The notes: a model not told the origin generated them from the letters alone. A DNA stretch of 64,000 nucleotides from Octopus bimaculoides (GCF_001194135.2 NC_068988.1:44646216-44710215); one strand, 5' to 3'. Numbered from the stretch's first letter, positions 1-64,000 are shown. Translations and numbers: made by a program.

Positions 1-68
1 ATATATATGTGTCCGTTTGTCTGTCCTTGTTTGTCCCCTCTGTGTGTAGCCCCTTGTGGGTAGTAAAG

Positions 69-74
<6 letters not shown>
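1..74 (+). mobile_element. 3' end of tRNA-derived SINE family B
   Basis: CCGTTTGTCTGTCCTTGTTTGTCCCCTCTGTGTGTAGCCCCTTGTGGGTAGTAAAGAAATA is the reverse complement of the tail of the intact copy at 13403-13635. Confidence 0.8.
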
Positions 75-126
<52 letters not shown>

Positions 127-149
127 CAAATATATATATATGTATTCAT

Positions 150-527
150 TTATTCAATTACTTGTTTCAGTTATTTGACTGCGGCCATGTGGGAGCACTG
201 CTTTTAGGTGAACAAATTGACACAAAACTTATTCTTTGTAAGCCTAGTACTTATTCTATCGGTCTCTTTTGTTGAACTGCTAAGTGACAGTGATGTAAAC
301 ACACCAACATCGGTTGTCAAGTGATGGTGGGGGACAAGCACAGACTCACCCCCACCCACACATATATGTATGATAGACTTCTTTCAGTTTCCGCCTATCA
401 AATCCACTCACAAGGCTTTGGTCGAACTGAGGCTGTAGTAGAAGACACCTGCCCAAGGTGACACACAGTGGAACTGAACCCGGAATTGTGTGGTTGGGAA
501 GCAAGCTACTTACCACACAGCGTCACT
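150..527 (-). mobile_element. tRNA-derived SINE family A (internal microsatellite type)
   Basis: Same head, body and tail as the copies at 8101, 15045, 26672 and 41640. The minus-strand head has A-box-like CTGTGTGG and B-box-like GGTTCAGTTCC. Confidence 0.85.
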
Positions 528-556
528 ATACATATATATATATATATATATATAAC

Positions 557-877
557 AGAGCATCCCGTCGGTTACGACGACGAGGGTCCCAGCTGATACG
601 ATCAACGTAACAGCCTGCTCGTGAAATTAACATGCAAGTGACGGAGCAATCCACAGACACGTGTACCCCCAACGTAATTCTCAGGGAGATTCAGCGTGAC
701 ACAGAGTGATAAGGCTGGCCTTTTGAATTACAGGTACTACTCATTTTTGCCAGCTGAGTGGACTGGAGCAACGTGAAATAAAGTGTCTTGCTCAAGGACA
801 CAACGCGTCACTGGGAATTGAACTCAACCTTACGATCGTAAGACGAATGCCCTAACCACTAAGCCACACGCCTTCAC
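557..877 (-). mobile_element. tRNA-derived SINE family C, near full length
   Basis: Minus-strand head GTGAAGGCGTGTGGCTTAGTGGTTAGGGCA...GAGTTCAATTCCCAG (A and B boxes). The body is shared with 7965, 38100 and 59536. Confidence 0.85.
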
Positions 878-2574
878 TATATATCATCATCATCATCATC
901 ATCATCATCCTCGTTTAACGTCTGCTTTCCATGAAAATGCATTAAATTTTTATACATATTTATAGTTGTTTGAATAAAATAACTTTTACATTTTAATATC
1001 AGATGTGAATATATTTTCCTTATATATGTCTGTGTGTGTGTATGTGTGTGTGTGCATTTGTGCGTGTGTGTGTTGTATATATATATATGTATATACATAT
1101 GTTTATATATATATATATATATATATATNNNNNNNNNNNNNNNNNNNNNNNNNNNNNNNNNNNNNNNNNNNNNNNNNNNNNNNNNNNNNNNNNNNNNNNN
1201 NNNNNNNNNNNNNNNNNNNNNNNNNNNNNNNNNNNNNNNNNNNNNNNNNNNNNNNNNNNNNNNNNNNNNNNNNNNNNNNNNNNNNNNNNNNNNNNNNNNN
1301 NNNNNNNNNNNNNNNNNNNNNNNNNNNNNNNNNNNNNNNNNNNNNNNNNNNNNNNNNNNNNNNNNNNNNNNNNNNNNNNNNNNNNNNNNNNNNNNNNNNN
1401 NNNNNNNNNNNNNNNNNNNNNNNNNNNNNNNNNNNNNNNNNNNNNNNNNNNNNNNNNNNNNNNNNNNNNNNNNNNNNNNNNNNNNNNNNNNNNNNNNNNN
1501 NNNNNNNNNNNNNNNNNNNNNNNNNNNNNNNNNNNNNNNNNNNNNNNNNNNNNNNNNNNNNNNNNNNNNNNNNNNNNNNNNNNNNNNNNNNNNNNNNNNN
1601 NNNNNNNNNNNNNNNNNNNNNNNNNNNNNNNNNNNNNNNNNNNNNNNNNNNNNNNNNNNNNNNNNNNNNNNNNNNNNNNNNNNNNNNNNNNNNNNNNNNN
1701 NNNNNNNNNNNNNNNNNNNNNNNNNNNNNNNNNNNNNNNNTATATAAGTGAAAGTAAGGACACAAAAATATGTTTCCCCATAACAAATGTTTTCATATAT
1801 TTTTATTGAACAAATATCAATGTAAATTTTTAGAAGGTGAGTTTTACACGCAAATTCCAAAACAAAAACGACAAAAAGAAAAGAAAAATAGTGGTGAGAC
1901 AAAAATATTCCATGTTACTTCATGATGCTCATTAAAAAAATATAGTTTCCATATAAAAAGCTTTAGTGAATAAATTTTAGTGCATGTTGTAACTAAAAGA
2001 CATTGCACAGTAGAAGATTCATATTTTAGTAACTGAGGCTGGTTTTGCTGTCATTCAGCTTATAAAAGTTCAAAGTGTTTTTTCAATTGATTTTAAGACG
2101 ATGTGGTGAGTTCACATGTGATTAGTTAAATAAGTGGTTATGTCACTTATATCATTTCCAAGACAACTTTTCGTTTGTATATCTTTTGCTACATGTGTTC
2201 TCTTAATGAGGGTGCACGTTGATTAACATTTACAGAAAATATTTCTATTTATGCAGAATATTGATGTTTTTTTAAGAGAGAGAAGGATGTTTAATAAAAA
2301 ATATAAAGAAACAAAGCGCCAGATTTCTGATTTTATAAAAAAAAAAAAAGTGGGTATTCTGTTACCAGAAACTGTCTACCTAGTTTTCTGATGTTCTTAA
2401 TGTAACTATTATTGGTGTTGGTGAGGTTGCTGTTTATTTAGCCAATCCAAATCCAGTGTAATGATCCAGTAAACCTATCTTGAGTGTATACCTCTGTTTC
2501 AGTCCTCATATATTATCACGTAATGTTTATATAGCTGCACACACATCATATACACACTCACGTGTATGTATTTT

Positions 2575-3262
2575 CTTTTTCTTCTTTACTCATTTCAGTT
2601 GTTAGACTGTGGCCATGCTGGTGATCCACCTTGAAGCGTTTTAGTTGAACAAATTGACTCCAGGATTTATTTTCTTAAGCCAAGTACTTATTCTATTGGT
2701 CTCTTTTGCTGAAACGCTAAGTTACGGAAACATAAACACACCAACACCAGTTGTTAAGTTGTGATGGTGGGGGACAAACACAGACCCAAAAACACGCACA
2801 CATAAATACATACATAGATGCATACATACATGCATGCATGCATATATAATGCATACAAACATACATACATACATATATAAATATATATACAAAATGAAGA
2901 GGAATGACCACCAAGGTGGACTCCTAATATACTAAAGATAGACGTCAAATCGCCTTACCACGAAGAGTGTGTTCTCAAGAAAAATTTCAGCAAAATGCCA
3001 GAACGTAAAATTAAGCAAGACAAATGAAAATATACGAAATAAAAAACGATTACCTACGTACCAATGGTTTCTCTTGTTAATATTTACGAATGTATATATC
3101 TGCAAGCTCATTAGCGTAGTCTGTTTCTTACAAAACCACTCTCTAGGCTTTGGTAGGCCCAAGGCTATAGCAGAAGACACTTGCTCCAAGATGCCATGCG
3201 GTGGGACTTAACCTGGAACCATGTGGTTGAGAAGCAAGCTTCTTACCATACAGCCACACCTA
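2575..3262 (-). mobile_element. SINE family A copy split by a ~220-bp insertion (about 2890-3115) in its internal microsatellite
   Basis: The 3' half (2575-2800) and 5' half (3115-3262) match family A and are separated by (TACA)n plus unrelated sequence. Confidence 0.75.
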
Positions 3263-3496
3263 TGGCTATACATATACATATATACATTTGTATATGCATA
3301 CATACAGACACCTTGGTGTGTCAGCATACATATATTCACAAAACAATGCACAAGAAAACATTCATATAAACACATGAACAAATATATTTCAGTTCATTAC
3401 CAATCAGAAAATTCTTACCACTTAATAAAATTTTGTATTATTGTTATCAACTGGAAGAACGTTATGTGTATATAGTTAGTGGTGTGAGCTAATTAA

Positions 3497-4480
3497 AGTG
3501 TAATACATTAAGTTTCAGTTTGTATTTTTTAATAAAGTATATTTCTCTTTTGCTTTGTTACTGGTGCATTGTTGAGTTACCGCAGTGCTAGATTTGGAAG
3601 ACTGAATAGTTCGGTAAGACCAATTTCTTATATGTTCATTCAGGGTTATTTTTCTTGTGTATGGTTCTCAGATTTGCTGGCGATGTACTGTCATTTTTTC
3701 TGAGTATCGCACGTGCTTTTCTGATGTAGTGTTCTTGGCAACCTTTAAAAGTTATAATGTATATTAGGTTGTCCAAGTTGTTACAGAAATTGTTTTTAAT
3801 TTTGAAGGTAGGACCCTTTTAGAAGATAAATTTGGGACCCTTCAATAGGTAGCTATATGTTCCACAGTCTAGCTGGTTGCATTTACTGACTTTAGGATGT
3901 ATCATTTGTGGATGTAATTTTGTGTCGGTCAATATCCTTTTTAGTGATTCGTTTGCTTCTTGCTTTTTAGATATTTTCCCAAGACTTTTTTGTCCTGTAA
4001 TGATATTGATAGGTTTATAAATATGTTGACGAAAATTTCGGTGCTCTTTGGGTTAAAGATTGAAATATATGGAGTAGCAAGTTTTCTTTTTGTTTCTTTA
4101 TTTTTTGTATTTTGCTGTTTGAAACTTTTAGATGTTAATTTCTTTGACATTCTTAATTCCAAGGTCAGTCAACTTTATGGGGTATTTTCTCATGATAAGT
4201 ATTTTTTCATTTCATCTAGTCTTCGGTCTCTTTCTCAGGCTTTGACGGCGTGCTTCAAATGACATGATGTAAAATGGAGGTATTTTTGTAAGTCAATGAG
4301 TTTAAAATATATGACAGCTCCTAGTATTGTATTTCTTTTGCTGTTAGAATGGCTAGGAAGTGGAGTTTTAGTTATTGAATTCGATGTTGAATTGAATATC
4401 AAGACTTATGTCAAGACTTGTGTTTATTAAATTTTGGAATCGCTTCAATCTGTCAGTTTTTCTCTCCCAAAAATGAAACA
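3497..4480 (-). pseudogene. Penelope-like element relic (RT thumb, linker, GIY-YIG endonuclease)
   Basis: Minus-strand translation gives NLDNLIYIITFKGCQEHYIR (GIY-YIG-like, 3721-3780), the linker PYISIFNPKSTEIF (ORF 3941-4162) and a C-terminal EIYFIKKYKLKLN. Stops and frameshifts are present. Confidence 0.8.
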
Positions 4481-5200
4481 AGGATCTAGAAACCTCTCCT
4501 AGACTATTAACTGCTGAATTAACGTCGAAATAATTTTGAGAATTTTTCGTATATTTTCAGCTCATGGTATCACATGACTAAGTTGGCGTATGTCGGGGAA
4601 ACTTTTGTTTTCATGGCCGTTCATGTCTTTTGTCAATAGACTATGTCAACATGTTAAACTATTATAGTCTGTTCGCATAATCTTACAAAAAATGCTTATA
4701 GTACTTTAGCATTTATGAGGGGAGTGCACACCATCTTATTATACCTCCTTCCTCAGCATACATAACCCACACCTTATATATGTCTTATTTAATGACTGTG
4801 TTATATTCAAGAAACATGTTTAAAATTATATAAACGAAAAATTCTTCTAGAATGATGAAGGAAATGTAAAGTCTCCATTTGCAATGTGTGGATGACACAA
4901 AAGCATAGAAATTGTGCACCACCCTGGTGGCTGATCGCTGTTATATAAAACATCGCAACCAATTATATGAGTTTTATATCCTGCACGGCAATTCTTTTAA
5001 CTGGAATAAATATAACACGTATAAAGATGATCTGAAAAGAAAGATGAAGTTGAAATGCAGAACTTCATAACATAATCGATTTTTTATAAATTTATGATTT
5101 CATACGTTAGTTCAGTCTACTGTCACAGTATTCCATTCACATGTATCATATATTTTTCCCTTACAAAAACTCTTTAACACATACATACATGCACATACAT

Positions 5201-5276
<76 letters not shown>

Positions 5277-5456
5277 NNNNNNNNNNACGCACACACAAGT
5301 GAGTAAACATATAAATGAAAGTAGTGCTCAACATATTTAGGTGGAGTCATATGTATTTAATAATAATTTAACTCAGCTCTGAACATCTGATGATGTTGTG
5401 TTCTATGCCCACGAAACTTTAGCTAATGTGAAGCTGAGCCAAACTGTCATGAAATA

Positions 5457-5493
<37 letters not shown>

Positions 5494-6174
5494 AATGTGT
5501 GTGCGTGCGTGCGTGCGTGCGTGTGTGGGTGTGTTAACATAAAATGAAAAGTATATGTATATATATTTACAGATCATTACCAAAATTTCTATTTATATTT
5601 TCTACCACCACTCTTTCATCTCCATCCTTTCAGTATTTTATGGATAAGTATGTTTATCAAAATTTGTGTTTATACATTCACCAACACACTAATACATGCA
5701 CACACACGCACGCATGCGCAGAAATACACATACACCATATATAAGTATACGTTATACAAGCAGGTGTCTGAAATGTCTTGGTATATCATTCAAACACTTG
5801 GGTAGGAGGTTGCTGCTAAGAAGACAGAAGCCATTTAACTTTTTTCTACAGTTAGAATTTGATAAATTGAACGTTAATCTCTGTTGGTACTTGTCATTTG
5901 TTCTCTACCATTGTTCAATATCTATACCCCTGCCTCTTCTCCACTGAGATTTTAAATTAAAAAAAAAAAATTCAACGCGGTATCTAATAATGAACAGGTG
6001 TTCTTCAAAACTTATTTATCATTTCATTTCTTTTATTTATCGAAATTTTCCAGTATTCTCCCATTAAAGCAACTAAAATGAAGAAATGTTATTCTACTCT
6101 TTTAGAAAACGCACAAACATATATATTTATGAGTGTATGTATGTGTGTGTACACATATATGTATGTATATATGC

Positions 6175-6218
<44 letters not shown>

Positions 6219-6238
6219 ATATATATACATATATATGC

Positions 6239-6269
<31 letters not shown>

Positions 6270-6771
6270 NNNNNNNNNNNNNNNNNNNNNNNNNNNNNNN
6301 NNNNNNNNNNNNNNNNNNNNNNNNNNNNNNNNNNNNNNNNNNNNNNNNNNNNNNNNNNNNNNNNNNNNNNNNNNNNNNNNNNNNNNNNNNNNNNNNNNNN
6401 NNNNNNNNNNNNNNNNNNNNNNNNNNNNNNNNNNNNNNNNNNNNNNNNNNNNNNNNNNNNNNNNNNNNNNNNNNNNNNNNNNNNNNNNNNNNNNNNNNNN
6501 NNNNNNNNNNNNNNNNNNNNNNNNNNNNNNNNNNNNNNNNNNNNNNNNNNNNNNNNNNNNNNNNNNNNNNNNNNNNNNNNNNNNNNNNNNNNNNNNNNNN
6601 NNNNNNNNNNNNNNNNNNNNNNNNNNNNNNNNNNNNNNNNNNNNNNNNNNNNNNNNNNNNNNNNNNNNNNNNNNNNNNNNNNNNNNNNNNNNNNNNNNNN
6701 NNNNNNNNNNNNNNNNNNNNNNNNNNNNNNNNNNNNNNNNNNNNNNNNNNNNNNNNNNNNNNNNNNNNNNN

Positions 6772-6806
<35 letters not shown>

Positions 6807-7269
6807 GATAGATATATAGACACACATCCACGCACGGACATATGCATACACACACATACGCTCAGACAGACATAAAGACAAGTTTCTCCACTGTTCTTTG
6901 TTTATCACTATCCGTCTCCCTGTTTTTCATGCCATCAGTTTTAACTATTATTATTGAAAGTCTGGAAATTTCGAAACAAACAATGAAGACATTGTTGTAT
7001 TGGTGACGGAGATGTTGTTTGTGTTTGAGAAGACTGTCTAGCATATGTTGTGATGCAAATATTGATCTATTACATTGTTATAAGGACATTTTTTTGTCGG
7101 CATAGGGTACATTTGTAATTAATTAATTCAACACCATTATATTATTGCTATTTATTTCGTTGACCCTAGACAGAGGAAAGTCAAAGTTGACACTGGCAAG
7201 GTTTGAACTAATTCTGTAAAGCTATCTATGAAAATACTACAATGGATTTAGTAGTGTTTTACCATTTCT

Positions 7270-7750
7270 GTTACTGACCACTCGGTACCACCACCACCAT
7301 CATCATCATCATCGTTATTATCTTCATTGTAATCATCATCATCATCACCATTACTACCGAACCACCCTTCCAAACCACCACTACCACCACCACCACCACC
7401 ACTACNNNNNNNNNNNNNNNTACCACCACCACCACTAGCCACACCACTCTCATCACCATCGCCACCACCACTGCCGTAGCCACTGTCACCACTGCCACCA
7501 CGCTGTTTCCACTGCCGCCACCATCACCACTGCCGCCAGTGCCGCTACTGCCGGCGGTAGCGGTAGTGCCGGCGTTACCGCCGCTGCTACTGTTGCCACC
7601 GTTGCTGCTGTCATATCTGCTGCCAACAGCACCACTACCACCAGCAGCAGCAACACCACCACCATCATCCACCACACCCAACAGCACCACCACCACCACA
7701 GTCATCGTCAATATCATCATTATTGTCATTATCATTGTCATCATCTTCTT
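7270..7750. repeat. Degenerate (CAC/CAT/GCC)n trinucleotide low-complexity tract
   Basis: Direct inspection; it explains the poly-G/V/D ORFs. Confidence 0.85.
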
Positions 7751-7964
7751 TGTCCATTTTTACATGCATGCATGGGTTAGATGGAATTAATCGAGGCAGA
7801 CTTTCTATGATTGGATGCCCTTCCTGTCAATAACCCTCACCTGTTTCCAAGTAAGTTTATACTTTCCCTAGCTAGACATGCTTTCATAGATTATTGAAAA
7901 AGGAATGACACATTATATCATAATGATATTGCATGATGTCAAGATAAGGAAACACAACCAAGCA

Positions 7965-8100
7965 CCTATGTGACTTAGTGGTTAGGGTGTTGGACACATG
8001 ATCGTAAAACTGTGGTTTCGATTCCTGGACCGGTGTTCTTGAGCAAAACATTTCATTTTATGCTGCTCCAATCCACTCAGCTGGCAAAAATGACTAATAT
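7965..8100 (+). mobile_element. SINE family C 5' part
   Basis: GTGACTTAGTGGTTAGGG...GGTTTCGATTCC...CCACTCAGCTGGCAAAAATG matches the reverse complement of 557-877. Confidence 0.75.
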
Positions 8101-8263
8101 AGGCGCAGGTGTGGCTGTGTGGTAAGTAGCTTGCTTAACAATCATATGGTTCTGGGTTCAGTCCCACTGCGTGGCACCTTGGGCAAGTGTCTTCTATTAT
8201 AGCTTCGATCCGACCAGAGATTGTGAGTGGATTTGGTAGACGGAAACTGAAAGAAGCCTGTCG

Positions 8264-8297
<34 letters not shown>

Positions 8298-8482
8298 TAT
8301 ATACATGTATGTATATATTTATGTGTTTGTGTTTGTCCCCACCATCGCTTGACAGTCGATGTTGGTATGTTTTTACGTCCCCATAACTTAGCGGTTTGTC
8401 CTGGGGTTGATTTGTTCGACTAAAGACGGTGCTCCAGCATGGCCGTAGTCAAATGACTAAAACAAATAAAAGAATAAAAGAA
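8101..8482 (+). mobile_element. SINE family A, full length
   Basis: A box TGGCTGTGTGG, B box GGTTCAGTCCC, internal (TA)(CA)n and tail AAACAAATAAAAGAATAAAAGA. Confidence 0.9.
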
Positions 8483-9751
8483 TCCTGCAATGGACCACTG
8501 TCCTGTTCAGGTGGGGAATTTATAAGCCATGGTAATCGGGAAATCGGTCCTTATGAGTCGGCATGACCCAAGAAGTTAACTCTAACTTTTTTAAGATCTG
8601 CATACATGCTCCCTCAATGGATTGACCCTCTCTTATGATTTGGTGTTGGTGTAAAAGTTAATTGTGTGATACTATAAAAATCTGATAAAACTGAAAGGTT
8701 TCTGTAATGTATTTTTCATCCTTTGGTCAGGAGAGAAGAAAGTAACTGTGACCCATTTCAGGGTTTATAAGACATGTGGGTGAGAAGTATCTTCCAACTG
8801 AAAACCTGCGCCCAAATGCCTACAATAAAGTGGACCTTTCTAAAAGTCCTCAAAGTGTCAAGTAGTGCTTGTTAAATCAAGTGAAATATTTACGTTACCA
8901 CATAAGCAAGTCAAGGTGAGATTTGAACTTAGAATGCAGAGACCCAGGACAAATACTGAAATGTGCTTGATCCAACGTTCTTCTAGCAGTTTTTGCCAAT
9001 CCACCACCTTTGATTGGTACGTTTTTATTGACTCCAAAAGGATAAGATAACTTTGGCAAGATTTGAACTCAAAATGTAGAGGTTGAAACAAATACCATAA
9101 ATAATTATTTTCGACACTCTAATGATTCTGTCAATTAGTCACCTTAATGTGTTACATTGTAGTGATATTATCATAATAAAAATGAGGATATTTTAATTTG
9201 ACAAAAATGTATTGTGATTGTAATTATACAACGTTATACAATGTTAATAAATCATTATAATAATTCTTAATACATTCGACCGTGAATCTGAATGACTAAT
9301 GAGCCACAAACTGTTGCTACATTCATCAGTCCACAGGAGCTGTGACTGAGCAAACACAACAATGCTGAAATGTCCCAAAATCCCTGTACAATAATGAATG
9401 GAATACGTTATGAACACCCATTCATTTGAAAGTTGTTCTTCAATGATGAAATACAACAATGATTAGCATATTCATGATTGAATCTGCTGTAACATATTAA
9501 GAGTGAATATGTATGTCATCATTATATTATATTGTTTTGTCATTGATACCCTGCTGGGTTTGTAATGTGGTTATGTCATTATACAGTTGATTTTGTGATG
9601 TCACAATATTATTACAAAATTCATTTTATAATACAGTGACACTATTCTGTTGATTACATAATATTAATTTTATAGAATGGTAATTTGTAATATAGTCAAC
9701 TGGTTCTATGATATGACAAAATTACAAAATTAATTTTACATGTGTATGATA

Positions 9752-9797
<46 letters not shown>

Positions 9798-9896
9798 AAT
9801 ATATAAAATTAATTTGTTGATTCTATCAAAGAGTGATAAAACAATATGACGTTTTTAGTATAATGATGTAATTCAATTGGTTTGGTGATGTGATAA

Positions 9897-10406
9897 TCTA
9901 TACATATAAATTTGACATGGGCGATTCTTTCCTGCCTTGGGATTCACGGTGAAACGGCTGGGTGGAATTGCACGAAAAATTACACATATATGTAGAATGA
10001 TCCGGTGGTGATGCAGGGCTTTGCAATTTTTTCATAGCTCCAATGGTTACCGAGATAATCTACTATAATAATACTCTTGTGAGTTTTTCAACTGTGTGAA
10101 TATATGTGTATGTGTGTAAAAGGAGGGTATGTAATGTGTGTGTGTTTGTGTGTGTGCGCGTGCGCACAATGAAAGTGGGATGGTTCATCTTTGTTCCTTT
10201 AGTATTTGAGTTTATTTTTTTGATTTGGTTGAATTTTGGTTGTTTTTTTGTTGGTCAGTTATTTTTAGCGTTTTGACAGAAAAAAAATGTCATTCTAAAA
10301 TTGTTTTTTAACGTAAGCGTGCCCAAACAAGTCGAATGCTTACACAGAGCAGGTTTTACAGCCACATCATCCAAACCGACCGGGTGAAACCGGGTTTTGC
10401 TGCTAG
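9897..10406 (+). mobile_element. Non-autonomous Helitron
   Basis: Starts A|TCTATACATATAAA (9896|9897) and ends with the imperfect hairpin CCGGGTGAAACCGGG about 8 nt before CTAG|T (10403-10407). No TSD. These are canonical Helitron termini. Confidence 0.7.
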
Positions 10407-10776
10407 TATGTACTATAAAACTGACTTTTTGCATTGACTCATGGTTCAAATATGTAGGATGTGCATATGTTATCAATTAGATTGATCCCAGTAGTCAACT
10501 AATATTCATTTCATTGACCCCAGTATATAGCTACAGTCCTTAACATTCTGAGTTCAAATCTCAATGGGGGTGGGGCGGTCAGCTTCATATTTCATCCTTA
10601 GGGAGTTAATAAAATAAAGTGCAAGTCAAGTACAAGAGACAATTTAATCGATTTTGCCCTTCCCTAAGTCTTTGAAACATAAATCAATAATGTAATTTTG
10701 AGGAGTGTTTGACATATGGTGGATGGAGCTGTATTTAAATTGGCTTCATTTAAATTGCTAATATTGTATCATAAAT

Positions 10777-10990
10777 TAAGGCAGCAAGCTGGCAGAATCA
10801 TTATCACACCAGGTAAAATGCTTAAATGCATTTTGTCTGTTTTTACATTCTGAGTTCAAATTCTATTGAGGTCGACTTTGCCTTTCAAGGTTGATAACAT
10901 AATTACCGATTGAACACTGAGGCTCCATGTAATTGACTTACCCTTTCCCCAGAACTTGTGGACCTTGTGCCAAAATTTGAAACCAACATT
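10777..10990 (+). mobile_element. SINE family B, diverged
   Basis: TAAGGCAGCAAGCTGGCAGAATC...GAGTTCAAATTC...GGTCGACTTTGCCTTTCA...CCTTGTGCCAAAATTTGAAAC. Confidence 0.8.
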
Positions 10991-11119
10991 ATGTTGTAAA
11001 TGATTCTTGACTCCACACCATATACGTGAGTTAGTTATGCATGGGGCATAAGTGAATGCACAGGGAAAGTAGGCTAGACTTTTGAACATAACTGAAGTTG
11101 CAGTCTATAAATACCAAAG

Positions 11120-11520
11120 ATAAGTGGGTGTGGTATACTGAATGCATGAAAGAAAGTGTGTGTGGTTATATGTGCAAATTTGAAAGTAGGTGTGGTATTG
11201 TGAGTGTATGGGAAAAAGGCGAGATTATCTTGTGAAAGTAGGTTGAGTACACTGGGTATATTTAAAAAGTAGCTGTTAATTGTATAAAGAGAAAGTGAGA
11301 GTGGATAGGTTGCAAGAAGGTTGTCATTGCCCTAATTTATTCAATGGAGGTGTGGCTATGTTGAGCATATATAAAATGCAGAGTAGTTGTGCTGCAATAT
11401 TTTGGAATAGGTGGGGTTGTGACGAAGGTTCATAATAAGTGGTTGTTGCTGTGTTTAATATTCAATGTAAATGTATGTGGCCTAGGATATATAGATGAAT
11501 AAATGTGGTATTATGTTTAA
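11120..11520. repeat. Highly degenerate ~30-35 bp minisatellite
   Basis: Recurring AAAGTAG(G)TGTGGT(A)T-like motifs at roughly regular spacing. Confidence 0.4.
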
Positions 11521-11601
11521 TTCATTGGGAAATAAAATGTAGGTCTCTGATTACTAACTATAAAACATCACAAAAGAAAAGAAAATCCCACCCCGCCACC
11601 A

Positions 11602-11638
<37 letters not shown>

Positions 11639-12339
11639 TAAAACAAAAGAAAACATTAAAATATTTAGCTGCATTTTAATATGAATGAAATTAGTGGTGT
11701 GTAGATAGATATGTTGTAATGAATTCAGCAAGGAATAACAGGAAAATGAGCTTCAGTACCAATCCTAAAATTCTAATAGATCTGTGAGTGATATGGGTTA
11801 TGGATATGATAAATTAACCTGGCAGATTGTCCAAAAACTAGCATTTTATATATGTGGTCAGTGGTGGGGAAAAATTGTGAGGCTGGGAGGAGAGTAAAGT
11901 AAACCCATTCTTGCAAAACTGGTCTTTGACAAAAGAACTAAGCACAAAGACAGAGCAGTGTTTAATGGCTATCAATGATGAGAGTGAGAGAGCGAGAGTG
12001 AATGGGGGAAGGGCGGAGAGAGAGAGGGGGGAGAGAATATATATATATATCTATATGTGTGTGTATGCTGAGGAGGATAGCAATATTACAGTAGAAATGT
12101 TGGCAACACACCGTGGAGTAGCCAAACTGTGAAGACATTTAAAGAAACTGGCAAAACCTTTGATGTCTCTAACATCAAAGCATAACGTCTGTGATAATAG
12201 TTATGGTAGTAGTGATGGAGATGGTGATGGTGGTGGTAATAGTGGTGGTGGTTGTAACAGTAGTAGTAGTAGTAGTGGGGTTGGGTGGTTTTTATTGACT
12301 GAAAGGTTAATTGTAGGGTTGATCTATGTTGAAAATGTT

Positions 12340-12430
12340 ATTCTATGATGATGACGATGATGATGATGATAACAATGATGATGATAATAATAATAATAAT
12401 AATAATAATAGCAATAATAATAATAATAAT

Positions 12431-12471
<41 letters not shown>

Positions 12472-12556
12472 TAATAATAATAATGATGATAATGATAATG
12501 ATAATAATAATAATATTGGCGATGATAATTATGATGATGATGCTGACGATGATGAT

Positions 12557-12595
<39 letters not shown>

Positions 12596-12865
12596 TGTGT
12601 GATATATAGGTAAGCAATCAAGAGGAATGGATACTGCTAACGATGTCGATTGTTGCTTTGAAGTATTGTTGGACGCTATAGAGAATGAGCGGTAGAAATA
12701 AATAGAAAAGAAAAATGGAGGGGAAAAAAAGAAAAAAAACAAACAAACAAACAAAATGCATACAAAATGTTACTGATAATGATGAAGATGATGGTGAGGA
12801 TGATGATGATGATGATGATGAGGATGATGATGAGGATGATGATGATGATGATGATGATGATTAAA
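12340..12865. repeat. (GAT)n/(AAT)n microsatellites
   Basis: Direct inspection of 12345-12595 and 12780-12862. Confidence 0.95.
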
Positions 12866-13055
12866 CAATTATGATTTCTGGCTGAGGTAAGAAACTTTTT
12901 TCGAAATACTGTGAACTGCTATAGTTGAGTGACACAACTGAATGTATTATTGGTAATTATTTTAGCTTAGTGGTCACTGAACATAGAAAATGGAGCTTTA
13001 CCATTCACAGCACCCTACTACTACCTACACACACGCGTGCGCGCGCACAGTACAC

Positions 13056-13097
<42 letters not shown>

Positions 13098-13402
13098 NNN
13101 NNNNNNNNNNNNNNNNNNNNNNNNNNNNNNNNNNNNNNNNNNNNNNNNNNNNNNNNNNNNNNNNNNNNNNNNNNNNNNNNNNNNNNNNNNNNNNNNNNNN
13201 NNNNNNNNNNNNNNNNNNNNNNNNNNNNNNNNNNNNNNNNNNNNNNNNNNNNNNNNNNNNNNNNNNNNNNNNNNNNNNNNNNNNNNNNATTTATAGCAAA
13301 CCTCCCTATGAGGAGCTCATCTGTGCAACCTAACATCTCTCCTTCTTCCCTCTTTCTTCCCCTCCCTTCTCTCACTATCTCAGTTGCCGTTAGTTCTATA
13401 CC

Positions 13403-13635
13403 TATTTCTTTACTGCCCACAAGAGGCTACACACAGAGAGGACAAACAAGGACAGACAAACGGATTAAGTCGATTATATCGACCCCAGTGCGTAACTGGT
13501 ACTTAATTTATCGACCCCGAAAGGATGAAAGGTAAAGTCGACCTCGGCGGAATTTGAACTCAGAACGCAGTGGCAGACACAATACCGTTAAGCATTTCGC
13601 CCGGCGTGCTAACGATTCTGCCAGCTCGCCGCCTT
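13403..13635 (-). mobile_element. SINE family B, young full-length copy with TSD
   Basis: Minus-strand head AAGGCGGCGAGCTGGCAGAATCGTTAG...GAGTTCAAATTCCG and central CCTTTCATCCTTTCGGGGTCGATAAATTAAGTACCAG (resembles the Meta-domain of MetaSINEs from memory; unverified). CpGs are intact. Flanked by TAGTTCTATACC (13391-13402) and TAGTTCCATACC (13639-13650). Confidence 0.9.
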
Positions 13636-13919
13636 CAATAGTTCCATACCATCTCTAAATTTTAACATCTATTCACAAACCCAACAATAACGACTTCCCT
13701 TGAAATACTACCCATCCTCCCCTTTCCACATATCTCCCAAGTTTTTGCTTCTACTACAACTTCTCCCAGCACTGATCATCCAACCCCTCCATCTTCCTGT
13801 ACTACTTTGCTTCAACACTCCCCAAACACTCCCATCGATTTACGTGCTTGCCTCTCACTTCACCAATTCTACCTTTAAATTTCCTTGCATCATTGTCTGA
13901 AATGTTAAATTTTTATCTC

Positions 13920-14170
13920 GCCACCCCGAAGACGGAAGCCGGATCTATACAATGCTTAGTTGATTCCACTACTGGTTACATATTTTGGTAAACTACATCT
14001 ACCAATATCAAGAAGTGTAAGCCCTCAGAAACAGCAGTCGGATTTGTAATGCCATACATTCTCCACATTAATTTTCTGTGTCCTTGTCCTCTATGTAAAT
14101 TTGCTCTGTTAATATCTAAATATCTATATATTTATACTTGAATATTCATCGTCTGAAAACAGCCCACGTG
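13920..14170 (+). mobile_element. Penelope-type terminal repeat relic with degenerate hammerhead-like motif
   Basis: CCGAAGA (13926-13932) and GAAACAGCAGTC (14028-14039). Segment 14070-14165 is homologous to the arms of the 52118-52668 palindrome. Confidence 0.45.
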
Positions 14171-14284
14171 TAGTTTCATTTTGGAAATGATCAGAAGTAG
14201 ATGGACAAAAAGAAAAAGTGTTTTCTGGGACAGGAGAGTGTCAAGAATGGTTGGTATCCGTGTGTAAGCGCGCGCGTGTTGGCA

Positions 14285-14316
<32 letters not shown>

Positions 14317-14479
14317 TGCTGTGTGAGTGATCAGTGTCTAACGTGTTAATGTCGTAGTGAGAGGTCAGCAGCTATAGTGACAGATCTGTGTATGGGTGAT
14401 TGTGACAGTGTGTTGTGCGTTCTTTTGCACATGTGCGTAGATGGGATGGTCAGTAGTGAGTCAGGAGCAGTTTGAAGGC

Positions 14480-14543
<64 letters not shown>

Positions 14544-15044
14544 NNNNNNNNNNNNNNNNNNNNNNNNNNNNNNNNNNNNNNNNNNNNNNNNNNNNNNNNN
14601 NNNNNNNNNNNNNNNNNNNNNNNNNNNNNNNNNNNNNNNNNNNNNNNNNNNNNNNNNNNNNNNNNNNNNNNNNNNNNNNNNNNNNNNNNNNNNNNNNNNN
14701 NNNNNNNNNNNNNNNNNNNNNNNNNNNNNNNNNNNNNNNNNNNNNNNNNNNNNNNNNNNNNNNNNNNNNNNNNNNNNNNNNNNNNNNNNNNNNNNNNNNN
14801 NNNNNNNNNNNNNNNNNNNNNNNNNNNNNNNNNNNNNNNNNNATTCCAAGATTAAGACAAAGAAATTATTTTATATGAGACTTCGCTAATAAATAGACAA
14901 TTGTTGCAAAAGAAAAAAAGCTTACAGCATTCAATTATTAAACATTCATAATTGGAATAAATAAATAAAATTGAATATTAAGTATTAATGGAATTTTGAT
15001 TTACAGTCGAGTGACTTTTGGCCAGCCATATATATTCCTTATTC

Positions 15045-15460
15045 TGTTATTCTTTTATTTGTTTCAGTCATTTTACTGTGGTCATGCTGGAGCACCGTCT
15101 TTAATCGAACAAATCGACCCCGGGACTTATTCTTTGTAAGCCTAGTACTTATTCTATCGGCCTCTCTGGCCGAACCGCTAATTCACGTGGACGTAAACAC
15201 ACCAGCATCGGTTGACAAGCGATTTTGAAGGGGGGAAGAAACAGACGCACAAACATATACATCCACACACATACATACACACACGCACACACATATACGA
15301 TGGGCTTCTTTCAGTTTCCGTCTACAAAATCCACTCACAAGGCTTTGGTCAGCCCGAGGCTATAGTAGAAGACACTTGCCCAAGGTGCCACACAGTGTGA
15401 CTGAACCAGAAACCATGTGGTTGGTAAGGCAAGCTACTTACCACACAGCCACTCCTGCTC
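15045..15460 (-). mobile_element. SINE family A, full length
   Basis: Complete reverse-complement match to 8101-8482. Confidence 0.9.
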
Positions 15461-15461
15461 T

Positions 15462-15484
<23 letters not shown>

Positions 15485-15492
<8 letters not shown>

Positions 15493-16350
15493 AATATATG
15501 CATATATCCATACATATATGTACATACCTACATCTATATGTATATGTACATATACATATATACGCATATATGGGTACAGGACATCAAAAATCGTTAAACA
15601 CAATGAGAAACGAAAACATAGAAAACGAGCTTTTTTCGAACAACGAAAAAGAAGCAGAGAAATGAGACATGCAACATAAAGAGTGTACCCCTTCGTCAGT
15701 TGTCCCTGTTTCATCTACTCCACGTTTGGAAGGCAAGGACAAGACGCGACTTTGTTGAAACAGTCCTTCCTGCAAAGCAAATTAAATAAAATTTGGGATT
15801 TTTTGCGGTGGGTGAAAGTGTTAACAAGAACAGGACAGTGAGAACAAGACTGTAAAAACAAACGGTGAGGGTTGTTGAGCCAAGACGGTAGAAAAATTAT
15901 TATGAACGCTAGGTAGACGAGCCACGAAGGAGACAAGTGAGGCACGACTTTTCTTTAGGAAGGAAATGGACAGAAACATAGATCCCCTTTCTTCGTCACG
16001 TGTCAGCGACGAGAGAGTGGGAACGGTGAAAGGGAGAAAAGAATAGGGAAAGGATGAGAGAGAAATACAGAAAGGATGAAGAACAAGAGAGGGAGAGAGA
16101 TAGACAAAGAAGAGTTAGTAGAAGACTGCGCATCGTAATTATTAAGATAAAACTTACTTGGAAAAGGATGCGTGGCGTTCGATCATATAATAATATAAAT
16201 AATATATAAATATATGCATATATATATATACATATATGTATATACCTACATCTATATGTATATATACATGCATATATGGATAGAGGACATCAAAAAAACG
16301 TTAAACACAATGAGAAACGAAAATATAAAAACGAAAACATAGAAAACGAG
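15485..16350 (-). repeat. Element with ~150-bp terminal direct repeats (15485-15630 and 16195-16350); possible Penelope pseudo-LTR tandem
   Basis: Both ends read ATAATATAAATATATGCATAT...CCTACATCTATATG...GGACATCAAAAA.CGTTAAACACAATGAGAAACGAAAA...CATAGAAAACGAG. The class is inferred only. Confidence 0.5.
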
Positions 16351-16542
16351 GAATATGAACTCAATATTGCAATGTCAGCATGAATAATGACAATATCAGC
16401 ACAAAATCAACAATAAAATTCTACAGAGTTTTATACCAGAATTAGTAAACATTACTTGAAGGTTTAAAAAACTATATTCGCTCTATTACTTATTTTGAGA
16501 GCATGTTTTTTCTGGCTTATGGACAACTAACTGATAATGATT

Positions 16543-16632
<90 letters not shown>

Positions 16633-16849
16633 GTGTGTGTGTGCATGTGTGTGTAATCCAAAAGTTTTAGACATTAGCAGACCCACTGTCTGCTAAGTTG
16701 TGTCACTCTGAATGCCTTGAAAGCCATAAATCAACCATCCCTGTCTTTTTCTATCTTCTGTTTTGTTCTTTCTTCTTTCTCATTGCAATGCTGATCACCG
16801 ACAAGAATTTTCTTCTTGAAGGTGTGATTCTATTATTTTATTTCTATCA

Positions 16850-16936
16850 TTTGTATTTATTATTACTATTGTTATTATTACTATTACTGTTATTGTGTTT
16901 TCTATTGATTTTATTGTTATCGTTACTGTTGTTATG

Positions 16937-16972
<36 letters not shown>

Positions 16973-19330
16973 ATTGTTATTATCATTATCCTTTTCTGTC
17001 AATTTTGTTTCAATTTCTTTCCGTGTGTCTTCGCGACACCTAGGGCAAAAGAACTCACTGTGTACATTGGTAGACCGTTAAAATAAACACACCAGATTGT
17101 TCATTTACAAAGCTCTGTGATAGAAAATAGAGGAAGAAAGAAGGAGTGAAAAAGAAAGATGAAAATATAAAAAAGAATGAAAAAATGAAAAAAGAAAACA
17201 AAGAAAATAAAGAGGGAAAAAAATTCACAGTGACAATGCTCTTCTCAATATGTGTGACGTACCAGTTAAAACAATCTTTTGCACTTCTTGCATGAATAAT
17301 AAGCCAGGGATCATTCTCAAATAATTTTCAGTTCCTTTTTTGATCATTCCATGTGCTCCTACAATCAATGGTATTGTAACGTCTTGAGATGTCACATTTT
17401 ACGATTTCAATCAGCAAATCTTTATATTTTCTGCGCTTATCAAATTCTTTTGCCGAGATACTATGGTCATAGGGTATGCTCATGTCAATCAGTAAACAGA
17501 TTTTATTGTTTTGATCTTTCACAACAATATCTGGTTTATTAGCTTTGGTGGTCCGATCTGTATGTACCGGAAAGTCCCAAAGAATCATTACATTTTCTCC
17601 CTCAGTTACAGCCTCAGGGTGGTGCTTATACTATTTGTCAGCAGTTTTGATTTTATAATGCCAACGTATTAACCAGGGTAGATATTAGCAAACTCTGTCA
17701 CGTCTTGATTTATACTCTATAGGTGCCAAACTTTACACCCAGAAATTAGATGAACCACTGTTTCAATCTCATCATTGTAGTAGCGGCATTGTGGGTCTGC
17801 TCTATTTTTCGTCACATTGGCTTGGTAGTTACGGATCAATAAGCTCTGATCTTGAGCAGCTGAGATAAAGCCTTCGTCTCTGCTTTTAGGCCTGAGCTCT
17901 GTAACTACTGATGCATGTGCTTTTGATCTACATCAACTTGTTTGCTACGGGCTACATATTTGCAATGCAAAGGTTTTTGTTCCTACCTATTAGCCAATTG
18001 TTCACAAGCCTTTGCCTTTGCCATTGATTTCACCTTCTTTGCAACAACAGTTGCTGCACTTCCATCATGCTGTTCAGCCTGGTTATTATGTATGAACTCA
18101 CTAGCAACATTTTTATTCTCCTTCATAACAGAATGAAGTTTCTTATGTCTCTTGTGGTTTTCAATGAGTTTTAGCATTCAGTCGCTAGATGTTTCAAGAT
18201 ATTTGGCCAGTCAGATATTTGGTTTTGTCAGAGATTTTAAATTGGATCAAGCCTCAACCTCCAATGGGTCTGGGTAGGTAAAGACAATTTGCGCCTGCTT
18301 TTAGGTGATGGATCTTATTGCAAGTCAGCAGCTTATGGATTTTCTTTCGCTGACATTCCAGTTCAACACATTGAAACTATAAATAACTGGAATCGCTAAG
18401 GAATTTATGGCTAACACTTTGTTATGTGCATTTAACTCATGTCTTTGGCAATAAAGTTTTAAGTCACTCATAAAATTTTATACCCATCTCCTGTTCTGTT
18501 AAGATCACTTGAAAAGGGTATTAGGACTATGCAAAAAATTAGAGGTGAAAGAGAGTCACTCTGAAAAACGCCGCAGTTGATATTAATTTTGTTTGAAGTC
18601 AGCACTCCATTAGAGTAGTATGATTGGAGATTCGTATTTCACAGTGACGTGCGCTTCAGGAAGTTTGAAATTACAAAAGAAATTTTGAAGATATCCAGCG
18701 ATTTCAAGATCTATGAATGCGGTATGCTGTCAAAGGCGTTTTCTTTATAATCAATCCATGCAGACCAGAGATTTTTGCGTTTGTTATGAAATTCTCAAGA
18801 ATCATACAATTGATTAGAAATTGATCTTTGCTTCTATACGAGCCTCGTCGTCACCATTTTTGTTCAGTGGAGAAATTATTGTTTAGTTCCATAAATGCGT
18901 ATGATTTTTTCTACGAGGATGGATGTTAAAATTTTATGTGGTAGACACGCAGGTTGTGGGCCAATAGTTTTGGGGAAATTTGGTTTCATTATTCTTTGGA
19001 AGAAGGTAAGTAGTACCACTTGCTAACCAATCAGGTGTTTTCTTAGGATCTCCCATAATTTCATTGAATAACTGAACTAACTTTTCATGTGCGCATAGGA
19101 GCGATGCGAGCCAGAAATTTGCACCCCTTCCCTATCTTTACCAGAGGATTTCCACTTATGAGCCTTCGTGAGTGTCATCCTTAGGTCTGCTATTGTGATG
19201 TCTTCACATGCTTGATCTGGTAGATTTCGGTAGGATTCTTCTGTGCGTCTAATCCAATCTGCATTTTCATTGCAATGTTTTTTCATCACTTCGTATATTT
19301 TACCAAAAGTTTCCAACTTTTTCCATGTTT
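16850..19330 (-). pseudogene. R4/Dong-clade (restriction-like endonuclease) non-LTR retrotransposon, 5'-truncated and decayed
   Basis: Minus-strand relics: AHKWKSSGKD; PDWLASGTTYLLPK; SAWIDY-K-AFDSIPH; GVFQSDSLSPLIFC; FMSDLKLY (FMDD decayed); C-x2-(Y)-x7-H-x4-C knuckle; ILWDFPVHTDRTTKANKPDIVVKD...LLIDMSIP (PD..D RLE); end VQKIVLTGTSHILRRALSL* near 17230, then a 3'UTR and (AAT)n tail at 16850-16990. Confidence 0.92.
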
Positions 19331-19677
19331 ATTTTCGACGTGAAATGTTTTCGTATTGGATGTGAACAGCTTGTAAAACTTGTTTCACTTCTCAAATCTT
19401 CGTATTCTTTGAGCTTTATCACCACCACCACCACCACCACCACCACCACCACCACCATCATCATCATCGTCATCGTCATCATCATCATCATCATCATCAT
19501 CATCACCACCACCACCACCATGTATGTGCACGTGTGTTTGATGTACATTTGGAGTCACCTGGTTATGCATCCGGGGACTTATGCATTTGATGGTAAACTG
19601 GGATTTACCCTTATCTCATGCTTTTTGGTCTTTATCAAACTACAATCTGTTGCATGAATTAGCAAAGTGAGAACTCG

Positions 19678-20255
19678 GGTGCTACTTCAGCGAGCCATCT
19701 ACTGCAATATCCTACGTTAGCGTGCGGTATACCTTTTCTTATCCTTTTACACTTTAGCCTGTTATCTACCTCCAATAATAACTTTATACTGCAGGATAAT
19801 AAAGACAAATTGAATAATATTGAATAATGATTTATTAATAACTTGTTGATGTCCGTATAATGAAAAAAAAAATAAAATAACGGTTACCTTTCCGAATAGA
19901 ACGCGAAATTTGACACTCTTTTCGAGGACAACGAAATATAGGCCGGTATTCTCCACTTCTGTCACATTTTCGTTTTCCTTGCATGACACTACCACATCGA
20001 TAACAAGAGTCTGCTTATAATGATGTATCCAAAAGATTGTTTTCTTGTAAAAATGCAATTGCTGTTTCCTCTGTAAAAATTATACGTCTTTGGAAATCCT
20101 CTAACAACATTGTAATGGTTAAAATTAACTCAGTTTAAAAGGGTAAGAAAAGGTAGACCGCACGCTACTAGTAATTTCACAGCGTAGACAGGATTTTGCG
20201 GTAGACCACACGCTAAAGTAGGATACTGCGGTAGACCGCACGCTAAAGTGGCGTC
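19678..20255 (-). mobile_element. Merlin (IS1595/IS1016-like) DNA transposon, internally deleted
   Basis: 8-bp TSD AGAACTCG at 19670-19677 and 20256-20263; ~85-bp imperfect TIRs beginning GG/GA with ~29-bp subrepeats. The minus-strand relic 20110-19883 encodes MLLEDFQRRIIFTEETAIAFLQENNLL...CYRCGSVM...FRCPRKECQISRSIRKG with one stop. Confidence 0.8.
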
Positions 20256-21899
20256 AGAACTCGTATGGTGGCAAGAACAACGTATGCGTTTTTGTTTTTT
20301 ACCATCTTGTACATATATCTATTGTTCATTTGTTCCACCATAGATGCTGCGTTATTACATGTATAAATCCACAAATAACAGCTTTATGTCAGCAGTCAAT
20401 AAAATAATTATGCTTTAAAGATATTTATTGAATAAATTTTCTCCCGCTTGTTACTATTGCTATACCACTGAGAGAAATCTACATTAAGAGATTAACTGAG
20501 AAGATTGAAAGTTGAGAAAATGAATTGGAAAGTTATCTTTTTTCGACAAACATATGTCGATCTCACCGCCAGATAGCAAGTTCGATTTCAAAACTCACAG
20601 ATATCAACGCAAATGAATGACATGAAAAGATTTAAAGTGGACTCAATCACGAGTATTAAAAAAGCGAGATTCGACAGCAATCTACTGATAATTTTCAAAA
20701 CGAGCTAAAATTGTATTTTAGACTCTATCAATTCTAACAACTTAGGCAAATACGACTAAAAATCGTGTGATCTTGATTTAAATACTAACAGCAAAGTATA
20801 ACTAGACACTATAAAGAAGACAGATAAGAGAACTAACCAAAACACATGTAACAGTAATTATAATGACTTAGTCACAGAGTTAAAAATTAACGACCGGATT
20901 GAACATCTTCGTGTACGTAAGTCGTATTTAATGTTTAAGGTAATGTTATGGAGATACTCAAACGTATACTATTTGGCCATATAGTTAATAAACTGGACAT
21001 AGTCTGCAAAAAAGAAAAAAAAACATTAGATTTGATAAATACAAGAATTAGGTTAGTTACAAAGTTTATACAAATAGAATTCTAAGTGCAGCCATCAAGT
21101 AATTTAATAGTATCGAAGGCAAAATCATGCAGATTCATTCAGTTAAATATCTTGAAGTTTTACTGATCCATTTCTCGGAGCCTTCTTCTGCAAAGTCTTT
21201 AATTCGGTAAATTTCCACATCGCCATCACATCAACAAAATAGTAAACACAAGGAAGTCATTGTTATTTTGCTATAATTTTTCGTGATTCAACAAAAAGAC
21301 ATGGAAACAAGGTTATTGATGTATATTTGTGATTCTTTGATGTGCAAACATCAGATCCTACCGACATATTTAGTCTACACATAATGAAAAATAGAGTAAA
21401 AGGCTCGAACAAAGGCATATAACAAGACAACGGACTCACTACACTATGAACGGACAGGATGGACAAACTTAGGAAAACAATAATTGGTTTATTCAGATAT
21501 TTTAATTCAAGTACAATAGATGCACAGCACCAGTGTAGCGAGAGTGTGTGCCGCCTGGGGTGGCCCTTTAGTTTGTCGCCTACGGGTCTCCATAAAAATA
21601 CTTATTGCCTACAGCAAACCCGAAAGTGGTGCCACCCCCCATAAAAGTACCCCCTTCTCTCCCTTCCAGTCACGCTAGTGATATACAAATGAAAATAGTA
21701 AATTTTGGGGACATAATATGGAACGCAAACAGGGAAGTACTCTACACTAGAGGCCAATGAACAAACTATACACATTAATAAAGACTCTAACTATCCGGCT
21801 CAGTTATGCAACACATCACAGGCAACAATATCAATAGATACATTTCCGATGTATCCACAGACAAGTACATGTGTAATAAAGCGGCCTTTTTTTTATATA

Positions 21900-22110
21900 A
21901 AGGGTGGCCCAAAAGTAAGTTTACAATTATCACATAGGCACTTTAAATTTTTTTAAAAACATTTTATTATATTTAATTTATATCTTACAATTAACTAAAT
22001 TAGCATACAATAATGGTTTCATATTTTTTTATAATTAAGATCTAAATTGTTAATATATGAATGCAAAAGAGATAGCTGAATAACTGTAAACCTACTTTTG
22101 GACCACCCTG
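21900..22110. mobile_element. Tc1/mariner-type MITE
   Basis: ~30-bp TIRs AGGGTGGCCCAAAAGTAAGTTTACAATTAT and ATAACTGTAAACCTACTTTTGGACCACCCTG, flanked by TA (21898-21899, 22111-22112). No ORF. Confidence 0.85.
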
Positions 22111-22399
22111 TATAATAGAGCTTGAAGGCGAAGCGATCTTAACGAAGTTGTATAGAATGATATACTAAGTGGACTAGGTACTTTGCACCTCTTAGAAATG
22201 TGGATCTTGTACATAAATCAGAAACAATTATTCCCAGTATTCTGCCCTTTCATTTATGAGTGGAACAAGTAATATACTGTTTAATAAAAATATAGCAATA
22301 AACTGATAAAAAAGAGAAAAAGAAAGCAAAGGAGCAGAAATGTTACAAATATTCTTTTCTATTCTAGGCGCAAAGCCCGAAATTTTGGGCGGATAAATA

Positions 22400-23092
22400 A
22401 AAATAACAAGGATGCACAGTATGACAGAAGAAGATACATCAGTACCAGTGCGGCTTTTTTGCGCATCTTCAATTTTCCCATTCATGAGAGGCACCCAGTC
22501 ATCCTTCATCTGAGTGTCCATCTAGAGAATGGCCACAAGGTTATCTTTACAAAACAAACAGCCTTGCAACAAGCACTTTCTCCAAAAGAAACTACTCTTA
22601 CTGTCTTTTTTAAGTTGTGTCAAGTAGATGAAAATGCAAGAAAACTTCTTTATCTACAATTACTCAAGTATTACACCCGGAGAAACAATAAATGGCACAA
22701 GAGGAAACGGGCTGACACCTTTTTTGCACTTATACTGAACATGTCTCAACTTGGCAGTCCCCTACAGCTTTGGATGAAACATCGTGAGGACATGGCTGAG
22801 GACTTAAAGTATGCAGTTCAGTAGGCAAACCCAGATATCAATATTCAGCTCTCCGAAACAATTTTTAACCGAGCACTGATTGAAATTGAGAATCAAGTTT
22901 TGGTCATGGGAGGCAAAATTTTCAAGTGTCTGGCTTTGGACTGCCAAAAACAAACCGTGAAATTAGTGATTTAGCTTCAAGAGATATTGTAAGAGAGACA
23001 AATTATGACATCACAGAATTGGCTGCATTTGTGAATCAACATGAACCTAAACTTCTTCCAGAACAACGCTGTGCATATGATCAAATTTTTCG
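22400..23092 (+). pseudogene. Helitron Rep/helicase fragment
   Basis: RYIS...RIFNFPIHERHPVILHLSVHLENGHKVIFT...PKETTLTVFFKLCQVDENARKLLY (Helitron Rep C-terminal motif), an internal deletion, then PLQLWMKHREDMAED and L(L)PEQRCAYDQI just upstream of where the PIF1 helicase would start. Confidence 0.88.
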
Positions 23093-23146
23093 TTTATTAT
23101 TATTATTATTATTATTATTATTGTTATTAGAAGTAGTAGTAGTAGC

Positions 23147-23189
<43 letters not shown>

Positions 23190-23348
23190 TTACAAATACG
23201 GGTAAGGTCNNNNNNNNNNNNNNNNNNNNNNNNNNNNNNNNNNNNNNNNNNNNNNNNNNNNNNNNNNNNNNNNNNNNNNNNNNNNNNNNNNNNNNNNNNN
23301 NNNNNNNNNNNNNNNNNNNNNNNNNNNNNNNNNNNNNNNNNNNNNNNN

Positions 23349-23397
<49 letters not shown>

Positions 23398-23539
23398 TGT
23401 GTGTGTATGTGTTTGCGTTTGCGTGTGTGCACATAACTTGTATGTAAAATGGGTTAATGTGCCTCATTTATATTCTCTATATGCATGCTCAAAGACACTC
23501 ACATAGCCCCTCCTATATATATATATATATTATTTATAT

Positions 23540-23931
23540 GCCTGTGGCACGTAAAAGCACCTTCTGAGTGTTGGGTCTTATGGAAGCAAGGACCGAGACC
23601 ATTTGGCATTATGCCATGTTTTGAGCATTAGGCCTCATGGAAGCAGTGACCGAGTTCTTTTGGCATTATGGGTTGCTTGAGAAGAAGACCCATCAAGCCA
23701 AGTAAAACTGCAGTTGTGACAGATACTGGTGTCACACAAATGGCACTCCTGCCGGTGGCATGTAAAAGCACGCATTACACTCTCGGAGTGGTTGGTATTA
23801 GGAAGGGCATCCAGCCATGGAAATCATGCCAAAACAGACTGGAGTCTGATGCAGCCTTCCAGCTTGCCAGCCCTGGTCAAACCATCCAACCTATGCCAGC
23901 ATGGACAATAAGCGTTAAATGATGATGACGA

Positions 23932-23933
<2 letters not shown>
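23540..23933 (+). mobile_element. RTE-type LINE/SINE 3' tail (family D)
   Basis: GAGTGGTTGGTATTAGGAAGGGCATCCAGC...AAACCATCCAACC...GTTAAATGATGATG; shared with 28825, 33110, 45330, 54875 and 63640. Confidence 0.75.
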
Positions 23934-23966
<33 letters not shown>

Positions 23967-23989
23967 TAGATAGATAGATAGATAGATAT

Positions 23990-24205
23990 AGTCAATCCAG
24001 ACATGAACAAGCAGGAAAAACACGAAAAAACAACAACGCGAGGACATGGAATAAGTACAGTGTTATTGGACGCTCAGGAAAGGAAAGAAAAGAAAGAGGA
24101 TTTCACGTTTCGAACGGAGCTCTTCATCAGAAATATAGAAAAAGTCAAAAGAGAAGACGGAGAAAGAAAATCGCCAACGTTGCCCACGCGGTCACACACA
24201 CACAC
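23990..24205 (-). mobile_element. Penelope-type terminal repeat fragment carrying a minimal type I hammerhead motif
   Basis: Minus strand ATTT-CTGATGA-A-GAGC-TCC-GTTC-GAAAC-GTG-AAAT at 24134-24100. Confidence 0.65.
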
Positions 24206-24242
24206 ACACATATATATATACAATTATATATGTATGTGCATG

Positions 24243-24324
<82 letters not shown>

Positions 24325-24825
24325 CACACATATATGTATATATGTTTGAAAGAGAAACATAGACAACGTGCATGAACACCCCTTCATATGAAACAAACTA
24401 TGAACATTACGTGTTTAGCTCGCATAAACGCTGTGCCCAACCAATATGACTAGGGAGAAATAATGCAAATGAATGCTCCAATGAACGCTATAATGCTGTC
24501 TAAAAATATTCACATACCATGTAAGGTGACATCAATGTCTGCTAGGTGGATTTCGTGTCTGTCAAGAAAGCTTCTTCATAATCATTTTACCACTTTATTA
24601 TTATTATTTTAATATTAATGACGATGGATGAAGAGAAAACATTTGTATTACTCTGTTACTGCTGTTTCTGAATGTGGCTCCAGTGTTAATAATGCAATAC
24701 TTATCTCTACAAATGATCAGATATATGTATAATATTGGGATTTTGACAACTGTTATTCTTATAGAACTTACATATACCTGAGTAAGATTACTAGAACTAT
24801 TTTACCAGTGATTAGGAAAGATATC

Positions 24826-25932
24826 TGATATGTCCCGCATTGTGACGATGTTTCCTTGTCTGGGTGACTGGCTTCAACAGCGTACCTTGCTGACTGACAC
24901 TACTTACTGAGTCTGTCCACTATTTATTAGTAGTGAACCAGCCCACCTCTCACCTAGGGGTGTCCGCCACAACACCTCCCCCTTTTGAAAATTTTTTCTA
25001 CTTTCAATACAACATTATATTTTTTTCTTTATTTCTTTGTCTTCCACACACAGAAATATTTTTCTCTTCTTATTCAGAAATTTTCTTGTTCTATGCAGAA
25101 TATATTTTGTTTTCACAATGCTGCAGGTGGTACCAGTCTACATTAACGTATAGCGACCTGACTTAAATCTTTTGAATGAACTCATTATTATTATTATTTT
25201 TTGTTCCACACAGAACCATGTTTTTTTTCTTCAAAATGCCGCAGGTTGTACCAGTCTACATTGTATACTGCTAGTGCTACTACATAGAGCGACCTGACTC
25301 AAATCCTTCAAACGGACTTATATTATTTTTCACTGTGTGTAGTTCAGTTCTGTGTTAGAGTTCCAATTTTGTCAGGCTTTTTTTTTCTTCAGAATCTTTT
25401 TATTTTTATATATTTTTCACTGTGTGTATATTACTTTTCACTGTGTGAAGTTCAATTCTGTGTTAGATTTCCTGTTTTATCTGACATTTTTCTTTCAGAA
25501 TCTTTTTTATATATTTTTCACTGCATGTAGTTCAGTTCTGTGTTAGAGCTGCAATTTGTCAGACATTGTTTTCTATATATTTTTCACTGTGTAAAGTTCA
25601 GTTATTTGTTAGAGTTCTAGTTTTATCTGACAATTTTTTTCTTCAGAATCCTTTTATTTTCTTCTTCAGATTCGTTTTTCTTATATATTTTTCACTGTGT
25701 ATATATTATTTTTCACTGTGAAATTCAAATCCCACCTCAGGATTTTTAACATTTTTCCACTGCACGAGCTCTGAATCCTCGTTGCCACTGATATGCCTCA
25801 CATTATGATGACGTATTTCATCATCTGCATGACTGGCCTGAGCGTACCATGCTGACTGATATTACTTAATGAGTCTGTCCACTATTAGTAGTGGACCAGC
25901 TCACTTTTCACCTGGGGGTGTCCGACACAACA
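24826..25932 (-). mobile_element. Non-autonomous LTR retroelement (TRIM-like)
   Basis: LTRs 24826-24974 and 25789-25932 (TG...CA, roughly 78% identical by eye); TSD ATATC (24821-24825, 25933-25937); PBS TGGCAACGAGGAT (25787-25775); PPT AAAAGGGGGAGG (24986-24975). The interior is non-coding with tandem subrepeats. Confidence 0.88.
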
Positions 25933-26671
25933 ATATCTAACGCAGCTACTTAGCAAAGTAATTTCTTTTGGATTATCTTATCCAAGCAAACAAGAAAAAG
26001 AAAATAAATCCTGCAAAAGGATGAAAGATATTCAAAAATATATTTATGCAGGCCCTGCTTTGTTATATAATTCATAGCCTACAGAGTGGCTTCCCCCCTC
26101 TCTCTCTCAATATACATGTTATTACAAAACTCGTTTATGATGTTTGATTAAATGTACTCAGAGAATAGACTGAATTATAAACAGTACCAAACTCAAATTA
26201 TAGTTTTATATATTCTGATTTTATTTTCCTAACTTATGAACGTTGGGCCAATATTTAATGTTTGTTCATGCAAAACATGGAATTACACAGAATATGGGAT
26301 TTGACTATACAAGTGCAAAGGAATATACATTTTCATAAGACTTTGAACTTTGAACTTTTTTTATTTCTCAGTTATGACCATACCCTTCCCTCTTTTCTTA
26401 TCTTCCCCACACTACTTCCTAAAATTAACATCTTGAAAGGTCACCAGCCCTTGTGAGAAAATGTGTTTATTTACAAATATGCTGATAGGTATACAATGGG
26501 GAAAAAGAAGAAAAAAAGAACAAGAAGAAAAGCGAAAAGAAAAAATGAAAAATGATTTATAATGAAATTTCAATGGGTTGACCACATCAAATTGAAAAGA
26601 AACCATTCTCTCTCTCCCATCCCTCTCTCTCTCTCTTCATCTCTCTCCCTCCCATAATGATGATGATATAT

Positions 26672-27170
26672 AGGCATAGGAGTGGCTGTGTACTAAGTAG
26701 CTTGCTTATGAACCACATGGTTTCCGGGTTCATTCCTACTGTGTGGCACCTTGGGCAAGTGTCTTCTACCATAGCCTTCGGCCGACCAAAGCCTTCGGCC
26801 GACCAAAGCCTTCGGCCGACCAAAGCCTTCGGCCGACCAAAGCCTTCGGAGGACCAAAGCCTTGTGAGTGGATTTGGTAGATGGAAACTGAAAGAAGCCC
26901 GTCGTATATATATAAATATATGTGTGTGTGTATGTATGTATGTATGTGTGTCTATATGTTTGCGTGTCTTTGTTTGTCCCCCAACATCGCTTGACAACCC
27001 ATGCTGGTGTGTTTACATCCTGTAACTTAGCGGTTCGGCAAATAAGACTGACAGAATAAGAACTAGGCTTACAAAGAATAAGTCCTGGGGTCGATTTGCT
27101 CGACTAAAGGCACTGCTCCAGCATAGCCATAATGAAATGACTGAAACAAGTAAAAAAGAAAAAAAGAAAT
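26672..27170 (+). mobile_element. SINE family A with internal 17-bp x5 expansion
   Basis: Full head, body and tail; AGCCTTCGGCCGACCAA tandem at 26773-26857. Confidence 0.9.
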
Positions 27171-27494
27171 AAGATACTTGTATGTATATATATCTATATG
27201 TGTATACAATGTATGTCTAAATATATGTGTATGCACATTATTCTATGTATGTAATCTATGTATAAATGTATATAGCGGAATTTATAATGTATGTCTCTCT
27301 GATGTGCTGTATTTTATAGTCTCTGATAATTCACTCTTACCCAACTCTCCTCAGCCTCCCACTCTGAAATGAAAACAAAGTTAAAAGAAAGTAAAATTTA
27401 TGATTCTGTTTCATAATAATAAAAGAATACAACAGCAAGAACAACAACAACAACAACAATAACAATGATGACAACAGCATTAGTGTTGATGATA

Positions 27495-27537
<43 letters not shown>

Positions 27538-28379
27538 TTGGTGATATGAGGATAATGATGATGATGATAAGGGGTGTTTTATTTTTATTTCAGAATGTGC
27601 AAAAGAAAAAAAAAAGAAACTACAGTAAAACCCCACCATGCATGAACTCTTTTATGTCATAAATCAAACTTGTGGAACCACCCCACCTCTCTCTATCCTT
27701 CTCTATCTCCCCCTCTCTCTCCCTCTTTCTCTATTTCTTTCTTGTACTTCATCTTACCCACCTAACATTCACCCCTACTGCCATCAACCTTTTATCTCCA
27801 TTGAACAAAATTAACCAGTAGCAGTAGTAGTATTAGTATTATTATTATTAGTAGTAGTAGTATCCAGGTATCCAAGGTGTAAATGTTTGTGATATCAAAC
27901 AATATCAGTCTTGATCAGATAAAAAAGAGCCAACCATGCTTGTTTACTTTGTTTTTTTTTTTAATTTTATATAATTTTATTTATTTAATGAAATTTCGTA
28001 AATTTTTTCCCCTCTTTACTCCCCTCTATGTCTTGCTTTTTTGTCATTTCCTCTCTCACTCTCACTCTCTTTCAATCTCTTTTGTTTTATTTTCTATTTC
28101 ACATTTTAAAAAAATATCTTTTGCAGGGTTTTGTTCTGTTTGTAAAGATAATTGTGAAACACTTCATAATTTTTTTTTTCCTATTTATTTAAATTAAAAA
28201 AAAATTTTTGGTGGCACTAATGAGATTTTTGAGTGACATCTTAGATCTTTGCAACCCTTAGGTTTTGTTATGTATCATTTTTTTTTACAAACAAATAATA
28301 ATAATAAAGATAATAATAATGATGATGATGAAGAAGATGATGATGATGATGATAATAATAATAATAATAATAATAATAA

Positions 28380-28745
28380 TAGTTTTTTTGGCACAAGGCC
28401 AGAAATTTTAGTGGGAGGGATTAGGTCAATTGAATCAACTTTAATTCTTGACTGATACTTTATTATTTCAATGAATCTGAAAGATGAAAAGCAAATTTGA
28501 CCTCTGTGGGAGTTTGTAGTCTGAATATAAAGAACTTGAAAAAATACTGAAAGGCACTTACTCAAATGTCTTAATGATTCTGTTAGCACGCTGCCTTTAA
28601 ATGGTTCCTGATTACTAGGCACAAGCCTGATATTACCAATCCCTGTATTTAACTGGTACTTTATTCTATCAATTTCAAGAAAATGAAAGGTAAAATTGAC
28701 CAGAGCAGGGTTTGAATTCAGAATATATAGAACAAATGCCACATT
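28380..28745 (-). mobile_element. SINE family B diverged fragments
   Basis: GGCACAAGGCCAGAAATTT..., AACTGGTACTTTATT...GAAAGGTAAAATTGAC...TTTGAATTCAGAA match the minus-strand family B. Confidence 0.6.
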
Positions 28746-28824
28746 CCATCTAGCACTCTAATACAGTGGTTTTCAACCATATTTTGCTTATGGACCTCTT
28801 TGTTTCCTGTTTTACTTGGGTGGT

Positions 28825-29345
28825 CAATGCCAGCTCCACCTGACTGGCCCCCATGCCAGTGTCATGTAAAAAGCACCCACTACACTCTTGGAGTGGTTGC
28901 TATTAGGAAGGGCATCCAGCTGTAGAAACCTTGCCGGATCAGATTGGAGCCTAGTACAGCCACCTGGTTTGCCAGATCAGATTGGAGCCTGGTGCAGTCC
29001 CCTGGCTTACCAGATCAGATTGGAGCCTGCTGCAGTCACCTGGCTTGCCAAATCTATTTGGAGCCTGGTGCAGTCTCCTGGCTTGCCAGATCAGATTGGA
29101 GCCTGGTGCAGCCTTCTAGCTTGCCAGATCAGATTGGAGCCTGGTGCAGCATCCTGGCCTACCAGATCAGATTGGAGCCTGGTTCAGCCTCCTAGCTTGC
29201 CAGATCAGATTGGAGCCTGGTGCAGCCTTCTAGCTTGCCAGATCAGATTGGAGCCTGGTGCAGCCTCCTGGCTTACCAGTCCTCAGTCAAACCATCCAAC
29301 CCAGGCCAGCATGGAAAGCAGATGTTAAACAATGATGATGATGAA
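28825..29345 (+). mobile_element. RTE-type 3' tail (family D) with 38-bp x9 minisatellite expansion
   Basis: Unit GCCAGATCAGATTGGAGCCTGGTGCAGCCTYCTRGCTT repeated about 9 times (28934-29275) where other copies have one unit. Confidence 0.85.
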
Positions 29346-29855
29346 CCCTCAATGTTTAAANNNNNNNNNNNNNNNNNNNNNNNNNNNNNNNNNNNNNNNN
29401 NNNNNNNNAAAAAAAATCATATTGTATGTTTAAAAATCCTATTTTATTTTTATACTTAAAAGATTATTAAGAACTGTTTAAACAAAAATTGTTGAAATAT
29501 TTTGTCTATTGCAGAAGTATAACCAAGTTATTGCAGATAAATTTCAACAATGAAATCTTATATGGACCCCATGTACTCCAAGGGCCTTAAGAACCTCAGT
29601 TGAGACCCACTGCTCTTATTCTTCTAATAATAATCTAATTGTTTCTAACATAAACACAAGTCCTGGAGTTTGGTGTGAAGGGGACAAATCGATTATATTG
29701 TCCTTCACTAAATAACTGGATTTTTATTCTGTAAAGCAAAATTGACTTAGGCAGATGTTTTTATCTTTGAAGGATGGAGCTGATGAAACAGAACATAAAG
29801 AGCCTTTTCTACTACAACAACAATAACAATTACTACTACCACTACTACAACTACA

Positions 29856-29902
<47 letters not shown>

Positions 29903-29919
29903 AAATAGTTATAATAATA

Positions 29920-30130
29920 AGATTTCAAATTTTGGCACAAGGTCAGCAAGTTCAGGGGTCAGGTTAAGTTGATTATATCAGCCCCTGTGCTCAACTGGTA
30001 CTTATTTTATTGACCCTGAAAGGAGGAAAGGCAAAAGTCATCTTTGGTGGAATTTAAAGAATGTAACGACGGACGAAATGTCACTAAGTATTTGCCCCAG
30101 CTTACTAGCAATTCTGTCAACCTGCTGCCT
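29920..30130 (-). mobile_element. SINE family B
   Basis: TTTCAAATTTTGGCACAAGG...TTGACCCTGAAAGG...GGTGGAATTT...CAATTCTGTCAACCTGCTGCCTTA. Confidence 0.75.
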
Positions 30131-30162
30131 TAATAATAGCAATAATAAAAATAAAAATAATG

Positions 30163-30194
<32 letters not shown>

Positions 30195-30408
30195 CCTTAA
30201 TATTATATGCACAAGGTCTGAAATTTGGGGGAGAGAGATGGTCGATCACATTGAGCTCAATGCCTCACTGGTGCTTAATTTACTGACCCTGAAAGGATGA
30301 AAGGTAAAGCTGACCTTGGCGGAATTTGAACTCAGAACATAGCAACGGGTGAAATACTGCTAAGCATTTCCCCCAGCGTGCTAACAATTCTGCCAGCTTG
30401 CCACCTTA
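30195..30408 (-). mobile_element. SINE family B
   Basis: GACCCTGAAAGGATGAAAGGTAAAGCTGACCTTGGCGGAATTTGAACTCAGAAC...TCTGCCAGCTTGCCACCTTA. Confidence 0.85.
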
Positions 30409-30519
30409 ATAATAATGATAATAATAATAATAATAATAATGATAATAATAATAATAATAATAATAATGATAATAATAATAATAATAATAATAATGATAAT
30501 AATAATAATAATAATAACA

Positions 30520-30566
<47 letters not shown>

Positions 30567-30590
30567 AATAGTAACAACAATAATAATAAT

Positions 30591-31140
30591 GTCGTAAGGC
30601 AGTACCAGGCACTTGTTCACATATCTTCTGATCTTAACTGACTGGAAGTGTTATCATGCATTTTATACATTGGTATAAAAGATGGACTGCAACAAATATT
30701 CTGCTCAATACCACAAATTTGCTTGTTAGTTGCTTCACCTTAATTAGTTGAGCATGTCCCTTAGTGGCTGATGATATATGCATCCCTGATCATGAGCAGA
30801 AGTAGCAGGGGAGCACCATGGTCATGTGTTGAGAATTCTTTGGGGTTTGGATAATTCACCTCAGGAAACCTGAGTGTTTCTTAATATCCTTAAACAAGCC
30901 TTATTCAGGGACCTTTTGAGTGGGATGGGCTACTCAACCTGAATAAAATTCTAACTGGGCTTCACCTGCAAGGTCATGGACTGTTTATCTTGATATAAGT
31001 TCACCATGTTGTGCACACATGTTTGTGATGTATGTACCTGGTGTACCCTTATCAGACAGGTAATTGTGATGGGTATATTGGGCTTCATATATTCATACCC
31101 TAGCATCACTTTGATGGCATGCACTGCTCTCTCACTCAAT
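30591..31140. mobile_element. ~550-bp interspersed repeat flanked by (AAT)n; class uncertain (probable non-LTR UTR)
   Basis: The second partial copy at 31400-31671 matches 30600-30870; both lie in AAT-type microsatellites. No ORF. Confidence 0.6.
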
Positions 31141-31154
31141 AATAATAATAAGGA

Positions 31155-31375
31155 AAATGGTTTCAAATTTTGGTGTAAGGCCTGTAATTTTAGGGAAAGG
31201 AGTTAATCAATTACATCGACCCCAGTGCTCAACTAGTAATTAATCAACCTTGAAAGGACGAAAGACAATGTCAACTTTAGCAGAATTTGAAGTCAGAATG
31301 TAAAAACAAATGTGGAAGAATTGCTGCTAAGCATTTTGTCCAGCATGCTAACAATTCTGCCAGTTTACCATTTTA
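31155..31375 (-). mobile_element. SINE family B
   Basis: TTTCAAATTTTGGTG...ATCGACCCCAGTG...TTTGAAGTCAGAATG...CAATTCTGCCAG. Confidence 0.75.
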
Positions 31376-31399
31376 ACAACGATGACAACAACGACGACA

Positions 31400-31671
31400 A
31401 CAATACAGGCACTGGTTCTCATGGCTTCTGATCTTAACTGATTGGAAGTAGTATCATGTACATTGTTTTGTCTTGGTATAAAAGATGGGCCACAGCAAAT
31501 ATTCTGCTCAATACCACAGATTTGCTTGTCAGTTGTTTGACCTTAACCAGTTAAGTATGTTCCTTGGTGGCTGATGATAAGTGCATCCCTGATCATGAGT
31601 AGAAGTAGTTGGGGAGCATCATAGCCATGTGTTGGGAGGAATTCTTTGGGTTTTGAATACTTCACCTCTGG
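31400..31671. mobile_element. Partial second copy of the 30591-31140 repeat
   Basis: GGCTTCTGATCTTAACTGATTGGAAG...TTCACCTC aligned by eye. Confidence 0.7.
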
Positions 31672-31763
31672 GTGAATAGTAATAATAATAATAATAATAA
31701 TAATAGTAGTAGAAGTAGAAGTAGTACACTCAATGATAATGATAATAATGATAATAATATCTT

Positions 31764-31809
<46 letters not shown>

Positions 31810-33109
31810 TGTTGTTGTAAAATAGTGCTTTCAAAAATTGTAATAATAAAACACCATTAAAGATAAGAATCATTACAGTAATAATAGCTGTGTAAGCAAT
31901 AACAAAAAACAAAACAAAACAAAACAAAAAACAATGGCTACTTCAAGCAACACTGAGCCATCACCTCCATCAGTTATCGACACTAGAACAACTATGCAGC
32001 TTATACAGCAATAACTGCAACCAATACAATAGCAACAACATTAACATTCACATCCCAACAAAAACAACAACAACAACAACAACAACAGGCAACAATACGG
32101 AAGAACAATGGCAGCAATACTGATAAACAGTAAAATTTATTTTAAAAAACTAGCAGCAACAACAACAACAATAATGCCTAACATTTTTGAATAATAATGG
32201 TTATGGTAATGATGATGATAACAGCAACAACAATAATAATGATAATAATGATAGCAATAATAATAATGATGATAATAATAATAACAATAATGATATTAAT
32301 AATAAATTCTTTACTTGCCGTAAAAATGGTGGAGAAAGCGAGGAGACATTACAAGGACAAATTAAAATAATGGTGGGGTGTTTTGCAGAATCAATTATGG
32401 AAAAAATAAAATGAAAGAAAAATCAAAATACTAAAATACAAAATGGAACAGCCATGAAAAACAAAAGTATGCAAAAACAAAAAAAAAACAAACAAACAAA
32501 ACAAAAAACCAAAAAAAACCGGAAGGAGTGGTCCTAATAGTGAGAATGACATAGTATAGTAACTACTATATCCACTCTGATATGAACAATAACAACAACA
32601 TCAAGATCAACATCAAGGAAATAATGACAATAACGAATAAAAAAAGCTGTAACAATAGTAACAACAACAACAACAACAACAACTACAATATCCAAATAAT
32701 TTCAAGTATTTTAATGAAGAGGGAACAGTTCCATAACTTCAATGTACAATTAATTTTTAACTGAACATCAAAACTCCATAAGAAAGGGAGGAAGAGGGGT
32801 AGGCAGATAAAAGAATAAAATGAATAAATAAAATACTATTGATTTATTGCATTAAAACTAACAAAAAAAAAACACAAATTGGCAAAAGAAAAAATGAAAG
32901 AATAAAAAAACAGAAGCGAGACCTTAAAAATGAATATTTCTTTTGACGAGGGACGTTGCTGCTTTTTGCTAGGTTGAATTATCGCCAAAACAATAAACCT
33001 GTTCCTGTTCTTTTTCTATCATACTTTAACACACCTGAACATTTTTGCAAAAGTCACCTTTCTCAGTTTAGGGGACACTTTAGTCTTGTGAATTATTGGG
33101 TAACCTTAC

Positions 33110-33310
33110 TAGTACTGGTGCCACGAAACAAGCACCTAGTATATTCTGTAAAAGGGTCAACATTAGGAAGGCCATCCAGCTGTAGAAAACCATGTGAAAA
33201 CTGAGACACTGGGGTAAGACGTAGTCCTGCAGATTACTGGATCCTGTCAACCCATCCAACCCATGCGAGCATGGAAAACGAATGGGAAACGATGATGACA
33301 ACGATGATTA
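33110..33310 (+). mobile_element. RTE-type 3' tail (family D)
   Basis: TTAGGAAGGCCATCCAGCTGTAGAAA...CCCATCCAACCCATGCGAGCATGGAAA...GATGATGAC. Confidence 0.7.
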
Positions 33311-33664
33311 TGATATTAATAATTACTTACATAGGCTCATCAAAACATTTTGATATTTTTGCTGCCATTGTTAATTATTAGTACTTATCTTATTAAACAA
33401 GAAAAGGAGGAAATGCAGAGTCAACCTTGACAGGATTTGAACTCAGAATTTATTGGCACATGACTGATAGTGCATGACAATATAATCTATTTCTCTACAC
33501 ATTCTGCTAAATTGTTCAATGTTTTCAAGTGAAAGTTCAAGGCCCACACAGTTTTGAGTGGGATTCTGTTAATGAAACTGACTCCTGTTCTTCCCTTGTA
33601 CTTTATGTCATCTGCCTCAGAAGAATGAAATAATAATGATAATAATAATAATAATAATAATGAT

Positions 33665-33941
33665 GATTGGGAGGTTAAGCAGTTGTTGTCGATGAAAAAG
33701 GTGGTAGTAGTACCAATAATTGTCGGAGCCCTAGGAGAAGTGAGTAAAAATCTTGAGAAGTACATTGAACAAATAGGGGCTGCAATAAGGGTGGAGCACT
33801 TGCAGAAAACAGCACTACTTGGAACTGCTCGAATACTCTGGAAGGTGCTCGAAAAATAAAAGGTGTTACCTTAGTTCACTGATAGTGAACAGCTGACACC
33901 ATAGTACATCTCCAGCGTTAGAAGCTGTGCAAAGGCAATAA

Positions 33942-33945
<4 letters not shown>
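33665..33945 (+). pseudogene. R4/Dong-type LINE 3' end (RLE C-terminus + 3'UTR)
   Basis: WEVKQLLSMKKVVVVPIIVGALGEVSKNLEKYIEQIGAAIRVEHLQKTALLGTARILWKVLEK* (stop 33857-33859), flanked by (AAT)n on both sides. Confidence 0.85.
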
Positions 33946-33974
<29 letters not shown>

Positions 33975-34029
33975 AATCACTAAGGGTTCACAAAAAGCAT
34001 TGAGGGCAGTACAGGACAATACAATGTGG

Positions 34030-34165
34030 GGTACTTATTTTATTGACAGTGAAAGAATGAAAGGCAAAGTCAACCTTGGTAGAATTTGAACTCAGAACAT
34101 AAAGATGGATGAAATGCTGCGAGGCATTTTGTCCAGTGTGCTAATGATTCTGCCAGCTTATTGGC
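34030..34165 (-). mobile_element. SINE family B 5' half
   Basis: GAAAGGCAAAGTCAACCTTGGTAGAATTTGAACTCAGAAC...GATTCTGCCAGC. Confidence 0.75.
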
Positions 34166-35582
34166 TTGCTTGTGATTAATATTGGCTTAAATATTTTTCT
34201 TCCAGTTATGTAACGTAATCAGAGATGCATGTATGTGCATGCACATGTATGCTTGCATGCACATTTAACATGTTATTATTTGTTTTATTAGCCTTGGTGC
34301 AGAGGTTAATTTAGTAGAATAGACAGCGTTGTAAATCTTATTGACCTTAAACAGATGAAAGACAGTCACTGCAAATGGGATTTGAAACAATAAAGCAATC
34401 AGTGCAATACTATATTGGTAATAACAATAGTGATAACAATATTGATCTCTTTTTTTTTTAAAAGGAGAATGGAAATGGGAAACTGTAGCATTCATTTCAT
34501 TTCAAGGATGTTGGCAATGTAAGCAAAGACAAATGTTTACAGCTAAGGATTGAAACCAGGTCAAAAACATTGCTTACTGAAAGCTTATCTTGGTCTGTGT
34601 CTGTCTGTATCTCTCTCCAATAATTGCCACAATAACGTTTAAAAAATTATTATTCTAATAATAATTATAATAATAATAAATCATTTTAAAGATCTTTTTT
34701 CTCAAGCTGTCATAAATCCACATTAATTTTCATTTTTTTTTGTGTTAATTTCACCCCACCTCCCTGGGGTTTTTATCAAGATTTTATTTTATGTTTTTTT
34801 TTCTCTACAGTCTTTTCCTTTCCATTGTTACTGCTGTTATCGTTGTTATTATAATAATAATAATAATTATTATTATTAATATTATTATTATTGTTGTTGT
34901 TTGCGCCGTTTTACATTGTTTTTGCTGTTCAGCTAATCAGGCCATATCTGTCATTTAAAAATAAATAAACAAATACCTCCCACTACTTGAATTTTTAATG
35001 TTCAACCAGAAGCCATCAGTACTTCTACTGATTTGTTCAGACATTAACAGTTCTTGGGTATCTCTGATATAATTGATTTATGGGATTTAAATGTCATAAA
35101 CTGGTTTCTGTTTTCTGTAATTTTATTTTTTCCTGATTTGTTCTTTTTCTGTTTTGTTCTTAGCCTTTTGGCTTAGTGTAGTTAATTTGAAGAGTTACCA
35201 CTGTTATTGTTATTGTTGTTGTTTTCTCACCATGAAATTAGTTTTTATATTGTTTGATCGACTTAGTGATAGGGTTTCCCCCTTCTTCCCAGACACTGAT
35301 GCTTCCTATCTTCTCCATCACTTATACAATGTACATTATTATGACAGTCTTGCCAGCCAAACTCATTTCAATGTAAACAGGTACCATGGACAAATACATT
35401 ACATCATTATAAGCAGTGGAATATTATCTTTAACCCTTTCATAACCATATTTCTATTGAAATACACTGCCTTCGTTTCACTTAGTTTTAGGAATAAGGAA
35501 GAATTTAATAAAATAACTTTGTCATTATCAAGTGGGTAATATTTATTCCCACTTAAACATGGCTGTTCTGTTAGAGCAAAAT

Positions 35583-35698
35583 TTACTGCCACTGTGTGGC
35601 ACCATGGGCTAGTGTCTCTTCTGCAATAACCTCAGACCTTGTAAATGGATTTGGTAAGCCTTGGTAAATGGATTTGGTAGACAGAAACTGAAAGAAGT

Positions 35699-35750
<52 letters not shown>

Positions 35751-36755
35751 CACACACACACGAGGGGAAGTCAAAAATTATCTGCACTTTCACCATAACA
35801 TATCTTTATTATTGTCACACTGCCTTCTGCACATGTGTGCTTATAGTTGGTACTATTGTGGTCACATGATCGAAGTTTGAACCTTATCATGCCATTTTTC
35901 TTTCTGGCTTTACACTGTAAGCATGGCCAATCCACTAGTAATGTGCACTAAAGAAGAACAAAGAGCAGTGATCTGATTTGTCTGGAAAAGGGGTGTATGA
36001 TCAACAATGCAAGATACAGCGCTTTTCTGACCAACAAACTGAAGTCAGCAATTTGCACCAAATGCTGAAACCTATTGTCAAAAAAAGTTTTGTTGTTGCA
36101 TAACAATGCACACCCACACACTGCCACCCAGACCATTGAAACCATTAACCAACTGGGTTTTGAAGTGCTGGAACTCCCTGCCTACAGCCCAGATCTTGTC
36201 CCTTCTGACTATCATAACTCTAGACTAGTCAAAGATGGTTTACAAGGTCGTTGATTTCCTACGAATGAAGATGTGAAGGAAGCAGTGCATAAATAGTTGC
36301 ATGACCAACCGGAAACCTTCTTCTTGGAGGGAATACATACACTTGTGGACTGCTGGACCAAGTACATCGAAAAGGAAGGAAACTATATAGAATAATAATG
36401 TACTTGTTTACCCCCTGCTTTTGTGAGGAGACATTGAAAAAACAAGAGTGCATATAATTTTTGACTCTCCCTCGTAAATATATGTGTGTGTGCGTGTGTG
36501 TGTGTGTGTGTGCACGTCTTTGTGTATGTCTTTGTGTCTGCGTCTGTACTCTATCAGTGCTTGACAACTGCTGGTGGTGTGTTTCCCTCTCCATAACTTA
36601 GTGGCTCAGCAAAAAGAGACCAATAGAATAAGTACCAGATTAAGAAAAAGAAAACAAATCGAGTACTGGGGTTGATTCAGTCGACTAAATTCTTGAAGAT
36701 GGTACCCCAACATGGCCGTAGTCCAATAACTGAAACAAGTAAAAGATAAAAGATA
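35583..36755 (+). mobile_element. SINE family A interrupted by a mariner element
   Basis: 5' body 35583-35760 ends in (TA)n(CA)n; the 3' body 36477-36755 resumes with (TG)n...GACAACT...TAGAATAAGTAC...GAAACAAGTAAAAGATAAAAGA. Confidence 0.75.
35761..36474 (+). mobile_element. Mariner (DD34D) transposon, internally deleted and decayed
   Basis: 27-bp TIRs CGAGGGGAAGTCAAAAATTATCTGCAC and GTGCATATAATTTTTGACTCTCCCTCG followed by TA. Relic LLHNNAHPHT...FEVLELPAYSPDLVPSDYH...EDVKEAV...CWTKYIEKEGNYIE*; 34 residues lie between the catalytic positions, and the second D is mutated to N. Confidence 0.93.
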
Positions 36756-50125: not shown

Positions 50126-51224
50126 TGATTTACAGAGGCGTAATTTTATCTATTAGCTGCGTTGAATTTTCGAAGAGCGGTGAAAATTATTTTTCGTTCT
50201 CTTCATTTCCTTCATTATTTTCCTATGAAAGGTTGTTATTGTTGTTTTGAAGAAATTATTCCTTCTCACCCGTTTTCGTTATTTTATGTTGAGTCTTCTT
50301 TTTACTGCGCATATTTTTTTCTCTTTTTATACCTTCCTAATTTCACCGATAGAACCATTTCATCAGCGACATTTATTTCTTTCTCACCACATAATGATGG
50401 TGTGGTACTACTTGTTAATACTGTTTGACGACTAAGCATTTATTCACCTACTTCTAATACTAGGCATAAAGGAATTTCACTAGCCTTTTCCAGAGTTTTA
50501 AGTGATCGTGTCCAGGACATTAGGGTTTGTTGTCTCAGTTATCTTCATTATTTTCGCTTTTCTTCTTTTCTTTTGTTTAATCTTTCCGGTACTTCAGAGC
50601 ATTCGGTGCTGAGGTGATTTTTCATTACAAGTGCAGCAACTGCAACTTCTTTTCTCTGCATTATTAATCTCATGCCTTTTGTCTCGGTGCCCTCTACGGA
50701 GTAGAGTTCCCATATGGCTCTCTGAGGTTCATGAGTCATTATGACGTGAAAATCAATTTTGATCTCCTCTAACACATATTACTTTTCGTTAGCCCTGCGT
50801 TGATCATTCGTCCATACTAAAATATAAAATTCACGCCGCCAGTACTATTGGTGTCAGGGCTATATTCTGATGCTGCGTCCTCGCTATTGGAGTTGCTGCA
50901 GTTGTTGTATTAGTTGGTAGTGATATCTTGGTAGTGGTATCTTGGTCTTCTGCATTCCACCACGACTTGAAGCCGCGCTTCGTTCGATAGCCCATTAAGA
51001 TGTGATTTCCAAGTTGAAGGAAAGAAGTATTGAGAATGGCCCAAAAGTAGCTGCAGGGTGCAAAAATAGCTAAAGTGAGGAAACGTGAGAAAGGGGCAAA
51101 AAGAACGTACAAAGCGAGAGAGAAAAGGGAGAGTCAATGAAAGCAAGTAAAACAAGGGAAACGGAAAAAGAGAGAAATGAGAAAGGGAAAGAGAGTGTAA
51201 ATGCTAATGACAACAAGCGAGAAA

Positions 51225-51305
51225 AACAAAGAGAGAGAGAGAGAGAGAGAAAGAGAAAGAGCGAGAGAGAGAGAGAGAGAGAGAAAGGGAGAGAGAGAGA
51301 GACAA

Positions 51306-51340
<35 letters not shown>

Positions 51341-51368
51341 AAAAGAGAGAGAGAGAAAGAGAGAGAGA

Positions 51369-51412
<44 letters not shown>

Positions 51413-51420
51413 TGGATGGA
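51225..51420. repeat. (GA)n microsatellite
   Basis: Direct inspection; source of the poly-ER ORFs. Confidence 0.95.
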
Positions 51421-52117
51421 TAGAGGGAGGAAAGAAAAAGAGAGAGAATCTTAATATTCCTTTATTTTGTATTTCTTACTGTGAATATTATCTAGGTTTC
51501 ATGCTTTCAAATTCATGTCCACCCTTCATGTTTGAATTGCGACGAAAGTTACTCTTTTTTTAAATTTTTCTTCGTGCTAGTATGCTTTTGGTGAGTTTAT
51601 TCTTTTCGTGCCGACTCAGAAAGCTTCAATCTTTTTTTAATGTTGAATTATATTGCGTGTCATTCCGTTATTTTCCCTTTCACTCGTATATTTTCCCCAG
51701 TGTTAGACATGTTTTTGTATTGTTAGTATTGTGCATCACCTCAGTGATATTTACAGCCTCTGGCACAATCAGATGAGTAGTATCTTGAGATTAAAGTCTT
51801 CAGACTTCCAAACATACCAAAACTATGCTGATTCTGTTCCCCATGGTTGACGAAGGATTTTCCAATTTAATTGTCATTTTCTATCATTTTTGTAGCTCAC
51901 TTTGAATTTTATTCTCTCTTTTTCCCTCTCTCAATTATACATACATACATACATACATACATACATACATACATACACAGATGAAATCGAGAGATTCTCA
52001 ATATAGAAGACAGTAGTGCTAAAATGATTTAAACTTAGACTCCGATGTCTTTACAGGGGTTTAATTCCAAAGGGTAAAAAAAAGGCTTTAAGAGGGATCA
52101 AGTTGAGCAGATATAGA

Positions 52118-52668
52118 GGCAATTATGCGTATAAACAAATTAGATATATTAAATATAAGAGTTTGGGTACGAAATACAAAATATGTATATATGTATACAT
52201 GCAAAAAGAGAGAAAGCAAAAAATAAAGACTTTATGATGATTCATATTTAAGTATAGATGTATAAATATTTATATTAAAGATCCGACTTACACAGAGTAC
52301 AAACGATAGAAAAAAATTAAAGAGGGGCGGAGAATTGTGTTATAAGTCCAACAGCTGTTTCGAGCCCCCTGAAACAGCTGTTGGACTTATAACACCTATT
52401 TTCCTCCCTTTTAATATTCTCTGTCATTTGCACTCAGTAAATTGCACCCACTAATATAAATATCTATATATTTATTCTTAAATATTCATCGTCTGAAAGC
52501 CTTCACTTTTTGCTTTCTCTTGTTTTGCATGCATACATTCTTTTACTTTTACTTGTTTCAATTATTTGACTGCGGCCACGTTGGAGCACCGCCTTATATA
52601 CATATTTTGTATTTCATACCCAAACTGTTATATTTAATATATCTAATTTGTTTATCCACATAAATGCC
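52118..52668. repeat. Long inverted repeat (head-to-head copies of a Penelope-type end) with a perfect 25-bp core
   Basis: GTGTTATAAGTCCAACAGCTGTTTC (52337-52361) and GAAACAGCTGTTGGACTTATAACAC (52371-52395). The outer arms align imperfectly; a SINE A tail fragment sits in the right arm (52538-52594). Confidence 0.85.
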
Positions 52669-52951
52669 CACATACATACATGCATGCATGCATACATACA
52701 TACATACATACATACATACATACGTACGTACGTAACTCCAACAACTCAGCAGTTAAATGAATAGACAGTGACAAAATAAATAACAAGCTGAAATACACAT
52801 CCTGGCTCTCAATATGATCAAACTAAACTCCTTGAAGATGGTATACTGNNNNNNNNNNATACACATCCTGGCTCTCAATATGATCAAACTAAACTCCTTG
52901 AAGATGGTATACTGGCATAGCTACAGTTAAAATACTAAAACCAGTAAAAGA

Positions 52952-53033
<82 letters not shown>

Positions 53034-53631
53034 ACCGTGTATACACACACACATACATACAGATATACATACAGATACATGCATATATATACCGTACAAG
53101 CATTATTCTCATGAACATTTACACCTTAAATATAAATGTACCTAGTTATACATATTTTTTTCTAATATATAAACACTCTGTCCTATATTGGAGAAATGTA
53201 CAAAATAGTAGTGTATCACATCTTAATTAAATGCACATTGAATCAGTTCGTAAATAAATAAGTATATCGCTAGCAAATTGAAAAAAGGACAAGAGCAAAT
53301 CTATGAACTGTTACACATTCATATCCAGGTGACGAGCAGCAGACAGAAAACATTTTTCAAACTTCTATTTTATATGTATGCAGCACACACAATTACACAC
53401 ATCGTACGCTTATACACATAAATATATATACATACCCTCACACGTATATGTTGTGTGTATTTTTATATATACTGGCACACAAATCAACAGACATATCAAA
53501 GGATATGTATACATACATAAACACACACACACACACACATACAGGGGCACACGCATACGTATACAGCGACTGTTTCTATTCACGGACGTATGGTGTATAT
53601 ATATCCATTAATCTCTCTCTCTCTCTTCTCT

Positions 53632-53706
<75 letters not shown>

Positions 53707-54064
53707 GTGTGTATGTATGTGTGTGTGTGTGTGTGCTTTAACCACAAGAATGTGTCCTATAAAACACATTCTGTTTCAGCGAAGGACAATGACTGCTTAG
53801 GGTTGTGATCCCAGCTTGTTATATACACAAAGTAGTTATATACAGATATGGGGTTGTGGGTGAGAGGTTGTGGGTTAGAGTTTTGAAAGGAGCAGTGTTG
53901 AAGACGGAGGTATTGAAAATGGCAAAGTTGGTGGTGGTAGTTTGGTTTATATAGAAAGTGATTTGTTTTAAAGAAACAATTTCACTGTCATAGTTACTCT
54001 TTTAAAAAATACTCCAATAGATCTTATCAAATCTCTTCGACTATCGTTATTGATGATCTAAAAG

Positions 54065-54300
54065 ACAAAACCGCATCTACCACCTATAGAATAAAACCAA
54101 ATCTGTATTTTAGAATCATCAGTAGAAAATCACTTTTCAGAGCTAGCTCTCATTCCCGAATTTGAAAACGATGCAACTTGAGCCTGCTAAAAAGCTTGGA
54201 AATCATAATGTTGAAAGATATTCTCTTGCACAGAATCACCAGACGAACTCCTTCAAGCGTTTACAGAACTTGTAAGACATACGCAAGTTTCCATCACATG
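54065..54300 (+). repeat. ~230-bp direct repeat, copy 1 (copy 2 at 55270-55470)
   Basis: CTACCACCTATA..AAAACCAAATCTG...TTCAGAGCTAGCTC...CTTGGAAATCATAATGTTG.AAGATATTCTC...GAACTCCTTCAAGC...GTAAGACATAC.CAAGTTTC in both. Confidence 0.85.
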
Positions 54301-54874
54301 TGATGGAATGGCGTGCAAAGTTGAGATAATGACTCAAGAGAATAAGCCAAACATTTCATTGCTGTTTAACATTTATAACACAACCTGTAGATCAGGGTTC
54401 TGAACCATGTTTCTTTACCTATGGAACCCTTTGACGACTATTTTACTCTGGTGGACCCTGCTAGTCATTCTGTTTTGGTGAATTTCTCGAGTCACCATCT
54501 CACCCTTACACGTTTTTTATTCAGGTCTGAAAGGATGCATAATACAACCTGTACTGTGAATCTCAATTGGTTGAGATTGGTTGATCAACCATGTCAAAAG
54601 TTGTTTGATTGATGATTGTATCTATGAAATTTTAAGTAATGTGGATAAAATCAACAACATATTTGACATGAAAAGGAGAAACAATCTCAAAAATCAAGAA
54701 CTCTCCAAAGTTGTTTTTAAGTAAAATGACAGAATTCATGACTACCTTCAGGCAACAAGTCTATCCTTTTCCTTAAGAGCATTTCAACTTTGGTAGATAA
54801 TCTTTCCTTCACATTCTGGATCTGCCTTTCATTACTATTTAACAATTATAACACATCCTCTACAGTAGATCTTC

Positions 54875-55215
54875 ATCATCATTCTTTAATGTCTGCTTTC
54901 CATACTAGCATTGGTTTGACGATTTGACTGAGGACTGGCAAGCCAGAAGGCTGCACCAGACTCCAATCTGATCTGGCAGAGTTTCTACAGCTGGATGCCC
55001 TTCCTAACGCCAACCACTCTGAGAGTGTAGTGGGTGCTTTTACGTGCCACCAGCACGAGGGCCAGTGACACGGTACTGGCAATGGCCACACTCAAAAAGG
55101 TGCTTTTTACATGCCACCTGCACGGGAGCCGGTCCAGTGGCACTGGCAACGACCCCACTTGAATGATTTTCTAACCTGCCACCAGCACAAGTGCTAGAAG
55201 GCAACGCTGGTAACG
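54875..55215 (-). mobile_element. RTE-type 3' tail (family D)
   Basis: CATCATCATTCTTTAATGTCTGCTTTCCAT...GGATGCCCTTCCTAACGCCAACCAC...GGTGCTTTTACGTGCCACC. Confidence 0.85.
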
Positions 55216-55269
55216 ATTGTTCCAAACTATTTTTTTTTACCTATGATCCCCTTTGATTATTATTTTACT

Positions 55270-55470
55270 CTACCACCTATAAAACAAAACCAAATCTGCA
55301 GAAAATCAGTGTTCAGAGCTAGCTCCCATTGTTGAAGTGGAAAACAGTACAACTTAAGCCTGCTAGAAAACTTGGAAATCATAATGTTGTAAGATATTCT
55401 CCTGCACGGAATCACTAGATGAACTCCTTCAAGCATTTATAGAACCTGTAAGACATACACAAGTTTCACC
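55270..55470 (+). repeat. ~200-bp direct repeat, copy 2
   Basis: Aligns to 54065-54300. Confidence 0.85.
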
Positions 55471-56497
55471 TTCTCAAAATACACCCTTGACTAGGCCCCA
55501 CATTTACAGCATCCCTCTTCCCTAGCCGTTCAATGTTTACAAACTAGTTTTATAGATATTTCTTTCAAAATACCTATTTTCTTATTCACATATTGACCTG
55601 CATAGGTTGAACTATATAAAATGTTCCAGAAAGAAACCTAGCAGTTTCTTGCGATTGATACATTTAAATCAAGAGCAGTTGCTGTATGAATGAGGTAGAT
55701 CCAGCCAACCCCATTAAAGGGGACAAACTTGGATTTAAAATATTGGAATCCATCATCATCCTCATATAGACATTTAAAATACAACTGTGCATCCCCAGTT
55801 TACTATGTGCTTGTGTGGACCCCAGAATCTTATATAAGCCTCCAAGGGGTCATAATGACATCAGTTGAGTATCATTGTGCTAGAGACTCATATAACTTTT
55901 GGTGCATGGTATTTGATATACTTGTATTTCTCTATGTTCTTCAAATACATGCTACTGGCCATTTTGAGTTATTTCTCTAAGCTCATATTTGTATGTATAC
56001 TCATATATATACACACCTGTACACATGCACACACATATATAAATATATGTGCACATTTATATGTGTGTGTGTCTAAATATAAATATATATGCATGTATGT
56101 ATAAATCTCCCCCGCATCTCTCGCCCTTTCTCTGTGTGTCTCTCTCTCTCTCTCGATATATATATATATATGTATGTATATATATATTTATATGTATGTC
56201 TATATAAACACATGTGCACATTCGTATACACACATGCACACGTATACATAAATACACATATAAAAGTCATGTATTTATTTAACTCCATACACAAGCAAAT
56301 ATATCATGCTCTGCGATTAAGGATATAAATCAAACACATTCTCAGTTTAATAAAGATCAGCACATGCCTCCACACTAAACCACACAAATTTATAACTTAA
56401 AACCAAATATAAGCACATGTGTATGTTTATGCATGTATGTGTGTATGTATGAATGTACAGGTACGTATACATGCATATATATACATACGTGTGTGTG

Positions 56498-56546
<49 letters not shown>

Positions 56547-57297
56547 ATATATATATANNNNNNNNNNNNNNNNNNNNNNNNNNNNNNNNNNNNNNNNNNN
56601 NNNNNNNNNNNNNNNNNNNNNNNNNNNNNNNNNNNNNNNNNNNNNNNNNNNNNNNNNNNNNNNNNNNNNNNNNNNNNNNNNNNNNNNNNNNNNNNNNNNN
56701 NNNNNNNNNNNNNNNNNNNNNNNNNNNNNNNNNNNNNNNNNNNNNNNNNNNNNNNNNNNNNNNNNNNNNNNNNNNNNNNNNNNNNNNNNNNNNNNNNNNN
56801 NNNNNNNNNNNNNNNNNNNNNNNNNNNNNNNNNNNNNNNNNNNNNNNNNNNNNNNNNNNNNNNNNNNNNNNNNNNNNNNNNNNNNNNNNNNNNNNNNNNN
56901 NNNNNNNNNNNNNNNNNNNNNNNNNNNNNNNNNNNNNNNNNNNNNNNNNNNNNNNNNNNNNNNNNNNNNNNNNNNNNNNNNNNNNNNNNNNNNNNNNNNN
57001 NNNNNNNNNNNNNNNNNNNNNNNNNNNNNNNNNNNNNNNNNNNNNNNNNNNNNNNNNNNNNNNNNNNNNNNNNNNNNNNNNNNNNNNNNNNNNNNNNNNN
57101 NNNNNNNNNNNNNNNNNNNNNNNNNNNNNNNNNNNNNNNNNNNNNNNNNNNNNNNNNNNNNNNNNNNNNNNNNNNNNNNNNNNNNNNNNNNNNNNNNNNN
57201 NNNNNNNNNNNNNNNNNNNNNNNNATATATATATATATATTTATATATTTATATATACATACATACATACATACATGCATATTTATATTTACATACA

Positions 57298-57353
<56 letters not shown>

Positions 57354-57619
57354 TATATGTGTATTATATGCATTGATAAATGTAATTCTGAAGATGCAAA
57401 TCAAAAATACCTCCTGATGTATATATTAGTGTATATAATGAATAAAGTGCACAGCATTAAAAATGGAGCTATTACAAATGTATCAGATTGCAAAACATGC
57501 CATAAGACATATACATATAAGAAATGTAAATACATATTCATATATCAGTTCATACATGTGCACAAGCATAACTACATACACAAGTATACATGTACATGAT
57601 ACACACACACACACAAATT

Positions 57620-57682
<63 letters not shown>

Positions 57683-57752
57683 NNNNNNNNNNTATACGTG
57701 TGTGTGTATGAATGTATGTAACGTATGTATGTATGTATGCAAATAAGTATAT

Positions 57753-57794
<42 letters not shown>

Positions 57795-57970
57795 GTATGT
57801 ATGTATATATATATATGTATATGCATATATATATGTGTGTATGTATATATCTATATATATATATATGTATATAATGTTGCTTGTGTGTATGTGATTAAAT
57901 ATAGACACATATATTATTTATGTGCTAATATAAGTAAATATAAGTGCATATATATGAGTAAACGTATATA

Positions 57971-58008
<38 letters not shown>

Positions 58009-58039
58009 CACATATATGTATGTACATATGCATACATAT

Positions 58040-58076
<37 letters not shown>

Positions 58077-58930
58077 CATATGCACATGCATCGAATGAAG
58101 ACACCTAATAATTCACATATCAGAAAACTGTAGTACCAACACCCACCACTTTTATCATTGCTGCTGCACCAATCACATATCTTACCTCACCATGTCTCTC
58201 TTTCTCTCTCCCCCTCTCCCTCCATCTCCCCCTCTCTCTCTTTCTCTCATCACCTGTAACCAACATTAAAAGAAAAAGTGAGTATACTCGTACAGTATTC
58301 GAATCCGGTCGATAAGATTTTGAAATCAAATAAAGTTGTGACTCATTCACACTTCACTACATTGCTCTTTATTTTGTCCATTTTTTTTTTTAATTGATGA
58401 TGCAAAACTCTGTAAGAATTTGATCTATGTGAAAACCTTTAACAGAATTATAATACTGGGCAGTATAGAGCTTAGAGGTTGATAATTTTTTTTACGATAT
58501 TGAAACTAGTACTATTGGTTAGTGGACTGTATCAGCAATGAGTGCAGTATGTTTTTTAATACATAGAAGATATCCAATGAATGTTTGATTCTGCCAGTGT
58601 ATATTTACTTATATGTAGATAGATATTGTGTCATGTTTTAGTCAGTAAGCTGGAAGTTCATAGAGATATCATGTATCTTATGAGATGAGTCTGTCTATCT
58701 ACCCATCCTTCTATATTTACATGTATGCACTTACAAATACACACATGAGCATAAATGTAACTCTGTGATTAAGAAGTTTGTTTGATAACCATGAAATTCT
58801 TGGTTCAGTCCCACTGTGCATCCTTTTGTACAAGTGTCTTCTACTATAAGCCAGACTGAATAAAGCTTTATGCATGGATTTATTACAGAGAACCTAAAAT
58901 GTCTGTAGCATGTATGTATGTATGTATGTC

Positions 58931-59301
58931 ATTATTGCCTCCACTTTAGCAAAGGCAGAAGTATTGTTTTCAGTCGCATTTGTTTGTTTGTTCGTGGACA
59001 AGATATCTCAAGAACTGCTGGATAGATTCAGATGAAACTTTCAGGGATGTTTGGTCTCATGACTAGCATGAAGTGATTAGATTTTGTGATTGTTCTGGTA
59101 CCGGACAAGGATTCTGGATTAGTTTTCTTACTATTTTTATTTAATTTTTGAGAGCGGTCGGATTCATTTTTAGTATTCTTGTTTGTGAGAGCAGTCGAGT
59201 TATTTTCAAATATTCTTATTTTAAAAATCATCTCCAGCTAATCGTTGCGAGGACATTGGTGTTGTATTAGCAGAGGCTTGCACACTTCGAATGCTCTTGT
59301 T
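58931..59301 (+). mobile_element. DINE-1/HINE-like (Helentron-associated) non-autonomous element
   Basis: 5' TTGCCTCCAC sub-TIR, (TTTG)n, ...GATGAAACTTTCAGG...GATTAGATTTTG..., 3' sub-TIR AGCAGAGGC, then the short hairpin GCACACTTCGAATGC and a T-rich end. Confidence 0.6.
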
Positions 59302-59497
59302 CAGTTTTATTTAAAGATTTCTTGCCAATAGAGAAGGAGCTGGTTTCTAATCTGGATCTAAGGCTCCTTCATTGGAATTTCAACATCAACAGAATATTTT
59401 TGTATGTATGTATTTGTGCAGTATTTGGAGTTAATACATCAGCAGATTTGTACGAATGTACTTACATATGTATGTATGTATGTATGTATGTACGTAC

Positions 59498-59528
<31 letters not shown>

Positions 59529-59535
59529 TGTATGT

Positions 59536-59661
59536 AGTGAAGGCACATGGCTCAGTGGTTAGAGTATTGAGCTTACGATCGTGAGGTTGTGAGTTTGAAT
59601 TCCGGACGGGGCTGCATATTGTGTTCTTGAGCAAGACACTTTATCGCATGTTGCTCCAGTT
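59536..59661 (+). mobile_element. SINE family C 5' part
   Basis: GTGAAGGCACATGGCTCAGTGGTTAGAG...GAGTTTGAATTCC...TTGAGCAAGACACTTTAT...GTTGCTCCAG. Confidence 0.8.
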
Positions 59662-60471
59662 GAAGTGAATCTACAGGATTTTGTGTGCTTTTAAATGGCT
59701 TATAAACACCTTCCATGCTGCAATTGTTTCTGTTCCAGCACATGATCTCAGATCAAGTTACTTGCTATGTAAGTACATCTCTAGAATCATATTTGTCATT
59801 TATTTAATAAGAGTAAAACACTTCGTTTTACATTGTTTCAGTCCATCAGAGTGAATGTTGTGATCTTGGTCAATTGTATGTCATGGAAACTGAGAACAAA
59901 CCTTATGAGTTCTAGAGCTTAAGACAAGCCTTTAGGCTTTTTGGACCTTTACTAAAATTTAGGTTGATCATGACTGGAATGTCTTTTATCATAGGTGTGT
60001 TAGATCATCCTGACTTGAAGCTAAACAACAACTCCAACAGTGATGAAACCAACACCAACAACATCAACAATGACAACAACAACAACGACAACAACAACAA
60101 CAGCTAGTCTGTTGAACTGTGCAGTGTTTGATCATTCTTGATCAGAGGCAACCATCTGTGTGATATGTGACATGCTGAATTAATATAACGATATAAGATT
60201 ATGAAGATAGTATTTTAAAGCTGTTGTATATATAAATTTAGAACTAAATCACTATATTTATGTCAGGGTTTGATATGAATTTTTCACAATCAATTAGCTA
60301 CAATATTAAGTGGTCATAAAGTAGATATAGTCGTTAGTGGTTGATAGTCATAAAGCTGATATGGATATTTATGTAAGCAAAGAGCTGATATTAGGTAAGT
60401 TGGTTAACTAAATCAGATTGTAATAAAGATAGAAATGTCATACACATATAATTGTGTATGTATGTGTACAA

Positions 60472-60517
<46 letters not shown>

Positions 60518-60631
60518 TAAATATATACTTTTATAAAACAAATTTTACAAAATATATAGTATCTGTTAACAGTCTTAGCCAAAAACTCACAGTTGAGTTT
60601 TTGTATATATATATGTATACATGTCTCTTAA

Positions 60632-60782
60632 AGGATAGAGCTCAAAATCAATGCATTGAAGATACTTTATTGCAGCAACCCTATTGAAATGTGCATAGGT
60701 TTGGCTTATTGTGGTTGTTTCTGTTATTATAATTGTTGCTGCAATAAAGTATCTTCAATGCATTGATTTTGAACTCTATCCT
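60632..60782. mobile_element. TTAA-flanked MITE with 48-bp TIRs (Kolobok-type termini AGG...CCT)
   Basis: TTAA at 60628-60631 and 60783-60786. The arms 60627-60679 and 60735-60787 are reverse complements with 1 mismatch. Confidence 0.65.
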
Positions 60783-61179
60783 TTAAGNNNNNNNNNNNNN
60801 NNNNNNNNNNNNNNNNNNNNNNNNNNNNNNNNNNNNNNNNNNNNNNNNNNNNNNNNNNNNNNNNNNNNNNNNNNNNNNNNNNNNNNNNNNNNNNNNNNNN
60901 NNNNNNNNNNNNNNNNNNNNNNNNNNNNNNNNNNNNNNNNNNNNNNNNNNNNNNNNNNNNNNNNNNNNNNNNNNNNNNNNNNNNNNNNNNNNNNNNNNNN
61001 NNNNNNNNNNNNNNNNNNNNNNNNNNNNNNNNNNNNNNNNNNNNNNNNNNNNNNNNNNNNNNNNNNNNNNNNNNNNNNNNNNNNNNNNNNNNNNNNNNNN
61101 NNNNNNNNNATATATATATATATACATACATGCATACATTCATATGTATATCTATATCTGTATCTATCTATCGATCTAC

Positions 61180-61215
<36 letters not shown>

Positions 61216-61236
61216 ACATACATACATACATACATA

Positions 61237-62125
61237 CAGGGTGCAATCTACAGTTTTAATTTCACGCATGTGCATTGTTAGTTTTTGATTTTGTTGACTA
61301 TACAGTATAGCAGGTGTTGTTGGGCACCATCTGTGAGAATAGTAGCACCATGAAAAAATTCACTCTTCCAGAAATTTGGAAATGACGTGCTGTACTGCTT
61401 GGCATTTGTGCCGGAAGCTCCAATACAAGCATTTCAATGTGTTTGGGTGTCAATCTGAGGACAGTGCAGTCTGATGACGGTGCAATCTGAGGACATGTAC
61501 CGAGAATGATAAAAATCAAACATGTTGTCACCATCATGGTGTTTGGAGTGATCACTAGTGATGGTGATGTTATGCCTCTATTCATATCCCCACATGGCCT
61601 CAGACTCAACACAGAGGCCTAGATCAAGTGCCTGGAGTTGGTAGTACTACCCTGGGTTAAGAGGATGGCTGCTGGAAGACCCTATGTATGGCAACAGGAC
61701 TCTGCACCATGCCACACAAGCAGGAGAACCCAGTCATGGCTGTCAGATAACTTCTGCAACTGCCCCCCACCTCAAACATCTGGCCACCAAACTCCCAAGA
61801 CTGCAACCCCCTTGATTATTATGTGTGGGACACAATTGAGTGAGAGACCAACAAAGTTCCTTATAACACCAAAGATGAACTGAAGGCAAGAATTATGACA
61901 ACATTCACCAACTTAAACAAGGAGACCATCAAGAAGAGTTGTAAGAGAAACCGAAATTGTACGGAGGATGTCATTGAAGCCAATGGTGATTTTATTGAAT
62001 ATATTTACTCTTTAGTATTTGAAGATATTTTTATGTAATTTTGGCAAATATATCTGTTAAAATGAGATGTCAATGTTATTTTTATTTTTGCTTAATTTAG
62101 ACAACAGTTTATTCACCACACCCTG
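61237..62125 (+). mobile_element. maT (DD37D) Tc1/mariner-superfamily transposon, internally deleted
   Basis: TA|CAGGGTG start and CACCCTG end. Relic IMVFGVITSDG...VWQQDSAPCHTSRRTQSWLSDNF...IWPPNSQDCNPLDYYVW...IEANGDFIE; about 37 residues between the second and third D, allowing for a frameshift. Confidence 0.85.
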
Positions 62126-62140
62126 CATATGTATATTCAC

Positions 62141-62180
<40 letters not shown>

Positions 62181-62886
62181 GAAAGTATTAATTTCGAAAC
62201 ATGTTTACAGATAATTGTATTTTTTTATGTAATTTTCACTGGTCTTACCCGTTCACGTTTTTGTTACTTTGCTAAATTCCCTTTGAGAATTATTCGGTCT
62301 TAGTAGACACATGACATGTGATCTTCTTCTAGCACATTAGCAGTCCACCTAGTGGCCTCCTTTATATATATTTTTATATATACATATACAATAATCCTTT
62401 GAGATCTCAGATATTTTTTTCTCTGAATCTCACTGATTCTTTTAATGTGCTTGTTCCCTGGTATTAAATTGATATTAATTAATATCCAATTTTTTACCCT
62501 ATTGTCTAATTATATAGATAGATAGATAGATATCTATATTTATATCTATATCTATATCTATATANNNNNNNNNNNNNNNNNNNNNNNNNNNNNNNNNNNN
62601 NNNNNNNNNNNNNNNNNNNNNNNNNNNNNNNNNNNNNNNNNNNNNNNNNNNNNNNNNNNNNNNNNNNNNNNNNNNNNNNNNNNNNNNNNNNNNNNNNNNN
62701 NNNNNNNNNNNNNNNNNNNNNNNNNNNNNNNNNNNNNNNNNNNNNNNNNNNNNNNNNNNNNNNNNNNNNNNNNNNNNNNNNNNNNNNNNNNNNNNNNNNN
62801 NNNNNNNNNNNNNNNNNNNNNNNNNNNNNNNNNNNNNNNNNNNNNNNNNNNNNNNNNNNNNNNNNNNNNNNNNNNNNNNNNNNNNN

Positions 62887-62919
<33 letters not shown>

Positions 62920-63337
62920 ATGCTTTTTATACATGCATATGATGATGACAATGATGATAATGATATTAATCATCATGCTAAATATTCATATGGGAGTGTA
63001 TGTATGTGTATGCATGTAAATATATATGCATGTATGTTATTTATGTTATTTGCATGCATGTCTGTGTGTGCATGCATATACATGAATATAGTTTGAGTAT
63101 ATATGTGTTGAATATAACATTGAAACTGATCTAATCTGAGGTATATTATAGGAAAGTGTTCAATAAATAGTTAACATTAAGTTAAGATATTAAGAGCTCT
63201 GATATTAATCTGCATTATTAATATGGAAATGTATCAGAAAACTCAGATAAATATCAGATCAAACAAACTTCATGTGAAATACCTATTTAATGATAAGATA
63301 GGTCCTAGTTCACCTAACTGATATACATGTAATTATG

Positions 63338-63381
<44 letters not shown>

Positions 63382-63385
<4 letters not shown>

Positions 63386-63598
63386 AGAGAGTACTGAAAA
63401 TTTCTTGGCTCTGGGTAAAATAAAATACAGGAGGATCAGTTAATGATGAATTTATTCAACATATTCTCCTCTCAGATTCACACACTTATTGCTGCGGTCG
63501 TTTAGTTTTTCTAAGCCCTGTGAAAGACCGTGGAAGGTAAGCCTCCAACCAGGCCTTTCTTGATGCCTTAAAGCCAGCAACTTTTCAGCACCCACTTG
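63382..63598 (-). mobile_element. Mariner-derived MITE retaining the transposase C-terminus
   Basis: Imperfect ~28-bp TIRs (TGAGAGAGTACTGAAAATTTCTTGGC and GCCAGCAACTTTTCAGCACCCACTTG|TA). The minus strand encodes GLEKLNDRSNKCVNLRGEYVE*. Confidence 0.8.
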
Positions 63599-63639
63599 TA
63601 TGTATGTTTGTGAACTAATGCACCAGAGGGCTGTGTCAA

Positions 63640-63765
63640 GCTCCAGTGCCAACTCCAGCATGGTTAGATGCCCTCCCTAATGTCAACAACTTCACAGTGG
63701 GCACAGGGTGTTTTTTTTTTTGTGGCATTAGCACTAGTGAAGTCACCAAATACTCTCCAAACAAG
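63640..63765 (-). mobile_element. RTE-type tail fragment (family D, diverged)
   Basis: GGTTAGATGCCCTCCCTAATGTCAACAACTTCACAG...GTGGCATTAGCACTAGTGAAG. Confidence 0.55.
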
Positions 63766-64000
63766 CCCTCCCCATCAGCTGGGCAGCATATAGTATTGAA
63801 GGATATGAAAGTATGATAAAGAGACAGGGGAAGGTGTCTTGTGGGTTCTGCATTTGGAAAAAGAGGGAGAGAGATGTGAGGTCAAAGTACAAGGTGAACA
63901 TGAGAAAGAGAATAGAAAAGAGGATTAAAAATGGGGGTTGAATTGGATGCAGTGAGTATTAGTTTGGATGGGGGAAGTGAAAGGAATAGGAGTGGGTCAG

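What the first reader, a model, noticed from the sequence alone, without database searches (positions are those of the whole stretch)
24821..25937. Complete miniature LTR retroelement (TRIM-like) with PBS, PPT and TSD but no coding capacity
Seen: two ~145-bp direct repeats bounded by TG...CA, a perfect 5-bp flanking duplication ATATC, AAAAGGGGGAGG immediately before the minus-strand 3' LTR, and TGGCAACGAGGAT one base after the minus-strand 5' LTR. Established: eukaryotic tRNA-Ser(GCU) ends ...AUCCUCGUCG-CCA, whose complement TGGCGACGAGGAT matches 12/13, and the mismatch is a CpG-type transition. An AATAAA lies in the 3' LTR on the minus strand and is deleted in the other LTR. Inference: a non-autonomous element mobilised in trans by a Gypsy-type partner, old given LTR divergence of roughly 20%. 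LTR elements are a minor class in octopus, and I do not recall such a family being described there.
Basis: partly seen in the sequence, partly recalled or inferred. Interest (0 to 1): 0.72.

Follow-up and report, generated by a model that had tools for sequence, protein, structure and literature searches.

The report
Old miniature LTR retrotransposon, octopod DNA
A 1.1-kb decayed, non-coding LTR retrotransposon insertion with every structural hallmark of its class sits at this site; it is an ordinary mobile-element relic, mildly notable because such miniature elements do not seem to be reported from cephalopods.

Summary
Two direct repeats (24826-24974, 149 bp; 25789-25932, 144 bp) start with TG and end with CA. 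They are flanked by a perfect ATATC duplication. On the minus strand a 12-nt polypurine tract abuts the 3' LTR. A 13-nt site that matches the complement of the tRNA-Ser(GCU) 3' end at 12/13 lies one base after the 5' LTR. These features coinciding by chance has a probability of roughly 1e-11, so this is a genuine integrase-made LTR retroelement insertion.

The 814-bp interior has 22-35 stops per sense frame and no Pfam match. About 700 bp of it is two degenerate tandem arrays. The LTRs carry no tRNA-like or 5S-like sequence. LTR divergence (K2P 0.19) suggests an insertion about 25 million years old.

Three things could not be tested. No cephalopod genome is searchable here, so copy number is unknown. 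The autonomous partner (Gypsy or other) is unknown. It is also unknown whether the coding region was already missing at insertion or was deleted afterwards at this locus.

Verdict: a new member of a known kind (TRIM-class non-autonomous LTR element), of low to moderate interest.

The parts
24821..24825 (.). Target-site duplication, left copy (ATATC)
   Evidence: Read directly. Identical to 25933-25937. The empirical chance of a 5-mer match at this spacing is 0.0027.
24826..24974 (-). 3' LTR of the element (sense strand is minus), 149 bp, TG...CA
   Evidence: Aligns to 25789-25932 at 119/142 identity, E = 4e-31. Homology stops exactly at the TG and CA.
24923..24928 (-). AATAAA hexamer on the sense strand, present in this LTR only. 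It is created or lost by a 4-bp AATA slippage unit.
   Evidence: Alignment columns 47-50. Its function as a poly(A) signal is not shown.
24915..24938 (-). Palindrome GTCCACTA-N8-TAGTGAAC inside the 3' LTR (counterpart at 25877-25896)
   Evidence: Read directly, plus the self-hit. The one stem difference gives a G.U pair on the minus-strand RNA. Folding z-scores are not significant.
24975..24986 (-). Polypurine tract AAAAGGGGGAGG, abutting the 3' LTR
   Evidence: Read directly. The probability that a position is preceded by 12 purines is 0.0054, and 0.001 if the run is G-rich.
24987..25774 (-). Non-coding interior. It holds tandem array A (about 25029-25330, 2 units of about 140-165 bp) and array B (about 25319-25745, 5 degenerate units of 60-113 bp).
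   Evidence: Repeats. There are 22-35 stops per sense frame, no ORF over 35 aa on the sense strand, no Pfam hit in six frames and no Rfam hit at E<=10.
25775..25787 (-). Primer-binding site TGGCAACGAGGAT, 12/13 complementary to the 3' end of tRNA-Ser(GCU)
   Evidence: Published primer for human tRNA-Ser(GCT) (PMC9072684). It is the only window hit with one mismatch or fewer. It lies 1 nt (25788) from the 5' LTR.
25789..25932 (-). 5' LTR of the element, 144 bp, TG...CA
25877..25896 (-). Perfect palindrome GTCCACTA-TTAG-TAGTGGAC inside the 5' LTR
   Evidence: Self-hit. Predicted as a hairpin in the minimum-free-energy fold.
25933..25937 (.). Target-site duplication, right copy (ATATC)
   Evidence: Read directly.

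Best explanation
This is a relic of one retrotransposition event by a short, non-coding LTR retrotransposon of the TRIM class.

Inferred life cycle, following the established LTR-retrotransposon mechanism:
1. An RNA running from the R region of the 5' LTR to the R region of the 3' LTR (sense strand is the window's minus strand) was packaged into particles made by an autonomous LTR element.
2. The 3' end of cellular tRNA-Ser(GCU) annealed to the PBS and primed minus-strand DNA.
3. The RNase H-resistant polypurine tract primed plus-strand DNA. The two strand transfers produced identical LTRs.
4. The partner's integrase joined the CA-3' ends to a 5-bp staggered cut at ATATC, and repair duplicated those five bases.

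Since then the copy has decayed neutrally. The LTRs differ by 23 substitutions and 3 indels, and the PBS carries one CpG-type change. The copy is almost certainly immobile now.

Shown here: the anatomy, its strand consistency, the lack of coding capacity, and the absence of pol III-type small-RNA modules.

Inferred: trans-mobilisation, the identity of the partner (probably Ty3/Gypsy on priors), the U3/R/U5 boundaries, and an age of about 25 My.

The confidence given (0.65) is for the whole statement, including that the element was already non-coding when it inserted. That it is a genuine LTR-retroelement insertion I hold at about 0.95 or more.
For: - LTR pair with exact TG..CA boundaries.
- Perfect 5-bp TSD.
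- PPT abutting the 3' LTR and a PBS 1 nt after the 5' LTR, both on the same (minus) strand and at the correct ends.
- PBS 12/13 complementary to the tRNA-Ser(GCT) 3' end as given by a published primer, and unique in the window.
- Joint chance of the hallmarks is about 1e-11. The PBS term is analytic: 40/4^13 per site x 6 offsets x about 50 tRNAs, which is about 2e-4.
- Control: none of the 22 other direct-repeat pairs in the window shows these features at its homology boundaries.
- No ORF and no Pfam domain.
- The interior tandem units are about as diverged from one another as the two LTRs are. Ungapped unit copies are 65-91% identical and gapped alignments 75-80%. This is compatible with the arrays being present before or around the time of insertion.
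- Size and LTR length match animal TRIMs. ta-TRIM has 198-bp LTRs and a 590-bp interior. PbTRIM is 480-781 bp.
- The transition excess (17:6), with several changes at CpG sites, fits neutral decay.
Against: - Only one copy is visible. No second copy, solo LTR or partner lies in the 64-kb window or in the 20.6 kb of O. bimaculoides DNA that could be fetched.
- No cephalopod genome could be searched, so family membership and trans-mobilisation are unproven.
- The 814-bp interior is larger than in classic TRIMs (100-300 bp). It could be the leftover leader and 3' UTR of a full-length element.
- No convincing promoter, or poly(A) signal shared by both LTRs, was identified.
- The octopus tRNA-Ser(GCU) sequence itself was not available, and the PBS has one mismatch to the human sequence.
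Confidence: 0.65

Rival explanations
1. A full-length autonomous LTR retrotransposon (gag-pol, several kb) was inserted here. Later an illegitimate-recombination deletion at this locus removed its whole coding region. What remains is the LTRs, the PBS with leader, and the 3' UTR with PPT. On this reading the element is not a member of a non-autonomous family.
For: All insertion hallmarks are explained equally well. The 814-bp interior is long for a TRIM and consists of tandem arrays. Such arrays are a known feature of the untranslated regions of Ty3/Gypsy elements (own knowledge). Only one copy is seen.
Against: No trace of gag, protease, RT, RNase H or integrase remains in any frame. The deletion would therefore have had to remove the coding part exactly while sparing both priming sites. 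TRIM-class families of about 1 kb with 150-200-bp LTRs are documented in several animal phyla. The LTRs are very short for an autonomous animal Gypsy element (own knowledge).
Confidence: 0.27
2. A chance local duplication of about 145 bp that merely resembles an LTR element.
For: There is only a single copy in the accessible sequence. The window is rich in dispersed and tandem repeats.
Against: TG..CA at the exact homology ends, a perfect flanking 5-mer, a 12-nt PPT abutting one repeat and a tRNA-complementary TGG site 1 nt from the other all occur on one strand in the right order. The joint chance is about 1e-11. No other repeat pair in the window shows this.
Confidence: 0.01
3. A small-RNA-derived TRIM (Helenus, Cassandra or Ajax type) whose LTRs carry a tRNA-like or 5S-like pol III promoter and which is transcribed by RNA polymerase III.
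For: On the sense strand the LTR reads TGGCG...GGTTC about 30 nt apart in one copy, faintly like A and B boxes (read). Helenus occurs in molluscs, specifically bivalves (PMC10886601).
Against: ARAGORN finds no tRNA. Rfam finds no tRNA, 5S or SINE match even at E<=10. The other LTR copy reads TGTCG...GGTCC, so the motifs are not conserved. Animal Helenus elements make 4-bp TSDs.
Confidence: 0.02

Closest known systems
TRIMs of animals: ta-TRIM (taeniid cestodes, PMC4558846) and PbTRIM (ants, PMC3532108)
   Same: Two short LTRs (about 150-200 bp) with TG..CA. A non-coding interior of a few hundred bp that begins with a tRNA-complementary PBS a few bases from the 5' LTR and ends with a PPT at the 3' LTR. 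A short TSD. Overall length of about 0.5-1 kb.
   Different: No sequence similarity is expected or tested. Those elements use tRNA-Leu primers, whereas this one matches tRNA-Ser(GCU). PbTRIM makes 4-bp TSDs, whereas this one most likely makes 5 bp. Those are documented multi-copy families with solo LTRs, and ta-TRIM has a candidate partner. Here a single old copy is known. The interior here is longer (814 bp) and mostly tandem repeats.
biv-TRIM of bivalve molluscs (PMC6934838)
   Same: A mollusc host, the TRIM architecture, and a G-rich PPT (GGGGAGA there, GGGGGAGG here).
   Different: biv-TRIM has 202-218-bp repeats, a 77-80-bp interior and no recognisable canonical PBS. Its published primer sites and its conserved inner motif are absent here. 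This element has a clear tRNA-type PBS.
Helenus, Cassandra and Ajax (TRIMs with tRNA- or 5S-derived LTR modules, PMC10886601)
   Same: Non-autonomous LTR elements with a PBS, a PPT and 4-5-bp TSDs. Helenus is found in molluscs.
   Different: No tRNA-like or 5S-like sequence occurs in these LTRs.
Ty3/Gypsy LTR retrotransposons of Octopus (the presumed autonomous partners)
   Same: TG..CA LTR ends, a 4-6-bp TSD, tRNA priming and a PPT. In O. bimaculoides, all 275 LTR-retrotransposon copies that the LTRharvest step of PMC6238403 could assign to a superfamily were Gypsy. A later RepeatMasker step in that paper also detected Copia elements. Most recently active LTR families in O. vulgaris are Ty3-like.
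   Different: This element encodes nothing. No Gypsy element sharing its LTR ends or PBS could be looked for.

Membership tests
LTR retrotransposon (structural class) | Two terminal direct repeats that begin with TG and end with CA | tested here: met
   24826-24974 and 25789-25932. Homology ends exactly at TG and CA.
LTR retrotransposon (structural class) | 4-6-bp target-site duplication flanking the element | tested here: met
   ATATC on both sides, p about 0.003. A 4-bp ATAT parse is possible but non-canonical.
LTR retrotransposon (structural class) | PBS complementary to a tRNA 3' end (starting TGG) within a few bases of the 5' LTR | tested here: met
   TGGCAACGAGGAT lies 1 nt from the LTR. 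It matches the human tRNA-Ser(GCT) primer sequence at 12/13. The octopus tRNA was not available.
LTR retrotransposon (structural class) | [quoted passage not shown] | tested here: met
   AAAAGGGGGAGG abuts the LTR on the minus strand.
TRIM (terminal-repeat retrotransposon in miniature) | Small size (typically 0.5-1 kb; <4 kb in the Wicker-type definition) with LTRs of about 100-250 bp | tested here: met
   1107 bp with LTRs of 149 and 144 bp. This is slightly above the strict <1000-bp usage and within the broader usage.
TRIM (terminal-repeat retrotransposon in miniature) | Interior without coding capacity for gag or pol | tested here: met
   22-35 stops per sense frame. No Pfam hit.
TRIM (terminal-repeat retrotransposon in miniature) | Multi-copy family: several copies and solo LTRs with the same boundaries and different TSDs, showing mobilisation as a non-autonomous unit | not testable with these tools
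   No cephalopod genome is searchable. There is no copy in the window or in L001. Collection scans were empty. The protein-database route is blind to octopus repeats, as the SINE control shows, so carry no weight.
Helenus / Cassandra / Ajax (small-RNA-derived TRIMs) | tRNA-like or 5S rRNA-like sequence with pol III boxes inside the LTR | tested here: not met
   ARAGORN found none. Rfam found none at gathering threshold or at E<=10.
biv-TRIM (bivalves) | Sequence similarity to the biv-TRIM terminal repeats and the conserved inner motif TGATCCCAAAGGAC | tested here: not met
   No match within 5 mismatches to either published primer site. The best inner-motif match is 9/14.
LARD (large retrotransposon derivative) | Non-autonomous LTR element larger than 4 kb | tested here: not met
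   The element is 1107 bp.
Ty3/Gypsy-dependent element | Shares LTR termini, PBS and TSD length with an autonomous Ty3/Gypsy element of the same genome | not testable with these tools
   No autonomous LTR element lies in the accessible sequence. Only the literature prior is available.

The most novel reading that the evidence does not exclude
The copy is the first recognised member of an undescribed cephalopod TRIM family primed by tRNA-Ser(GCU). On this reading, many dispersed copies and solo LTRs exist in octopod genomes. The family has an identifiable Ty3/Gypsy partner. It was active around the 25-33 My LTR burst reported for Octopus vulgaris. Its short LTRs and palindrome may have been scattered near genes.
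Probability: 0.3. Interest if true: 0.4.

Novelty: new member of a known kind. Interest (0 to 1): 0.27.

Why it matters
TRIMs are short and often escape standard repeat pipelines. In animals they have been characterised in only a handful of lineages. In the paper library searched, no paper among the listed results combined the TRIM phrases with cephalopod terms. The recent O. vulgaris repeat annotation lists only Ty3-like and 'other' LTR families.

If genome-wide searches show a family, it would add a class of elements to cephalopod repeat libraries and improve masking. It would also give a datable marker for octopod phylogeny, through the presence or absence of TSD-bounded insertions. The shared PBS and LTR ends would offer a handle for identifying the active Gypsy partner.

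As a single decayed copy it has no evident effect on the host. It is ordinary genome archaeology.

Tried and rejected
1. Other copies in the window. BLASTN of each LTR, the interior and the joined flanks found only the LTR-LTR match and the internal tandem repeats. There was no paralogous empty site.

2. Exact-protein look-ups of ORFs in and near the element in public assemblies. Nothing was on record.

3. Protein-space search with the ORF that spans the LTR end, PPT and interior. There were no candidates. An exhaustive HMMER search of 1.84 billion representatives with the 90-aa open frame gave 0 hits. A control query from an interspersed SINE-like repeat in the window (my own recollection is that this is an abundant octopus SINE; three related units are visible in the window) also found nothing. 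These databases therefore do not hold ORFs from octopus repeats, and the negatives are uninformative.

4. Exact-pattern scans with LTR-core and PPT/LTR-junction patterns. The metagenome (2 scans), viral and prokaryote-genome collections gave 0 hits, as expected for animal DNA.

5. Fetching O. bimaculoides DNA through a Helitron protein hit gave 20.6 kb (L001). It shares other repeats with the window but has no copy of this element.

6. tRNA-like or 5S-like LTR hypothesis: rejected.

7. biv-TRIM relationship: rejected.

8. LTR RNA folding. The palindrome folds as a hairpin in one LTR, but overall z-scores (-1.5 and -2.7) and only two sequences give no basis for a structural claim.

10. A literature string search for the neighbouring SINE-like repeat's sequence found nothing.

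Full report
**What is in the sequence**

- The left repeat is 24826-24974 (149 bp) and the right repeat is 25789-25932 (144 bp).
- On the plus strand both start TGATATG and end CACAACA. On the minus strand each therefore reads 5'-TGTTGTG...CATATCA-3'.
- Similarity stops exactly at these dinucleotides on the outer and inner sides.
- BLASTN between the repeats gives E = 4e-31, and they have no other match in the 64-kb window.
- They differ by 17 transitions, 6 transversions and three indels covering 9 columns. Identity is 83.8% over aligned bases and 78.8% with gaps. K2P is 0.188 and JC 0.182. Several transitions are at CpG sites.

**Hallmarks and strand**

- ATATC lies immediately outside both ends (24821-24825 and 25933-25937).
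- On the minus strand the 12-nt purine run AAAAGGGGGAGG (24975-24986) directly abuts the repeat at 24826-24974. That makes this repeat the 3' LTR.
- TGGCAACGAGGAT (25775-25787) lies one base (25788) beyond the repeat at 25789-25932. That makes this repeat the 5' LTR.
- PBS and PPT thus agree on one sense strand and sit at the correct ends.
I found a published primer-extension oligonucleotide for human tRNA-Ser(GCT), 5'-TGGCGACGAGGATGGGATTCGAACCCACGCGT (PMC9072684). This confirms that TGGCGACGAGGAT is the complement of that tRNA's 3' end including CCA.
- The element matches 12/13, and the difference is a G>A at a CpG. I could not obtain the octopus tRNA. There is no tRNA gene in the window.

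**Is it more than chance?**

- In the window's own composition, a 5-mer match at this spacing has probability 0.0027.
- A position preceded by 12 purines has probability 0.0054.
- TG and CA dinucleotide frequencies multiply to 0.006.
- The PBS is the only site in both strands of the window within one mismatch of the tRNA-Ser complement. With up to two mismatches, 0.23 sites are expected and two are seen.
- Allowing about 50 tRNA species and six offsets gives about 2e-4 for a PBS of this quality at that place. This term is analytic.
- The product is about 1e-11.
- As an empirical control I listed all 23 direct-repeat pairs of 80 bp or more in the window. I tested each for TG..CA plus a 4-6-bp TSD within 12 nt of the homology ends. 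Only this pair has them at the boundaries. One widely spaced pair of dispersed repeats (about 250 bp each, 71% identical, 12.2 kb apart) gave a 4-bp coincidence within the slop.
- The structure is therefore a real integrase-type insertion, even though only one copy is visible.

**Interior**

- The 814 bp between the LTRs carry 22-35 stop codons per sense frame.
- There is no sense-strand ORF longer than 35 aa.
- There is no Pfam match in any of the six frames.
- About 700 bp consist of two degenerate tandem arrays. Array A has two units at about 25029-25330. Array B has about five units of 60-113 bp at about 25319-25745.
- The units are about as diverged from one another as the two LTRs are. 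Ungapped unit copies are 65-91% identical and gapped alignments 75-80%. This is compatible with the arrays being present before or around the time of insertion, but the spread is wide and it does not prove it.

**LTR content**

- No tRNA-like, 5S-like or other Rfam family is detectable, even at E<=10. The element is therefore not of the Helenus, Cassandra or Ajax type described by Kojima (PMC10886601).
- Both LTRs hold a palindrome, GTCCACTA-N4/8-TAGTGGAC (24915-24938 and 25877-25896). The single stem difference is a G.U pair on the sense RNA. With two sequences and unremarkable folding z-scores I make no structural claim.
- The AATAAA in the 3' LTR is produced by a 4-bp AATA/AATAAATA slippage difference. 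It may be ancestral or may have arisen after insertion.
- I could not define U3/R/U5.

**Source organism**

A Helitron remnant 1.7 kb to the left of the element (about 22389-23092) gave protein hits annotated as helitron_like_N or ATP-dependent DNA helicase. The hit with the highest identity is an Octopus bimaculoides protein. The 20.6-kb O. bimaculoides locus around that gene (L001, GCA_001194135.2) shares the Helitron and several other interspersed repeats with the window at 80-90% nucleotide identity. The locus holds no copy of the element.

**What could not be tested**

That needs a cephalopod genome, and none of the searchable collections holds one.
- Pattern scans of metagenome, viral and prokaryote collections were empty.
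- Exact look-ups of ORFs in public assemblies were empty.
- Protein-space searches with the ORF crossing the LTR/PPT junction were empty.
- A control query from a SINE-like interspersed repeat in the window, which I recall as an abundant octopus SINE, was equally empty. These negatives say nothing about copy number.

**Mechanism and history**

The anatomy implies the standard LTR-retrotransposon cycle:
1. tRNA-Ser(GCU) primes minus-strand synthesis at the PBS.
2. The PPT primes plus-strand synthesis.
3. Strand transfers regenerate identical LTRs.
4. Integrase joins the CA ends across a 5-bp stagger at ATATC.

Because the element encodes nothing, the proteins came from elsewhere. Classifiable LTR elements in octopus genomes are almost all Gypsy/Ty3 (PMC6238403; PMC13282606), so a Gypsy partner is the best prior. 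It is not shown.

The time calibration implied in PMC13282606 is JC 0.09 at about 25 My and 0.2 at about 56 My. With it, the LTR-LTR distance of 0.18-0.19 gives about 25 My. This is an inference, and it is sensitive to CpG decay and gene conversion.

The main rival is that a full-length element was inserted and lost its interior here afterwards. The complete lack of coding remnants and the very short LTRs speak against this rival. The long, repeat-rich interior and the single visible copy speak for it. I put it at roughly one in four.

**Comparison and verdict**

- The architecture matches animal TRIMs such as ta-TRIM (198-bp LTRs, 590-bp interior, 9-nt tRNA-Leu PBS) and PbTRIM (480-781 bp, tRNA-Leu PBS, 4-bp TSD).
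- It is unrelated to the bivalve biv-TRIM, which lacks a canonical PBS and whose published motifs are absent here.
- In a paper-library search combining the TRIM phrases with cephalopod terms, none of the 15 listed results contained a TRIM phrase. Repbase and Dfam could not be consulted.
- This is a new member of a known kind.

Noticed in passing
window 22389-23092 (+), ORFs 22459-22824 and 22926-23447: A frameshifted Helitron remnant. Protein hits are annotated helitron_like_N or ATP-dependent DNA helicase. It is 82-86% nucleotide-identical to an O. bimaculoides locus (L001 9862-10770). Pfam gave no hit for these fragments.
   Followed up: partly
window 26657-27025 (17-bp tandem ACCAAAGCCTTCGGCCG x5.6 at 26768-26863); related text at 15349-15714 and 41717-42082: A SINE-like interspersed repeat with an internal 17-bp tandem expansion and a microsatellite tail, 0.8 kb to the right of the element. 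No homologue appears in the protein databases, which shows those databases lack ORFs from octopus repeats.
   Followed up: partly
window 13403-13635, 565-740, 38043-38274, 29964-30472, 31177-31391, 34030-34160, 10777-10946, 44146-44278 versus L001 3953-4132, 7814-8057 and 8329-8578: Several interspersed repeat families are shared with the O. bimaculoides chromosome CM046606.1 at 70-90% identity. One family occurs at least six times within the window. None was classified.
   Followed up: no
window 28930-29279: A 38-bp minisatellite (9.2 copies, 87% matches) that reads through as an open frame (ORF 28888-29328). A related segment lies at 23741-23934.
   Followed up: no
window-wide, e.g. 1100-1700, 6270-6790, 13100-13290, 14350-14850, 40020-40800, 56540-57300, 60790-61120, 62570-62890: About 3.9 kb of N runs (assembly gaps), nearly all bordered by (TA)n, (TG)n or (CA)n microsatellites. 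This is typical of a short-read draft assembly of a microsatellite-rich genome.
   Followed up: no
window 54076-54291 / 55269-55467, 30606-30865 / 31406-31671 and 15467-15628 / 16185-16334: Three other closely spaced direct-repeat pairs (80-83% identity, 0.5-1 kb apart). None has TG..CA plus a TSD at its boundaries, so they look like neighbouring copies of dispersed repeats rather than LTR elements.
   Followed up: partly
window 24825 and 25788: The base just outside the TG of both repeats is C. The insertion can therefore also be parsed as a 4-bp TSD (ATAT) with LTRs ending CAG and a PBS abutting the LTR. Only an empty site or other copies can settle 4 versus 5 bp.
   Followed up: partly
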